From assembly GCA_045561055.1 (NCBI GenBank), contig JBJKYL010000013.1, forward strand, positions 64,495 through 128,494: 64,000 bases of DNA, written 5' to 3'. The translations under genes were made by a program, and so were the position numbers. The stretch's first letter is position 1; each line of letters starts with the position of its first letter. This document shows positions 1 to 64,000 of the stretch, piece by piece. The DNA comes from Candidatus Rariloculaceae bacterium (GTDB taxonomy: Bacteria; Pseudomonadota; Gammaproteobacteria; Steroidobacterales; Rariloculaceae). The notes beneath the pieces were generated by a model, which saw nothing but the letters and a program-made list of their open reading frames with translations, was not told the origin of the DNA and searched no databases.

Positions 1-870
1 ACCTAGCTGTTGGCAAATCTTGGAGACGTCAAGATACTGGTGCAGCCCCCGGCCATTGACACGCATAAGATCACGGGTTGGTGACGCAAACTGATCAGGC
101 GCCGACAGGATCTCCAGCGGCCACTCCATCGCCTCTGCAATCAGGCCGACCCATTGGGCGAAAGAAAACTGGCGCTCATCGCCACAGTTATATATTTGCC
201 CCGCTGAAGTTTGAGGTTGATCGACCGCGAGCAGAACCGCGTGCGCTAAATTCTCCGAATAACCTCGAGAGGTTATCGCCAGCCCGCTATTAGGCAATAT
301 CGCGTAGGATCGTTGGTCGAGACAGCGTTGCATTACCCACCAAAAACTTGTCGGGGCAACTTGCCAAGGTCCATACACAAGTGGATAGCGGTAATGGGTG
401 ACATTCATTGTCCCCGCCGTGTGTTGTGCCATGACCGCATCTTCGGTCGTGCGAACTAGATAGCTGAAGCGACTCTCTTCTTCCGTCTCGACTAAGGGAG
501 CATCCTCAGACGTGGGAATCGGCATCCCTGATGGAGTATATTCTTTTGGCGTTCCAGGCAAACCGAACCCACTATAACTCGCCATGCCGCCCACCGAAAT
601 AAGCCGGTCCGTCTTCTTTGAAACAACTTCCGCGACGTAGCGTAGTCGACCATATGTGGCTATCACGATGTCGAATGTCCGTGCTCTGAGCGCCGCCTCA
701 AGGCTTTCGGTAAAATGCGGATCGCCAACGACTCGTTCAACGCTTGGCGGAATCGCGTTTGAGTCACGACTTCCCCGGTTCAGCATTACGACATCGTAGC
801 CCCGGGCGATTAATCCACCAATGATGTGCGGTCCAGTAGGTCCGGTGCCACCGATTATCAATGCCTTCAT
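1..870 (-). CDS. NAD(P)-binding Rossmann-fold protein, NAD-dependent epimerase/dehydratase (extended SDR) family; C-terminus runs off the left edge
   Basis: Absent from the ORF track because it has no stop inside the window. Reverse complement of 841-870 reads ATG AAG GCA TTG ATA ATC GGT GGC ACC GGA, giving MKALIIGGTGPTGPHIIGGL (GxxGxxG loop). I checked that the frame stays open at 781-870 and at 1-60 (VNGRGLHQYLDVSKICQQLG). Confidence 0.6.
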   Translation of the reverse strand, partial: MKALIIGGTGPTGPHIIGGLIARGYDVVMLNRGSRDSNAIPPSVERVVGDPHFTESLEAALRARTFDIVIATYGRLRYVAEVVSKKTDRLISVGGMASYSGFGLPGTPKEYTPSGMPIPTSEDAPLVETEEESRFSYLVRTTEDAVMAQHTAGTMNVTHYRYPLVYGPWQVAPTSFWWVMQRCLDQRSYAILPNSGLAITSRGYSENLAHAVLLAVDQPQTSAGQIYNCGDERQFSFAQWVGLIAEAMEWPLEILSAPDQFASPTRDLMRVNGRGLHQYLDVSKICQQLG

Positions 871-1077
871 TTCTGAATCCTCAGGTTTTTTGGTTATGTA
901 GACAGCTCGTTCTGGAAAGAATTTCCTATTCTTCATTACTCTTGTTCTACTAACCAGTAGAAGATTAGTCGAGAAATTATGGGTATTCTTTGCATATAGT
1001 TAATGTGCTTAAACACGCCACCTGTATGTACCATATGCGATACTGGGACTTACATATAAATAACCTATTGTTTTTAT

Positions 1078-1154
1078 TGGTCGGGGTGAGAGGATTTGAA
1101 CCTCCGGCCCCTGCCTCCCGAAGACAGTGCTCTACCAGGCTGAGCTACACCCCG
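1078..1154 (-). tRNA. tRNA-Pro, anticodon CGG
   Basis: Reverse complement is CGGGGTGTAGCTCAGCCTGGTAGAGCACTGTCTTCGGGAGGCAGGGGCCGGAGGTTCAAATCCTCTCACCCCGACCA. Acceptor stem CGGGGTG/CACCCCG, anticodon stem CTGTC/GGCAG with loop TTCGGGA, T-arm GGAGG-TTCAAAT-CCTCT, encoded CCA; 77 nt. Very similar to the E. coli tRNA-Pro(CGG) as I remember it. Confidence 0.9.
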
Positions 1155-1607
1155 TTACAAGAAGAAACAATAGAATCAATTATATGATGGACAGCTTCGG
1201 GAGAGTTGTTCGCGATCTTGATTCAGTATGCCTGATTTCTGATGTGAATCGACGTCTCACGATCATCTAATACTGTTTCCGTGAGACAGACCCATATTGT
1301 CACGAAACGTGGATAGAGTATAGACACTATGGTTTGTGCATATCTAGTGGTTTCAGACCGGAACTCAAAGGGATCTTCGTTTTATCCTCTATATAGATAA
1401 AATCGTTTTTACATTACAGCAGAATTTTCGTATTGGGTAGACAGCCCTAGGCCTTATAGTCAGAGGGTTTTCCGTGTTTTTTGTTCCCCAATAGTTGAAA
1501 GAAAGGAAAGCATGGTGTGTATAAGTGCTTATGTTATTTGGGAAGCTATGGCTATAATTAGTGAGTTGCCAGTAACCCTGTCTGGATCAAAAAATTGGGC
1601 GAATGAG

Positions 1608-2693
1608 ATGACCATCAGAATGCTTTTGTGTCGGCTAGTTAAATCACTTGCGTCTGAAATTGTTTTTTTCGGCATCCTAAGTTTGCCTATCGTGAGTAGT
1701 GCTCATCATGCTATTGCTGGTAACTACGATTCCCAAACCGTCGTTGAGGTAGAAGGGGAAATTACGTCAATCTTGATGCGAAATCCGCATCCACAAATAG
1801 CGATGCGTGTCACGACAGAAAATGGTGAAGTACAGGATTGGCAGATGGCAACTACGGCGCTTAGCAATATGCGTAGGTGGCAGATTGATCCTGATTTTAT
1901 CCAAGTTGGCGATATTATTCGGGCGGCTGGAAATCCTTCTGTTCGAGTAGACTATGGGCTCTATATCAGTAACCTTTTGACCGCGGAAGGTGAAGAAGTC
2001 CTGTTAGGTGGCAACGTTCAGCCGATATGGACTGACCGTACGATCGAAATGTCTACAAGTAGACGTGCAGGGCTTGGCGATACCTCTTCACCGGAGCTGG
2101 GGATCTTTCGGGTCTGGAGTACAGTCGACAACATCCCCATGCTCATGCCGAGAAATATCGGCCGAACACCTGCAGGTCGCGCTAATCTTACCGAAGCCGC
2201 ACTTGTAGCGGTCGATGATTTTGATTGGGTGCGTGACAATCCACTAAAAAACTGTGCTGAAAAAGGTATGCCACTTATCATGGAAGCGCCCTATCCGTTT
2301 GAATTTCTGCAGGACGGTGAGAATATTCTCTGGCATAACGAGGAGTTCGATACCTATCGGACAATTCATATGTCGCCTAATGCTTCCACAGGTGGACAGC
2401 CAAACTCGCTACTCGGCTACTCGTTAGGGTACTGGGAGGACGAATTCACACTGGTCGTTAATACGAGCCACGTTAACTGGGGGCATTTCGACGGTCAGGG
2501 TGTTCCGGCAAGTACACAGTTAGAATCTATCGAGCGTTTTGAGCTAAGTCCACAAGGGGACCGGCTAGATTACAGCATCACAATCTCTGATCCGGTGTAC
2601 CTAATTGAACCAATGACTTTCGGTAAGCATTGGGTCTGGTACCCCGACGCTGAGGTCGGCGTCTACGATTGTTTGGTCGCAGCAGAAGATTAA
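1608..2693 (+). CDS. Exported fused N+C two-module protein (His-His/NPH N-module plus Cys-bracketed C-module), function unknown; paralog L1
   Basis: ORF track gives 1512-2693. I prefer the internal ATG at 1608 (MTIRMLLCRLV...PIVSSA|HHAIAG) because it yields a normal signal peptide. HH lies at 1704-1709, then LMRNPHPQI. Linker GIFRVWS; C-module NCAEKGMP, LGYSLGYWEDEFTLVVNTSH, ISDPVYLIEP, YDC near the end. Confidence 0.8.
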   Translation: MTIRMLLCRLVKSLASEIVFFGILSLPIVSSAHHAIAGNYDSQTVVEVEGEITSILMRNPHPQIAMRVTTENGEVQDWQMATTALSNMRRWQIDPDFIQVGDIIRAAGNPSVRVDYGLYISNLLTAEGEEVLLGGNVQPIWTDRTIEMSTSRRAGLGDTSSPELGIFRVWSTVDNIPMLMPRNIGRTPAGRANLTEAALVAVDDFDWVRDNPLKNCAEKGMPLIMEAPYPFEFLQDGENILWHNEEFDTYRTIHMSPNASTGGQPNSLLGYSLGYWEDEFTLVVNTSHVNWGHFDGQGVPASTQLESIERFELSPQGDRLDYSITISDPVYLIEPMTFGKHWVWYPDAEVGVYDCLVAAED

Positions 2694-2765
2694 TCTCAGC
2701 GCAAAGTTAATATCGTCTTTCGTATCGTTTTGGGTACCGTTCTTTTACTAAAAATAGTTGGGCTT

Positions 2766-3974
2766 CTATTCCATTAGTATAAATTTTTGTACGCGCTTAC
2801 CCGTCAGTACTTCGCCTGTATAAATATTGCCTTGCGAATCGCTCGCTATACCGTCGATCCAATAGAATTGACCCGCATTTCTTCCTGGGCTACCGAACTG
2901 TCCAACGTGGTCTCCCGTCATGCGGTCATGAATCCATACTCTATGATTTGTACCATCAGCGATAAACATGTATTTCTGTGCGTCGTCGTGAGAGAACGCC
3001 AAGCTGTAAGTTGTTCCACACATTGGTAGGGTTGCATGACCGGGCCCACCGCACATCGGACCACGTGCCGGTGTGTTCGGTGCTACATGGATGTCTTGAA
3101 CGTGTTCACCTTGCTTTGTGAAAACTTGAATGCGATTCATGCCGCGTTCACAGATGTAGACCAAACCGTCGTTAGAAATCATAGTGCAGTGAAGAGCTGG
3201 TGCGAACGCTTCTTGATAAGGCGGTGGGCCACCATTCCAATCATATGCCGGAGTGCGTTCGTTACTGATCTCGCTTAGCGGCATACCATGACCGCCCCAG
3301 CCGCGCTTAAAATCGCCGTTATCCATATCATAGACAAGCACGCGTTTGCCCTCAGTTAGATAAATCTCTCGGGCTTCGTTATCGAGCGTGAAGTTGTGCA
3401 CCCCGTTTACGAGTACGTCAGTCGCTTGATTGTCTTGAAAGTTTCTCGGTATCGGTATTTCGCCTGGTGCGGGCCTCGGGCCGCGAAAGGGAGCATCCCA
3501 GAGAAATTCTCCTTCGCGTGTAAACTTCATCAAGCCCTCACCCTGTCCGAACGCTGAAACCCAGACGTTGAAATCACTATCGACTACAACTGACTGTGGA
3601 CGTCGTGCCCACTGTGGATGAAAGCCAGGACCGCCCCATGCATTGTGTATATTCCCCTCGGCGTCGAATTCGATTATTTCGGGTGCCGGGATACAGCAGT
3701 CGCCACGAGGCGGTGAGTAAGTTGCCATTGCTTCGTCAGGGCGCATGTCATCAGCACGACTTACGGCCCATATGTGATCGTTCTTATCTGTAGTTATGAA
3801 GGGCACGCCTTGTATTAGCCAGGCGTTTGGAAACGGAACCTTCGGCCAGAATGGATCAACGGTGTATTCGGGTACAGCTATATCCTGTGCATAGGTGACT
3901 AGAGGAAGTGAGCTTAGTGTTACTAGTCCAATGAGAGAAAAGAAGTAATTTTCGCGTCGAAAAAATGTTTTCAT
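2766..3974 (-). CDS. Secreted NHL-repeat six-bladed beta-propeller, PAL-like (peptidyl-alpha-hydroxyglycine alpha-amidating lyase-like) with partly degenerate active-site positions
   Basis: Signal peptide MKTFFRRENYFFSLIGLVTLSSLPLVTYA|QD. VDPFWPKVPFP start, and the blade motifs LHCTMISNDGLVYICERGMNRIQVF and GIASDSQGNIYTGEVLTGKRVQKF, align to the paralog at 11601-12656 and to animal PAL as I recall it. Confidence 0.8.
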   Translation of the reverse strand: MKTFFRRENYFFSLIGLVTLSSLPLVTYAQDIAVPEYTVDPFWPKVPFPNAWLIQGVPFITTDKNDHIWAVSRADDMRPDEAMATYSPPRGDCCIPAPEIIEFDAEGNIHNAWGGPGFHPQWARRPQSVVVDSDFNVWVSAFGQGEGLMKFTREGEFLWDAPFRGPRPAPGEIPIPRNFQDNQATDVLVNGVHNFTLDNEAREIYLTEGKRVLVYDMDNGDFKRGWGGHGMPLSEISNERTPAYDWNGGPPPYQEAFAPALHCTMISNDGLVYICERGMNRIQVFTKQGEHVQDIHVAPNTPARGPMCGGPGHATLPMCGTTYSLAFSHDDAQKYMFIADGTNHRVWIHDRMTGDHVGQFGSPGRNAGQFYWIDGIASDSQGNIYTGEVLTGKRVQKFILME

Positions 3975-4285
3975 CTGCTACTCCCGAGAATTGTTATTGC
4001 ACTGCCTCTTAGCTAGTTTGAGGTTTTTTGAGTCAAAAATTATTTATATCAATGTTATCAGTTTCTAAAGTAGAGAGAGTGCACTGCTAGTTTAGGGTAA
4101 CTGGAATGTTATGAGTATCGAGATAAAAAAAACGTTACCGATAGCTAGCGATATCAGAAATTAAAGCTACTAAAAATAGCGATTGTTTTTGGTCTGGTAT
4201 ACGCTACCTACAATAAAGTTAGGGTCCTCAGAGGACAATTTCTCAATACTATAGTTCGCCAAATCAGCAATTTGTTGGAGATGAG

Positions 4286-5875
4286 ATGAGGTATTGGCTT
4301 GTTTTTTTAACCGTGTTTGGTCTCAGTATTCCTGCAGCCTATTCTCAAGAAAACCGTCGTCCGAATATTCTTTACATTGTCGCGGATGATCTGGGATTCA
4401 CCGATATTGGCGCATTTGGTAGCGAAATATCAACGCCTAATCTTGATGCATTAGCTTACGAAGGCGTTAGGTTGACGAACTTTCACACGGACCGTTCTTG
4501 CCAGGCTACCCGCACGATGTTGATGACCAGCACTGGAACAGGAAGATCACTGCAACTCATTGGGAATCCTATGAGCGGTAGGCGTGGGCATCTGTTGCGA
4601 CAGGATTGGGCAATTCTTCCAGAATTTCTGCAGGACGCTGGTTACACGACGTTTATGACGGGAAAATGGGATCTTGGTATTGGCGAAAATTATACGCCAC
4701 ACACGCGTGGATTTGATCGTTCCTTCGTGCTCCTTGACGCTTCGGCTAGTCATTTTGCAGAAAAATTCTGGGAGGACCCGACACCGTATCGGGACGAAGG
4801 TGTCATAGTGACGATTGATGACTTGCCTGAGAACTTTTACTCCACCGAGTACTACACGGACAAAATGATCGAGTACCTACAGGCCCACGGTAGCGATGAG
4901 CCTTGGTTCGCATACGTCCCCTATACCGCGCCGCATTGGCCTTTACAACTTCCTGATGCTTGGCTGGACCGTTACGCTGGAAGATACGATGAAGGGTACG
5001 ACGTATTACGCGAAGAGCGCATGGTGAAAGCCGAAGAACTGGGCGTGTTGCCGCCGAATGCTGACCCAGATAGCTATACGTTCTCCGAAAGTTCCTGGGC
5101 AACACTCAGTGCAGAAGACAAAGTGAAGCATGCGCGTGCCCAGGAGATATATGCCGGTATGGTTGAGTACATGGATATGAGTGTCGGCCGGCTCGTAGAT
5201 TATTTAGAGCAAAGCGGTCAAATTGACGATACCGTGATCATGTTTTCTTCCGATCATGGTGGTTCCGACAGTGCGGCTGGTCTAGTGGAAGGTGCACAGA
5301 CGGGTAACGTGCCGAATCTTGACCGTCGCGTCGAGAATTACGGTCGTAAGCGTTCTTATATCGACCATGGGCCCGGATTTGCTTCAGCGTCGACGGCGCC
5401 GCTCAAGGGTTATAAAGGAATGCATACGGAAGGGGGGCTGACTGCTGCCGCGTTCCTTTGGTATCCGGCGCAGATCCTGGCCGGTACGGTGAATAACACC
5501 TACATGACTGTTATGGACGTATTACCAACTTTTCTTGAAATAGCGGAAACTGAACACCCCGGCGCGTCTGAGTATAAGGGGCGTCAAATTAAAGGTATCG
5601 TTGGTCGATCGTTTTGGCCACATCTGATCGGTGAAGCCGATTTAGTTCATCCCCCGACTGATATTACTGGATGGGTGAACCGCGAATTCGGCGCGTTGAT
5701 TCGCGGTAACTTCAAACTTGTTAATGGAGAATCGTTAAATGCCGACGGTGTATCGCCATGGCAGCTCTACGATCTTTCAATTGATCGTGGTGAGACACGA
5801 GATATCTCCGCCGAGCATCCCGAATTGACTGCAGAACTTGCCGCTGAATGGCAAGAGAATTGGAGTCAGCGTTAG
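4286..5875 (+). CDS. Exported Cys-type (formylglycine) arylsulfatase, AtsA-like
   Basis: Signal peptide, then PNILYIVADDLGFTDIGAFGSEISTPNLD and the FGly motif SCQATRTMLMTS (C-x-A-x-R); later SSDHGG. Shine-Dalgarno-like GGAG lies 5 nt upstream of the ATG. About 60 percent identical by eye to the broken paralog at 29975-31670. Confidence 0.9.
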   Translation: MRYWLVFLTVFGLSIPAAYSQENRRPNILYIVADDLGFTDIGAFGSEISTPNLDALAYEGVRLTNFHTDRSCQATRTMLMTSTGTGRSLQLIGNPMSGRRGHLLRQDWAILPEFLQDAGYTTFMTGKWDLGIGENYTPHTRGFDRSFVLLDASASHFAEKFWEDPTPYRDEGVIVTIDDLPENFYSTEYYTDKMIEYLQAHGSDEPWFAYVPYTAPHWPLQLPDAWLDRYAGRYDEGYDVLREERMVKAEELGVLPPNADPDSYTFSESSWATLSAEDKVKHARAQEIYAGMVEYMDMSVGRLVDYLEQSGQIDDTVIMFSSDHGGSDSAAGLVEGAQTGNVPNLDRRVENYGRKRSYIDHGPGFASASTAPLKGYKGMHTEGGLTAAAFLWYPAQILAGTVNNTYMTVMDVLPTFLEIAETEHPGASEYKGRQIKGIVGRSFWPHLIGEADLVHPPTDITGWVNREFGALIRGNFKLVNGESLNADGVSPWQLYDLSIDRGETRDISAEHPELTAELAAEWQENWSQR

Positions 5876-5965
5876 ACCCTATATTTATACGTATTTGTTA
5901 TAGCATTGGTAGATGGTGAAGTGATCACTGACTGCATACCAAGATAAATCACTGACTATAATCTT

Positions 5966-5990
5966 ATATCATAACTTCAAGTTATGATAT
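5966..5990. promoter_or_regulatory. Perfect AT-rich palindrome containing a T-N11-A LysR-type box, about 40 bp upstream of the LysR gene
   Basis: ATATCATAACT-TCA-AGTTATGATAT: 11-bp arms with a 3-nt centre. The core TAACTTCAAGTTA is T-N11-A with dyad symmetry. Two copies of ATCACTGACT (5924-5933 and 5948-5957) lie just upstream. Confidence 0.35.
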
Positions 5991-6028
5991 GGTTGTTGAT
6001 TCTGAGTTAATTAGAGGAATCGAGAGCC

Positions 6029-6946
6029 ATTATCCAGTCAAGAAAAATTAGATATTTTCTTGTCGCTGCGGAGCATCTGCATTTTACCGCGGCCGCAGAG
6101 GAGCTATGTATCAGTCAACCAGCCCTATCTCGCAGTATGGGTCTACTCGAAGAGCAAATTGGTGAGCGGCTGTTTGAGCGAGCGGCAAATGGAGTTGCGT
6201 TGACGCGCTATGGAAAGATTCTCCAAAGACGCGCTCGGCTAATGGAGCTCGAAGCCAAGTACGCGCTTGATGAGATAAAAGCGACCAAGATGGGTTCGGG
6301 TGGCTCCCTTAAAATCGGTGCTGGGCCCGCATGGCTTAGAGTTATTCTTCCGCAAGCGATTCTCGAATTACAACGGGAGTATCTGAAACTCCAGTTAGAT
6401 TTAGTGACAGGTGTTGTTGAGACTCATTTAACTGCACTAATGTCTGGAAAGATAGATCTGTTATGTGGTGATCTGGATTTTCCAAATCATCCTGAATTGG
6501 TTTCTGTGCATTTAACTGATTTTGAGTTTGTCGTTGTCGCGAGTAGGAATCACCCGCTCGCGAAAAAATCTAAGGTAATCGCGGCAGACTTGGTGGCCTA
6601 TCAGTGGATTACGCTCAGAGGAGATTACCTTGGAAACAATCGGTTCACCACGTTTTTTTCAGCACAGGGTCACTCCAGCCCCGAAATCAGTATTTTTGTA
6701 AGTCCTGGTGTTTCGATATTCGGAATACTGGAGGATAGTGATTATCTTACCTGCATTCCTAAACAATTTTTAGAGATAGCGCAAGGTGCTGGATGTCTAG
6801 CTATTGATATAGAGCCACTCTGGCGCGCATCGCACGGCATTGTTTATAGGAAGAGGAGTGTACCGGAGCCAGCTATTTCTTCGTTGGTGTCTATTCTAAA
6901 AAAACAGTTTGTAGATTTAATTGAGAGATCGACTTCTGCTAGTTAG
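6029..6946 (+). CDS. LysR-family transcriptional regulator; start codon uncertain (apparent ATT or ATC)
   Basis: The ORF track starts at ATG 6137, but the same frame is open from the stop at 6008-6010. It encodes IIQSRKIRYFLVAAEHLHFTAAAEELCISQPALSRSM, the LysR winged-HTH. No ATG, GTG or TTG exists in that stretch. GAGGAA at 6014-6019 sits 9 nt before ATT 6029. Confidence 0.75.
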   Translation: MIQSRKIRYFLVAAEHLHFTAAAEELCISQPALSRSMGLLEEQIGERLFERAANGVALTRYGKILQRRARLMELEAKYALDEIKATKMGSGGSLKIGAGPAWLRVILPQAILELQREYLKLQLDLVTGVVETHLTALMSGKIDLLCGDLDFPNHPELVSVHLTDFEFVVVASRNHPLAKKSKVIAADLVAYQWITLRGDYLGNNRFTTFFSAQGHSSPEISIFVSPGVSIFGILEDSDYLTCIPKQFLEIAQGAGCLAIDIEPLWRASHGIVYRKRSVPEPAISSLVSILKKQFVDLIERSTSAS

Positions 6947-6977
6947 CACCGACCTGGGCTCGGCCATACTTGGCACT

Positions 6978-7604
6978 CTAGACTTCGATACGAACTAGGT
7001 CTTCCCGCGGCACTCCTTCTTGGTATTTTTTTAGAAATTCTGCTGGATCGACCTCGACGCCATCGAAATTTTTCTGGTAAGCCTCTGTCTGAAAGTATGC
7101 GAGATAGTCCTCTTGATTATCGAAATTCGGCGTAGATATTTCTGCAAAGTTGTTGTCCGGATCCTGAAAATAAAAACTCGTTCCTGGGCCGTGATTAAAT
7201 GACTGCGTTGGTTCGATGCCGCATTTACTTAGTGCTGCGTATTTCTTCATAAAATCGTCAAAGACAGGGATGCGTACTTGAAAATGGTGTATTCCAGGGC
7301 CTTTGTAACCGACCTTATCTCGATCGGATGTATCCATTTCCGGAAACTCAAATATTCCGAAGACCTCGGTCCATGGAAAATCTGCATAGATTCTAAAGAA
7401 GGCGACTCCTTTGTTTCCCTCCCATGCGACGGCACCGGAGTCCGTGGTTAGAACGCTTGGTTCTTGGCCTAGGAATACCTCATACCAGTCGACCATCGTT
7501 TTGAATTGCTGCGTATAGATTACGACTTCGCTCAAACGCATCGGAGTTAAACCAGCGTTTAATTCCTTTTGTGCTGTGACATTAGCGATAATTTTTTTTG
7601 GCAT
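6978..7604 (-). CDS. VOC (glyoxalase/bleomycin-resistance/extradiol dioxygenase) superfamily protein
   Basis: 208 aa and no signal peptide. MRLSEVVIYTQQFKTMVDWYEVFLG and GIHHFQVRIPVFDDF resemble paired beta-alpha-beta-beta-beta VOC modules. Family-level call only. Confidence 0.65.
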   Translation of the reverse strand: MPKKIIANVTAQKELNAGLTPMRLSEVVIYTQQFKTMVDWYEVFLGQEPSVLTTDSGAVAWEGNKGVAFFRIYADFPWTEVFGIFEFPEMDTSDRDKVGYKGPGIHHFQVRIPVFDDFMKKYAALSKCGIEPTQSFNHGPGTSFYFQDPDNNFAEISTPNFDNQEDYLAYFQTEAYQKNFDGVEVDPAEFLKKYQEGVPREDLVRIEV

Positions 7605-7717
7605 TCCAATAACTCCAATGTATATGAGGCAAGATAAACTATCTTAATAATAATCTATAATTATACTCACAGTCCGAAATTCGGTTTTTATAAAATCTAG
7701 CGGGAATACTATCAATT

Positions 7718-8728
7718 ATGAAGGTCTTAATAGTTCTGTTTTGTTTTATGTTAGCGCCGACGCTTGGTTTTTCGCACCATTCGCGAGCTGAGTTTTCAGA
7801 TGAAGTCGAAGAGATTACCGGTGAGCTCATTAGTGCGCGTTGGACTAATCCTCATCCAGAGCTGACATTGCTTGTTACTGGGGCGGACGGACTACAGGAG
7901 ACGCTCGTCGTCCAGGTATATGGTGCCGCTAACAATTTACGGCAAGCTGGCGTCACCGACGAGTTGTTCGATATTGGGGATGAGGTGACGATTGCTGGTC
8001 AGCGTTCCTCCCGTCGCGAAGACTTAATCCTCGGCACACATATGCTATTGGTTGATGGTAGACAGGCTATTTTTCATCGCACGTTAGAGCCGTTTTGGTC
8101 GACCGAAATCGTCGGCGGCATGGAAAATTTTCTCGAAGCTGGTTCGGGGCTTGCGGATGGGTTGGCGGAGAATCGAGGATTGTTTCGGATGTGGAGCATT
8201 GTGCAGGGTCCCGGTGGTGATCGTCGTAGTCTGCATATGCTATTGACTGAAGCTGGGATAGCCCGACAGGCTGAGTTCGATGAGGAAAACAGCTGGATTG
8301 GTCGCCTTGAAAAACCTGGCATGCCCGCTTTTATGAACAGTCGCAATAATTTCGAATTCTTTGACGATGGTGACACGATTCGTTACGAGCAAGGCGTGTT
8401 TGATGTCGTACGAACTATCTATCTCCCGGAATCAGAGGGGTTAGAGGACCCTTCCCACTCACCACTAGGTTACTCGACCGGACGGATGGAAGGTAGGACT
8501 TTAATTGTTGAGACAACTCGGCTTAATTGGCCTTACTTTAATCGCGAAGGGATTCCGTTAAGTGAAGATGTGCATATTACTGAGAGATTTACCGTAAGTG
8601 ACGACCAGACAAGTCTCGATTATCACATGACCATTGTCGATCCTGTTAACTTTTCGGAGCCAGTAACTTTGACGCGCCATTGGGTAGCGCTAGAGAACCC
8701 GACGCCTGACGAACGCTACGTTCGATAG
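7718..8728 (+). CDS. Exported fused N+C two-module protein, paralog L2 (the only Cys-free member)
   Basis: MKVLIVLFCFMLAPTLGFS|HHSRAEF, then RWTNPHPEL. Linker GLFRMWS. C-module has EKPGMP (no Cys), LGYSTGRMEGRTLIVETTRLNWPYF, TERFTVSDD, VDPVNFSEP, and a C-terminus ENPTPDERYVR with no Cys. Confidence 0.85.
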   Translation: MKVLIVLFCFMLAPTLGFSHHSRAEFSDEVEEITGELISARWTNPHPELTLLVTGADGLQETLVVQVYGAANNLRQAGVTDELFDIGDEVTIAGQRSSRREDLILGTHMLLVDGRQAIFHRTLEPFWSTEIVGGMENFLEAGSGLADGLAENRGLFRMWSIVQGPGGDRRSLHMLLTEAGIARQAEFDEENSWIGRLEKPGMPAFMNSRNNFEFFDDGDTIRYEQGVFDVVRTIYLPESEGLEDPSHSPLGYSTGRMEGRTLIVETTRLNWPYFNREGIPLSEDVHITERFTVSDDQTSLDYHMTIVDPVNFSEPVTLTRHWVALENPTPDERYVR

Positions 8729-8752
8729 GTTAGTCAGAGAGTCTGTAGTTAC

Positions 8753-9859
8753 TTAAATACCAAATACACGCTCGGCAGTGCGGTGAAATATTTTTGCTCT
8801 ATCGCTACTTGATAGCGGCGCATCCTCGATCATCTTAACTAATGGTTCATTGATGCCATAGGGATAGTCGACAGCGAACATGATTCGGTCTGCGCCAAGT
8901 ACTTCCATGCAGAGATTCAACGTAGGGGGTGAGTTCATGCCACTAGTTGTTATTACAAAGTTGTCGAGAAAGTATTCACTCGGCATGCGTTGTGCGATCC
9001 AGTTAGGCGACTGATAGAAACGTCTTAACGTCGAGTCGAGTCGGTCAAGCCAGAAGGGCACGCCTTCTCCCATATGTCCAAGAATCACGGTGAGATTGGG
9101 GAACTGGTCGAATACGCCACCTAACATCATCCGCACGGCGTGCAGTGAGCTTTCCATATGAAAACCCCAGGTGGCGCCTTCTAACGGATATTCCGTAAAC
9201 GGATCCAACATGCCAGCCGGCGGCGTACGCGGGTGCAAGTAAACAGGTGCGCCAGCGGCTTCCGCACTTTCCAGTATCGGCCAGAATTTTTGGTTATCCA
9301 GAAACTCGCCCTTCGTATGCGAATTAATAACAATGCCGTGAAGGCCGAGGGTCCCAACGGCGCGTTCTAATTCTAGTGCGGCACCCTCGATATCCTGTGG
9401 CGCGAGTGTCGCTAGGGCCGCAAATCGTGTTGGGTGCTTCTCAACGATTTCAGCAGCACGGTCATTGGCAAGGCGGGCAAGCTCAGTTGCTTGCTCTGCG
9501 CCGAAGGCCTGCACTCCAGGTGAGGTTAGCGATAAGACTTGCATATCGATACCAGCCGCATCCATGGCATCCAGCCGCTCGCCCTCCAGATCGGCAAGCC
9601 GATCCCAGATTCCTGCGAAGGGCGTACCGATAATACGGTTATAGAAGGTTGTATAACCCGGTTCATCCGCTGCACCGGTTGCCATTAGTTCGTGTATAGC
9701 CGCGGTTATTTCCGGGATAATAAAGGCTTCTTCGGTTGTGATTCGACGGAATGCTGTTTCACTTTGGGACCATGCTGTGCGCCCCGGCCCGATGAAAGCT
9801 AGGGAAGCGAGTGATGCTTTCTGCAGGAAATCTCGTCTATTGTTATTCAATGGAGCCAC
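8753..9859 (-). CDS. Tat-exported amidohydrolase-2 (ACMSD/LigW-like metal-dependent hydrolase/decarboxylase) family protein
   Basis: Twin-arginine signal MAPLNNNRRDFLQKASLASLAFIG. Then ITTEEAFIIPEI, INSHTKGEFLD, LHPRTPP, ILGHMGEGVPFW and FAVDYPY, typical of Amidohydro_2 TIM barrels. The start lies 1 nt after the upstream YceI stop. Confidence 0.75.
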   Translation of the reverse strand: MAPLNNNRRDFLQKASLASLAFIGPGRTAWSQSETAFRRITTEEAFIIPEITAAIHELMATGAADEPGYTTFYNRIIGTPFAGIWDRLADLEGERLDAMDAAGIDMQVLSLTSPGVQAFGAEQATELARLANDRAAEIVEKHPTRFAALATLAPQDIEGAALELERAVGTLGLHGIVINSHTKGEFLDNQKFWPILESAEAAGAPVYLHPRTPPAGMLDPFTEYPLEGATWGFHMESSLHAVRMMLGGVFDQFPNLTVILGHMGEGVPFWLDRLDSTLRRFYQSPNWIAQRMPSEYFLDNFVITTSGMNSPPTLNLCMEVLGADRIMFAVDYPYGINEPLVKMIEDAPLSSSDRAKIFHRTAERVFGI

Positions 9860-9860
9860 T

Positions 9861-10481
9861 CTAGTTAGATGTTAGTTGTTCGGAATCAATGCGTTTCGCT
9901 TCTACGGTAATTTTTAGGTTGACATACATCAGGTGACCATTCTCTATGCCGTAGGTAACGCCATAGTCGTCGCGATTGAAGGTGCCGGAGGCGTCAGCTC
10001 CACAAATCATTTCTTCAGCACGACGGTGGTGTGGTTGGCATCGAAAATGTTCAATCGTTAGTGATAGCGGGTTCGTAACGCCGTGCAGCGTTAGTTCGCC
10101 TTCAATTCCGGTCGGATCGCCATATCTCGTAAACGATGAAATGATGCCGGTATAGCTAGCTGTCGGAAATTGGGCAACGTCGAGGATGTCTTCGGCTTTC
10201 GCATGCCTATTCATGTCGTCTAGACCGAAATTAATGGAATCCATATCGAATGTTAGGTCGACAGAGCCCGTCTTCGCTTCTTGATCAAGGATTATCGTGC
10301 CGGCTGTCCGTTCAATTTTTCCGCGCCAAATAGAGAGTCCACCCTGATGGTCTGCCTCAAAAGTCGGGAACGTATGTCGCGGGTCGACTTCGTAGAGAAC
10401 TGGTTCCGCAGAAATTACAGTCATCGCAATAGTGCAAAAACAACCGAGTGTTGCGCTAAGAAATTTCGTATTACCAATCAT
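9861..10481 (-). CDS. YceI-like periplasmic lipid/polyisoprenoid-binding protein
   Basis: Signal peptide, then YEVDPRHTFPTFEADHQGGLSIWRGKIERTAGTIILD and ELTLHGVTNPLSL, which is the YceI family signature. Confidence 0.8.
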   Translation of the reverse strand: MIGNTKFLSATLGCFCTIAMTVISAEPVLYEVDPRHTFPTFEADHQGGLSIWRGKIERTAGTIILDQEAKTGSVDLTFDMDSINFGLDDMNRHAKAEDILDVAQFPTASYTGIISSFTRYGDPTGIEGELTLHGVTNPLSLTIEHFRCQPHHRRAEEMICGADASGTFNRDDYGVTYGIENGHLMYVNLKITVEAKRIDSEQLTSN

Positions 10482-10493
10482 TAGGCTATACCT

Positions 10494-11546
10494 CTATCGA
10501 GTAGTGTAAGTTTCGTAGTATTCGTTTCTAGCATTGGTGATTGTGAAGCGACTACCGTCTGCTTCAATCTCCGCTTTGATCCAGTGAGCTTGATCGTTTT
10601 CCACAGTTAGGTTAGCAGTTTTTCGGGCCTCGGTGTTATGGGCGTCGTCCGTTCCTGTCGCGCGATGCATTTGCCAGAAGCCCTCAAGACCGGGGCTTGC
10701 CGCGGCTGTTTCGTAACCGTCGGGATTACCGCCCTTTGTCGCGCCGGTACTGGAGACTGCAGCAATCGGCGCCAGCGACCATACGAACTGTGGCGCAATA
10801 TTGTTGCCATGATGCGGGTAGTCGAGTAGATCGATTGTGCCAACGTTATTGGTTGGGCAGACAAGTGTGTGCAAACCACCCCACGACAGATCGCCGACGT
10901 TGACGTACTGAAAGTCGCCCATCGAGAGATGGAAGCCTAGGCTGTATATGTCCTCGCCATCCGTATCGAGCCCGGTTGGCGCGCAGTCGTCGCCTCTACA
11001 GTACAGGCCATTCGGATCTGTATTTTCGCAAACGGGGTTCGGACCCGGTGATCCGGCCAGAGGTGCGCCAAGGAATTGCTTGTCTCCGGCTATAATTGTT
11101 ACATCGACGCCGCTGAGCGGTAGGATATCTCCCGGCGAGACTGAAGTTCTCTTTCCGGTCTCCGCTGCGGTCAGGTAACGCTCGAAGTTCTCGACTTGGC
11201 GGCCGGAAGTCAGGGTGCTGTCTCCGTAGTCGATAAACTCGATGATCGGCACCATTTCCGCTAGCGCGTAAACCCCGCCCACATGATCGCCGTGAAAATG
11301 AGTCGCGACGAAGTAGTCGAGCTGTCCGACCGCGGCGTCGTCCATGGCGGCTTTGATGCGGTGCGAGTAGATGTCGCCCGGCCGGTCGAATGCGGCGTCT
11401 ACCAGGATCGCCTGGCGCTCCGGCGTCACGATCAGCGTGGCTGCGGCACCGTCGGCGTCGATCCAATAGATATCCATATGTTGTCCATAAACAGCTGATG
11501 TCAAGCAAAGTAGGAGGAGTCCTAACCAGATGTTTACGTTTTTCAT
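10494..11546 (-). CDS. Secreted MBL-fold metallo-hydrolase with intact metal motif
   Basis: Signal peptide MKNVNIWLGLLLLCLTSAVYG. Intact motif VATHFHGDHVGGV (HxHxDH) and a later YPHHGN. Confidence 0.8.
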   Translation of the reverse strand: MKNVNIWLGLLLLCLTSAVYGQHMDIYWIDADGAAATLIVTPERQAILVDAAFDRPGDIYSHRIKAAMDDAAVGQLDYFVATHFHGDHVGGVYALAEMVPIIEFIDYGDSTLTSGRQVENFERYLTAAETGKRTSVSPGDILPLSGVDVTIIAGDKQFLGAPLAGSPGPNPVCENTDPNGLYCRGDDCAPTGLDTDGEDIYSLGFHLSMGDFQYVNVGDLSWGGLHTLVCPTNNVGTIDLLDYPHHGNNIAPQFVWSLAPIAAVSSTGATKGGNPDGYETAAASPGLEGFWQMHRATGTDDAHNTEARKTANLTVENDQAHWIKAEIEADGSRFTITNARNEYYETYTTR

Positions 11547-11600
11547 TAATTATTCTCCGTCATTAGTTATAGGACGAAAAGTTCTAGACAGCGTATAGGG

Positions 11601-12656
11601 TTAATCAGATACGAGATTAAAACGCTGGACTCTTCGTCCACTAGACGTTTCGGCAACGTACAGGTTGCCATGTGAGTCGGTATCAAGGGTATGACCATGA
11701 GTAAAGTAGCCGAGCTGGTGTCCCGGTCGTCCGAAGTGTGACAAGTTTTCTCCAGTCTCATGGTCTAAGACGTGTACCTGCTCTTGAGCGCCGTTCATGA
11801 TGTAAAGGTATTCTTGATCTTCGTCTGGTGAAAAAGCCACCCACCAGGTCGTTCCTCGGTTGATTGGGTCTTCGATGTAATCGTCAGTCCTAGCAACGCG
11901 GATGTCTCTAATGTGGTTGCCAGTTTTATCAAAAACCTGAACACGACTAGCCTGTCGATCACAGACATAGATAAGTCCTTCGTTGCTCATGGCGATACAG
12001 TGAACGACTTCTGCAAAGGCACCTGGTGGTGGGTTACTCCGTTCTTGTGCGGTAGCGTGGCGTCCCCATTGGCGGAGATAGTTTCCCTCTGAATCAAATA
12101 CTACAACGCGTTTATTACCGTAACCGTCAGAGATATAGATGTCCCCATTTTCTGGGTCAACAACGGCACCAGAGGGTCGGTGTAGTAGGGTGCGGCTAGA
12201 ATTTTTAAGTTCTGTTTCCCGAGTACCATCCTCAGTATCAAACAATCGTTTTGTGCCAATCTGCAATAGCAATTCACCGTCATGACTATACTTTTGGACG
12301 ATAGCATCCTGATTACCGCCTATGTAGACATTGTCATCGGTGTCGAAACTACAACCGTGTACAGCTTGCGGTACGAGATTGGGATCACCCCATGAATTCA
12401 CGAGGTTGCCTTCCATATCAAACATCATAAGCGTGTCTGCTGGTCGGCCAGTTTGCATTTCTTCGTCGTTGATATTACGGCGGTCCACAATAACGATATG
12501 ATCGTGAGAGTCGACGCACACGCCACCAATTTGACCATTAATCCAGGTTTCTGGGAGAGGTTTCGGCCAAGTTGGGTCAACCTCAAATTGGGGTTGGGCC
12601 TCTGTTGTAAGTGACCAGAAGAGAAGCATTAGAAGCGGTGACATCAACTTTCGCAT
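11601..12656 (-). CDS. Secreted NHL-repeat beta-propeller, PAL-like with complete catalytic residue set
   Basis: ORF track gives 11601-12689. The internal ATG at 12656 gives MRKLMSPLLMLLFWSLTTEA|QPQFEVDPTWPKPLP. AVHGCSFDTDDNVYIG, ISDGYGNKRVVVFDSEGNYLRQWG, VVHCIAMSNEGLIYVCDRQASRVQVF and FTHGHTLDTDSHGNLYVAE align with PAL YLPHGLSIDTDGNYWV, SDGYCNSRIVQF, VPHSLAL..CVADRENGRIQCF and MPHDIVASEDGTVYIGD. Confidence 0.85.
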   Translation of the reverse strand: MRKLMSPLLMLLFWSLTTEAQPQFEVDPTWPKPLPETWINGQIGGVCVDSHDHIVIVDRRNINDEEMQTGRPADTLMMFDMEGNLVNSWGDPNLVPQAVHGCSFDTDDNVYIGGNQDAIVQKYSHDGELLLQIGTKRLFDTEDGTRETELKNSSRTLLHRPSGAVVDPENGDIYISDGYGNKRVVVFDSEGNYLRQWGRHATAQERSNPPPGAFAEVVHCIAMSNEGLIYVCDRQASRVQVFDKTGNHIRDIRVARTDDYIEDPINRGTTWWVAFSPDEDQEYLYIMNGAQEQVHVLDHETGENLSHFGRPGHQLGYFTHGHTLDTDSHGNLYVAETSSGRRVQRFNLVSD

Positions 12657-13051
12657 TTTTTTCTCCATCAGAATGGGTATGGATAGCATAATTTTTCTAC
12701 GGATGTGCTTTTTTCAAAGTGATCTTATTATTCTACTAGAGATTGGCTATGTGTATACAATTTGAGAGCCAGTCATTACCAAGGGTTAGTTAGCAGTAAC
12801 GAAAGGTTATGGGCACTGCTCAACTGTGCCTACATCGGTGGAGTTAAATAATCACGTTACACATTGCTATGAAGTTTCTTATTAGATTGGATGTTATTGA
12901 ATGTTGCCTATATCAATCTATTCTTTTATTTTTTTTAATGAGGTAGTAACTGATGCTGGGTAGTATATTATGGTGTTTAATATAATTAAAATAGTAGCGT
13001 CTTAGGTTTAGTCAAAAGCTGCTTAAACTCAACGGGGAGAAATACGCAATA

Positions 13052-13966
13052 ATGCTGAATGTTTATCGATTCGGATTTTATTGGGATCCATGTTCGCTAT
13101 TGGTGGTCGCCGGGTTTTCTGCACTAGTTAGTGCGCCAGTATCTGGACAAGTTGATATTGATAATATGTGGCGTCCTCTGCCTCACAATCAGGACGGTAG
13201 CGGCATGATTGGCGATGCTGCTGGTGTGCCGCTAAATGACGATGGTAAATCGCGAGCAGAGACCTGGTCGCCTGACCAATTCGACATGGCTGAGTGGGTC
13301 TGCCGGCCGCACGCTTGGGACGTTTCTCTGGAAGGTCCGTTAGCTCAAGTACGGTTCTCGTCACAATACGATGCCGCAACGCAAGGGGTTGATGCATACC
13401 TTGGCCACATCTACATGCAGTGGCAGCAACAGACCATCTGGATGGATGGCCGCCCACATCCATCGAAGAACGCGCCACATACATGGAGCGGCTTTACGAC
13501 CGGTGAATGGCAAGGCGATGTCCTGGTGACAACCACCACGCATGTCAAGGAAGATTATGTTCGACGTTGGGGCTTGCCGCGCAGTGATCAAACAACCCTG
13601 AGGACACACTGGCGCAGAATGGGCGACTACCTTCAGGCGACTGTCATCATGTATGACCCGATCTACATGACGGAGCCTTACACCCGTAGCTCGCTGATGT
13701 GGATTAGGGATCCCGGGCTGAACATGGATCCATACCCTTGCGAAGAGGCAACGGAGACTGCGGTACCAAAAGGCACTACGGCGCATTTTTTGCCCGGACA
13801 GTCATATATGCCGGCGTACGATCCCGAGCGATCGGATTCTTTCGCGACGCCGTATGAAGCGAGAAGAGGGGGAGCAGAGTCTATGTACCCGGACTACATC
13901 CGAAAGATGGAAACAATGGCTGCTCCCTCGTTAACTTTAGATCCCGCCGATATTCGAAGCAACTAG
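13052..13966 (+). CDS. Exported C-module-only protein (paralog C1), function unknown
   Basis: Signal peptide ending VSAPVSG|QVD. EWVCRPHAWD, WSGFTTGEWQGDVLVTTTTHVKEDY, MYDPIYMTEP and DPYPCEEA match the C-module pattern of the fused paralogs. First gene of a tight plus-strand operon. Confidence 0.7.
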   Translation: MLNVYRFGFYWDPCSLLVVAGFSALVSAPVSGQVDIDNMWRPLPHNQDGSGMIGDAAGVPLNDDGKSRAETWSPDQFDMAEWVCRPHAWDVSLEGPLAQVRFSSQYDAATQGVDAYLGHIYMQWQQQTIWMDGRPHPSKNAPHTWSGFTTGEWQGDVLVTTTTHVKEDYVRRWGLPRSDQTTLRTHWRRMGDYLQATVIMYDPIYMTEPYTRSSLMWIRDPGLNMDPYPCEEATETAVPKGTTAHFLPGQSYMPAYDPERSDSFATPYEARRGGAESMYPDYIRKMETMAAPSLTLDPADIRSN

Positions 13967-13970
13967 TGAT

Positions 13971-14981
13971 ATGTTGAAAGTTACACGTTTCGGAGTTAGC
14001 CGCCTAACGATCAGTCTATGTCTGGCGAGCTTGCTTGCGTCTGGAGCCCAAGCACAGATATGGCCGACGTCAGTAATTGGGGTGCCTGAAGGGGAGATAG
14101 AGGTTCTCCACGTCAAAGGTAACGTCTACATGTTAGCGGGTTCCGCTGGCAACATTGCGGTGCAGGTCGGTCCTTCAGGTGTGTTAATGGTGGACACCGG
14201 TAGTGCTGCGCTGGCCGATAAGGTATTAGCAGCGGTCGAGACGATCACGAGCGAGCCAATCCGCTACATCGTTAATACCAGTTACCCGGAGGATTATACC
14301 GGTGGCAATGGGACGATTTCGGCGGCTGGACGGTTAGCGACCCCGTTTCGCGGCAGCGGAAGTAGTTCTGTGCAGGGCCAATTCGGTGGGGACAGATCTT
14401 CTGTCATCTCCTACTACACCGTGTTTCATCAGATGGCGGCACCCTCCGATGAGGCGCTAGTCAGAGAGGAAAATTCGTGGCCGGATAATACATTCTCGAC
14501 GCCATTGAAGCGATTGTATTTTAACGACGAGCCAGTGATGATGATGCACCAACCGTCGACGACCGACGGTAACACGATCGTGCTATTCCGAAAATCGGAT
14601 GTCATTGCGGCGGGCGCTGCGCTTAATTTGGAAACCTATCCCGTTATCGATATTGAGGCCGGCGGCAGTATTCAGGCAGTGGTTGTTGCGTTAAATCGGG
14701 TGATTGATATGGCGGTGCCTTCCGAGCGTTCTGAAGGCGGAACGCTGGTGATCCCAGGCCGTGGCAGAATCTCTGATTTTGCAGAGGTGGCACAGCAACG
14801 GGATATGATTTCAATTATCCGCGACCGTGTTCAGAGCATGATTAACGAGGGTATGTCCTTGGCCGATGTGCTCGAAGCAAGACCAACCGAAGGCTATGAT
14901 GTTCGCTATGGAAGTGATAGTGGTCCATGGACAACAGACATGTTTGTCGAAGCAGCCTATTTGAGCCTGGTGGGGCAGTGA
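13971..14981 (+). CDS. Secreted MBL-fold protein with degenerate metal-binding motif (probable pseudoenzyme or binding protein)
   Basis: Signal peptide ...LLASGAQA|QIW. NVYMLAGSAGNIAVQVGPSGVLMVDTGS is the MBL beta-hairpin start. Where HxHxDHxGG is expected the sequence reads IVNTSYPEDYTGGNG, so only the Asp is kept. Starts 4 nt after the upstream stop. Confidence 0.7.
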   Translation: MLKVTRFGVSRLTISLCLASLLASGAQAQIWPTSVIGVPEGEIEVLHVKGNVYMLAGSAGNIAVQVGPSGVLMVDTGSAALADKVLAAVETITSEPIRYIVNTSYPEDYTGGNGTISAAGRLATPFRGSGSSSVQGQFGGDRSSVISYYTVFHQMAAPSDEALVREENSWPDNTFSTPLKRLYFNDEPVMMMHQPSTTDGNTIVLFRKSDVIAAGAALNLETYPVIDIEAGGSIQAVVVALNRVIDMAVPSERSEGGTLVIPGRGRISDFAEVAQQRDMISIIRDRVQSMINEGMSLADVLEARPTEGYDVRYGSDSGPWTTDMFVEAAYLSLVGQ

Positions 14982-15000
14982 TTAAGCAGGGAGTTTTCTG

Positions 15001-15399
15001 ATGAAACAATTTAGATTGATGCTACCGTTTGTGATTGGCGGAATTGTTTTTCTGGCAATTACTGGACGCGTACTGGCACACCATTCGTTCTCAGCGACTT
15101 ACCTGCAAGGCAATCAAATCGAAGTCCAAGGCGCAGTTAAGGAACTAGTATGGCGTAATCCGCATTCCTTCTTAAGAATCGATGTTGAGGATGAGAATGG
15201 TGTGTTGCAGACGTGGTCATTGGAATGGACTTCTGCAAATCGGCTGGCCGGTACTGAGATGACCCGAACGACGCTCCGTCCGAAAGACGTCGTTATTGCA
15301 ACTGGAGATCCAGCACGAACCCCGGGAGCGCCACGTCTTTTGCTTCGCCAGTTGAGGCGGCCTAGCGATGGTTGGGAGTGGATTGGTGATATCGACTAG
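15001..15399 (+). CDS. Exported N-module-only protein (His-His/NPH; DUF6152-like by recollection), paralog S1
   Basis: MKQFRLMLPFVIGGIVFLAITGRVLA|HHSFSATYLQGNQIEVQGAVKELVWRNPHSFLRIDVEDENG...WSLEW...; 132 aa. Its end overlaps the next gene. Confidence 0.85.
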   Translation: MKQFRLMLPFVIGGIVFLAITGRVLAHHSFSATYLQGNQIEVQGAVKELVWRNPHSFLRIDVEDENGVLQTWSLEWTSANRLAGTEMTRTTLRPKDVVIATGDPARTPGAPRLLLRQLRRPSDGWEWIGDID

Positions 15400-16189
15400 T
15401 ACTATAACTTCGTTCCGATCTGGGGTTATCCAGGCACTGTTGCTTTGCTTTGCAGGGTGCTCGGCCTTTGCGCAAGACGGAGGCGAGATCACCGGACGTC
15501 AGCGCATGTCGGAGTCGCAAAATTTGACAGGCTACTGGGTCTCAGTTGTGACACAGCATTGGCACTATCGAATGCGAATGCCGCCGAAGGGGGCGACGGC
15601 CAAGATCCCACTTAATGAGACAGGGCGCCGAATTCTTGAGTCTTGGAATCCTGAGGCTGATGCTGCCAATGGCCATGCCTGCCGTGCCTATGGCGCTGGT
15701 AATATCATGCGTATACCAGGCCGCTTTCATATACATTGGGCGGATGACAATACGCTACAGATTGATACCGATTCTGGTACTCAGACGCGTCTTCTACAAT
15801 TCGCTCCGCAAACGTCAGCTTCCGAGGTAGAACCATCGTTACAGGGGCGGTCTGCAGCAGCATGGGTTGGAAGGGAAGGTGCGCCAGAGGGTAGTCGTAA
15901 CGCGGATCAGAACGATCCTAATGCAGTTCGATACTTGGTTGCGTCTACCTCTCGCCTGCTTCCAGGGTATCTGTTGAAAAATGGAGTTCCCTACAGCGGT
16001 AGTACGACTCTTGAGGAATATTTTTACACGTTCACAGAGCCAAATGGTGACGAATGGCTCGTCGTGACAACATTGATCGATGACCCAGAGTTTCTAGCTC
16101 GGCAGCATGTCACCACTAACCAATATAAGAGAGAGCCAGACGACTCTGGGTGGGACCCAACGCCTTGCCAGGTTGATAAGCCTCGTTAG
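15368..16189 (+). CDS. C-module-only protein, probable lipoprotein (paralog C2)
   Basis: ATG at 15368 or in-frame GTG at 15386. Signal with LLLCFAGC lipobox-like end. NLTGYWVS, GHACRAYGAGN, VVTTLIDDPEFLARQ and WDPTPCQ match the C-module in a diverged form. Overlaps the upstream N-module gene by 32 nt (or 14 nt). Confidence 0.65.
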   Translation: MVGSGLVISTSTITSFRSGVIQALLLCFAGCSAFAQDGGEITGRQRMSESQNLTGYWVSVVTQHWHYRMRMPPKGATAKIPLNETGRRILESWNPEADAANGHACRAYGAGNIMRIPGRFHIHWADDNTLQIDTDSGTQTRLLQFAPQTSASEVEPSLQGRSAAAWVGREGAPEGSRNADQNDPNAVRYLVASTSRLLPGYLLKNGVPYSGSTTLEEYFYTFTEPNGDEWLVVTTLIDDPEFLARQHVTTNQYKREPDDSGWDPTPCQVDKPR

Positions 16190-16245
16190 GATGGCTTTTG
16201 AGGGGTGAGTGCTGGCGATTACAAACAACGGACCGAGGATAAAAA

Positions 16246-17745
16246 ATGTCATACCGTAATCATTCCCCTAAATATATTGCCTTAATTGCATTTATCAGTA
16301 TGGCTTTGCCCGTATCGGTTTTGGCTGAATTTAAGTTTCCTGTGCACATTGAAACCCCATCTGAGGGGATGTTTCTCAGGAATCTTCAGAGTCTCGATGA
16401 CGAAGGGAGAGGCTACTGTCTCGATATTCCTGGTGCTCGCCAGAATATTAATCGCGATAACCCGATCGGTTCTCGGGCGTGCAAATATCTCGAGAACAAC
16501 ATTGATCAGCTATTCCAGTGGGTTGCTCCTGATAGGATTCTTGCGCCCGAATACGAAAACGCTTGTTTGACCGCTGATAATCTTTCTGAGGGTGGTCGAC
16601 TATTCATTCGGGTTTGCTCGGGAGCAGCGGAGCAGTCCTGGTCTATCAGTGCCGGCGGTAGGGTAATTCCAACCGCTAGTCCTAACCTGTGCCTAACATT
16701 TGCCACTGAGCGCGGCATTTCGAACAGTCCAGCATGGCTCTCTACCGTCTACCACAATAGGGCAGTGTCATTAACAGCTTGTTCTGACGCGACGGCGGCT
16801 AGACAGCAATTTCGCTGGGGTACTCAGGACGAAAGAGTACGCGAAGAAGCGCATCAGGTAGGCGACGATATGCCGTCGGATCTGGCGGCTGATCTTCGTC
16901 GGGTTTATGAGGCAGGCGTCGCCTTCGCTGAAACAAACCCACTTTATGCTGACCAGCCAAGGACTTATGAGCTAGAAGAGATTGATGTTGTCAAAAATAT
17001 CTCCTATGGCCCTCACGAACGGCACATGCTCGATGTACACACTGATTCGCATCGCAATGGAGACGGCCGGCCCGTCATTATGTATTTCCATGGTGGCGGA
17101 TTTGTGCGTGGTAACAAGGATGGTAGTCGTAATGTTGCCGACTACTTTGCCAGTTTAGGACTCGTTGGTGTCAACGCTACTTACCGATTGGCACCAGAGG
17201 CTAAATGGCCTGACGGAGCGAACGATGTAGGTGCAGCGGTTGCCTGGGTTAAAGCTAATATTAGCGACTACGGCGGTGATCCTGATCAGATCTTTGTCGT
17301 TGGTAAATCGGCCGCCGCCGCCCATGCAGCGACCTATGCATTTCGACCGGGGGTATTGGATTCGGGAATTCCGGAAGCTGCCGGCGTAATATTGGTTTCC
17401 GGTAATTATGGTGCCGATACGGCTAACCCAGGCGAAAATCGTATCGCCTACTTTGGGGATGACCTCTCGCGATGGGCCAATATATCGACGATCGGGAATG
17501 TTGAGCGTACGAGTATTCCTGTCATGCTAACGGTATCCGAATTTGATAATCCGGGAGTAGATTTATCGCTTGTTTCATTGATGGGCGAGTTGGCCAAGAA
17601 ACAAGGGGAGATGCCGAGAGTCGTCCAGCTTATCGGACATAATCACTATTCGCCCAATCCGAGTATCGGCACCCAAGATACGCAATTGAGCTCTGCGATA
17701 CTTCAGTTTGTAGTATCGACTGCGGGTATCGTCGCTGATCATTAG
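16246..17745 (+). CDS. Secreted ricin-B-type lectin domain fused to an alpha/beta-hydrolase (carbohydrate esterase/lipase-like)
   Basis: N-terminal half has three beta-trefoil-like repeats with CLD/CLT and QxW motifs (YCLDI...QLFQW, ACLTA...EQSWS, LCLTF...QQFRW). C-terminal half has the HGGGF oxyanion motif (VIMYFHGGGFVRG) and the nucleophile elbow VGKSAAA. Confidence 0.75.
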   Translation: MSYRNHSPKYIALIAFISMALPVSVLAEFKFPVHIETPSEGMFLRNLQSLDDEGRGYCLDIPGARQNINRDNPIGSRACKYLENNIDQLFQWVAPDRILAPEYENACLTADNLSEGGRLFIRVCSGAAEQSWSISAGGRVIPTASPNLCLTFATERGISNSPAWLSTVYHNRAVSLTACSDATAARQQFRWGTQDERVREEAHQVGDDMPSDLAADLRRVYEAGVAFAETNPLYADQPRTYELEEIDVVKNISYGPHERHMLDVHTDSHRNGDGRPVIMYFHGGGFVRGNKDGSRNVADYFASLGLVGVNATYRLAPEAKWPDGANDVGAAVAWVKANISDYGGDPDQIFVVGKSAAAAHAATYAFRPGVLDSGIPEAAGVILVSGNYGADTANPGENRIAYFGDDLSRWANISTIGNVERTSIPVMLTVSEFDNPGVDLSLVSLMGELAKKQGEMPRVVQLIGHNHYSPNPSIGTQDTQLSSAILQFVVSTAGIVADH

Positions 17746-17834
17746 CGCCTGTTGGCTGGTTGTTTTGTTGCTGTTAAGACGAAACTAGCCGAAGGCCGAA
17801 TGTTCTGGCTCGTACAGTGCTATGGAGAATAATA

Positions 17835-18458
17835 ATGGCATATAAATTGAAAGTGATTTCGTTGGTTCTGGCCTTTGTAGTAGGTTCCGGTATCTTCACC
17901 GTACGGGCGCAGGACTTGAATGATTGGGTTACGTTGTTCGATGGCAGCAACCTGGATAGCTTTATCCTTACCGGCGATGCCAATTGGCATACCGTTGGTG
18001 ACATCGTCGAGGCGACGGAAGGTAGGGGCTATATGGTTGTTAAAGAGCCCTATGCAGATTTTGTTTTAACCCTGGATTTTTGGGTTTCGAGTAGCGTTAA
18101 TAGCGGCGTTTATATACGTTGTCCAGCACCAGAAGAGCACGGCGGTAGGATCTGTTACGAAGTGCAAATTCACGACTATCGGCCGAACCAGATCTACCGT
18201 ACGGGTGGTATAGTCCGTCATCGATCCCCAGCCGAACACATTACCTCACTGGGGCGTTGGAATACCTACGAGATTAGAGCCGAAGGAGAGCATATTACTA
18301 TCACGTTAAACGACATCGTTACCGCAGAAATCGAGCACAGCGATTATGTTTGCGACCAGCCCTGCGCGCATCGATCCGATGGTTATATCTCGTTCCAGTA
18401 CGTCGATGATAGTGGCGGGATTCTTAGGTTCAGAAATATTAAGATCCAGCAACTTTAA
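17835..18458 (+). CDS. Secreted DUF1080 / 3-keto-disaccharide-hydrolase-like (LamG-fold) protein
   Basis: ORF track starts at 17817. ATG 17835 gives MAYKLKVISLVLAFVVGSGIFTVRA|QD. WVTLFDGSNLDSFILTGDANWHTV, FVLTLDFWVSSSVNSGVYIR and ILRFRNIKIQ are typical DUF1080 signatures. Confidence 0.75.
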   Translation: MAYKLKVISLVLAFVVGSGIFTVRAQDLNDWVTLFDGSNLDSFILTGDANWHTVGDIVEATEGRGYMVVKEPYADFVLTLDFWVSSSVNSGVYIRCPAPEEHGGRICYEVQIHDYRPNQIYRTGGIVRHRSPAEHITSLGRWNTYEIRAEGEHITITLNDIVTAEIEHSDYVCDQPCAHRSDGYISFQYVDDSGGILRFRNIKIQQL

Positions 18459-18540
18459 CGCGAAACTTTTGTAGAATTTCGTCGGTGGTTAGCTTGACCT
18501 GTCGATAGAGGCGATTGCCCTAATGTCGCCGTGAGATTGT

Positions 18541-19641
18541 TTAGGGTCCAGCGAATGCGGCTTCAAATTGCAAATGGCGTCGTGAAGTCTCTTCGTCACA
18601 GACTTCACTGCTGAACTCATAATCCGGAACTTTCATCGTCATTTTTCTGAGAGTGAAGGGTTCTCTCAAGAATACGGGGTCCTCTATTGTGTACGAGTAA
18701 TCCATACGCAGCCCACCGTCAACTAACTTATAGCGCTCTGTGACTATCATTTGATCACTGGAATTGATCCCTCGGACTATACCCCAGGGCATCGCCCGGA
18801 ATGCATGCGTTTCCACCACGAGGGTATCGTCACTTTCGAAGTGGCCGACCGAATAACCGAGTTCGGTCAGTTCGTAGTCATTAGGCGGCTGCCACGGGCC
18901 ATTCAGATGGATGACCCGAACCTGGCCAGTCGTGTCCTGAGTGATGCGAATTTCACTTTCCGTTCGGGTCCATAGGCGTGGGAACGGCCAATCGATGATT
19001 CTTGGTAACGCCATCGGCACGCAATCGAAATATGGATCAGTATTGGCATCATAATCTTCCGTCAATTCCTGCCCCCTTTGCGTGAGCGCCATGTCTGCCC
19101 ACGGGGTTTCAAAGTTGCTCACTAGCATCCTTCTGAGATCTTCCGCCCGAGGTAAACCGGAATACCTTGTCCATGTCCCCGAGAAGTCGGTGGAAGGTTC
19201 AAGGGTCACAGATTCGGATTCATCTCGCTGATCCGTTGGCAGTACTGCTTGCTGGAAAGAGTAGAGCAACGTCCCATCGTCGCGTCTGACCGAGTCGAGA
19301 AGCGCGAGCCTTATGCCTTGAGTACGACTCGGGTTCGCTACGACGACGAGGTGGTCTCCTAGTTTTAATGCGTCTCTACTCCAGCCGTTTCTCTCCAACC
19401 CAGAAACGGAGTGTGACTCCAGCGTCCATTCTTCAGATTGGCTACCTTGTTCAGTGGAATTTACCACGAGGTAAACATGCGGATTGCGCCAAGTTATTTC
19501 GGTGACTGTGCCCTCAATCTCGATTGTCTCATCCAGTAAGAAACCTGAGCGAGAATGATGCCCCAGAGTCTGGAAACTTTGTAAAAAAGCTAGACAGAAA
19601 AACGAGGAAAGGCCAAGACTAATTATTCTTGATCTATTCAT
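18541..19641 (-). CDS. Exported fused N+C two-module protein, paralog L3
   Basis: ...FLQSFQTLG|HHSRSGF, TWRNPHVYL, GDHLVVVANP. C-module has FSGTWTRYS, YFDCVPMALP, LGYSVGHFESDDTLVVETHAF, TERYKLVDGG, IEDPVFLREP and SEVCDE. Confidence 0.85.
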   Translation of the reverse strand: MNRSRIISLGLSSFFCLAFLQSFQTLGHHSRSGFLLDETIEIEGTVTEITWRNPHVYLVVNSTEQGSQSEEWTLESHSVSGLERNGWSRDALKLGDHLVVVANPSRTQGIRLALLDSVRRDDGTLLYSFQQAVLPTDQRDESESVTLEPSTDFSGTWTRYSGLPRAEDLRRMLVSNFETPWADMALTQRGQELTEDYDANTDPYFDCVPMALPRIIDWPFPRLWTRTESEIRITQDTTGQVRVIHLNGPWQPPNDYELTELGYSVGHFESDDTLVVETHAFRAMPWGIVRGINSSDQMIVTERYKLVDGGLRMDYSYTIEDPVFLREPFTLRKMTMKVPDYEFSSEVCDEETSRRHLQFEAAFAGP

Positions 19642-19749
19642 TACTTTTTTATTCGAAAGTTAAGTAAAAGTCACCCTGAAAAGATCGCTATTATCGAATT
19701 GGATATGCACGGATATCCTTTATATACGAGCCTTACTTGTTAAAGAGTT

Positions 19750-20817
19750 TTAAAGTTCCCATTCGGGCACACAATCGAATTCGTATAGGTTTACTCCAGG
19801 TATCCATCTACGGGGCATCTCTAGCGTCACGGGTTCTGCCAGCATGACCGGGTCTGTCATTGTAAATGTATAGTCTAACCACTCCCCATTTTCCCGTGTC
19901 GAGAATCGTTCAAGATAAGTCATTTGATCGGATTGTGGCATTGAACCCTCTAAGGCAATGGGATGATCGATATGACTTGTGTTCACAATGAGATCATCTC
20001 CCTCCCAGTGGCCTAGCGAGTAGCCAACATTCGAATAGGTCGGTTCAGGAGCGGTCTCAGCGTTCATGTAGACGTAGCGATGCGTGTTGTACTGTTCAAT
20101 CCAAATATGGACTATATCGTCCTGATTTTCGATTAGGATTCTAGATCGTTCGAACATTGCCGTCGGCATGCCAGTCTGGCACTGCAGTTCGGTAGCATCG
20201 TTACCCCCCGGATCTAGCGTGGCGGCGATCGCATGGCCCTGGTCTGAAAGATATGGCTGATATGCAGAGAGCGGTGGTTGCGAGGCTTGCCGTATACTCC
20301 ATAGACGGAATATGCCGTCTGCATTCGCTCTGTCCTCTGCGATTCTAGCTTCGGTAGCCGCCATCTCGCTAGGTTCCCAGAGTTGACCCCATCGTGCCGT
20401 CGTTACGCCAGCCATCCCGCCTATATGTTCTAAACCATTGGGCAATAGAAGGTTAGTTAGTCCTAAGGCTGATGGATCACGTCTGGAGACAAAGCCCGCC
20501 GCCCTAACAAAATCTCCAACCTGCACAAATTCTTCCTGGGTAACACCAGCTCGAAGGAATGTGGTGGGGCTTGGGCTCGCTTCGAGCTCCCAAACTTTTC
20601 CGTCCACATCCTCCATACGATAACGTATATGTGGAGCACGCCAGAAAACATCGGTGATTGTGCCTTCGACCTCAACTGGATCGTCTGGATTAGGTGCGAT
20701 ATATAGCGCTTGATTAGTGACGCCACCGTGATGGGCATTAACGACGGCTGCAAGGAATACGCCGAATACACCAACGATGGACCAAATAACGGATCTGAAG
20801 CTTTTTAGAATCGACAT
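19750..20817 (-). CDS. Exported fused N+C two-module protein, paralog L4
   Basis: ...FLAAVVNA|HHGGVTNQ, FWRAPHIRY, GDFVRAAG. C-module has GIFRLWSI, ELQCQTGMP, VGYSLGHWEGDDLIVNTSHIDH, LERFSTRENG, MTDPVMLAEP and YEFDC. Confidence 0.85.
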   Translation of the reverse strand: MSILKSFRSVIWSIVGVFGVFLAAVVNAHHGGVTNQALYIAPNPDDPVEVEGTITDVFWRAPHIRYRMEDVDGKVWELEASPSPTTFLRAGVTQEEFVQVGDFVRAAGFVSRRDPSALGLTNLLLPNGLEHIGGMAGVTTARWGQLWEPSEMAATEARIAEDRANADGIFRLWSIRQASQPPLSAYQPYLSDQGHAIAATLDPGGNDATELQCQTGMPTAMFERSRILIENQDDIVHIWIEQYNTHRYVYMNAETAPEPTYSNVGYSLGHWEGDDLIVNTSHIDHPIALEGSMPQSDQMTYLERFSTRENGEWLDYTFTMTDPVMLAEPVTLEMPRRWIPGVNLYEFDCVPEWEL

Positions 20818-20971
20818 CAGGATGTTCTCCTTAATCTTATATTAGTCACTAGCTGAGTTAGTGCATATCGTGCGTCTCTGACATTAGTGTATTGTCATAG
20901 AGGCACAGAAGCTTTTTAAGTAGCCATTTTTCTAATTATCTTTAAAGTTGTCTGTTCTATAAATCGGTTAA

Positions 20972-22714
20972 TCATCGGCTAAACATATACACAGCGCCTG
21001 AGTCGGGTATCGAGTTGTCATCCTGATCACCATCTACTCCAACGGCATTACTATCCTCTAAATATGCACCTACGACAAAAACGGAACCATCCTTACTAAT
21101 GCTAACCGAGCTTCCAAATTCATCAAACATTTCTGTATTTGAGCCTTTAACGTAGGCTTCTTGCAGCCAGGTTTGACCTTCTCGGGTGAATACATACACG
21201 GCACCCGCCTCTTGCGCAGAGTCGTTATCCTGTAATCCATTAATTCCTTGCGCGGAGCTATCCTCATATTGAGCGCCTACCACTAGCACATTTCCATCAC
21301 CACTGACGGCAAGCCGGGAGCCAAAGACATCGCCTGATCCAGTATTAGAAGCCTTGATATAAGCCTGCTGTGACCAGCTACCATCATTATTTTCAACGAA
21401 CGCATACACTGCGCCCGTCGTTGGTCGGATGTCGTCTTGGTAGTCGGGGCCGGGAATATTGTTGATTCCGGTCGTTAGCCCATCCTCATCTTGGGCGGTT
21501 CCGATGACTGTTTTTCCGTCATCACTGATTGCTACTGCGACACCCAAAGAATCACCCCGCTCAGCGTTAGAAGCCTTCAGATAACCGATCTGATCCCAGG
21601 TATCACCATCAAAGTCAAATACATAAATAGCGCCGGTACCGCGGACTAAACCATCTTGATACTCGTTAGTAGAAGCAGGCGAACCGTCCTCGTCGTAGCC
21701 ACCAATTGCGACACGCCGGCCATCACCGGTGATGGCTAGCGAATAACCGAATAATGCATCAACCTCGGGATTCGATGGCTTTAGATAGGCTGTTTGAGTC
21801 CAAGTTTCTCCCTCACGTTCAAATACGTAGGCAGCACCAGCCGATCGCTTGGAGTTGTTGAGTTGGTCGCCGTTCATGCCGGTAGCATTGCTATCTTCCG
21901 CTGTGGCAGAGACGATCAGTTTATTACCGTCATCACTCAGTGCCAGGGCAGCGCCGAACTGATCACCGTCGTCGAATTCTTCACCATAGGAGTTTTCATA
22001 GGAATATTCGCCAGCATTTATATTTCCGAAATTTTCAGTTGCCAACGGCGGCGCGTCTGCGGGAACTTCTGTGGCCACATGCCCAGTATTTGACGCTTTG
22101 ATATAGGCCTCCTGAGTCCAGGTCGTTCCGTTGCGGACAAAAACATAGGCAGCACCAGACTGACCGATTGAATCGTCGTTCTGATCTCCGTTGATACCGG
22201 TCGCTGCACTAGACTCGAAATGAGCTGATACGGCTAGTGTGTTACCGTCAGCGCTCAGAGAGGTAGCAAATCCGAAGTTATCGGTTACGCCAGGGTTAGA
22301 CGCTTTAATATAAGCTTGCCGAACCCAGCTACCGCTTTCATTAGCAAATATATAGACCGCGCCAGAACCGAACAAGGATTCGTCGTCTTGGTCGCCGTTA
22401 ATACCTGATGAGCTACTACTTTCGAATGGTGCGCCAACGGCGAGTGTCATACCGTCGTCACTCAGCGACACTGCATTATCACCAATAGCTGAGCCGCCCG
22501 AACCGAAATTAGCGCCGAACGAAGGGTTAGAGGCTTTAAAATATGCAATCTGAGTGATACCGCTGCTTTGAATTGCGGACGGTGCGGCTTGCTGTTCAAC
22601 CTCTAGAGGATCCGTTAAGTTCTGTGCGGCAGAGTCAGTGGGCTCGTCTCTCGGCCCTGTACAAGCGGCGACGAACGCATAGCTGATTAGCAGCGCATAT
22701 ATTTTGTTATTCAT
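20972..22714 (-). CDS. Lipoprotein with seven FG-GAP/integrin-alpha-like repeats (predicted 7-bladed beta-propeller)
   Basis: Lipobox LLISYAFVAAC. Seven units of the form [AG]Y[IFLV]K[APG]SN...FG..[LV]..S.DG..[LV].VGA..E.S...GING[DL]Q.[DN].S....GA[VA]Y[VM]F: AYFKASN, AYIKASN x3, AYLKPSN, GYLKASN, AYVKGSN. The start overlaps the upstream N-module stop as ATGA. Confidence 0.75.
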   Translation of the reverse strand: MNNKIYALLISYAFVAACTGPRDEPTDSAAQNLTDPLEVEQQAAPSAIQSSGITQIAYFKASNPSFGANFGSGGSAIGDNAVSLSDDGMTLAVGAPFESSSSSGINGDQDDESLFGSGAVYIFANESGSWVRQAYIKASNPGVTDNFGFATSLSADGNTLAVSAHFESSAATGINGDQNDDSIGQSGAAYVFVRNGTTWTQEAYIKASNTGHVATEVPADAPPLATENFGNINAGEYSYENSYGEEFDDGDQFGAALALSDDGNKLIVSATAEDSNATGMNGDQLNNSKRSAGAAYVFEREGETWTQTAYLKPSNPEVDALFGYSLAITGDGRRVAIGGYDEDGSPASTNEYQDGLVRGTGAIYVFDFDGDTWDQIGYLKASNAERGDSLGVAVAISDDGKTVIGTAQDEDGLTTGINNIPGPDYQDDIRPTTGAVYAFVENNDGSWSQQAYIKASNTGSGDVFGSRLAVSGDGNVLVVGAQYEDSSAQGINGLQDNDSAQEAGAVYVFTREGQTWLQEAYVKGSNTEMFDEFGSSVSISKDGSVFVVGAYLEDSNAVGVDGDQDDNSIPDSGAVYMFSR

Positions 22715-23133
22715 CGATTTGGGGGTTCCTCAGTAAATATGACCTCACCTGTGTCCGTGAGGATAACCTGCGCTCCGTTGGCACCACGCGAAAGTCTGAT
22801 ACTAGGGGCTCCATTCTTCATTGCTAAGCCGCGAACTGTCACTCTATCACCAGGTTTCAGGATATTTTTGTGCCAGCCTTCCGTGGCCATTAGCGGTGGG
22901 TTATTGAATTCGGCCATCCAGCGCACCGGATTGCCAGCTTCATCTTCTACTTCAACAGCGAGTAGCGCGTGGGGATTGATAAACATTAACTGAATGACTG
23001 TGCCGGAAATTTCTGATAGCTGATCTTCGTATCGACCAGCTGTGCCGTGATGCGCATATGCAACTGAGCTTACCAATACACTCACAGTCAGTACGTGAAG
23101 TGCGGCATGAAAGCGTCTATTTACTTTGTTCAT
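22711..23133 (-). CDS. Exported N-module-only protein (His-His/NPH), paralog S2
   Basis: MNKVNRRFHAALHVLTVSVLVSSVAYA|HHGTAGRYEDQLSEISGTVIQLMFINPHALLAVEVEDEAGNPVRW...GDRVTVRG; 140 aa. The stop overlaps the propeller start by 4 nt. Confidence 0.85.
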   Translation of the reverse strand: MNKVNRRFHAALHVLTVSVLVSSVAYAHHGTAGRYEDQLSEISGTVIQLMFINPHALLAVEVEDEAGNPVRWMAEFNNPPLMATEGWHKNILKPGDRVTVRGLAMKNGAPSIRLSRGANGAQVILTDTGEVIFTEEPPNR

Positions 23134-23166
23134 TCGGCTTTTCCTTAAAAATTGTGCTTGTGGAGT

Positions 23167-24667
23167 TCAACGACTCCTAATATCTGGGGCATTATCATCG
23201 GGCAGCCATGATGCGAGTTCTGATTTTATGTTAATTAACTGAGGATGATTTGCTAAGTTGTAAAATTCATGAGGATCTTCAATATAATCATAGAGTTCTT
23301 CTGAACCATCCGACCAGCTAACGTAGTGATAGCGGTCTCCGATTATCGCGTGATTTCTATAGCCGTTGGTTATAATCGTCGGCTGGTGCCAGTCGGTGTC
23401 CGGGTTTTTCAACAGTGGTAGAAGGCTAGTGCCCTCGACGTGTTCGGGTATTGGTAGGCCTGCCAGTTCCGCCAGCGTTGGATAAATATCAAGAAGGTTA
23501 ACTGGTATGTCGGTTCGTGTACCTGCTTGTGTGACTCCTGGAGCCACGATAAACATTGCGACCCGCGTCGATTCGCGCCACAGCGTTTTCTTTGCATAGG
23601 ATGATTTCTCACCGACGTGGAAGCCATGATCACCGAAAACGACTAATATCGTACTGTCGGCTCGGCCGCTGGCATCGAGCCCATCCAGAACGCGCCCTAA
23701 CATTGCATCGACATAGCTAATACTGGCCAGATTGCCTTGTACGGCTTCGTGCCATTGATCCGTGGCGAGAACAAATTGGTGCAGTGCCATGTTGGTCTGG
23801 CCACTGACTGAACTACCTTCTGTGACGAAATTACCTCGCAGTGCGGCATCGGGAACGTCACTCAAGTCATTTTCTATTATCGGAGGTAGCTCTATCTGTT
23901 CTATAGGATGCATGTCGAAGTATTTTTGTGGTACGTACCAGGGCTGGTGTGGCCGACGGAACCCCATCGCATCGAAACGGGGCATATCAGTTGGTTCATT
24001 TAGATGTTCCGCCATCCAATCGGCTAATTGACCGTCTCCAGTTTCCGAGTCGTAGGCATTGATCGGGCCCCAGTCGAAAGTATTGTTCCGGCCGCCAAAA
24101 CTAGCGCCGTTTAATGGCAGCTCACCATCGGGGTTCAAATCGGGGAAGCGTTCTTGGTCGAACGATGGAAAATACTCATTCCAGGCTGTTCTATCGTTGT
24201 GTCCGGTATGAAATATCTTGCCTCCGCCAATCGTGCGATAACCCGAGTCCATAAAATAGCCGGGTAGGGTACGTACGCTAGTTGCGACTGGGCTTTCTTC
24301 CCAGTCATTCTGGTTGAAATAGACGCCTGTCGTTGAAGTACGTAAGCCCGTGAGGAAAGCTGTTCGAGTAGCGTTGCACACTACCGCGGGAGCGTGAGCG
24401 TTAGTGAACAGTAGTCCTCGTTCGGCTAGCCGCCTCCATGTTAGGTGTCTTAGCTTGCGGGTGTCCGTCCAGTGGACTGATCCAATCGTTCATATCGTCG
24501 ATAACGATGAACAGGATATCGGGCCGTTCTGGGGTTTGAGCAAAGAGAAGGCCTGGAAGAGCGAATAATAGAGCTATCAGGGTAGCTCCAGGTAACGCTA
24601 AATTGAAATTTTCTTCCACGTTATTCATCACATTGCTCATGACTGGAGTAACCGCCATTATCTCCAT
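23167..24667 (-). pseudogene. Cys-type sulfatase interrupted by a single frameshift (pseudogene or assembly error)
   Basis: ORF 24401-24667 encodes the signal peptide plus PDILFIVIDDMNDWISPLDGHPQAKTPNME, then goes out of frame. The adjacent frame continues RLAERGLLFTNAHAPAVVCNATRTAFLTG into ORF 23167-24381. One extra nt lies near 24433 (GGAGGCGG). FGly motif is CNATR. Confidence 0.8.
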
Positions 24668-24690
24668 CGACTACATGAACGATCTAGTTG

Positions 24691-25118
24691 TTAGATTGGT
24701 GGTAATAACTCCTGCATAGGAAAACGCCAATCATTGGTGGTAATGCCATCGTCAAGTGGATGATCTCTGACCCTAAACTCGGTGCGGCGAGTTCGGCCAT
24801 GAATGGTGTTCCAACCCAGAAGAGGGGCGTAGAACCCTAATAGTAGAATTAACATTGACCACCCAGACAAGCGGTTGGCGCAGCTGCTGTGGCACATATA
24901 ACAAAAGAAGCACAACGATCATTGCCGCAGCATCACCGAACACTTCTCGGAAAAAATGGTGCCAGCTGTGTTCCACGGGAAGACGGCTCTCAGAAGTTAG
25001 TATCATTCCGGCATCGCCGATATGACCCCCACGTGTAACCTATGCTCTGTAGGCCAAGCAAGAATCCGATAATCGTCAGTACACGTGCGATGTTTAGTCG
25101 ATTTACAGCAGCAGGCAT
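24691..25118 (-). pseudogene. Fragments of a small membrane-protein gene spread over three reading frames
   Basis: ATG at 25118 preceded by AGGAGA gives MPAAVNRLNIARVLTIIGFLLGLQSIGYTWG, then a stop. The other two frames carry the ORFs 24773-25006 and 24691-24915 with hydrophobic stretches. The first shift window contains a C5/G5 run at 25026-25030. Family not recognised. Confidence 0.3.
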
Positions 25119-25387
25119 TTTAACTCTCCTAGGTAGAGGATTATCGTTCGATAGAAAAGCCGCTTGTTTGGGGTCACGATACCCTGTAATTATTAAATCT
25201 GACTATACAATAAAATAGGACTTAAGCCACGTTCATGTTCTTATTAAAGGTTTTAAATATTATTAACGTAAAATTTTATCGGGGTCATTCCAAGGTCCCT
25301 GTATAGATCAGATTGACCTATTGATGCTAAGTTTCGGTTTATCAAGTCCTGTAGCAGTGCTCGGATTGGATTGAAGGAAATCGTAGG

Positions 25388-26878
25388 ATGAACAGCATTT
25401 CGACTCTAAGCTTAATCGTGGTGATGGGAGCGTTATCTCAGATAATTGTTGCCCAGGAGTCAGCACAACCGAATGTGCTTGTGATCATTGTAGATGATCT
25501 TCGGCCAGAGATAGGGATATATGGAAACGAGATTGTACATACGCCGCATATCGATAGGCTCGCTACAACAGGAGTGGTGTTCGAAAATGCGTTTACTGCT
25601 GTACCTGTTTGTGGTGCATCACGTGCCGCTTTCTTATCAGGCAGAAAGCCCACTACCGCACGGTTTCTGAGTTTCAATACGCGTTTAGATGAAGACCTAC
25701 CGACTGCCTCTACTTTGCCTGGTTATTTTCGAGCGCATGGATATCGCACTGTTAGCAACGGTAAGGTCTTTGATGTTACCGCTGATTCTGCAAGCTCATG
25801 GAGCGAGTCTGCGTGGAATCCAAGCGGCGATTGGACAAGTTCCCTATCACGGAATCCACGCAGAGATGATTTGCAACGTGCCTATCGTGACAATCCGCCA
25901 GGAGTGACCGGTCCGACCTTCGAGCGCCTGGAGGTCAATGATGATCAGTATCCGGATGGCAAGGTTGCCGAGAAGACAATCGATGATCTAAGGCGATTGC
26001 AGGAACTCGGTTCGCCTTTTTTTATGATGGTCGGTTTTCGTAAGCCGCATCTTCCTTTTACCGCTCCTGATAAGTATTGGTCGCTGTACGACGCAATAGA
26101 TTTTTCCTTACCGTCTACCTATCACCAAACCCCAGATGGGGTCCCCTCTAATCCTATTCATAATTCATCGGAACTACGGGCCTATGCGGGAGTGCCAGCA
26201 GCAGGACCGTTGGACGAAACTCAGGCTTTAAATCTTATCCATGCCTACTATGCGGCGGTGAGTTACGCTGATGCCCAGGTTGGAAAAATACTTTCTGCTC
26301 TACTAACGGACTTAGGCCTTGATGATGAAACTGTTGTTGTTCTACTCGGTGACCATGGTTGGAATCTCGGCGATCATACGATGTGGAATAAGCACACGCT
26401 GTTCGATATTGCCTTACGGACACCGCTCATCATTAAGACTCCAAGTAAGGCAAGTGCTCGGGTCGATGCGATCGTAAGTCTTCTTGATTTGTTTCCTACG
26501 CTTGTAGACCTGGCAGGATTATCTGCTCCACCAGATTTAGATGGAGTAAGTCTCATTCCTGTACTCGACAATGTGGCTGATGAAGTTAGAACGGTAGCGA
26601 TAAGCCGTTATTTCGATGGCGCATCTGCGCGGACACGACAGTTTCGCTACACAGACTGGCGTGATGAGCAGGGTCAGGTGACAGCAAGAATGCTGTTCGA
26701 CTTAACTATTGACCCGGATGAAACAAGAAACGTTGCCGAAGATGGCGATTACAAGAAGGTCGTCGAAGAGTTAAGCGCCCTCATAATCGCGGATGAAAGT
26801 AATCAACCATGGTCTCCGTTACTAGATCGCTATATTGAATCCAGATTTACCTTCTCGCACAGTGCGGCTGTCGAGTAA
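25388..26878 (+). CDS. Exported Cys-type sulfatase, iduronate-2-sulfatase-like
   Basis: Signal peptide, then PNVLVIIVDDLRPEIGIYGNEIVHTPHIDRLA and the FGly motif VPVCGASRAAFLSGRKP (C-x-A-x-R). Later LLGDHGWNLGDH. Confidence 0.9.
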   Translation: MNSISTLSLIVVMGALSQIIVAQESAQPNVLVIIVDDLRPEIGIYGNEIVHTPHIDRLATTGVVFENAFTAVPVCGASRAAFLSGRKPTTARFLSFNTRLDEDLPTASTLPGYFRAHGYRTVSNGKVFDVTADSASSWSESAWNPSGDWTSSLSRNPRRDDLQRAYRDNPPGVTGPTFERLEVNDDQYPDGKVAEKTIDDLRRLQELGSPFFMMVGFRKPHLPFTAPDKYWSLYDAIDFSLPSTYHQTPDGVPSNPIHNSSELRAYAGVPAAGPLDETQALNLIHAYYAAVSYADAQVGKILSALLTDLGLDDETVVVLLGDHGWNLGDHTMWNKHTLFDIALRTPLIIKTPSKASARVDAIVSLLDLFPTLVDLAGLSAPPDLDGVSLIPVLDNVADEVRTVAISRYFDGASARTRQFRYTDWRDEQGQVTARMLFDLTIDPDETRNVAEDGDYKKVVEELSALIIADESNQPWSPLLDRYIESRFTFSHSAAVE

Positions 26879-26944
26879 TGACGGTTAAGTGAAAGCTTGT
26901 CCAATGCGCCGAGTACCGGTCTAGATTCCTCCGCTACCAAAAGT

Positions 26945-26987
26945 AAAAAACCCCGGCCGACTAGCGCCGACCGGGGTCCTCATTTTT
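26945..26987. terminator. Bidirectional rho-independent terminator between convergent sulfatase and TonB-receptor genes
   Basis: AAAAAA-CCCCGGCCGAC-TAGC-GCCGACCGGGG-TCCTCATTTTT. GC-rich stem 26951-26976 (6 bp plus 3 further pairs across two mismatches). On the minus strand it is followed directly by T6; on the plus strand a T5 tract follows 6 nt later. Confidence 0.6.
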
Positions 26988-27033
26988 CTACTCTTAGTTA
27001 GCTGAAAAAAGAAGCTAACATTATTTGTAGCCT

Positions 27034-29612
27034 TTAGAAGGTGTAGTTTATGCGTAAACCAACTTCTCGAGGAAGACGTGGACGGTACCGCCAGGTGTTA
27101 TCAGCCAAAGCTTTTTGGGTCCATCCACCCCCCCGCAATTACATTGCCAGTACGGTCTCTATAATCATCAACATCAAGGGGTACACTTGAGTTGGTGAGG
27201 TTATTGCCGAACACAATGACGTCCCAGTTGTCATTGGTAAAGCGGACTTGGCCTGTGACCGTGTTCGAAGCCGGTAGCGACATCAGGTTGGCGACATCAT
27301 AGTATCTTGAACTGGCATAACGTGTGCCCAATCGTCCGGACCATTCCCAACCACCGCCTAGTACCGCTGGCGCTGTGAACTGAGCTGAAAGCGAATATTG
27401 AAGCTCTGCATTTCTTTCGATTTCATTCCCGATGACGTCATAACACCCTGCGCCACCTTTCGGTTGTTCCAGTTGCCGTGTAACCGAAGCGGTCGACCAT
27501 GGAATAGTCACAGTTATGACCATATTTATTGTCTTGGAGTGACATGGTGTACCTGAATGACCAGTTATCGTTTAGCACGTAATTAGTCTCAAGCTCGATA
27601 CCCTTCAGGTCGCCCGTGCCAGAATTTTTTCGCACTCCATTGATGTCGGTATAGTCTTCGTCGTAGATAAGGCCGTTAGTATAGGTACCATCGTTCCAGC
27701 AAACTGTGGTTGGTTTACCCGCACAGCCACCCGCCTCCGTAACGATTTCACCCGTCCAGATAAACCGTTCGTTGATCATCATATCTTGCCAGTCAATTGC
27801 GTATATTGCGGCCGTTAGTTGCAGTCTACCGTCTAACGCGGAGCCTTTAACTCCAAACTCAAGGTTAGTCAGCGTTTGCTCTTTGGCCTTCGCAAAATCA
27901 GCAGCGGTATAGTTGATAAATCCTGCTTTCTTCGCGGCTTCACTCGCAGCCTGAACTGTTGGATTGATCATCTCCGGTGTAGCAGTGGCAGGACCGCCAC
28001 CCTGGGCTAGCTGGCCATAAAGAGAAAAGCTGTCATTGAGCATGTAATTAAATGACAGGCGTGGTTGGAATGAATCCGTTACCTGAACAATTGTTTCAGT
28101 GCTAACAATATCTCTTGTCAACTGTTCGTCTCTTTGAACGCGGCCCTCAGCGCCGAGGGTTAATCGATCATTAACATCGTAGGTGATGCTACCGTAGATA
28201 CCTTGCGCACTGGTATCGACGTTCTGTCGTCGGGCTGGCTCAAATGGTTTGCAGTCGTTTAGCAGACAAGCCAGACCGTGTTCCGGGTGTTCAACGTCCA
28301 TAAACTCGTTGATGGCAGCATCGCTATAGCCAAAGTCGAAACTAGAAAATCCAACCAACCAACGAAGTTGCTGGTCTCCTGGCGAGATCCACCGCACGTC
28401 AAGGTAGGTTTCCTTATCAGATCCACGGCGATTGCCCATTGTTGCCGGTATTTCGGGAACTAAAACCTTTCTTTCCTGCGGTTTTTGCATCCGACATATC
28501 GGAGTCTATCCACCGCCTTGCGACGTCCTCTGTCGATGAACCAACGATTTGTACCAAAGAGCCACCGCCTCAGGTTGAAATTAAATTCACCTGAAATCCT
28601 CTCGCGATCCTGAATTGCACCGGGGTTCGTGATGCTTTCTGCCCATTGCCTTGTTGTAATCGGTGGTGCCTTTCGTGTATTCACTACGGAGGTCATGATT
28701 CCGCGGGTTCGGACCTGAATTTAGCGTACAGTTGAACTCCCCTTTTATATAAGGCCGACCGTTAGCTAGGGTGTGATTGTTACAAAGGTGTACTGTATCC
28801 CCGGGGATCAGATATTCACTACCCGGTCCGTCATCCACATCCGTCATCTGCGCCATGATCTCCATGTCGAAGAAATCGCTAGGAGCCCACTTCAGTTTGC
28901 CAGATACAAACTTGGTGCTCGTGGATCCAAATTTATAGCCGTCGGTAGTAACCCACTCGTCAGGAGCGTCGAATGTTTCATTCGCAACATCTAACGTAAA
29001 GCCTAAGTTATCTGTGATCGGACCACCGAGCGCCGCGCCGAGTATTGAGCGGTTCTGGTCGGAAACAGTCATCTTCACTTTAGACTCAAACTCTTCGCCC
29101 GGATCTCGCGTCACATAGTTGACGGCACCGGCGAATGTCGCACGGCCAAAAGCAGCGCTTTGGGGGCCACGCAAGACTTCAACGCGCTCTAGATCGGTAA
29201 AAGCCATCGAGGCGTTTGTACCGAAGAGGGGAGCGCCGTCGATGAAGATGGAAACGAGTTGGTTAATTGGATTCTGCGATCCCGGGTTAATGCCCCGCAT
29301 CGTTGTCCTGCCGCCTTGTCGTTCCCGGGTCTGCTCATAGTCGACGCCTGGTGTTTCGGCATAGAGATCGAAAGTGTCCAAGATATTCGCTTCTTCGGCA
29401 AAATCGGCGGTTAGTACCGAAATCGCAACAGGGACATCAAGAAGAGTCTCTTGTCGTCTTCGGGCTGTGACCACGACTTCTTCAAGAGATTCTGAAGCGC
29501 CTATCTGTGCTTGGGTGTTCGTTGTCGGAGCGATTGTTAAACCGAACGCTAGTGTAATCGCGAACGGAATCCCAATAACCGATTTTCTAAGTAAATGCCC
29601 GCAAGTAAACAT
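27034..29612 (-). pseudogene. TonB-dependent outer-membrane receptor broken by at least three or four frameshifts
   Basis: N-terminal ORF 28587-29612 has the signal peptide and plug (LEEVVVTARRRQETLLDVPVAISV). Barrel pieces continue in 28460-28696, 27438-28490 and 27101-27523. A final frame ends GLRINYTF-stop at 27034-27036, the canonical TBDR C-terminus. The last shift coincides with a C7 run at 27128-27134. Confidence 0.85.
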
Positions 29613-29805
29613 AAAACTCTCCCACGCTGATTATCAAAGCATTAAATGTAAGTCTAAATAGATTTTAAAATTATTTAGTCCAGATTGTATATGTATTATT
29701 GATTGGACCTATAGTCGTATTGCATCAAATAATAGTTAACTTTCATGAAGAAGTCTCATGAGAGAGAAAAATATTGTTGGCTTAAAACAACAAAAAGTGT
29801 TTTTC

Positions 29806-29856
29806 ATCACCGGGCAATCTGATCACCGGGCAATCTGATCACCGGGCAATCTGATC
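29806..29856. repeat. Perfect 16-bp tandem repeat, 3.2 copies (ATCACCGGGCAATCTG)
   Basis: Units at 29806-29821, 29822-29837 and 29838-29853, plus a partial ATC. Lies in the 350-bp divergent region between the TBDR start (29612, minus) and the sulfatase start (29975, plus). Confidence 0.9.
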
Positions 29857-29974
29857 TAAGAAAATTAGCTGGATGCGCACATCAATATTTGCTTATAGGT
29901 AAACTCCTTGCAAACTAGATCTGTTATCTTCCTGGTGTAAAGCGCTCGCAAAATAATAATAGGTGAGGAGTCAT

Positions 29975-31670
29975 ATGATGACATTAGTAAAGAGTGTATT
30001 TGGATTTTTGGTGCTGGGTGCGCTGTGCGCTTGCACCCCAGAAACACCGATTAGTTTCTCCGTAGATCCTGAAACAGTAGCCGCTACGGACGGTCAGCCG
30101 AATATCCTTTTTGTCGTCCTTGATGATCTTGGCTTTACAGATATGGGCGCGTTCGGCAGCGAGATACCGACACCAAATATCGATCGGCTAGCATTTGAAG
30201 GCGTGCGGTTAACCAATCTGCATGCTGCCGCGAACTGTCAATCGGCTCGTATCATGTGGATGGCAAGCACGAGTATCGCAAATGGTATCGGTATCTATCC
30301 GAGAGATGTTGAGCGGCCGGCGGGTATTCGTGGGTCCTATTTAAGCCTGGAATACGCGACGATTGCGGAGCTCCTGCAGGATGCCGGATACCAAACCTTT
30401 ATGGCGGGTAAGTGGGATCTAGGGGGTTTAGAGCACTCGCCAGCAAGGCGTGGATTTGACCGTAGTTTTGCACTCCTTCCCGCATCAGCCGATTATTTCG
30501 GCAACAATCAACGCCCGATTTCTTACGAGGAGGACGGCCGGCCGGTAGCGCTAGACGAACTACCGGATGACTTTTATACGACTAATTATTTCACTGATAA
30601 AACGCTCGAGCATCTACAGGCAAGTGATCCAGATTCACCCTGGTTTGCATACTTATCTTTCAATGCTCCCCATTGGCCGCTCATGGCACCAAGACGACTG
30701 GCTCGACCGTCACGCTGGCCGTTACGATGACGGTTACGACGTGCTTCGTGAGCAACGCGTCGGGCGAGCGAGTGAGTTAGGGGTCGTGCCAGCAGGTTTG
30801 TCACTTGATTCTTTCGTTCCGGTTGCGGAGCCCTGGGATCAATTAAGCCAAGTTGAACAGCGGCGCTATTCACGTGCTCAGGAAATCTACGCGGCTATCG
30901 TTGAGCATACTGATATGAACATCGGTCGAGTTATCGATTACCTTGAAGAAACTGGACAGCTTGAAAACACAGTGGTCATGCTGATGTCGGACCATGGTGG
31001 TTCAGCTGCCGAATCCGGAGTGTCTACAGGCCGGCTACCGACCGAAGAAAATATCCGCGGCCTTGATCCCTCTGAGATTGATAATAGTTTGGAAAATTTT
31101 GGTCGTGGTAATTCATTTATCGATCATGGCATAGGTTTTGGCGAAGCGGCGAGCGCGCCATTTCGACAGTTTAAAGCGACCTTGAGTGAGGGTGGGTTAA
31201 CCGCTGCCGCGTACGTTCGTTACCCGAGTGTGGTGCCTGCCGGCGGAGTCAGCGATACGTTCTTGACTGTAATGGATATCTTGCCAACTTTTCTTGAGAT
31301 CGGCGGGACCGAGCATCCCGGTGCGGGTGAGTATCGTGGACGTTCCATTCACGGTATTCTCGGTCGGTCGTTCCTACCCATGCTAGTAGGCGAGACAGAG
31401 GTAGTTCATCCGCCGACCGAACCGTTTGGTTGGTATCGTGGCATTTCTGGCGCTCTAATTCGCGGTGACTATAAAATCATTAATGATATAGAGCTAAGTC
31501 CGGTAGCCGGTTTATCAGGGGAACGGGCCGGATTACCGTGGCGATTGTATAATTTGGCAACCGATCGCGGCGAAACTAATGATTTGGCGCTAGAATTTCC
31601 AGACCTTACAGCTGAGCTCGCGGCAGAATGGGAAGCGAATTGGCGTAGCCGAGAGGCTAGACATAATTAA
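29975..31670 (+). pseudogene. Cys-type arylsulfatase (paralog of 4286-5875) interrupted by one frameshift
   Basis: ORF 29963-30730 (likely ATG 29975 or 29978 after AGGTGAGGAG) carries PNILFVVLDDLGFTDMGAFGSEIPTPNID, NCQSARIMWMAS and FNAPHWPLMAP. The frame is then lost near 30686-30692. ORF 30567-31670 resumes DDWLDRHAGRYDDGYDVLREQR, colinear with the intact paralog (APHWPLQLPDAWLDRYAGRYDEGYDVLREER). Confidence 0.85.
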
Positions 31671-31701
31671 TTATCGAATAATACGTTGTGGAGAGAAATA
31701 T

Positions 31702-32715
31702 ATGACTCGTTTGGGCTTATTTTTAATGGTAGTTTTCGGTTCGACCGCAGCATTAGCCCATCATGCATTCAGTGCGTTCTATGACACTAATAATGTTGGT
31801 GATATCGAGGGCGAGCTGATTGAGACGTTCTGGATCAACCCACACGCGGGTTTCAGAATTCGTACCGACGACGGTGAAATTTGGAATATCGAGACAGCGC
31901 CCGTCAATCGCTTACAGCGGTTAGGACTTGCTGAAGCTATAGTAGTGGGCGATCGGGTTACTTTTTCTGGTGCCTTTTCGCGGCTGGGACGAAATGAAGT
32001 GCTCGCTACTAACGCGATTTTGGCGGATGGTCGGGAGGTTCTGCTAGATCCCGGTTTTGCCAATCGACTCGGACTTGCGGACCGCGTAACTTCTGGTGGA
32101 AGTGATGGAGCAGATCCCGTTGCGGTTGCTGGGGGTGCTGAGCCAGAAGGTATCTACCGTGTTTGGTCGCGCGCGCGCGGGCCGAACGATCAGGACCCTG
32201 AACGCACGTTTACATCAGCCGCTCTGGCAGCCAGAGCGGCTTGGGATCCGGTCGTTGATGATCCGGCACTTCGCTGTATTGCTCCGGGGATGCCGGTTGT
32301 GATGGATACGCCTTTCCCGATGGCGTTCGAAGAAGGAGATGGTCGAATTATTCTTCGTATAGAGCAATGGGACAGTGTCCGTAGTATTCACATCGATAGC
32401 GACCTGGACCCGCAAGCGCAACCTGACTCATTAATGGGGTATTCAGTCGGGCATTGGGAAGGACGGACGCTTGTTGTAGAGACGTCGAATATCAGCTGGC
32501 CTTATGTCGATGAGTTCGGTACGCCTAAAAGTGATGAGTTTACGATTGTTGAGCGCTTCACTTTTAGCGAGGACAGTCGTGGAATGACCTGGGAGGCGAC
32601 GTCCAATGATCCATTGACCTATGAGGGTTCTGCCTTTCTTGGTAGCGCTAGTTATGAATGGGTGCCTGGCGAAGAAATCAAGCCTTATAACTGTTCGCTT
32701 GGCGCTGCAGGCTAA
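31702..32715 (+). CDS. Exported fused N+C two-module protein, paralog L5
   Basis: MTRLGLFLMVVFGSTAALA|HHAFSAFYD, FWINPHAGF, GDRVTFSG. C-module has GIYRVWS, ALRCIAPGMP, MGYSVGHWEGRTLVVETSNISWPYV, VERFTFSED, SNDPLTYEG and PYNCS. Starts 31 nt after the broken sulfatase. Confidence 0.85.
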   Translation: MTRLGLFLMVVFGSTAALAHHAFSAFYDTNNVGDIEGELIETFWINPHAGFRIRTDDGEIWNIETAPVNRLQRLGLAEAIVVGDRVTFSGAFSRLGRNEVLATNAILADGREVLLDPGFANRLGLADRVTSGGSDGADPVAVAGGAEPEGIYRVWSRARGPNDQDPERTFTSAALAARAAWDPVVDDPALRCIAPGMPVVMDTPFPMAFEEGDGRIILRIEQWDSVRSIHIDSDLDPQAQPDSLMGYSVGHWEGRTLVVETSNISWPYVDEFGTPKSDEFTIVERFTFSEDSRGMTWEATSNDPLTYEGSAFLGSASYEWVPGEEIKPYNCSLGAAG

Positions 32716-32803
32716 CTAATTGATTTGAAATATGCTACTGCCGCAGCTCTTATAGAAGTTGCGGTTACTCTAGTTATTGCCAGTGAAAAATTAAGGGATA
32801 CTT

Positions 32804-33193
32804 ATGGTTGACTTAGAAACTCCGTTGGAAGAAATCCTTGCTTCTCGGCAACCCGGTATTAGGCTTTTCGGTGTGTTTATGAAGCCGACGCCGATGATGT
32901 TGGAAAAGCGCGGGACTGCGGAAATGGACGAGATGCGCCGGCAGGCGTTTATTTACATTTGGCAGCTGGAAGAACAGAAAAAACTTCTCTTGGCAGGTCC
33001 TTTTGAAGAAGGGACGCCAAATCAGGAGGGGATGCTGCTGCTAATGGTGGAGACACTCGAGGAAGCTGAAGCAATTGCGGCGAACGAGCCAATGCATGCT
33101 GGTGGATGGCGAGTCAATACCGTTAGGAGCTTTGCTTTGAATGAGGGTCTCGTCGTTGATACCGTGCGCAAACTGATTAGCGGGACTAGCTAG
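32804..33193 (+). CDS. YciI-like (YCII-related) small protein
   Basis: 129 aa. LLLAGPFEEG...EGMLLLMVETLEEAEAIAANEPMHAGGWRVNTVRSF resembles the YciI ferredoxin-like fold signature. Confidence 0.65.
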   Translation: MVDLETPLEEILASRQPGIRLFGVFMKPTPMMLEKRGTAEMDEMRRQAFIYIWQLEEQKKLLLAGPFEEGTPNQEGMLLLMVETLEEAEAIAANEPMHAGGWRVNTVRSFALNEGLVVDTVRKLISGTS

Positions 33194-33202
33194 GTAGTAA
33201 TA

Positions 33203-34783
33203 GTGTCTTTGAAAGACTCAAAACCATTTGAATCATCTGACAAATCTTCAGATGTCGAGCAGTTTCGTCTACGGAATTTCATCACCAAGTTGGAGGAACT
33301 CGGTGAGCTGGATATTTGCGATGAGGCGATCCAGACCGCTGATATTGCGGTGCGTCTTGAGGGTAACTCGCGGGCAGTGTTATTCAACAATGTTGGTGCA
33401 GAGCAGGTTGATATTGTTGGGAACGTCATGGCATCCCGGTCGCGAATTGCAGCCGCATTCGGTGTTGAGGAAGCTGATGTTCTTGATGAGATTCGTAGTC
33501 GCCTCAAGACACCACAAACTCTCGTGGAGCTGGAGTCATCTAAAGCACCAGTTCAGCAGGAGGTGTGGTTGGGGGATGAGGCAGACTTAACGCGGCTCCC
33601 AGTTCCGTTCCAACATAGCGGCGATGGTTCTCTATATCTGTCCTCACCTATTGACGTTGTGCAGGATGCTGCGACGGGATTACATAATATCGGTTGCAGG
33701 CGTCTTATGTTGCGCGGGCGGAGAGAATGTGGCGTCGACTTGAATGCGCCTAGCGACTTGAGAGCGATATACGAAGATGCCGTTAAGGTAGGTAAACCAC
33801 TCCCAGTTAGTTTCATCCTGGGCGCTCACCCAATTGATCATTTTACTGGGGCGATGCGTGCACCGGGAGATGAACTAGAACTGATGGCGAAGTTACGGGG
33901 CACCTCCTTGCCGGTTGTAAAATGCGTTAGCAACGATTTACGCGTGCCCGCCGATGCCGAGTACGTACTTGAAGGTTACTTAAGCCCAGAGGGGCACGTT
34001 GAAAAAGAAGGTCCATACGGTGAATTTCTCGGTTACTACGGTGGCGTAAAACAGAACCCTGTTTTTCATTTAACGGCGATTACACGACGTAAGGATGCGC
34101 TATTTCAGACGACGACGATCGCTGGTCGGCGGCTCGACTGCACGGACACCTCGCAGCTCGTTTCGTTGAAGGCTGAGCTCGGAATTTGGGAGGCGCTGCG
34201 TACTGCGGTTCGCGATCCCATCGCAGTTAATGCGACGACTGCAAGCGGCGGCTGCTTTCATGCTCGCGTTGCGCTCAGGCAGCGCGCACCTGGTGATGCG
34301 CGCAACGCAATTGCCGCAGTACTGGGTAGTTTCATGAATGTGAAGCACGTCTTTATCGTTGATGAGGATATCGATATTTTTGATGATGCGCAGATGGAAT
34401 GGGCGTTAGCATCGCGATTTCAGGCAGACCGCGACTTCGTGGTGTTCGAAGGTATGAGGTTGCCACCCGTAGATCCCTCGATGGGTAAAGCAAGAGTCAG
34501 CGCCAAAGCTGGCTTCGATTTGACTATTCCTTTTGCTCAGCGTGGCAATGACGATTGGTTAGTGCCAGTCCCGCCGAATTTATCATCGACCGAGAAGCAG
34601 TTCAGCTCAGTAGCGGATGCGCTTCGTGATGGACCGAAGAGTTTTGAGGGGTTACTTCGTAGCTTAGGTTCGCAGGATGGTAGAGAAATCGTGCTTGAGC
34701 TAGAGGTTCTGAACAATGGGGGACAACTAGATAGTAGAGCAGAAGATGGAGCGTATAGATTAAAGACGCGTGATAAAAAATAA
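33203..34783 (+). CDS. UbiD-family (prFMN-dependent) aromatic acid decarboxylase
   Basis: GTG start. FRLRNFITKLEELGELDICDEAIQTADIAVRLEGNSRAVLFNNV, HPIDHF and EGPYGEFLGYYGG (UbiD EGPFGE-type motif). 526 aa. Its stop TAA shares one base with the next ATG (TAATG at 34781-34785). Confidence 0.85.
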   Translation: MSLKDSKPFESSDKSSDVEQFRLRNFITKLEELGELDICDEAIQTADIAVRLEGNSRAVLFNNVGAEQVDIVGNVMASRSRIAAAFGVEEADVLDEIRSRLKTPQTLVELESSKAPVQQEVWLGDEADLTRLPVPFQHSGDGSLYLSSPIDVVQDAATGLHNIGCRRLMLRGRRECGVDLNAPSDLRAIYEDAVKVGKPLPVSFILGAHPIDHFTGAMRAPGDELELMAKLRGTSLPVVKCVSNDLRVPADAEYVLEGYLSPEGHVEKEGPYGEFLGYYGGVKQNPVFHLTAITRRKDALFQTTTIAGRRLDCTDTSQLVSLKAELGIWEALRTAVRDPIAVNATTASGGCFHARVALRQRAPGDARNAIAAVLGSFMNVKHVFIVDEDIDIFDDAQMEWALASRFQADRDFVVFEGMRLPPVDPSMGKARVSAKAGFDLTIPFAQRGNDDWLVPVPPNLSSTEKQFSSVADALRDGPKSFEGLLRSLGSQDGREIVLELEVLNNGGQLDSRAEDGAYRLKTRDKK

Positions 34784-37170
34784 TGCAAATTAAATCTAAC
34801 GGTCGCGCGATAGGTCAATCGCTACTTCGGCGCGAGGACCGACGTTTGATTACCGGGCAAGGCCGCTTCAGCGATGATTTTAATCTTCCAGGCCAGTGTT
34901 ACGCCCAGCTCCTTCGGTCCCCTTACGCTCATGCGACGATAGAAAATATTGATGTTAGCGAGGCGTCTCATTTGCCGGGCGTTGTTGCGATTCTGACAGG
35001 TCAACACTGGAAGGTAGACGGTCACCGTAACATTCCTCATGTTGCCGATCCGGCAGACGGATGTGACCCAAGTTTCAAGACGTTCGCGGGCCGTGGTGGA
35101 TTCGTATTTGATGACGGGCAGCCCGTTATCGCCATAGATAAAGTGCGTCATGTAGGTGAGCCTGTAGCGATTGTGATTGCGGAATCTATTGATGTTGCGA
35201 GGAACGCAGTCGAGCAGATTGAGGTGGACTATCATGAACTGCCCGCGCATTCCATGATTGAAGCTGCATTGAAGTCTGATACCGATCTGATTTGGGATGG
35301 TGCGCCTGAAAATGTTTGTCTCGATACGCATATGTGGGACGAAGAAGTGATAGTCGACGCGGCCTTTGGGAATGCGGCACACGTTATTGAGAAAAAATTC
35401 GTCACAAACCGAGTGGTAGGTGGGCAAACTGAACCCAGGAGTGGCATCGGTAGTTTCGACAAAAAAAGCGGGCAGTACTTTTTATATGCCGGTAGCCAGG
35501 GGTCCATTCGTTTGAGAAATGGTTTGGCGCATGTGTTTGGTGTTTCTCCTGACAAGGTACGTGTCGTATCAGAAGATGTCGGCGGTGGTTTTGGCCCACG
35601 AAATTTTCTTTATCCCGATTTCGCTTTGTTACCTTGGGCCGCGCGGCGTATCGGTCGACCGGTGAAGTGGACGTCGACGCGTAGCGAGGCTTTTCAAAGT
35701 GATACGCAAGGCCGAGATAATATTTTAAATCTTTCCTTCGCTTTCGACGAGCAGCATCGGTTCGTAGCCGTGAAACTGGATTTTCTCGCTAATATCGGTG
35801 CCGCACCTGTTTCGTATGCACCAGTACAAAATGTGGCGCGCCTTACGACGTCGACCTACGATGTTCCTCTTACGCATACGCGTGTTCGGGGCGTACTGTC
35901 AAATACCGTTCCGACAGGTCCGTATCGCGGTGCTGGTCGGCCCGAGCTTGTGTATGCATTCGAGAGATTATTAGATATTTATGCGAGAGAGCAGGGGATC
36001 GATCGGATTGAATTAAGACGTAACAATCTGATTAGCCCCGATGTATTGCCTTATCAGGGAAGGACGGGGCTCGTTATCGATTCCGGTGAGTTCGAAAAAA
36101 CGATGAATCTAGCGATGGAGAAAATTGATTGGACTGGTTTCGAACAGCGGCGCGCAGATTCGTTGGCTGCTGGGCGCTTTCGTGGTATCGGGCTCGCAAG
36201 CTTCATGGAAATTCCAGTTGGTTTTCCGCATGAATCGATAAGACTTACAGTTCGCGGTGATAATAGGGTTGAGATAGTTGTTGGTACCCAGTGTATGGGT
36301 ATGGGGCATGCTACGGTTTTCCCTCAAGTGCTTTCTGACCAGTTGGGTATTTCTGTGGAGTCGATCAATCTTGTGACCGGTGACACGGATCAGTCAACGG
36401 TTGGCGGCGGTTCGCACTCGGATCGATCTATGCGTCTAGTTGGCACGTTAATTCTTAAAGCGTCTGAAGCGCTCATTGAGAAGGCTATGCCGCTCGCCGC
36501 ACAGAGACTCTGCGCTGAAGAGTCTAGTATTCATTTTGAACAGGGCGGGTTCCGTAGTGACGATACGGGTTCAGTAATTGGCTTGTTCGAGTTGGTAGCC
36601 TCGTGTGAGGACATAAAAGCAAATGATGACGGGATTAGGGTTCTAGTAATCGATGCGGAGATTCATGATCGGCTGCCGGCATATCCGAATGGTTGCGCGT
36701 GCTCTGAAGTCGAGATTGATCCACAAACGGGGAAAATCGAGTTGCTCCGCCATACGCTCGTTCACGATGCGGGCTTGGAAATTAATCCGATGATCTTGGA
36801 GGGTCAGAGTCACGGCGGTATTGCCCAGGGAATTGGGCAGGCGATGTGTGAGAGTTTCGTCTATGCTGACGAGGGAGCGCAAATACTTTCCGGAAGCTTC
36901 ATGGATTATTGCCTGCCGCGAGCCGATGACTTGCCTAACTTTACTATTGGGTCAAACCCGACGGCTACGGACAGCAACCCGTTAGGGATAAAAGGTGGCG
37001 GTGAGAGTGGGACGACTGCGGCGTTAGGCGCGTTCTTTAATGCTGCCAGCGATGCTCTTGTTTCTATCGGTATAGAAGAGGTGCCAATGCCTGCAACATC
37101 GAGTCAAATATGGCAGCTAATTCAATCCGCGCGGGATGAATCTTCCAATGAGGATAGGTCGGTCGCGTAG
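34783..37170 (+). CDS. Xanthine dehydrogenase/aldehyde oxidase-family molybdopterin-binding large subunit (CoxL-like, not form I CODH)
   Basis: GQSLLRREDRRLITGQGRFSDD N-terminus. The active-site loop reads GPYRGAGRPE, i.e. the generic AYRGAGR type rather than the AYRCSFR of true CO dehydrogenases. GGGFG motif (DVGGGFGPR). 795 aa. Confidence 0.9.
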   Translation: MQIKSNGRAIGQSLLRREDRRLITGQGRFSDDFNLPGQCYAQLLRSPYAHATIENIDVSEASHLPGVVAILTGQHWKVDGHRNIPHVADPADGCDPSFKTFAGRGGFVFDDGQPVIAIDKVRHVGEPVAIVIAESIDVARNAVEQIEVDYHELPAHSMIEAALKSDTDLIWDGAPENVCLDTHMWDEEVIVDAAFGNAAHVIEKKFVTNRVVGGQTEPRSGIGSFDKKSGQYFLYAGSQGSIRLRNGLAHVFGVSPDKVRVVSEDVGGGFGPRNFLYPDFALLPWAARRIGRPVKWTSTRSEAFQSDTQGRDNILNLSFAFDEQHRFVAVKLDFLANIGAAPVSYAPVQNVARLTTSTYDVPLTHTRVRGVLSNTVPTGPYRGAGRPELVYAFERLLDIYAREQGIDRIELRRNNLISPDVLPYQGRTGLVIDSGEFEKTMNLAMEKIDWTGFEQRRADSLAAGRFRGIGLASFMEIPVGFPHESIRLTVRGDNRVEIVVGTQCMGMGHATVFPQVLSDQLGISVESINLVTGDTDQSTVGGGSHSDRSMRLVGTLILKASEALIEKAMPLAAQRLCAEESSIHFEQGGFRSDDTGSVIGLFELVASCEDIKANDDGIRVLVIDAEIHDRLPAYPNGCACSEVEIDPQTGKIELLRHTLVHDAGLEINPMILEGQSHGGIAQGIGQAMCESFVYADEGAQILSGSFMDYCLPRADDLPNFTIGSNPTATDSNPLGIKGGGESGTTAALGAFFNAASDALVSIGIEEVPMPATSSQIWQLIQSARDESSNEDRSVA

Positions 37171-37172
37171 CG

Positions 37173-38495
37173 TCAGGCGGTAGATTCCTGGGTCTCGGGT
37201 AGCCTGATCAAAAACATCAATAGTAATCCCAGTATCTGCGGGACTGCGAAGACCCAATAGACTATTTCACTACTCCAGCCGGCGGCAAATAATAGTCCAG
37301 CGAAGACTGGGCTTCCGGTAGAGCCTATTCGCCCGATTCCGATTGCCCAACCGACGCCAGTAGTACGAATGTTCGCGGGGTAGAGGCGTGCAGCGATTGC
37401 GAAGAGACCCGCAATACAACCATAAACGAAGAAACCAATTGCCGTTGCGAGGATGATAATCAGATTGAGTTGTGTTCCGACGAACGACAACGCCACGATG
37501 GCTAGCATGCAGCCAAAGAAGTACCATTTGATCATTCGGAAGAGCCCTATCCGCGTTGAATGATAGCCGAGCAGTAGCATACCGACAGCACCACCGATGC
37601 CATAGAAGATGTTTGCGGAGATACCCTGTGAGAGGGCTAATCCAGCCTCCGTAAGAATAGTCGGTAACCAGCTTTGGAAGAAGAACAGTGTTGCAAATGC
37701 GCAAAAGAAAGCGCCCCAGAGAGCAAAAGTTGAGCGCCGCGTTGCGGGTGAGAATAGTGTAGATAGCTTCGGACGTTTCTCAACTGTCTGTTTCGCCGGT
37801 AAGCTTGTTAACGCAGTCCGGCCTATACGAGCGAGAATTTCGTTTGCTTTTTTAAGTGCTTTTTTCGGTTGTTTTGTAAGTAGGAAGTCTATCGATTCTG
37901 GTAGGCCAAAAAAGACAACCGGAAGCATCAGCGTCGAGACCACACCAGCGAGCACGAAGATTGAGCGCCAACCATAGACGCCGATGATACTCGCCGCAAC
38001 TAATCCACCGAGAATTGCACCGGCCGTGAAGCCGAGATGCATAAAGCTGAGCGCGAAATTACGCCGCTCCTCTGATGAATATTCCGCGACTAGTGTGTTC
38101 AGGCTTGCGAGAATTGCTCCGATACCTAGCCCAGTCAGGAAGCGGGCGGCGATAACTAAATTGAGCGAGGGCGCTGCAGCCGTCGCGAATAATCCTACGG
38201 TTATAACCACTAAGAACGCGAGAATTGTATTGCGTCGTCCGTAGATATCTGCGAGCGGTGCAAGTAGAAAAGAGGCGACAGTCATTCCGGCAACGCCAGA
38301 ACTAAATAAGAGTCCGAGTTGTTCTGGTGTGACACCCCATTCGGTGCGAATCACTGGTGCAGCAAACGCAATAATGAACAGATCGAAACCGTCGAGTGTG
38401 TTCAGGATCCAGCAAATAATAACTACCCGTATTTGTAGCGGAGCCATTTTCTGTTGGCCTAGTGCATAAGTGACGCCGGTGTTTGACGTATTCAT
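37173..38495 (-). CDS. MFS transporter, aromatic acid:H+ symporter (PcaK/BenK-like) family
   Basis: LDGFDLFIIAFAAPVIRTEWGVTPEQLGLLFSSGVAGMTVASFLLAPLADIYGRRN matches the AAHS-family N-terminal signature. Twelve hydrophobic segments by eye. Confidence 0.85.
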   Translation of the reverse strand: MNTSNTGVTYALGQQKMAPLQIRVVIICWILNTLDGFDLFIIAFAAPVIRTEWGVTPEQLGLLFSSGVAGMTVASFLLAPLADIYGRRNTILAFLVVITVGLFATAAAPSLNLVIAARFLTGLGIGAILASLNTLVAEYSSEERRNFALSFMHLGFTAGAILGGLVAASIIGVYGWRSIFVLAGVVSTLMLPVVFFGLPESIDFLLTKQPKKALKKANEILARIGRTALTSLPAKQTVEKRPKLSTLFSPATRRSTFALWGAFFCAFATLFFFQSWLPTILTEAGLALSQGISANIFYGIGGAVGMLLLGYHSTRIGLFRMIKWYFFGCMLAIVALSFVGTQLNLIIILATAIGFFVYGCIAGLFAIAARLYPANIRTTGVGWAIGIGRIGSTGSPVFAGLLFAAGWSSEIVYWVFAVPQILGLLLMFLIRLPETQESTA

Positions 38496-38506
38496 CTATT
38501 CGTACC

Positions 38507-39367
38507 TCACTGATTTATTTTACTGTCGAGCTTTTCAACAGTATTTTTCAACGTGCCGATTCCTGTGATTTCTACTTCAACTGTGTCCCCGGGTTTCAGA
38601 TAGATAGGTGGATTATGTCCATGACCTACGCCGCCTGTTGTGCCCGTGGAGATGATATCCCCCGGATGGAGTTCTACAATACCTGAGAAATACGATACTA
38701 AGCTCGGAACATCGTGAATTAGGTCGCTAATACTAGCTGATTGCATTACCTCACCGTTAAGACGTGTTTCCAATCGCGTGTTCGACCAATTCGGTGCCGC
38801 ATCGCGTGTAACCATACAGGGCCCCACAGCTCCGGATCGCCAAAAGTTCTTGCCCTGGAACGTTGTGCGTTTCTGATAGTCCCTAACGGATCCGTCCATT
38901 AGGATTGTATATCCCGCAACGTATTCCATGGCATCAATTTTGGAGATGCGGTGGCAGCGTTTGCCAATCACGATACAGTACTCGCCTTCATAGTCGTATT
39001 GGACTGAGAGTGTCGGCATGGCAAGCGGCTGCATATGTCCGACAATGGCTTGCCGGCTCTTGGAAAAACCGCGTGGATAGGGTTCCGCTGTCCGTCCCAA
39101 CTCCTGAAGGTGATCACGGTAATTCAAGCCATGACAGATGAAATTAACTGGTTCTGAGGTAAGCGGCAGAAATGCCACGTCGGTAGGTTGAAAGTCTGGG
39201 ATTGTATTGGTGGCGGTATCTCCAGCAAGGTCAAGCGCATCGTTTTCGATGAGATTCACTAGGGTCGGATACTGATCGCCAATACGGCTACCCAGATCAA
39301 CGATTCCTTTCTCGTTGATTACACCATAAGAGTCGATGTTATCAAGCGTATAGCTACAAAGTTTCAT
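38507..39367 (-). CDS. Fumarylacetoacetate hydrolase (FAH) family protein
   Basis: FICHGLNYRDHLQE, YEGEYCIVIGK and ISTGTTGGVG are FAH-fold motifs. 286 aa, cytoplasmic. Confidence 0.85.
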   Translation of the reverse strand: MKLCSYTLDNIDSYGVINEKGIVDLGSRIGDQYPTLVNLIENDALDLAGDTATNTIPDFQPTDVAFLPLTSEPVNFICHGLNYRDHLQELGRTAEPYPRGFSKSRQAIVGHMQPLAMPTLSVQYDYEGEYCIVIGKRCHRISKIDAMEYVAGYTILMDGSVRDYQKRTTFQGKNFWRSGAVGPCMVTRDAAPNWSNTRLETRLNGEVMQSASISDLIHDVPSLVSYFSGIVELHPGDIISTGTTGGVGHGHNPPIYLKPGDTVEVEITGIGTLKNTVEKLDSKINQ

Positions 39368-39613
39368 ATCATAATCAAGTTTGACACGATTCCCTCACTA
39401 CAATCAGAGAGCGTGATTCAAAATAGTAATGAGTAAACGATAAAATATTATCACTTGCGTTAAAATCGCATCGGCTCTGCAAAATTGTGTCCATCTACAA
39501 TATCATCAAGACGGTACTACTTCCTGCTTGCCGTTATAATAAGTGATCACATTTGTGAATATGCTTCCGAATTTAGTGAGTAAATATTAATGAATCTTCG
39601 TGCAGAGTGGAAT

Positions 39614-40177
39614 ATGAAAAATAGGTTTCTACTCGCAGTTATTGCCAGTGGACTCGTTCTGTTTTCTGATTTAGCAATATCGCACCATTCTTTTGCGCAG
39701 AGACTTGCAGGCGAAATAGAGTCGCTTGAATTTTATGACGGTACGATTGATCTTTATAGGATGCTCAATCCTCACAGCGCGCTGTTTCTGACGCTCGAAA
39801 ATGAGGACGGGAGTAACGCCGAATGGCTTATAGAACTCAGTTCTGCGTCGACGCTAGGCCGCGAAGGCTGGACGCCAGAATTACTCAGTTCGGGAGATCG
39901 AGTCTCCGTCGCGATCTTAGCGTCACGGACACCGAATCGTGGGCGACTTCGCGCTATGCTGGTGCATGGAACGAGTGATACAGAATCATCGAGACTTATC
40001 GTCGCATACGGTATCCGGGGAGACACGCCGATCATGCGACGACTGCGAGATAGGCTTCCGACGTGCGTGGGTATGGAAGGAAAGCTTAATAGAGGCGAGT
40101 GTTTTGTTGTGTCGCATGCCGTTTTACAAGATTTAGAAAATGAGTTTCCAGGGCAGATGGGTTATGTGATGCCATGA
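39614..40177 (+). CDS. Exported N-module-only protein (His-His/NPH) with extra C-terminal tail, paralog S4
   Basis: ORF track starts at 39590. ATG 39614 gives MKNRFLLAVIASGLVLFSDLAIS|HHSFAQRL, then RMLNPHSALFLTLENEDG, WLIELS and GDRVSVAI. The stop overlaps the next start as ATGA (40174-40177). Confidence 0.75.
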   Translation: MKNRFLLAVIASGLVLFSDLAISHHSFAQRLAGEIESLEFYDGTIDLYRMLNPHSALFLTLENEDGSNAEWLIELSSASTLGREGWTPELLSSGDRVSVAILASRTPNRGRLRAMLVHGTSDTESSRLIVAYGIRGDTPIMRRLRDRLPTCVGMEGKLNRGECFVVSHAVLQDLENEFPGQMGYVMP

Positions 40178-40905
40178 AAATATTTATTGGTCAATTGTTA
40201 TCAGAGAGAGTAGCGTTTTTTCTTGTAGCAGTAATGGGTGGTTTCTTCAGTTCTATTGTTTTTTCGCAACCACCGGATTTCTTCGGTAGATATGTAGGTG
40301 TATTGACGATAGAAGAGCCGGCAGAATATCTCCTTACCGAGCTAGGCCAGGATTCTTACGACAACTATGATCCTAACTATGGGGATCCGCGACAGTGGGA
40401 TGACTGCGCACTAGAAGGGATCCCACCGCTTTTGTTTACGCCCGGCGTCGCGACCGTTGACCTGCTTGAGCTCGACGACGGTAATATTGAGATGCGATAC
40501 GAACGCGATGATGCGATACGCACCGTGCACATGAATTTAGAAGGATTTTCTGAGGATCAATCCGATTCTCCACTAGGTTACTCGCACGGATATTGGATCG
40601 ATAACATACTAACCATAGAAACTTCGAGTTTGGCGGGAGGCGTTGTCATTGCCCAGAAGCGCTATCCAATAAGTGTGGATGCTCATGTGACCGAGCGCTA
40701 TTGGCGTGAGCCAGGTGATAATGATTTAAAGATGGAGGTTGTGGTCGACGATCCCGTGAACTATAGAAAACCGATCAAGATCGGACGGACCTGGGTCTGG
40801 TCGCCAGATGCGCCGCTTTTGCCATGGGATTGTGTCGGCCTCGGACAAAGACATAGCGAAGATTTAGATATTAGTGAACTCAGACGCATGCTAGAAGAGC
40901 AATAA
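40174..40905 (+). CDS. Exported C-module-only protein, paralog C3
   Basis: Hydrophobic N-terminus, then WDDCALEGIPP, LGYSHGYWIDNILTIETSS, TERYWREPGD, VDDPVNYRKP and PWDCV. Ends 11 nt before the coxG-like gene. Confidence 0.75.
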   Translation: MKIFIGQLLSERVAFFLVAVMGGFFSSIVFSQPPDFFGRYVGVLTIEEPAEYLLTELGQDSYDNYDPNYGDPRQWDDCALEGIPPLLFTPGVATVDLLELDDGNIEMRYERDDAIRTVHMNLEGFSEDQSDSPLGYSHGYWIDNILTIETSSLAGGVVIAQKRYPISVDAHVTERYWREPGDNDLKMEVVVDDPVNYRKPIKIGRTWVWSPDAPLLPWDCVGLGQRHSEDLDISELRRMLEEQ

Positions 40906-40916
40906 ATTAGTTTCGG

Positions 40917-41483
40917 ATGGATATCTCTGGTGAATATCGTTTGTCGATGGGGCGTCAAGAAGTTTGGGATGCGCTCCTAGATCCATCGATTCTTCGTCGC
41001 TGTATCCCCGGTTGCGAGGAGTTAGAGCAGCTAGGGGACGATCGATATCGTGCGAAGGTCAGAGCCGCAATCGGTCCAGTCAAAGCGACCTTCACGAGTA
41101 CGCTCGAAATTACGAATTCAAATCCGCCGAATAGTTACCGGTTGGAAGGAGAAGGGAAGGCAGGCGCCATTGGTTTTGGCAAAGGTTTTTCAGACGTAAC
41201 GTTGATCGATGAAAATGGAGTCACAGTGCTTCGTTATTCGGCAGAGTTTCAGGTAGGGGGACGTCTCGCGCAACTCGGTTCTCGCCTAGTAGTTGCCGCA
41301 ACAAGAAAAATAGCGGACGAGTTTTTTAATCGATTGACTAACGATATTGATGATAGCGCAGAGCGTATAGTGCCAGACATAGCCGTGGGACCTAGCCGAA
41401 AAGCTTGGGCTTTTGTAGCGCTTGCAGGGGTAGTATTAGTAGTTGCTATTTGGTGCTTGTGGGGCTTTTGGGCTACGAATTAG
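40917..41483 (+). CDS. CoxG-like SRPBCC protein with C-terminal membrane anchor
   Basis: MDISGEYRLSMGRQEVWDALLDPSILRRCIPGCEELEQLGDDRYRAKV is the CoxG/SRPBCC signature. The C-terminus WAFVALAGVVLVVAIWCLWGFW is a single hydrophobic helix. Confidence 0.8.
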   Translation: MDISGEYRLSMGRQEVWDALLDPSILRRCIPGCEELEQLGDDRYRAKVRAAIGPVKATFTSTLEITNSNPPNSYRLEGEGKAGAIGFGKGFSDVTLIDENGVTVLRYSAEFQVGGRLAQLGSRLVVAATRKIADEFFNRLTNDIDDSAERIVPDIAVGPSRKAWAFVALAGVVLVVAIWCLWGFWATN

Positions 41484-41501
41484 ATCTTAAGGATGGGATG
41501 A

Positions 41502-41975
41502 GTGACAGTTTCAATTTCATTGACAGTGAACGGTGAATCGGTCTCCGCTGAAGTCGATTCCCGTATGCTTCTCGTAGAGTTACTACGCGAGGAACTCGGA
41601 CTGACCGGAACGCACGTTGGTTGTGATACTAGTCAATGTGGTTGCTGTGTCGTGCACATGGACGGTAGATCGGTAAAGAGCTGTTCGATTCTTGCTGTTA
41701 CTGCTAGAGATGCTGATGTGACTACAATCGAAGGTTTAGCATCGGGAGATACACTCCACCCGATGCAACAGGCATTCCACGAAAATCACGGTCTACAATG
41801 TGGTTTTTGTACGCCTGGGATGATCATGAGTGCAGTAGACCTTGTTGAGCGGAATCCGGATCCGAGCGAGGCTGAGATTCGTAAATGGCTCGACGGTAAT
41901 TTATGTAGGTGCACCGGTTACCATAATATTGTCAAATCTATAAAGGCTGCTGCTGCTGCCGTTCGGGGCGATTGA
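41502..41975 (+). CDS. [2Fe-2S]-binding small subunit of a molybdenum hydroxylase (CoxS-like)
   Basis: [11 protein letters not shown] (plant-type cluster), and [12 protein letters not shown] plus CRCTGY (second cluster). 157 aa. Confidence 0.9.
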
Positions 41976-41976
41976 A

Positions 41977-42777
41977 GTGTATCCGTTTGACTATCACCGG
42001 CCTACTTCATTGAAAGAGGCTACCAATCTGTTCCAGGCCGCGGATGATCCGCAGTGGTTGGCTGGTGGTATGACACTACTTCCCGCGATGAAGCTGCGGC
42101 TTACAGCGCCGTCAAATCTTATCGACTTAGCGGGATTAGATGATCTCAAAGGGTTGGAAAAAATAAACGGGAGTATTCATGTTGGTGCGATGACGCTTCA
42201 TGATGTTGTTGCGAGGTCACCCGATGTACGTCAGAACATACCCGCACTGGCGGCGTTAGCCAGTGGTATTGGTGATTCCCAGGTGAGGAATCGGGGTACT
42301 ATTGGCGGCTCAATATCTAACAGCGATCCAGCTGCTGATTATCCTGCCGCTATCCTGGGACTAGACGCTACTATCATCACGACATGCCGTCAGATTGCGA
42401 GCGACGATTTTTTTACCAATCTTTTTGAGACGGCTTTAGAGTCTGGGGAAATAGTCAAACAGGTTAGCTTCCCTATTCCCGACTGTGCCGGTTACGTTAA
42501 GTTTCCGAATCCCGCTTCCCGCTATGCAATCGTAGGTGTTATGGTTTCGAAAACTGGTTCTGCGGTTCGAGTCGCGATTACAGGTGCTGGCGCTTCGGCT
42601 TTTCGTGTTGCAGAGATGGAGCAGGCGCTGATGGCTGATTTTAGGCCTGAGGTATTGCACGAGATTCAAATTTCTTCTGACGATCTTAACGAGGATCTTC
42701 ATGCTAGCGCTGAATATCGAGCCCACCTCGTTAACGTCATGGCGCGACGGGCGGTCGGGCTGGCTTGCGGCGCTTAG
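41977..42777 (+). CDS. FAD-binding medium subunit of a molybdenum hydroxylase (CoxM-like)
   Basis: GTG start 1 nt after the CoxS stop. YHRPTSLKEATNLF, AGGMTLLPAMKLRL, RNRGTIGGSISNSDPAADYP and HASAEYRAHL. Confidence 0.85.
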   Translation: MYPFDYHRPTSLKEATNLFQAADDPQWLAGGMTLLPAMKLRLTAPSNLIDLAGLDDLKGLEKINGSIHVGAMTLHDVVARSPDVRQNIPALAALASGIGDSQVRNRGTIGGSISNSDPAADYPAAILGLDATIITTCRQIASDDFFTNLFETALESGEIVKQVSFPIPDCAGYVKFPNPASRYAIVGVMVSKTGSAVRVAITGAGASAFRVAEMEQALMADFRPEVLHEIQISSDDLNEDLHASAEYRAHLVNVMARRAVGLACGA

Positions 42778-42833
42778 CTTTCTGCCATTTGCGATTAATA
42801 TTAGCCCCTAACGGTTAACGACTGAGGAGAGGT

Positions 42834-44201
42834 ATGGATCCAAATACAGCAGTTGCCACTAGTCCGTTGGTTGCGCTCCTCGCCTTTCTAGGTGTCATCG
42901 TGCTCCTGTTATTCCTTATTGCGAAGTGGCGCTGGCATGTGTTTCTCGCGTTGCTGGTTCCGTTACTGTTGTTCGGGATCGTACCCGGCGTGCAGCAAAA
43001 TAATTTTATCAACGCGTTCGAGACAGGTTTTGGTTCGACGCTTGGTTCGATCGGGGTAGTAATTGTGCTTGGCTCGATTATCGCAGAGGCGTTACGTCAC
43101 ACTGGTGCTATACAAACGATTACTCGCACTATGGTGCAGGCCGTTGGCACTAAACGAATGCCGTTGGCGCTTACGCTGACCGGCTTCGTCTTAGGTATCG
43201 CGATTTTTTCTGACGTAGCCTACGTCATTCTAAATCCTCTCGTGCACTCTGCCGCTAAGATGATGGGCGTCACGGTCAGTGTTATGTCGATCGGACTCGT
43301 TGGTTCGCTGCAGTTAACTCATGCGATCGTCCCGCCGACCCCAGGTCCGCTAGCTGCAGCTGCTCTCGTCGGTGCAGATATAGGTAAGACAATTATTTGC
43401 GGTACCGTGGCCTGTCTCGCGGGCTCACTGGCTGGTTGGGTTTGGGGTCAGTACATCGTCGGTCCTCGGATTAAGACGATGCCCTCGGACGAGTATGCTG
43501 GCGAAAACTTTCTAGAGGAAGATGCGGAAGGAAAGTTGCCAGGTCCTTTGGGGTCCTATGCACCAATACTCGTGCCGATTTTGTTGATTTCTGCCCAGAG
43601 TATCTCGCGGTTATTTCTCGACGAGGGACATATCATTCGTTCAGGATTAGCTTATATAGGCTGGCCGGTCGTGGCACTAAGTGTTGGGGTAATTCTTGCT
43701 TACCGGAATATAAAAACTCCGGAACATCGTAAGGACTCCAAGAATGCATGGGTGGAAGAGGCATTAAGAGTGTCCGCTATGATTCTTGTGGTAACAGGTC
43801 TTGGTGGTTCGCTGAGTGAAATTTTGAAGGCCACTCCTGCTGTCGACTATATTAGCGGCTTCTTTGCTTCTTACGGACTCCCCTCGATTCTTTTGCCATT
43901 CGTTGTCGGAATTATTGGTAACATGATTACCGGCTCCACTACAGTTGGCGTAATTACAGCAGCGTCTCTCGTAGCACCTATGCTCGGTAGCCTAGATTTA
44001 TCTCCTGAAGCTGCGATGTTAGCCGGAGCCAGCGGTTCGGTTATGATTAAATACGTGAACTCGAGTTACTTTTGGGTTTGTACTTCACTTAGCCGAGTAC
44101 CTGTTAATGACGCGATTCTTGGTTACGGAGGAGCTACGTTCGTTGGAGGTATTGCTTCTTTTCTTATGGTTTGCCTAATGTGGGCGATGGAATTTATTTA
44201 A
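42834..44201 (+). CDS. GntP-family (gluconate/organic acid:H+) permease
   Basis: 455 aa and highly hydrophobic. N-terminus LLFLIAKWRWHVFLALLV and the internal LGSIIAEALRHTGA are GntP-like. Confidence 0.75.
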   Translation: MDPNTAVATSPLVALLAFLGVIVLLLFLIAKWRWHVFLALLVPLLLFGIVPGVQQNNFINAFETGFGSTLGSIGVVIVLGSIIAEALRHTGAIQTITRTMVQAVGTKRMPLALTLTGFVLGIAIFSDVAYVILNPLVHSAAKMMGVTVSVMSIGLVGSLQLTHAIVPPTPGPLAAAALVGADIGKTIICGTVACLAGSLAGWVWGQYIVGPRIKTMPSDEYAGENFLEEDAEGKLPGPLGSYAPILVPILLISAQSISRLFLDEGHIIRSGLAYIGWPVVALSVGVILAYRNIKTPEHRKDSKNAWVEEALRVSAMILVVTGLGGSLSEILKATPAVDYISGFFASYGLPSILLPFVVGIIGNMITGSTTVGVITAASLVAPMLGSLDLSPEAAMLAGASGSVMIKYVNSSYFWVCTSLSRVPVNDAILGYGGATFVGGIASFLMVCLMWAMEFI

Positions 44202-44254
44202 GAACTATTTTGTACTGCGTTGCGTAGTTCGATAGTTTTAGATGGTGCTCAAAC

Positions 44255-45322
44255 GTGTCTGATAAATACAATATTCTTTTCCTTGGTGCTTCATACGGTT
44301 CGTTGTTTGCAGCGAAAGCCGCGCTCGCGGGCCATTCGGCTCACTTGATTTGTCTTCCGGAAGAGGTTGAGCTCATCAATAGTGAAGGTGCGGTTGTTCG
44401 TCTGCCGGTTCGCAGTATTGATTCGCCAGTGGAGCTCAATAGTAAGACAATGGTTGGTAGGGTCTCGGCGGGTGCTCCAGAAGATACCGATCCTGCTGAT
44501 TATGACCTGGTTGTTTTGGCTATGCAGGAGCCACAGTACCGGTTTCCCGCTGTGAAGGACCTACTTCAGAAGGTTGGTGCTGCGGCTAAACCGTGTATGT
44601 CGATAATGAATATGCCACCGCTCGCTTACTTAAAGCGAATTCCGAGCATAAATACGGATGTTCTCAGGGACTGCTATACAGATGCTTCTGTATGGGACAG
44701 TTTTAATCCAGCACTAATAACATTGTGTAGCCCGGATCCACAGGCATACCGGCCGCCGGACGAGAAATGTAATGTGCTTCAGGTAGGACTGCCGACCAAC
44801 TTCAAAGCGGCCCGTTTCGAGTCCGACGAACATACCGCGCTTCTCCGTCAGATCGAAGACGATATTCAAAACATTCGTTACGAAGTTGATGGTAATGAAG
44901 TCGAGTTGCCTGTGAAGCTACGTGTGCATGAGTCGTTATTTGTGCCACTTGCTAAATGGGCCATGCTTATGACCGGTAATTACCGCTGTGTGCAGGAAGA
45001 GAAGATGATTCCGATTAAGCAGGCCGTTCATTCCGATACAGAAGTGTCTGCCGAGATTTATAATCTGATTGCTGAGCTCTGCGTTAGTCTTGGCGGTGAT
45101 CGTAACGATCTCGTACCGTTCGAGAAATACGGGAATGCAGCGTTATCGTTACAGAAACCTTCATCGGCCGCGCGCGCATTGCTAGCTGGGGCGCCTTACA
45201 TTGAGCGCGTTGACAGACTTATACAGACGTTAGCGTCGGCCCAGGGGATGCGGTCGGCACACATTGATCGAACGGTAACGTTTGTCGATAGTTGGTTAGG
45301 TAAAAATAGAGCATCTGACTGA
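44255..45322 (+). CDS. Putative NAD(P)-binding oxidoreductase, ketopantoate-reductase (ApbA/PanE)-like fold; weak call
   Basis: GTG start. YNILFLGASYGSLFAAKAALAGHSAHLI resembles the GxGxxG-type start of ApbA-family reductases. The remainder I could not assign. Confidence 0.35.
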   Translation: MSDKYNILFLGASYGSLFAAKAALAGHSAHLICLPEEVELINSEGAVVRLPVRSIDSPVELNSKTMVGRVSAGAPEDTDPADYDLVVLAMQEPQYRFPAVKDLLQKVGAAAKPCMSIMNMPPLAYLKRIPSINTDVLRDCYTDASVWDSFNPALITLCSPDPQAYRPPDEKCNVLQVGLPTNFKAARFESDEHTALLRQIEDDIQNIRYEVDGNEVELPVKLRVHESLFVPLAKWAMLMTGNYRCVQEEKMIPIKQAVHSDTEVSAEIYNLIAELCVSLGGDRNDLVPFEKYGNAALSLQKPSSAARALLAGAPYIERVDRLIQTLASAQGMRSAHIDRTVTFVDSWLGKNRASD

Positions 45323-45496
45323 GTAACTTATTGTTGGCTATTGCTATATAAAACAGGCGATAGCTGTTTTCGATAATGTTTTGTGGATAGCTATTCCTAA
45401 TTAACGCTCCACTCGGGCGATTAAATCGAGACTCGTACGCATCTGTCTCGCGGACTCAGCTATTGAATTATCAGTTCGACGGCGGGTTCCTTTTCC

Positions 45497-46291
45497 TTAA
45501 TTTACATCTTCGTCAAGGAAACTTTCAAACGAGCTAAAATCTAGGTAGTCGCCCGAACAACTAATCTCGCTTAACTCCCAGTTTACAGGTGCAAGCCGAT
45601 AGTAAAGCGTCTCTGCAATCCATGGCTCGGCCAGCGCGATTGGGTCTTCCATTGTGATATCGATTTCGAGATTGAGATTGTCAATGCGGCGGAAAACTTC
45701 TGTTACTTTCAATTGGTCGCTGTGTTGGTAGCCAGAACGATCCATCCATGTTCTTTCGTCGATACCGACAGTCGTCACGATGAAGGTCGTATCGTTTTGC
45801 CATTCGCCTACTGAGTTTCCGAGCCACAGCATTACGGGGTCCTCTGGGCTCTCGCGCCCGTCCGTATAAATGCGTCGAATAGTGTGGTCGTACTCATAGA
45901 GTAGAATGGTCTCTTTTTCTGTGTAAACGACTTCGAAGGGATATGGATGGAAATAGACACGCGGTACCCCGGGTGGATAGCAGCGAGTAAGGACCGGATC
46001 GTTAGTTTCGCCCAATGCGAAGGCGCCCGCGTTAGAGTTTTTCGCCTGTTCAAAGAGTGTCTGTCCCCATTCCGTCAGAATCGGTGGCTCGGGTGTCCAG
46101 GTTGAGCCGCTACGGAAAGTCCCTTCAGGGCTGATTCTCGTCCAGACTCCAGTGAGATCACGAGCAGGCGCTGGACCGTCTACATGGGGGGTAACTGTCG
46201 TTGGAGATCCGGTACCGAACTGGGCGGAGCTGCCTTGGGAAAACCCAAGCGCCACTGCGGCTAGTAAAATCGTTATTGTTATTAGGCGCAT
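45497..46291 (-). CDS. Exported C-module-only protein, paralog C4
   Basis: Signal peptide MRLITITILLAAVALGFSQGSSA|QF. LTGVWTRIS, LTRCYPPGVP, LGNSVGEWQNDTTFIVTTVG, TEVFRRIDN, MEDPIALAEP and EISCSG. Confidence 0.75.
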   Translation of the reverse strand: MRLITITILLAAVALGFSQGSSAQFGTGSPTTVTPHVDGPAPARDLTGVWTRISPEGTFRSGSTWTPEPPILTEWGQTLFEQAKNSNAGAFALGETNDPVLTRCYPPGVPRVYFHPYPFEVVYTEKETILLYEYDHTIRRIYTDGRESPEDPVMLWLGNSVGEWQNDTTFIVTTVGIDERTWMDRSGYQHSDQLKVTEVFRRIDNLNLEIDITMEDPIALAEPWIAETLYYRLAPVNWELSEISCSGDYLDFSSFESFLDEDVN

Positions 46292-46425
46292 GCTATTAAC
46301 TCTCCGTAGCAGTAATTAGGTCTTTCTGGATTTGAGTCGCAGAGATGAGATATTCGTTGCATTTACAGAGATTGTAGCTACTACTCTAACGGGTGAGTAT
46401 GCCGATTTAGCTACGCTCATAAATA

Positions 46426-46851
46426 TTATCGTAACGAGTGTGTTCCGATGCTTTCACCAGTCGTCAGGTCGATTGATTCCCAAAGCGCGATGTTTTCACC
46501 ATTAGGCATGATTATTTCCCTAATATGAACCGCGTGACCGCCATTTCGGGCTTGGGCCCCACTGATACGAATTTTGCTTCCTGGTACGAGTGTGTTCTTT
46601 GTCCAGCCGCCTCGTGCTAGTTTATTCGGAGCGGTTAGCTCGCCCGACCAATGTTGAATTTCGCCATTTTCAAGGGTCACGTCGAAGTAAACCTGCGAAT
46701 GCGGGTTAATGAATTTGAACTCGGTAACAGTGGCATCGAGTTTTACCATGTGCTCGCCGTAGGCAGCTCTACCGTGATGGGCGAACGCCGCAGCACTAAT
46801 GAGCAACGCGGTGAAGCTAGCCGCAATTAGCAAAAATTTGTGATTAGTCAT
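46426..46851 (-). CDS. Exported N-module-only protein (His-His/NPH), paralog S3
   Basis: MTNHKFLLIAASFTALLISAAAFA|HHGRAAYGEHMVKLDATVTEFKFINPHSQVYFDVTLENGEIQHW...GSKIRISG; 141 aa. Lies 134 nt upstream of C4 on the same strand. Confidence 0.85.
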   Translation of the reverse strand: MTNHKFLLIAASFTALLISAAAFAHHGRAAYGEHMVKLDATVTEFKFINPHSQVYFDVTLENGEIQHWSGELTAPNKLARGGWTKNTLVPGSKIRISGAQARNGGHAVHIREIIMPNGENIALWESIDLTTGESIGTHSLR

Positions 46852-47140
46852 AAGTCCAAACTCCTTTAGTTATCTATTTTACTAAAGTTTCTGATGGTGT
46901 TCCAAGCGAGAGCTTAACCAGCTGCGTATTCTAAGTCAGGTCGACACCAGGCTTCCACTTTACCTGCTACTGGCTATTATGGTAGCTCAACAAGCCCTTC
47001 GTCACGATCTCTCAACACAAAATCGCCATGGATAGCCTCAAGGCTATTGTGTAATTGTTCCTATTGCTTTCGAGCAGGAAAGAGGATTTGTCTATAAAAG
47101 ACAGTAGCTTATCTTACGGGTTTCGCATCTTTTGTTGATG

Positions 47141-49033
47141 TTAGTAGGCCGCGGCGTAACAGTCACGGCGCGGGTCCGCGCCTGCAATGCGGGTCTTCGT
47201 ATTTGGATCGAGCATTACGATCGAAGCGCAGCCCGCTAGGCCAAGCGGTGGAGCTTGATATACCTCATGGCCCCTCGAAGCGAGATCACGCAATGTCGAA
47301 ATCGGCACGGTTGATTCGGCATTGAGCCGGTTGAAACCAGTATCGTGGGGCCAAAACGATTCGTAAAAATGTAGAGTCTGCACGCGCGGTAACGCGATCG
47401 CGTCGTGCATATTCGGATACCAGGCATCTTCGAACTCAACGATATTTAGGAAAGTCTGCAGAATAGTTTGTTCCTGGTTGTCGCCACCCGGGGTGCCAAT
47501 TGCCAAAAACGGTTCGCCGTCTCGCAACACGATACTTGGTGTAAGCGAATAACGTGGACGTGAACGCGGCCTGAGCTGCGCAGCTCTCGTCTCGTCTAGC
47601 CAAAACTGCTCTCCCCGGACACTTATCGCAATACCAGTAGCACCAAGTATTACGGAGCCGCCAATCCATCCGCCACTAGGCGTGCTATCGAACACATTAC
47701 CATCCTTATCGATGATCGCGATATGAGTTGTGTCTTTCCACGCGCTCGGATAGTCGAGACCTGCTAGGAGTTGATCGTCGTAGGGTTTCTTTACACCTGC
47801 GACCCAGAATTGCCAGTTGTTGACTTCATCGTCAAAACGGAGCGGGTTCCCAGCGATATGTGTCGTGGATGCTTTGTCCATGTCGATAAGTTGCGCGCGT
47901 TCTGCCGCATAGTCCTTCGAAAGTAAGCCCACGGCTGGTATTTCGACGAAGTCTGGGTCCGCGTAGTATGTATCGCGATCGGCATAGGCGAGTTTCATGG
48001 TTTCGACTATCGTGTGAATGTAGTCTGCGCTGTTATGCCCCATAGCCTGCAGATCAAAGTTTTCGAGGATGTTAAGCATCTGTAATAGTGAGGGGCCCTG
48101 GCTATTGAAAGATTGTTTGTAAACCGTATACCCCCGGTAAGTTGTGCTAGTCGGTTCTTCTACCCGTGCGTAGAATTCGGCAAAGTCAGCCATTTCGAAT
48201 GGTGTAGCATGGGATTTGAGGAATGCGGTCATTTCTGCGGCAATGTCCCCTTTATAGAATCGATCTCTGGCAGCAATTATCCCAGCTTCACGTCCTTTCG
48301 ATGATGCGGTACGCTCAGCCTCGATCATTCTCTGCAGCGTATATGCCAATGTGGGCATTTTGATGACTTCGCCGGCTACATAAGGTAGGCCGTTTGGTTT
48401 AAGCCAGAAGCTCTTATTGTCTGGCCATTGCTGAATAAATGCATATTCCCGCTGCAATGCCTGCGCCGTTCGTGGGATAAGTGCAAAGCCGTTCTCGGCA
48501 TATTCTATTGCTCGCGCTGCGACCGATTCGAAACTCATAGTCCCCCAACGTTCTAGTACCGTTAGTGCTCCGTGAATAGCACCCGGAACAACCGCCGGGT
48601 CGAGCCCCTCGCCATTTAACGTTTTGCCTCGTGCGCGATACCATTCGATCGTTGCCGCTTGTGCTGCCCAACCCTGTCCAGTGATCGAAGTAACTCGGCC
48701 CTCAGCTTTTGGATAGACGAGTACCAGAGCTTCTCCACCGAGACTGTAGAGGTCCTGTTCTACAACACCGCCGACGAGTAGTGCAGCGACACCCGCATCA
48801 AAGGCGTTGCCGCCGTCATGCAATACCTCTAGCGCTGCGGCTGTTGTTAACGGATGGCCCGCTGCGACGCCAGCGTTAGGTCCGAGGATAGGTGGCCGGA
48901 GTCCGTCTGGAACTGTGGTCACACGCTCAATGCGTACCTCAGGGGGAGGAATAGGGTCTGATGTCGTGCAGGACGAAAGAGGTCCGAAAAGCAGCGGTAG
49001 GAGTGCAGTGGTCAAAATCCAGCGTGTCATCAT
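47141..49033 (-). CDS. ggt: Gamma-glutamyltransferase family lipoprotein
   Basis: Lipobox LFGPLSSC. GGNAFDAGVAA. The autoprocessing/catalytic threonine context is DTTHIAIIDKDGNVF. Later GTPGGDNQ. 630 aa. Confidence 0.9.
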   Translation of the reverse strand: MMTRWILTTALLPLLFGPLSSCTTSDPIPPPEVRIERVTTVPDGLRPPILGPNAGVAAGHPLTTAAALEVLHDGGNAFDAGVAALLVGGVVEQDLYSLGGEALVLVYPKAEGRVTSITGQGWAAQAATIEWYRARGKTLNGEGLDPAVVPGAIHGALTVLERWGTMSFESVAARAIEYAENGFALIPRTAQALQREYAFIQQWPDNKSFWLKPNGLPYVAGEVIKMPTLAYTLQRMIEAERTASSKGREAGIIAARDRFYKGDIAAEMTAFLKSHATPFEMADFAEFYARVEEPTSTTYRGYTVYKQSFNSQGPSLLQMLNILENFDLQAMGHNSADYIHTIVETMKLAYADRDTYYADPDFVEIPAVGLLSKDYAAERAQLIDMDKASTTHIAGNPLRFDDEVNNWQFWVAGVKKPYDDQLLAGLDYPSAWKDTTHIAIIDKDGNVFDSTPSGGWIGGSVILGATGIAISVRGEQFWLDETRAAQLRPRSRPRYSLTPSIVLRDGEPFLAIGTPGGDNQEQTILQTFLNIVEFEDAWYPNMHDAIALPRVQTLHFYESFWPHDTGFNRLNAESTVPISTLRDLASRGHEVYQAPPLGLAGCASIVMLDPNTKTRIAGADPRRDCYAAAY

Positions 49034-49066
49034 GAAGATATCCTATATTATTGATTTTTAAATTAA

Positions 49067-49106
49067 ATATTGCCAAGCAATATAGATTCAGATGGTTGCC
49101 AGGCAA
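49067..49106. promoter_or_regulatory. Two related short palindromes (TTGCCA-N-GCAA core) in the ggt / DUF5916 divergent region
   Basis: ATATTGC-CAA-GCAATAT at 49067-49083 and TTGCC-A-GGCAA at 49096-49106, centres 26 bp apart. Candidate operator pair; no regulator assigned. Confidence 0.3.
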
Positions 49107-49316
49107 TAGTGAGGATAACAGAATGTTCGTGGTGTATAAGGGAGGACCGATGTTGTAAAATAAGCATAAGAAAGGTTGTCAGGATGACACACAATTAATT
49201 AAAGCTGTTTGCTTTTTATTACTGATAATTAATCTTTTTTGCCGGATATTTCTGGCAGACTGTTACTTAAATATCGCGTTCGCGATTGTCTCGGTTGGAA
49301 ACCGCTAGACTTTTTA

Positions 49317-51485
49317 ATGATTAGATTTATTTCACTTGTATTTGTGTTGCTAGTAGTGGCAACTCCCATTATTGCGCAGGACACATCTGGTCGCGCATTT
49401 TCTAGGGATAACAAACGTGCGGTGATTTCGCGCATAGCTACGGCACCAATTATCGATGGCGTATTGGACGATATGGTGTGGGCCCAGGTGATCCCTTTGG
49501 ACGATTTCCATCAATACGACCCCATCGACCATGCCGAACCAACAGAACGAATGCAGGTGTATCTCGCTTACGATGAAGATAACCTTTACGTAGCAGCAAG
49601 GATGTGGGATAGCGAACCGGACCAAATTCGAGCACTTCAACTGGCTCAGGGTGGCAGTGGGCGCTGGGATGATGGTTTTGCTATTTACCTAGACCCGTTT
49701 AACAACAAACGCACTGGATATTGGTTTCAAACTAACCCGAACGGCGTACGGGCCGATGGCTACTTTGAGAGCGCGACAACGTTGAATCGTGAATGGGAAG
49801 GCATTTGGTTTAATGGTGCGCGGATTAACGATGAAGGATGGGTTGCTGAGATGGCGATCCCATTCAAGACGTTAAACTTCGAGGTAAACAATACCGATTG
49901 GGGTTTTTCAGCTGAGAGAGTAATAGCCCGTAAACAAGAGCGTATTTCTTGGTCTTCCTATAACCGGGCGGTTGATCCGGGTTCAATTGGAGTAGTTTCA
50001 GGATTTTCAGATCTGCGTCAGGGCAGGGGGCTCGATATTGTTCCGTCGCTAGTTACTAGCGGGGCGAAAGACTTTAAGGCGGGGGTAAAAAAGAGCGATA
50101 CGGAGCCTGCGCTCGATGTGTTCTACAATTTCACACCTTCGCTTACCGGTGTGTTGACACTTAATACGGATTTCTCATCGACCGAAGTCGACGACCAACG
50201 CGTGAATCTAACGCGCTTCAGCCTGTTTTTTCCAGAAAAGCGAGATTTTTTCCTGCAGGACGTTGATATCTTTTCGTTCGGTGGGCTAGACCGTAACGCT
50301 ATACCCTTCCATTCTCGTCGAATTGGCCTAAGTTCCCGTGGGCAGCCAGTGGATATGGAGTTTGGCGCTAAAGTCACCGGTCGTGTTGGTCGCTTCAATA
50401 TCGGTGTGCTTGGGGTAGAGCAAGAAGGATTCGAGAATATAAATAGTAGCAATCTGTTCGTTGGAAGAATTGCGGCCAATGTGCTAAGTGAATCCAGCGT
50501 GGGTCTTATTATGACGGACGGCGATCCGCGAACGAACATGAGTAATTCAGTATTCGGTGCGGACTTTCGCTATCGGAATACGAACCTCCCTTCTGGCCAT
50601 AGCCTTGAGGGAGAGGCGTGGTATCAGAGTAGCGATACTCAAGGGGTGAAGACTGATCAGGATGCTTGGGGCATAAGATTAGAGTCTCCCAATAACGATG
50701 GTTTTTCAGGTGAGTTTGAATATCAACATATCGAAGAAAACTATAATCCGGCATTAGGCTTTGTTAATAGAAAAGGTATCGAAAATACGGATGTAAGCAT
50801 CGGTTATACGAATCGATTTACCAACCATCGTTGGCTTAGAGCCATTGAGAGCCAGATGATCTCCCGCAATTATGCTTTGATTTCGGGCGGTCTCGAGAGT
50901 CGCCTCGTTTTTATTGAGCCGTTCGAGCTAGAAACTAATAACGGTGATCAATTCGGAATGCAGCTTTCGTACGAACGTGAAGTTTTGCTTGAACCATTCG
51001 AAATATTTGACGGCGTCGTCATCCCGGTTGGGGATTACGAGTTTGCTCGTTTCGGATTCGAAGCAACGGGTGCTCAAGAGCGAGCTTTCGGGCCGATGTT
51101 CGAAATCACGAACGGAGAGTTTTTTAACGGGGATAGATCTGAGATTTCGGTTGGTGGGGAATGGCGGCCGAATAATAGGCTGCGATTCGGCCTCGGGTAT
51201 GAGTACAACGACATTGATCTGCTGGAAGGAAGCTTTATTACTCGGCAGATTCGGATTAACGTTGATTTCTCCTTTAACTCCCGATGGTCTTGGGCGAATC
51301 TCCTACAGTATGACAATGAATCAGGTTCTGCGGGAGTCAATAGTAGATTACGCTGGAATCCGCGTGCGGGCCAAGATCTTTTCATCGTGTTGAATCATGG
51401 CTTCAGTGCAATGAGGACATTCCGAGATCTCGCGTCGACGCAGTCTCAATTTTCTGTTAAGTACACCCAAACCTTCCGTTTCTAA
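49317..51485 (+). CDS. Outer-membrane protein with N-terminal CBM9-like domain and DUF5916-like beta-barrel
   Basis: ORF track starts at 49239. ATG 49317 gives MIRFISLVFVLLVVATPIIA|QD. IATAPIIDGVLDDMVWAQVIPLDDFHQYDP...LYVAARMWDSEP is CBM9-like. The C-terminus VKYTQTFRF ends in the aromatic OMP signature. Confidence 0.7.
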   Translation: MIRFISLVFVLLVVATPIIAQDTSGRAFSRDNKRAVISRIATAPIIDGVLDDMVWAQVIPLDDFHQYDPIDHAEPTERMQVYLAYDEDNLYVAARMWDSEPDQIRALQLAQGGSGRWDDGFAIYLDPFNNKRTGYWFQTNPNGVRADGYFESATTLNREWEGIWFNGARINDEGWVAEMAIPFKTLNFEVNNTDWGFSAERVIARKQERISWSSYNRAVDPGSIGVVSGFSDLRQGRGLDIVPSLVTSGAKDFKAGVKKSDTEPALDVFYNFTPSLTGVLTLNTDFSSTEVDDQRVNLTRFSLFFPEKRDFFLQDVDIFSFGGLDRNAIPFHSRRIGLSSRGQPVDMEFGAKVTGRVGRFNIGVLGVEQEGFENINSSNLFVGRIAANVLSESSVGLIMTDGDPRTNMSNSVFGADFRYRNTNLPSGHSLEGEAWYQSSDTQGVKTDQDAWGIRLESPNNDGFSGEFEYQHIEENYNPALGFVNRKGIENTDVSIGYTNRFTNHRWLRAIESQMISRNYALISGGLESRLVFIEPFELETNNGDQFGMQLSYEREVLLEPFEIFDGVVIPVGDYEFARFGFEATGAQERAFGPMFEITNGEFFNGDRSEISVGGEWRPNNRLRFGLGYEYNDIDLLEGSFITRQIRINVDFSFNSRWSWANLLQYDNESGSAGVNSRLRWNPRAGQDLFIVLNHGFSAMRTFRDLASTQSQFSVKYTQTFRF

Positions 51486-51630
51486 AGGACCGCGGTGTGC
51501 GGGAATGGTAGCTGTATCACTATTCTCTGTAGTTAAGAAAGGGATTTTTATCTGGACAAGAGTCCCATAATTTCCCTAAATACATAGTAGGCAACCGTGA
51601 CGAAACCGTCGAGCCTGAAAAATTATGTCT

Positions 51631-52587
51631 TTATCGGGCAAGCGCGCTACTTATCGCTTCGAGATTGCTACGTAGTATTTTTTGCAGGCCATCGTTGACC
51701 AGCAGACGGTTCTCGACGATGCCGGGATCAGCCGAGTTCAGTACGACCAGTATGGCTCCCGCGGCTTTGATGGCATTCTGAATTGCGTCGCTAGGTTCCC
51801 ACTTGTGGAGAACGACCTGAATATTCCGTTCTAGTAGGTGGCCGGTTAACCTGACTAGGTCTTCCTCGGTCCAGCGTATGTCCTGCTTAATGAAATAGCC
51901 GTCCACATACAGGCCCATATCATTAGTTAGGTAGACGAAGTCTCCAGTGAGGGCGAAGACTGTATCGTTACCGGCTTCGATAAGTTTTCCTTGGTACTCG
52001 TTACGCATATTGAGAAGTGACCGCTTCAAGTTATCTAGATTCGTTTGAATCGTGTTTATATGGTCAGGGAAAAGCTTAATTAGATCGTGCGCTATGTTAT
52101 CGGCCATACGTATCGAATTAGACACGCTAAGCCAGAAATAAGGAGCAACGATGGAGTTGATTGGATTCGTGTCAGTACCCCAGTCGACGTTTGAAACTGG
52201 TAAATCCGCTAGCCCGACTCCGGCTCGATTTAATGACCAGGGCAAGGCGGCATCAATATTCACGACGCGTATGTTGACGTCTCGAGCGAAACGATACAAC
52301 GGGTCTCCTGGGAGTACATTCGTGAGTGATATGACAGCAGTTGCGGTGGCAAAAGCACCTTCCAGACTACCCGTACGCCTCGCGATGTAATCTCTTAGTA
52401 TTGACATCTGCCGGCCGTCTTCAGGGACGTTGATTATCTCGATTGGAGTTTCACGCGTTAACGCAGTTGCCAGTGAATAGGTTGCCTGCATGCTGGTCAG
52501 AATCGTGTCGGCTGCCTGCACTTTTGCGGATAGCAAAATGAGAAGCGCTATAAATCCAGGGAATAATGTGATAGCTAATCTAATCAT
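51631..52587 (-). CDS. TroA/ZnuA-fold substrate-binding-protein paralog lacking the canonical metal ligands
   Basis: Signal peptide ...SAKVQA|ADTIL, and colinear with cluster A-I binding proteins. The ligand motifs are substituted: VPEDGRQ in place of DPHxYEP, APYFWLS in place of NPHxWL, LTGDFVYL in place of [HE]xAFxY. Last gene of the minus-strand metal operon. Confidence 0.55.
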   Translation of the reverse strand: MIRLAITLFPGFIALLILLSAKVQAADTILTSMQATYSLATALTRETPIEIINVPEDGRQMSILRDYIARRTGSLEGAFATATAVISLTNVLPGDPLYRFARDVNIRVVNIDAALPWSLNRAGVGLADLPVSNVDWGTDTNPINSIVAPYFWLSVSNSIRMADNIAHDLIKLFPDHINTIQTNLDNLKRSLLNMRNEYQGKLIEAGNDTVFALTGDFVYLTNDMGLYVDGYFIKQDIRWTEEDLVRLTGHLLERNIQVVLHKWEPSDAIQNAIKAAGAILVVLNSADPGIVENRLLVNDGLQKILRSNLEAISSALAR

Positions 52588-52605
52588 TGATATAGATGCT
52601 GAAAA

Positions 52606-53511
52606 CTACACGCTGGCTTCCCGGTAACGGGGGAGGACCATGCGGATGATCATTGTAACCACAAAGATCATCGCTGCCGTTAGGATGATAGCCCCACCCG
52701 ACGGTATCGGTAGATTCCATCGCATCGGTGCATAGATACCGATCAGGCAACTAGTAGTGGAAAAGATAATGCTCCAGGTGACGAATCCTCTAATCGTTCG
52801 ATTGAGATTGCGCGCGGCTGCAGCAGGAATAAGTAGTAGGGCTTCAACCAATACGGCACCTACAATTTTGACACAGGCAACAGTCAAGATCGTTATAAGT
52901 AATACGAACACATACTCTAGCAAGTGAACATTAATACCACGGACGTGCGCAAGACTTGGGTTAAGACTAGCCAGCAGCATTTGATTGTAGAGTGGTATAG
53001 CGATCGCAGCAGTAATAATTGCCGTCGCCATAAGGACGTTCATGTCAGTATCATTAACCGTGAGTATCGAGCCGAACATAACCGTGTCGAGTATATGCGT
53101 GTTCACTCGTGCCGAGACCCAGAGGAGCGCAGTGGCACCTATTGCCAGCGATATCGACAGGAAGACGCCTATCAACGTGTCCGTAGACATCTTCGTGCGA
53201 TTCTTAGAGAAGTTAAGAAATAGAGCGAACAGAATGCAAAAGCTGAACATTGAGAAATAAGGAGCTGTGTAGGATTCGCCTATGATCACACCGATAGCGA
53301 TACCAGTTAATGCCGCGTGACCAATGGCCTGAGAAAAAAACGCCATACGCTTGATTACTACCATTGTTCCGATGCCACCTAGAAGTGGTCCGATCAAAAG
53401 GGCACAGAGAAATCCGTTCGCGACGAACGCATAGCTGAACGTATAATGGATTACACCGTCGTTGGCTAGACCAATGACGAACTGGCGCAGTATTTCGTAT
53501 AGTGCTTCCAT
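52606..53511 (-). CDS. Metal ABC transporter permease (ABC-3, ZnuB/TroC-like)
   Basis: 301 aa with about 8-9 hydrophobic segments. FSQAIGHAALTGIAIG is typical of ABC-3 permeases. Confidence 0.85.
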   Translation of the reverse strand: MEALYEILRQFVIGLANDGVIHYTFSYAFVANGFLCALLIGPLLGGIGTMVVIKRMAFFSQAIGHAALTGIAIGVIIGESYTAPYFSMFSFCILFALFLNFSKNRTKMSTDTLIGVFLSISLAIGATALLWVSARVNTHILDTVMFGSILTVNDTDMNVLMATAIITAAIAIPLYNQMLLASLNPSLAHVRGINVHLLEYVFVLLITILTVACVKIVGAVLVEALLLIPAAAARNLNRTIRGFVTWSIIFSTTSCLIGIYAPMRWNLPIPSGGAIILTAAMIFVVTMIIRMVLPRYREASV

Positions 53512-53515
53512 CGTC

Positions 53516-54244
53516 TTAGTTTGCTTCTACGTCGGAAGTGTTTTGGAATATAGGATTTGGGAAGAGTTGTCCGGCGATGGTACTTTTTAGGACATCTCGT
53601 GGCGGACCGTCCAGGAAAACTTTTCGGTCGATATACGTTAGTGTTTGTGCGAGCTCGCGGACTTGAGCGATATCGTGGTTGATCCACACGACCGTCCCAC
53701 CGGTTTGAGAGAACTCTACGATCAGCTGTTCTAGGATTTCTCTACCCTCAAGATCTAGTCCCGTCATGGGTTCGTCGAGTACGAGTAGTGAAGGCTCGGG
53801 TATCAATGCCTGTGCGAATAGAACACGCTGACGTTCCCCGCCGGAGAGGCTGCCCAGTTTCGATTTCCCCTTCTCCCCCATCCCAACGCGGTCTAGGACT
53901 TTGTTAATCTCGGCAAGGGGTTGGCGAGTGATACCTAAGAAAACCGGTTTTCGTTGGCGAGCCATCCCCATAAAATCGAGTACCGTGACCGGGAGTGTTT
54001 GATCAAAATTGAGGGTTTGCGGGACGTAGCCAATAGCTTGGCTATCGTTCCATTGGATTAAAATTTTACCTGAGTGGGGCATCTGGCCCAGCATCGCACG
54101 GACAAGCGATGTCTTACCGCCGCCGTTAGCCCCAACAATACAGTGGATCTCGCCGGACCGAATGGCGAAACTGACGCCCTGTAATATCCGAGTGCTACCG
54201 AGACTTAGATTGACGTCTTCAAACTCGATTGATGGTCCTCGCAT
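53516..54244 (-). CDS. Metal ABC transporter ATP-binding protein (ZnuC-like)
   Basis: Walker A GANGGGKTS, Q-loop, signature LSGGERQR, Walker B LLVLDEP and H-loop INHD. Confidence 0.9.
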   Translation of the reverse strand: MRGPSIEFEDVNLSLGSTRILQGVSFAIRSGEIHCIVGANGGGKTSLVRAMLGQMPHSGKILIQWNDSQAIGYVPQTLNFDQTLPVTVLDFMGMARQRKPVFLGITRQPLAEINKVLDRVGMGEKGKSKLGSLSGGERQRVLFAQALIPEPSLLVLDEPMTGLDLEGREILEQLIVEFSQTGGTVVWINHDIAQVRELAQTLTYIDRKVFLDGPPRDVLKSTIAGQLFPNPIFQNTSDVEAN

Positions 54245-54274
54245 TAAAGCTTCCTAATAATTTCTACGATTCGA

Positions 54275-55189
54275 TTACGATGCATCCTGAGCGACGTCGT
54301 TAATAGCTTGCGCCAGTGTGTCTAAGTTTTCGCGCATTTCATTGACAAATTTGTCGGACGTGTAGGGACCGCTACTGATATGAGATATCGAATACATTCC
54401 GACATCGGTCGCCTCCTGAATCGTGTCTGATAAACGGCTAGCAAAATATTTTTCGGCGAACAGCACGTTTACATTGGCGAGGTTGATCCGGTCGATAGTG
54501 TCAGCCATTTGCCGCGCCGTTGGTTCTACGCCATGCCGTGGTTCTATGACCGCCGATACCTGTAGGCCAAGTTCTTGGAGGATATAGTCATAGCCGCTAT
54601 GCATGGTTGCGGAAACAAAGTTTGATAGGTTCGTGCCTGAGACTTTAGTGTCGAAATCTGCGCGTAGCTTGCGGATTTCTAGTGCGTATTGACGTGCGTT
54701 GTTACGAAAAAAATCGGCGTTATTCGGATCTAGTTCGCCTAGTACGCGCGCGATAGAATAGATCTGCTGGATGGCGGCTGTCGTGGATATAAACGTGTGT
54801 GGATTGACCACTTTTTCGCCGCTGTTATCTCCTGTTACTGGTATAAGAGAAACGCCGTCATTGGCATATATCAGTGGAATCTTATCCCGCATACCAGCAG
54901 CATCAAGAATCTCGAACGCCCAAGAGTCATGGCCGATACCGTTGACGACGAGGACGTCCATTGATGTCGTACGCATCATATCGGCCGGTTGCGGTGTATA
55001 GCCATGCGGGTTCGCATCCCCATCAATCATCGGGATAGTCTCTGCACGGTCACCTACAATATTAGCGACGAAGCTGTAATAAGGATGTAGCGTAATACCT
55101 ATACGCAGTGTTTGAGCGCACGCTTCATTACCGACTATAGCTAGTAACAAGCTGATAGCGATTCCGAGTTTCTTAGATATCATAAACAT
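54275..55189 (-). CDS. Metal (Zn/Mn-type) ABC transporter substrate-binding protein with intact His ligand motifs
   Basis: ORF track runs to 55258. ATG 55189 (MFMISKKLGIAISLLLAIVGNEACA) avoids overlap with the upstream gene. LRIGITLHPYYSF, ANPHGYTPQP, VNPHTFIS and TMHSGYDYILQELGL correspond to the cluster A-I ligand motifs. Confidence 0.85.
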   Translation of the reverse strand: MFMISKKLGIAISLLLAIVGNEACAQTLRIGITLHPYYSFVANIVGDRAETIPMIDGDANPHGYTPQPADMMRTTSMDVLVVNGIGHDSWAFEILDAAGMRDKIPLIYANDGVSLIPVTGDNSGEKVVNPHTFISTTAAIQQIYSIARVLGELDPNNADFFRNNARQYALEIRKLRADFDTKVSGTNLSNFVSATMHSGYDYILQELGLQVSAVIEPRHGVEPTARQMADTIDRINLANVNVLFAEKYFASRLSDTIQEATDVGMYSISHISSGPYTSDKFVNEMRENLDTLAQAINDVAQDAS

Positions 55190-55202
55190 AGAGAAACACC
55201 GG

Positions 55203-55847
55203 TTACTCTCCGAAGATCCTTTCAACTTCTTGATCACCACTGTAGGCGACGACTTCACGCCAACCTTGAAGAATCAATGAATCGCGAAATCCGCTCTCTG
55301 GCATTTCCGCATGATTACTCGGTCTCCACCAGACAAGGCCTGAGTTCGTGTTAGTAAATCCAGCATGGACATGGTGGATAACGAGCAGGAAGGAACCCTG
55401 ATCCGGAAGTTGCCCATCTGTTCCTAAGTACATTGTGGATCCCTGCATTTCACCTTCTGGAAGTGGTTCGTGTAGTGACCATTTCAATGAACCGTTCTGT
55501 TCCCAGCTTGTATCTTGGAAAAACGGTGGCAACAAATAATCTTGAAAGTCCTGAAGGTTTGGCCAGCGAAATTTTACGCCCGGTTCGTTAAAAAGATTGA
55601 TGTCATCGTAGATGTATGGAATCTCGTCCTTGACCGTATAAAGCGAGTTGTAGATTGCCTGATCCGCGCCGGTTAAAGTATTAAATGCGCTGATCTGCCA
55701 GTCGTAGATGGCCTCAGGTTGTCCGGTTTGCTCACGGCTTCCGAGGTAAAAACCTAGGGCGCTACCTATGATTATTGTCGCCGCGAATATTATAACTCCT
55801 TCGAGGCGACTTCCGGATGGTCGGACATAATAAGTCGTGGAAGTCAC
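55203..55847 (-). CDS. Membrane-anchored periplasmic protein of unknown function (possibly DUF6162-type, recollection only)
   Basis: One N-terminal TM helix (GVIIFAATIIIGSALGFYLG) followed by a soluble domain with LLVIHHVHAGF. Gaps to both neighbours are 8 and 13 nt. Confidence 0.5.
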   Translation of the reverse strand: MTSTTYYVRPSGSRLEGVIIFAATIIIGSALGFYLGSREQTGQPEAIYDWQISAFNTLTGADQAIYNSLYTVKDEIPYIYDDINLFNEPGVKFRWPNLQDFQDYLLPPFFQDTSWEQNGSLKWSLHEPLPEGEMQGSTMYLGTDGQLPDQGSFLLVIHHVHAGFTNTNSGLVWWRPSNHAEMPESGFRDSLILQGWREVVAYSGDQEVERIFGE

Positions 55848-55855
55848 CGGAATAG

Positions 55856-56701
55856 TTAGTTACTCATTTCTGTGGCTTTTATCCACAGTACAGCATCGAG
55901 GGATAAATCTTTTTCGTTGTGCTTTACCTCGTTGTCTAGATCGAGTGCGCAGATCCCCCACCATCCTGCCTTCGGTAATCCGATCGTTACCTCACCTTGT
56001 GCATTAGCTCTGATGCTAAGCGTGATGAATGAGTTTTGTGGCGGGATTATTTTTGCGTTGGCAGAGAAGCGGTGTTGTTCAATTTGTGGTTCGTGATTTA
56101 GATATTCAACTTCTATCTCGGCATGGGGGACCGGCTGTCCTTCCGCTAGCACGACAGCGCGAAAGACGCCGCCAACCCAGTTGGCATAAGGCTTATCAAG
56201 CGGAACGATTTCAACCGGTAAACCGAGAGGCTTATCCCAGTTACCCGGTATACCGCCGACGTTAATTACGGTTTTTGTTATCTGCTGTATGTACTTGTCT
56301 TCCGCCTCTTCGTAGTAAGGGGAGGGATGAAGGACGAAAGTGTAGTCACCCAGAGAGCGCGTAACGTTTCTCGGTGGATAGGCGACATATGCGGCTGCCG
56401 CGCTATCAACGCCAGACCATATAACAGGTTCAAGATACTGTAAAAGATCTGTCTCGCGCGGTGCGGTTTCTGAGCCGCGCTGGCTGATAACGTAGAAAGC
56501 TTCTGGTTCTCCCATATTCATTGTGTAACCGTTGTTAAAGGGATGAGAGAAAACTAGTGCGAGCGGCAGCGCATGCGATTCGGTGAGTGCCGCATCAGGG
56601 GTGTAAAGAAGTTGGAAATGCGAGAATGCTGGGGAACCGAATGCGCCGAACAGTAATGTACCTGACAGAATAATTGCAGGCTTTAGGCGGGTCGGGCGCA
56701 T
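55856..56701 (-). CDS. Periplasmic DUF4198-like protein
   Basis: ORF track runs to 56824 and overlaps the upstream gene. ATG 56701 gives MRPTRLKPAIILSGTLLFGAFGSPAFS|HFQLLYTPD, so the mature N-terminus is His. The all-beta-looking sequence is typical of DUF4198 proteins found with metal uptake genes. Confidence 0.6.
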   Translation of the reverse strand: MRPTRLKPAIILSGTLLFGAFGSPAFSHFQLLYTPDAALTESHALPLALVFSHPFNNGYTMNMGEPEAFYVISQRGSETAPRETDLLQYLEPVIWSGVDSAAAAYVAYPPRNVTRSLGDYTFVLHPSPYYEEAEDKYIQQITKTVINVGGIPGNWDKPLGLPVEIVPLDKPYANWVGGVFRAVVLAEGQPVPHAEIEVEYLNHEPQIEQHRFSANAKIIPPQNSFITLSIRANAQGEVTIGLPKAGWWGICALDLDNEVKHNEKDLSLDAVLWIKATEMSN

Positions 56702-56714
56702 GGCCTTTGTTGCT

Positions 56715-57101
56715 CTATTCCTCAATGTCACGACCATCGATCTGAACGATATGTCCATCGCCACCCTCGAATTCCACATGGAAGTTTTCTTGCGGCTTGG
56801 TAAAGGTAAAATCGCTTTGATCACTCATAGTTCCTTCTATCAATATTTTTCCGCTACCATTAAGGATACGCATTGGTACGCCCGCGGCGGTACCGCCGTC
56901 TGAAAAACCACCCTCGCATGTAATCGTACCATCGCCGTTGTCATAGCAGTCACAGATCGGCGTATGTGCATATACCAGTTGCAGTATGCTAGCGGATAGG
57001 AGCAGAGAAAACGCAACCTTTTGAGTCACTACTGTTGGCTTTTTAGTGCTTCGAGGCAATTTGTACCGTGATCCTTTCGTAGTTTCATCAATGCTATTCA
57101 T
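56715..57101 (-). CDS. Small secreted Cys/His/Asp/Gly-rich protein, first gene of the metal operon
   Basis: ...SILQLVYA|HTPICDCYDNGDGTITCEGGFSDGGTAAGVP...HVEFEGGDGHIVQIDG. The mature part is about 85 aa, begins with His and has three Cys within 15 residues. Confidence 0.5.
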   Translation of the reverse strand: MNSIDETTKGSRYKLPRSTKKPTVVTQKVAFSLLLSASILQLVYAHTPICDCYDNGDGTITCEGGFSDGGTAAGVPMRILNGSGKILIEGTMSDQSDFTFTKPQENFHVEFEGGDGHIVQIDGRDIEE

Positions 57102-57238
57102 TATGCATGATTGACTTGCTCAATGAACGAGTATAATCCGAAAAATAGGCTGCTTTCTAATGATTATACAAAAGCTTAGCCGTTTATTAACAGGTTAAAG
57201 ATTAGGTTGAACGTTTTCGAGAGGGTGAATTGATACGC

Positions 57239-58102
57239 ATGAAACCCACTTACCGAATGAATGGCGCGTTCCGGATGCCACTAGGTTTTCCGGCTGAAAA
57301 CTTCGCGTCGGCGATAGCATATGAGGCTCAGGCGGGAGATATTTTTGTGGCAACCTACCCTAAGAGTGGGACCACATGGGTGCAGTACATCGTGTACCTT
57401 CTTCTTAATGGAGGTGTGCCGCTACCAGCGGACCATCAGATTGGGAACAGCATTCCGCATCTCGAGGAGGTAGGTGCTGAGTGCGCAAAGGCATTACCTA
57501 TGCCTAGGGTTATCAAGACTCACTTCACGTTAGATTTTATGGTTACGAATCCGAAAGCTCGCTACATTACCGTAGCGCGAAATCCATTCGACTGTGCTGT
57601 GTCCTTTTATCACCACACGCGTGGTTTTGAACGTCACTACCAGTTTTCCAGAGGTACCTTTGATGATTTCTTCGAATGTTTTCTAGCCGGTGAGGTTGAC
57701 TGGGGTGATTATTTTGATTCGTTGGCATCGTGGTTCGGGCATCGCGAAGATAAAAATGTGCTATTTCTAACTTATGAAAGTATGAAGCTGGATTCGAAAA
57801 AGGTTATAGCGCAGATTGCGTCCTTTCTAGATCTCCCAAGCGCAAAGGATGAATTTAAGTTGGCTGAAATTGATTATCACAGTAGTTTCGACGAGATGTG
57901 TCAGAATCTAGAGCGCTGGTCTAGCCGACGTCCTGATGATATGCCTGCATTCATTCGTAAGGGGATAGTTGGTGATTGGCGTAATTATTTTTCAGTAAAT
58001 CAGGCACATCGTTTGGTGGAAAAGTTCGAACGCCGGGCGGCGATAGCAGGATTTGATAACCTATGGACAGATATTCTAGACGCTGCACGACGCATGACGT
58101 GA
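57239..58102 (+). CDS. Cytosolic PAPS-dependent sulfotransferase, eukaryote-like SULT (Sulfotransfer_1) family
   Basis: ORF track starts at TTG 57230. ATG 57239 follows GAGGGTG. 5-prime-PSB loop TYPKSGTTWVQYIV, catalytic KTH (PRVIKTHFT), 3-prime-PB RNPFDCAVSFYHH, and C-terminal RKGIVGDWRNYFS. All four align with mammalian SULT1 motifs as I recall them. Confidence 0.85.
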   Translation: MKPTYRMNGAFRMPLGFPAENFASAIAYEAQAGDIFVATYPKSGTTWVQYIVYLLLNGGVPLPADHQIGNSIPHLEEVGAECAKALPMPRVIKTHFTLDFMVTNPKARYITVARNPFDCAVSFYHHTRGFERHYQFSRGTFDDFFECFLAGEVDWGDYFDSLASWFGHREDKNVLFLTYESMKLDSKKVIAQIASFLDLPSAKDEFKLAEIDYHSSFDEMCQNLERWSSRRPDDMPAFIRKGIVGDWRNYFSVNQAHRLVEKFERRAAIAGFDNLWTDILDAARRMT

Positions 58103-58124
58103 TAAACCGTAATGGGAGAAGGAT

Positions 58125-58415
58125 ATGGAAACTCAAACAAATAAAGAACTAGAAGCAGCGGTTCTGCGACGTCTGTTGAAACATTTAGACGAACGTAAGG
58201 ATGTGCAAAATATAGAGTTGATGATCCTAGCCGGGTTCTGCCGAAATTGTTTGAGTAAGTGGTATGCCGAGGCTGCAGAGGAGAGGGGACTTGAAATGGA
58301 TCTTGATGAGGCCCGTCAGGAGATTTACGGCATGACCTACGACGAATGGAAAGAGCACTATCAGCAACCCGCGACAGACGAGCAGATGGCTCGCTTTAAG
58401 GCACTACCGAAGTAG
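58125..58415 (+). CDS. DUF1244-family small protein
   Basis: 96 aa. LKHLDERKDVQNIELMILAGFCRNCLSKWY...GMTYDEWKEHYQ matches the DUF1244 signature. Starts 22 nt after the sulfotransferase stop. Confidence 0.75.
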   Translation: METQTNKELEAAVLRRLLKHLDERKDVQNIELMILAGFCRNCLSKWYAEAAEERGLEMDLDEARQEIYGMTYDEWKEHYQQPATDEQMARFKALPK

Positions 58416-58529
58416 ATGATGCCTATAAGGTGCCGGTACTGTTAAGTGTAAGATCTACTATCTGAAGCGATCTAAGAATTGCGATGAAGATTTTGTTCCT
58501 AGATTTAACACGGGTTTCCGCCCTGCGAT

Positions 58530-59306
58530 CTATGCGGTGTCGAATTGGCAGCGAACCTTTCCTAGATCCTCCACGGTTGCTTCGAATGAATCGCCGGGTA
58601 GCACTGGGATAATGGGGATCAAACTACCGGCGAACACTATTTGCCCAGCGCGGAGCTGTTGGCCCGCTATGGCCAGCGCGTTTGCTAGCCAGACTAGGAC
58701 GTTAAGGGGGCTGCCCATACAATTAGCGCTTGTACCAGAGTCGACGATCCTGCCATTCTTTGACATCGTAAGACCAATATTCGATAGGTCAAAGTCGGCC
58801 CTTAGCGGAAATCGCTCACCTAATACGTAACCTGCGGCAGCTGCGTTTTCCGCGGCCATATCAACGGCGTTGAATTTACCACTGAAGCTGCTGTCAGGAA
58901 TCTCTAGAGCTGGATAAATGGCGCCAATCGAGGCACGCACACCTGCTTCGTCGAATGCATCGCCAGTTAGATCCTGAGATAGTTCCATGACTATCTCGCC
59001 TTCTAGTTTCGGGTTGGCCAAACTGCCCTCTGGTATCGTTGAGCCGTTGGCAAACTCCATGTCTTTAAAGAGCGTGCCGTAGACTGGTTCTTTGGTTCCA
59101 AAGAGTCGTTGCGATTCGAGCGTTGTGAATGCCACCTTGTATCCCGTTTGCTTCCGACCTGCCTGGAGCCAGATATTTCGGTTAATCGTCTGAATCTCAT
59201 AAGCTTCGGTAATATGAGGTATCTTGCTGTGTAAAGGTGGGATAGGCTCAAATCCGTTAGCAGAACGTACTTGAGCTGCCAGCTTAGTTTGTTCGGATGT
59301 ATTCAA
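58530..59306 (-). CDS. 2-keto-4-pentenoate hydratase / 2-oxohepta-3-ene-1,7-dioate hydratase family (MhpD/HpcG-like)
   Basis: ITEAYEIQTINRNIWLQAGRKQTGYKVAFT and EGEIVMEL...PALEIPDS are typical of the MhpD-type FAH-superfamily hydratases. Confidence 0.75.
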   Translation of the reverse strand: MNTSEQTKLAAQVRSANGFEPIPPLHSKIPHITEAYEIQTINRNIWLQAGRKQTGYKVAFTTLESQRLFGTKEPVYGTLFKDMEFANGSTIPEGSLANPKLEGEIVMELSQDLTGDAFDEAGVRASIGAIYPALEIPDSSFSGKFNAVDMAAENAAAAGYVLGERFPLRADFDLSNIGLTMSKNGRIVDSGTSANCMGSPLNVLVWLANALAIAGQQLRAGQIVFAGSLIPIIPVLPGDSFEATVEDLGKVRCQFDTA

Positions 59307-59439
59307 GATAACACTCCCTTTAACGGCTCTATTATAAGTTGGTTTCGTAGCCCATTTGGAGCGCGACTGTTATATCAGGATCAGGCGATGACAAATCGAT
59401 ACTAACGCAAATACAACTATGTATTTTCAGTTAATGCAA

Positions 59440-60438
59440 CTAGTAACGACGGTTGGTAGCAAAGTACGCTAGGCTAGACAATGCTGTTTTGTATTTGCTA
59501 TCCGGAAGGCTTTTTAGTGCCTCTACTGCAAGTTTCGCTTCGCTTAACGCACGCTCCGTCGTGTAGCGAAGCCCACCGGAAGCGTCAATAGCAATTTGGA
59601 TTGATGTTAGGTTTTGCGTTCCGCCTGTCTCGATGGCTTCTCGAATTAAGTGACGCTCGGCTGCGCTACCGTTATCCATCGCGTAGATTAACGGTAGTGT
59701 CGGTTTTCCTTCAGCCAAGTCGTCGCCGATGTTCTTGCCGAGTTCCTCAGTTGTCGCATCGTAGTCGAGTGCGTCGTCGACGAGTTGGAATGCTAGCCCT
59801 AGGTGGCGACCATAAGCGATGAGTGCCTTTTCGCCGATGTTATCTAAATTTGCCAGGATCGCGCCAATCTGAGTGCCGGCTTCGAATAATTTCGCAGTTT
59901 TTCGATAGACGATCTCGATATAGTCTGCTTCAGTAATGTCTGGGTTATTACAGTTCATCAGCTGTAAAACCTCGCCTTCTGCGATTGTGTTAGTCGCATT
60001 TGCAAGAATATCGAGAATTCTGAGTTCCTCAATTTCCACCATCATCTGGAAGGCACGCGAATATAGGAAATCGCCAACAAGCACGCTCGCTTGATTGCCG
60101 AACATTTCATTGGCAGTCTTGTGGCCGCGGCGGAGACTAGAGTCGTCTACTACGTCATCGTGGAGCAGGGTTGCTGTATGAATAAACTCGATAATGGCTG
60201 CCGATAGTATGTGCTCATCACCTTCGTACCCGCAGGCACGCGCGGCAAGAAGCGTGGTTAGTGGGCGTAAACGCTTTCCGCCTCCGTGAACAATATGGTG
60301 CGCAACTTGATTAACTAAGGCTACATCGCTCCCAAGCCGCTGGATAATCAGTCGGTTGACATTTGCCCATTCGTGCGCGACAGGTTCCCTGAACTCTTCC
60401 AGAGATGGAGCTGTGAGTTTTGAATCGGCTACGTGCAT
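59440..60438 (-). CDS. ispB: Octaprenyl-diphosphate synthase
   Basis: GGKRLRP, the first DDxxD in LLHDDVVDDSSLRRG, the second in FQLVDDALDY, GKPTLPLIYA. Conserved position divergent from rplU-rpmA. Confidence 0.9.
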   Translation of the reverse strand: MHVADSKLTAPSLEEFREPVAHEWANVNRLIIQRLGSDVALVNQVAHHIVHGGGKRLRPLTTLLAARACGYEGDEHILSAAIIEFIHTATLLHDDVVDDSSLRRGHKTANEMFGNQASVLVGDFLYSRAFQMMVEIEELRILDILANATNTIAEGEVLQLMNCNNPDITEADYIEIVYRKTAKLFEAGTQIGAILANLDNIGEKALIAYGRHLGLAFQLVDDALDYDATTEELGKNIGDDLAEGKPTLPLIYAMDNGSAAERHLIREAIETGGTQNLTSIQIAIDASGGLRYTTERALSEAKLAVEALKSLPDSKYKTALSSLAYFATNRRY

Positions 60439-60547
60439 TAAGAGTAAATAATGCCTGATAGATATCAGTTTAGCGATCTTGATGGCCTGGTTCCGATAAT
60501 AGATGTTTTGCTTAGCCCTCTATCTATATAGAATAGAGGTTGGCTCG

Positions 60548-60576
60548 TTGACCCGACCCGGCTAACTCACTACAAT
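60548..60576 (+). promoter_or_regulatory. Candidate sigma-70 promoter for rplU-rpmA
   Basis: TTGACC (60548-60553), a 17-nt spacer, then TACAAT (60571-60576), about 60 nt upstream of the rplU ATG. It is followed by a short GC hairpin GCGCG-N9-CGCGC. Confidence 0.4.
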
Positions 60577-60637
60577 TGCGCGCCTCTCTGACGCGCTTCA
60601 CGTAAGTCAAAATAGTCAAGCAGGAGCTTGCGCTTCA

Positions 60638-61087
60638 ATGTATGCGGTTTTTCGAACAGGCGGTAAACAATATCGCGCGAGGAAGGGGGATCGGCTGCAA
60701 GTCGAACGCCTCGAAGCGCGGGAAGGCACGACTGTGCAATTTGACGATGTGTTACTCGTGGGTGAGGGTACGGACGTTCAGTTAGGTTCGCCGATTCTTC
60801 CTGGTGGTTGTGTTAAGGCGAAAGTGACTGAGCAGGGACGGGGCAAGAAGATTGTTGTCCTGAAGTTCAAACGTCGCAAAAACTATAGGCGAACCAAGGG
60901 CCACCGGCAGTATTTTACCGAGATCGAGATTACATCGATTGTGGCGGGGGCGCCGGACAAAGCGGCGGAGCCTGCTACGAAGAAGACAGCCAAGAAGACA
61001 GCCAAGAAGATAGCGAAGAAAACAGCCAAGAAGACAGCCAAGAAGATAGCGAAGAAAACAGCCAAGAAGACAGCCAAGAAAACTTAG
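60638..61087 (+). CDS. rplU: 50S ribosomal protein L21 with a 45-aa Lys/Ala/Thr-rich C-terminal extension
   Basis: [25 protein letters not shown]...[26 protein letters not shown] is colinear with E. coli L21 (103 aa). The protein then continues [47 protein letters not shown]. Confidence 0.95.
60980..61084 (+). repeat. In-frame tandem repeat (12-nt KKTA/KKIA unit, 36-nt super-unit) inside rplU
   Basis: AAGAAGACAGCC AAGAAGACAGCC AAGAAGATAGCG AAGAAAACAGCC ... repeated. The 36-nt block [12 protein letters not shown] occurs nearly three times. Confidence 0.9.
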
Positions 61088-61125
61088 GGTCGAGTTTACG
61101 TCAAGAATTTCTGTGGAGAGAAACG

Positions 61126-61383
61126 ATGGCACACAAGAAAGCGGGCGGTAGTTCTAAGAACGGTCGTGACTCTGAGTCAAAACGGCTTGGTATCAAACGT
61201 TACGGCGGTGAGCATGTCCTTGCTGGGAATATTATCGTGCGGCAGCGTGGAACCCGTTTTCATGCGGGACTGAATGTAGGGCTGGGGAAGGACCACACCC
61301 TTTTCGCAACAGCCGAGGGCAGAGTACGGTTCGAAAAAAAAGGGCCTAACAGCCGTAAGTTTGTTAGTGTCACGATTGATTAG
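61126..61383 (+). CDS. rpmA: 50S ribosomal protein L27
   Basis: [48 protein letters not shown]; 85 aa. Confidence 0.95.
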
Positions 61384-61424
61384 ACGCTAAGCTAACTAAG
61401 CGGTGCATAGCTTTGGGGCTGTGA

Positions 61425-62486
<1,062 letters not shown>

Positions 62487-62495
62487 TTTCTTAAC

Positions 62496-62759
62496 TCAGG
62501 CCATCGCTTTGATCTTAGCGTTCAATCGGCTCTTGTAGCGAGCGGCCCGATTCTTCCGTAGTATTCCTTTACTTACTAACCGATCGATCTCGGGCGCTGT
62601 GGCTTTGTAAACTTGATTCGCGGCGTTTTGGTCGCCTACCTTGATGGCAGTCAGTATTTTTCTCAAAGCTCCGCGTAGTCGAGACCGTAACGCCATATTA
62701 CGATTACGTCGGACGACGTTTTGACGGGCTCGCTTCTTTGCTGATCGGATATTGGCCAC
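62496..62759 (-). CDS. rpsT: 30S ribosomal protein S20
   Basis: ORF track runs to 62846. The in-frame GTG at 62757-62759 gives (M)ANIRSAKKRARQNVVRRNRNMALRSRLR..., 87 aa, the canonical S20 length and N-terminus. Confidence 0.9.
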   Translation of the reverse strand: MANIRSAKKRARQNVVRRNRNMALRSRLRGALRKILTAIKVGDQNAANQVYKATAPEIDRLVSKGILRKNRAARYKSRLNAKIKAMA

Positions 62760-62901
62760 GAGTTGTACTCTGTTCCTTGAGAGGCTAAAAACGGACAGGT
62801 GCCCGGGGAAGGGCGGTATTATTGGGAGACGTCTAGCGCAAGTCAAGCTAAGACGAGCTTAAGTGGCGGAATTACGCATTGAACACGGAGTCAGGTAGGC
62901 A

Positions 62902-64000
62902 GTGAACGAAGATGTGAAAGATACAGAGGCGAAGCTGGAACAAAGTGGACTCTTGAAATCCGCCTCTGTTGTGAGCTCAATGACCCTTTTATCTCGCATG
63001 ACCGGACTTGGTCGCGACATTGGTTTCGCCCACTGGTTCGGAGCCGGAATCGTAATGGATGCTTTTTTCGTGGCATTCAAAATTCCTAATCTGTTAAGGC
63101 GATTCTTCGCTGAGGGGGCTTTTTCACAGGCATTTGTGCCTGTGATCTCGGAGTACCGAACGAGTTCATCTCGACAAGAGACTCAGGAGCTTCTGGACCG
63201 GGTGACCGGAACGCTAGGTTTTGTGCTTTTTGTTATTACCGCGCTTGGTGTTCTTTCTACGCCGGTTCTAATTGTCATTTTCGCGCCTGGGTTTTTGGGA
63301 GATGGTGGTCGCCAAGAACTTGCGAGCGACATGCTTCGTTTCACTTTTCCTTATCTATTCTTCATTTCTCTAACCGCTCTTGCGGGAGGGATTCTAAATA
63401 CCTATCGGCGTTTTGCTGTGCCTGCCTTTACTCCAGTTCTTCTAAATGTCGTATTGATCAGTTTCGCTGTTTGGGTCGCGCCGGCAATGGAGCGACCGGC
63501 AATGGGGCTCGCGTACGGGGTATTTGCAGCCGGAGTCGCGCAATTAGTTTTCCAGCTTCCGTTCCTGATTAACCTCAAGCTTCTGCCACGGCCGAAATGG
63601 GGGTGGGCGCATGCAGGCGTACGTAGAATCTTCAAGCTTATGCTGCCCGCGTTATTTGGTTCGTCCGTTGCTCAGATCAATCTGCTTTTCGACACGCTTA
63701 TCGCTTCGTTTCTCGCGGCGGGGAGTATTAGCTGGCTGTACTATTCGGATCGACTGATGGAGTTTCCGCTCGGCGTTTTTGGGATTGCTGTGGCGACAGT
63801 AATGTTGCCAAAGTTGTCCGAGCATCACGCGAAAGAATCCCCCCAGGCATTTGCTGCTTCGATGGATTGGGCGCTACGGCTAGTAGTGATGATTGCCGTA
63901 CCAGCTAGTCTCGGGCTATTGCTCTTGGCAGAACCACTACTGACAACGTTGTTCTTTGGTGGTGCCTTCAATGATATTGACGTAACAATGGCTACAGCAT
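62902..64000 (+). CDS. murJ: Lipid II flippase MurJ (MviN), N-terminal about 366 aa; runs off the right edge
   Basis: Not in the ORF track because it has no stop in the window. GTG 62902 (or ATG 62912) gives ...LLKSASVVSSMTLLSRMTGLGRDIGFAHWFGAGIVMDAFFVAFKIPNLLRRFFAEGAFSQAFVPVISEY, the MurJ signature. Divergent from rpsT, as in Pseudomonas-type genomes. Confidence 0.85.
   Translation, partial: MNEDVKDTEAKLEQSGLLKSASVVSSMTLLSRMTGLGRDIGFAHWFGAGIVMDAFFVAFKIPNLLRRFFAEGAFSQAFVPVISEYRTSSSRQETQELLDRVTGTLGFVLFVITALGVLSTPVLIVIFAPGFLGDGGRQELASDMLRFTFPYLFFISLTALAGGILNTYRRFAVPAFTPVLLNVVLISFAVWVAPAMERPAMGLAYGVFAAGVAQLVFQLPFLINLKLLPRPKWGWAHAGVRRIFKLMLPALFGSSVAQINLLFDTLIASFLAAGSISWLYYSDRLMEFPLGVFGIAVATVMLPKLSEHHAKESPQAFAASMDWALRLVVMIAVPASLGLLLLAEPLLTTLFFGGAFNDIDVTMATA

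Follow-up and report, generated by a model that had tools for sequence, protein, structure and literature searches.

In Pseudomonas aeruginosa the genes fpvGHJKCDEF (PA2403-PA2410) provide for the periplasmic release of iron from pyoverdine and for the FpvCDEF importer with its two binding proteins; FpvG, a PepSY_TM reductase, and FpvH form a reductase pair that contains haem. It was described that FpvC binds Fe(II) after reduction, that FpvF binds pyoverdine in vitro and that FpvJ, FpvC and FpvF interact with one another (PMC6954188). The DUF4198 domain is known from a different setting, as it was reported in Ni/Co ECF systems (PMC7190382, PMC2667541). Proteins with this domain bind Ni, Zn or Co via His sites (PMC12537917, PMC12663993), and DUF4198 genes adjoining TonB receptors are induced by iron limitation in Alteromonas (PMC7190382).

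The locus studied here occupies positions 51631-57101 of the window, i.e. the whole stretch of 64,000 nucleotides that was analysed. The original prediction had placed seven minus-strand genes there with gaps of 4-30 nt. All seven open reading frames were found at those positions and are co-directional; with the most plausible starts (ATG 56701 for g2 and ATG 55189 for g4) the gaps from g1 to g7 are 13, 8, 13, 30, 4 and 18 nt. The seven genes are a real, conserved operon. That it serves metal uptake, as had been predicted, is supported, its ABC core belonging to cluster A-I, and the presence of three accessory envelope proteins beside this core was borne out. Its permease (ABC-3), its ATPase and the fold in each of its binding proteins are those of ZnuABC, TroABCD and AztABCD, which are also of cluster A-I. 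The number of binding proteins, two, and three further conserved accessory genes set it apart from these systems.

When a 100%-identical P. aeruginosa locus was taken as the reference, g1, g3, g4, g5, g6 and g7 appeared as one-to-one counterparts, in the same order, of FpvJ, K, C, D, E and F. The product of g1 (56715-57101, minus strand, as are all genes of the operon) is a small secreted protein with 43% identity to FpvJ (E 2e-22), and g3 (55203-55847), anchored in the membrane by a single N-terminal hydrophobic helix, has 27% identity to FpvK (E 2e-17). Both genes lie upstream of the fpvC-like gene, as in P. aeruginosa. The ATPase g5 (53516-54244; Pfam ABC_tran) shows 51% identity to FpvD (E 8e-79), the permease g6 (52606-53511; Pfam ABC-3, E 3.5e-49) 53% to FpvE (E 2e-104) and g7 (51631-52587; signal peptide ...KVQA/AD) 36% to FpvF (E 3e-32). 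The binding protein g4 (54275-55189) matched the FpvC structures 6R3Z, 6R44, 6R5S and 6RU4 with E 2.4e-80. By these matches the locus is related to Pseudomonas FpvJKCDEF, a machinery that removes metal from a chelator after its import and then pumps the metal in. Because six proteins match Fpv proteins one-to-one, the design in which two binding proteins serve one ABC importer is already known (FpvCDEF). A ligand-less binding protein at the end of the operon, which had been called unusual, is in fact what defines FpvCDEF as described, and the genes of that transporter align one-to-one with g4-g7.

The fpv locus of P. aeruginosa offers no equivalent to the DUF4198 gene g2 (55856-56701, probable start ATG 56701, longest reading frame to 56824), which is inserted beside the FpvJ-like gene. 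Conversely, FpvG and FpvH gave no tblastn match in the window, and no reductase genes were found in the window or the 8-9 kb flanks. The novelty lies in this variant, in which FpvG/FpvH are gone and DUF4198 is in the gene set instead. Conservation of the accessory genes with the ABC core, named beforehand as a test of the prediction, was examined in related loci (cassette loci), and all seven genes are retained in every one long enough to show them. Among the first 33 loci their order was identical in all that are sufficiently long, and it is conserved down to 36-40% identity. The hosts are metagenome-assembled genomes of uncultured, non-pseudomonad Gammaproteobacteria from several families including Porticoccaceae. 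Variants occur as well: DUF4198 is present in two copies in L033-L037, the genes are ordered K-C-D-E-F-J-DUF4198 in L118, and L119 has two diverged FpvF-like genes. FpvG/H were found in 36/36 full-length Pseudomonas loci and in 0/37 cassette loci, nor was there a match in L118-L120 (40 related loci in all), whereas DUF4198 was present in 31 of the 37 cassette loci and in none of 80 Pseudomonas fpv loci. In every case the gene of the DUF4198 protein, with its predicted N-terminal His, adjoins an FpvJ-like gene. DUF4198 and FpvG/H are mutually exclusive between the locus types. As the FpvG/FpvH pair is missing and DUF4198 stands instead, either the release step would be different or a reductase would be encoded elsewhere.

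The product of g4 is a full-length ZnuA-family protein (Pfam, E 2e-49). It had been described as a ZnuA/TroA-type binding protein with intact His motifs; the quoted motifs are present, but the conserved His number six and not three (NPH, GIGH, NPH, TMH, PRH and SISH). Like FpvC it thus carries a six-His site, whereas classical cluster A-I proteins coordinate the metal by three His/Asp and g7 has no ligands at all. The six His that are mutated in the FpvC mutant 6R6K are all invariant among 31 g4-type sequences. As crystals of FpvC have been obtained with Ni, with Mn and with Fe, the hexa-His site leaves the metal unfixed.

That g7 is a second TroA-fold protein without ligands held up in the profile alignment, which had been set beforehand as a refutation test and revealed no intact ligands. 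Where g4 has its six metal-binding His, g7 has R59, N90, Y150, T214, Q235 and a gap (probability 97% for the profile-profile alignment between the two families), H is replaced by Y and by T in the alignment with AdcA, and no His, Asp or Glu for metal coordination stands at the ligand columns of the inter-lobe cleft. His is equally missing at the six positions in 42 distinct Pseudomonas FpvF sequences, and FpvF too is a ligand-less TroA-fold protein, encoded after the permease. In Pfam g7 matches ZnuA over the C-terminal lobe only (E 7.5e-17), like FpvF, which yields the same partial ZnuA match. The high-confidence AlphaFold (AF2) model of g7 has the TroA/ZnuA fold (pLDDT 92.9), with FpvC and ZnuA as the best Foldseek matches. 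The g7 family has conserved residues of its own (R59, Y/F150, E/D216, Q235, H261-K-W and E/D287), and only a few (W152, D236 and W239) are common to the cassette and Pseudomonas FpvF families. This small overlap, together with the loss of six of six metal ligands, would suit a g7 that is a degenerate paralogue, binds no small molecule and is retained to serve g4 or the permease as structural partner, chaperone or regulator. We consider this improbable: within the cassette family conservation is strong in the lining of the former metal site (R59 in 59/70, E/D216 and E/D287 each in 69/70, H261 in 70/70), as expected for a specific pocket, FpvF does bind pyoverdine (PMC6954188), and the two diverged FpvF-like genes of L119 fit ligand diversification. 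The earlier guess that the protein may bind a metallophore agrees with its homology to FpvF. The g7 family and Pseudomonas FpvF have different residues in the pocket, however, so that the chelator is presumably not pyoverdine.

HMM assignment of the three accessory proteins, which had been called uncharacterised, showed that their families are recognisable: g2 is Pfam DUF4198 (E 2.5e-49), g3 is Pfam DUF6162 (E 3.7e-10), as is FpvK (E 6e-46), and g1 gave a sub-threshold match to the NikL/HI1622 family. The original prediction that the first two proteins mature to an N-terminal His gained support, as the predicted AxA/H cleavage is conserved in the g1 and g2 orthologues of all 27-28 loci with complete genes. 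The mature part of g1, encoded by 56718-56966 and predicted to start at His, reads HTPICDCYDNGDGTITCEGGFSDG...GH.V.ID..DI; H1, C7, C17, GGFSDG and the C-terminal GH are retained in the g1/FpvJ family (81 members, both locus types). The match of g1 to NikL/HI1622 (NCBIfam NF058648) reached 43.5 bits at a cut-off of 100, which falls short of membership, and covers the N-terminal half (model positions 5-90 of 180); unlike NikL, g1 has no C-terminal half. The mature form of g2 is predicted to begin at the His encoded at 56620 (HFQLLYTP...), with the AxA/HFQ cleavage motif kept in 28/28 loci. H26 is invariant in the g2 family and H1 is conserved in at least 90%. By its domain and its predicted N-terminal His g2 resembles IsDUF4198, which binds Ni through an N-terminal His brace, and H26, the second invariant His near the N-terminus, is comparable to the partner in the His1/His18 pair of that protein (PMC12537917). 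Zcp of Neisseria gonorrhoeae, a zinc protein, is monocistronic, whereas g2 sits inside an Fpv-type operon, and the sequence similarity between the two is local only.

Upstream of the operon a conserved palindrome, TTAACnGTTAnTAACnG, was found that is other than the Fur, Zur or NikR consensus; the upstream element of the cassette also differs from that of P. aeruginosa fpv. In the window it is the operator-like TTAACCTGTTAATAAACGG (57180-57198, minus strand), with one mismatched base in the core, and the family consensus is TTAACnGTTA(n1-2)TAACnG. GTTA-N1-2-TAAC occurs 13 times in 470 kb of related loci, in 12 cases upstream of the g1 orthologue, and the palindrome scored on average 12.3/17 in upstream regions vs 9.8/17 in control DNA. 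A sigma-70-type promoter, TAGAAA-18-TATACT, was predicted by consensus scan only at 57130-57159 (minus strand); its -10 block, GGATTATACTC, is common to the closest relatives L003, L004, L006 and L013. In a consensus scan the upstream regions scored no better than control DNA for the Fur, NikR and (gammaproteobacterial) Zur sequences, so that the proposed regulation by Zur was not upheld. No riboswitch, including the B12 and NiCo types, was found upstream.

These results bear on the suggestion that the locus imports zinc as an auxiliary system under Zur control, in the manner of zrgABCDE, and that its secreted accessories bind zinc. One DUF4198 protein, Zcp, does bind zinc in the periplasm and is regulated by Zur (PMC12663993), and the best NCBIfam matches of g4-g6 are to the zinc system AztABC, all far below the cut-off. 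We nevertheless regard a zinc importer as very improbable. Apart from the missing enrichment of a Zur box, g4 carries the six-His site of FpvC and not the three-His site with His-rich loop of ZnuA, and g2 has Gly opposite the His at which the two deposited Zcp sequences, 9mhi and 9mhk, differ (presumably a mutated ligand). The fold of ZrgA is ferredoxin-like, and the permease ZrgB resembles MacB, with four helices and a large domain in the periplasm (PMC9820375), whereas g6 is an ABC-3 permease; g1-g3 had no PDB match to ZrgA/PA4063 or to the ZrgE-type PA4066. Of V. cholerae ZrgABCDE and P. aeruginosa PA4063-PA4066 the operon recalls only the broad plan, an ABC importer to which secreted proteins are added. 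No component is homologous, which refutes membership of the zrg family.

It is possible, if unlikely, that this Fpv-related hardware serves for the import of nickel or cobalt and not of iron. The DUF4198 (NikK-type) and NikL-like proteins would then capture periplasmic Ni(II) or Co(II) for the octahedral six-His site of g4, and the ligand of g7 would be a metal-chelate, for instance Ni complexed with an amino acid. Ni/Co ECF transporters have NikK and NikL as accessories (PMC2667541), and the adjacent NikL-like N-terminal domain (g1) and DUF4198 protein (g2) recall NikKMLQO. FpvJ has the same NikL/HI1622 match as g1, the longer relatives of g1 likewise match only this family in NCBIfam, an N-terminal-His DUF4198 protein binds Ni(II) with a Kd of 18 nM, with NikR among the neighbourhoods (PMC12537917), Ni(II) occupies the six-His site in FpvC crystals (6R3Z, 6R44), and a Fur box is absent upstream. 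However, the NikL matches of 24-51 bits are far under the curated cut-off, neither a NikR operator nor a B12 or NiCo riboswitch was found, and the neighbourhood is free of urease, hydrogenase and B12 genes. Unlike NikKMLQO, the core is binding-protein dependent (ZnuA-type binding protein, ABC_tran and ABC-3) and NikM, NikQ and NikO are absent, and the sole experimentally studied homologous system handles iron. Counting against iron are the absent classical Fur box, the absence of a nearby reductase and the fact that neither a TonB-dependent receptor nor a siderophore gene regularly accompanies the cassette loci; their flanks contain no siderophore genes, and the linkage to pyoverdine genes seen for P. 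aeruginosa fpv is missing. NikL-like and DUF4198 components are, moreover, otherwise tied to Ni/Co uptake (PMC2667541, PMC12537917).

On balance, and with moderate confidence, the locus is read as an Fpv-type periplasmic metal-release and import machine in the order fpvJ-like, DUF4198, fpvK-, fpvC-, fpvD-, fpvE- and fpvF-like; homology, gene order, ligand sets, conservation and the mutual exclusion of DUF4198 and FpvG/H are direct results, whereas we infer which metal and chelator are handled, which way the hand-over runs and what DUF4198 does. By analogy with P. aeruginosa, a metal-chelator complex that enters the periplasm would be held by g7, paired with g4. The freed metal would move to the six-His site of g4, most likely as Fe(II), nickel or cobalt being possible, and would be handed to the importer formed by the permease g6 and the ATPase g5. 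With its N-terminal His g1 may handle metal in the periplasm side by side with g2 and its N-terminal His brace, and g3 may be a membrane-anchored accessory.

A more doubtful proposal, to which we assign a low probability, is that the FpvJ/NikL-like and DUF4198 pair replaces the role of FpvG/FpvH, taking the metal out of the chelate by ligand exchange or metal-centred redox and passing it to the six-His protein. The hosts concerned are widespread uncultured Gammaproteobacteria of marine, freshwater and soil habitats. If true, this would give FpvJ, FpvK (DUF6162) and DUF4198 a first mechanistic role, and the 'pyoverdine-specific' Fpv machinery would be one branch of a general chelate-unloading system, kin to the NikK/NikL accessories of nickel transporters.

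The seven open reading frames of the original prediction were all present on the minus strand (51631-57101) as described, with intergenic gaps from g1 to g7 of 13, 8, 13, 30, 4 and 18 nt when the most plausible starts were taken (for g2 the ATG at 56701, MRPTRLK...; for g4 the ATG at 55189, MFMISKK...). The GC content of the cluster (0.46-0.52) was the same as that of its flanks. The accessory proteins, for which HMM assignment had been recommended, were searched together with the ABC components. In Pfam, g2 matched DUF4198, g3 DUF6162, g5 ABC_tran and g6 ABC-3; g4 matched the ZnuA family over its full length and g7 the same family with its C-terminal lobe only. No Pfam match was obtained for g1, which in NCBIfam matched the N-terminal half of the NikL/HI1622 family below the threshold.

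The decisive lead to the identity of the operon came from g4, which matched the crystal structures 6R3Z, 6R44, 6R5S and 6RU4 (E 2.4e-80). These are structures of the binding protein FpvC of Pseudomonas aeruginosa in which Ni, Fe(II) or Mn occupies a site formed by six histidines (bioRxiv 10.1101/2025.10.04.680417). The deposited FpvC mutant 6R6K has six His replaced, all of which are present in g4 and were invariant in 31 aligned sequences. The P. aeruginosa fpv locus was taken from metagenome contigs at 100% identity via the FpvC sequence, and its genes were read there. It contains counterparts in the same order as the window: FpvJ of g1 (43% identity, E 2e-22 in pairwise comparison), FpvK of g3 (27%, E 2e-17), FpvC of g4 (48%, E 2e-93), FpvD of g5 (51%, E 8e-79), FpvE of g6 (53%, E 2e-104) and FpvF of g7 (36%, E 3e-32). 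FpvK is a DUF6162 protein (E 6e-46), and a single N-terminal hydrophobic helix was read directly from the sequence in g3/FpvK. The ZnuA match of FpvF was partial in the same way as that of g7, and FpvJ, like g1, matched only the NikL family of NCBIfam. In contrast, a counterpart of g2 is absent from the P. aeruginosa locus, and homologues of FpvG (PepSY_TM) and FpvH were found nowhere in the 64-kb window. A zinc system of the zrg kind, to which the operon had originally been likened, is excluded as family assignment by the Pfam families of g2-g7 and the PDB sequence searches with g1-g3 (PMC9820375). The automatic annotation of both binding proteins as 'zinc ABC transporter substrate-binding protein' is hereby corrected.

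Homologue searches yielded 576 clusters with g7 as query and 457 with g3, and the contigs bearing g7 homologues carried the identical seven genes in identical order. A scan taking one genome per species gave 31 loci, all of them in MAGs of uncultured Gammaproteobacteria (Rariloculaceae, Steroidobacteraceae, Pseudohongiellaceae and Pseudomonadales, with a few labelled Rhodospirillaceae); no cultured organism was found among these 31 genome loci. When the seven window proteins were used in tblastn, g1-g7 were found together and in order in every locus that was long enough, down to a g7 identity of 39-40%. The accessory genes are evidently conserved with the ABC core. More distant variants were also encountered, built from the same components. 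The Porticoccaceae-type loci contain two DUF4198 genes, the order in the related locus L118 is K-C-D-E-F-J-DUF4198, and L119 carries both the DUF4198 and the FpvF-like gene in two copies, the FpvF-like ones as a diverged tandem pair (7847-9969; 38% and 27% identity to g7). In L120 a thioredoxin-like gene (9920-10252) directly follows the FpvF-like gene. The FpvJ-like and DUF4198 genes were adjacent in all these variants (Porticoccaceae-type, L118, L119 and L120). Two tandem DUF6644/CopD-like membrane proteins are encoded in L118 (4739-5744) immediately upstream of the FpvK-like gene, which is the position of FpvG/FpvH in Pseudomonas; they are possible alternative membrane partners.

The distribution of DUF4198 was compared with that of FpvG and FpvH. 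Among 80 Pseudomonas-type loci (FpvC at least 85% identical), 36 were full-length; FpvG and FpvH were present in 36/36 of the latter and DUF4198 in 0/80 of the total. In the cassette-type loci (n = 37), FpvG and FpvH were present in 0/37, whereas DUF4198 occurred in 31/37, being all those that extended far enough. FpvG/H and DUF4198 are thus mutually exclusive in the loci examined, the flanks of which reached only 8-10 kb, so that a reductase may be encoded elsewhere. When all flanking ORFs were clustered, no regulator, TonB receptor or reductase gene emerged with a conserved linkage to the cassette, and the sole conserved element beyond the seven genes was a loosely linked DUF6152 pair. In the window this comprises a DUF6152 gene at 46426-46851 (-) and a 264-aa partner at 45497-46291 (-), about 5 kb from the cassette. 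The signal peptide of the DUF6152 protein ends in AAFA and is followed by HHGRAAY, so that here, too, the mature protein is predicted to start with His. Homologues of DUF6152 were present in the 8-9 kb flanks, on either side, in 17 of 40 cassette-type loci and in none of the 80 Pseudomonas fpv loci; the one in L118 immediately precedes the cassette and shares its strand. The neighbours in the window are unrelated (a sulfotransferase, DUF1244, an FAA hydrolase, a DUF5916/CBM9 protein and a gamma-glutamyltranspeptidase). The convergent downstream neighbour at 49239-51485 (+) encodes a secreted protein of 748 aa that contains CBM9-like and DUF5916 domains; only the closest relatives share it (7 loci), and nothing evident connects it with the cassette.

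The absence of metal ligands from g7, the second TroA-fold protein, was confirmed by aligning the family profiles of g4 and g7 with each other (probability 97%, 273 columns): the six His of g4 were paired with R59, N90, Y150, T214, Q235 and a gap. His was likewise absent from these positions in 70 cassette-type and 42 distinct Pseudomonas FpvF sequences, save for 2-3 exceptions at one column. An AlphaFold model of g7 based on 70 diverse sequences (pLDDT 92.9, pTM 0.89) had FpvC and other cluster A-I proteins as its best structural matches (TM 0.65-0.8). A first run with 20 close homologues was discarded (pLDDT 59.7, pocket regions below 50). Near the former metal site the cassette-type family has conserved R59 (59/70), Y/F150, E/D216 (69/70), Q/E235, H261 (70/70), K262, W263 and E/D287 (69/70). 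The conserved residues around this site are different in Pseudomonas FpvF, and only W152, D236 and W239 were universal across both groups. The pattern in the cassette-type family suggests a specific pocket, with a ligand that is not pyoverdine. The FpvF protein of P. aeruginosa binds pyoverdine in both its ferric and its apo form; it associates with FpvC in a complex, and FpvJ, FpvG and FpvH are further interaction partners (PMC6954188; PMC11357680). A two-binding-protein design with a ligand-less member is therefore already known from FpvCDEF, and is not as unusual as had been supposed.

In 81 g1/FpvJ sequences from both locus types, H1 (which the predicted AxA cleavage would leave at the N-terminus), C7, C17, GGFSDG and a C-terminal GH were conserved; position 5 is Cys in most sequences and Phe in the Porticoccaceae-type clade. 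The family comprised 288 clusters in a 50%-identity representative library. Most of the best 150 of these were about 100-115 aa long, and about 30 were 155-240 aa with the domain located N-terminally. Six of the longer proteins also matched NikL below the cut-off. The family shows a predicted domain common to FpvJ and NikL. For g2 the cleavage context, AxA followed by HFQLLYTP, was found in 28/28 loci; H26 was invariant and H1 at least 90% conserved. These two residues resemble the His1/His18 nickel site of the DUF4198 protein IsDUF4198 (PMC12537917). In Zcp, the zinc-binding DUF4198 protein of Neisseria gonorrhoeae, one His differs between the two deposited sequences, and its place in g2 is taken by Gly; the PDB profile search with the DUF4198 family aligned no more than the central 65 residues to Zcp, which limits the comparison of ligands. 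Because of the NikL-like and DUF4198 components (g1 and g2) and the octahedral N6 site, nickel or cobalt is a serious alternative to iron as the imported metal.

Regulation by Zur, as originally envisaged, was not supported by consensus scans of the upstream region, in which the Fur box, the gammaproteobacterial Zur box and the E. coli-type NikR operator scored as in control DNA. Rfam searches, which covered the B12 and NiCo riboswitches among others, were negative for the window region and for seven related loci. The stretch ATAATCATTA was rejected as a Fur or Zur box, as it agreed by eye with the Fur consensus at 11/19 positions and was not conserved. Upstream of g1, the inverted repeat GTATAAT-N25-ATTATAC (57163-57170 and 57131-57137, minus strand) spans the predicted promoter region and is peculiar to the window; its reading as a NikR-like operator was rejected, since loci L003, L004, L006 and L013, which are the closest relatives, lack the left arm. 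A conserved upstream element was found in TTAACnGTTA(n1-2)TAACnG, with 12 of the 13 occurrences of its core in 470 kb lying upstream of a g1 orthologue. The window copy at 57180-57198 is one base off this core, and the Porticoccaceae-type loci have a related form, CAACTGTTAACTTGCGTTAC. Elsewhere in the 64-kb window 10 matches at three mismatches were obtained versus 4.4 expected, none of them convincing, and a literature search with the motif strings returned only unrelated matches (CRISPR guides, primers). The GGTTA..TAACC arms are reminiscent of DtxR-family iron boxes, with a shorter spacer. The Porticoccaceae-type loci L034 (3365-3480) and L036 (3385-3500) share, ahead of the fpvJ-like gene, about 130 nt of near-identical intergenic sequence that ends in the hairpin CCTTCT-aat-AGAAGG followed by TTTT, while the adjoining intergenic DNA differs. 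This sequence had no Rfam match; it possibly represents a small RNA or a leader.

Beside the observed homology, ligand sets, conserved gene order and exclusion between DUF4198 and FpvG/H, the analogy with Pseudomonas suggests how the system might work. An imported metal-chelate would be held by g7; the metal, once released, would be captured by the six-His site of g4 and imported through g5/g6, with g1, g2 and g3 assisting. Fe(II) is most likely the metal, because the only studied homologous system handles iron and because DUF4198 genes are induced by iron limitation in Alteromonas, where they adjoin iron-responsive TonB receptors (PMC7190382). In Southern Ocean SAR11, DUF4198 has been discussed as a marker of trace-metal limitation (PMC12972064).

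What is new is a variant outside Pseudomonas in which FpvG/H are missing and DUF4198 adjoins the FpvJ-like gene; no description of it was found in the literature searched, where no paper mentioned DUF6162 and none mentioned DUF4198 together with Fpv. The Fpv machinery has so far been described as a peculiarity of the fluorescent pseudomonads, and to our knowledge FpvJ and FpvK have no established roles. The DUF4198 family has more than 9,000 members, the first of which were characterised only in 2025. FpvJ, FpvK and DUF4198 are here tied together in a single conserved operon outside Pseudomonas, and the locus bears on the way in which abundant uncultured bacteria, marine and soil-dwelling, acquire trace metals.
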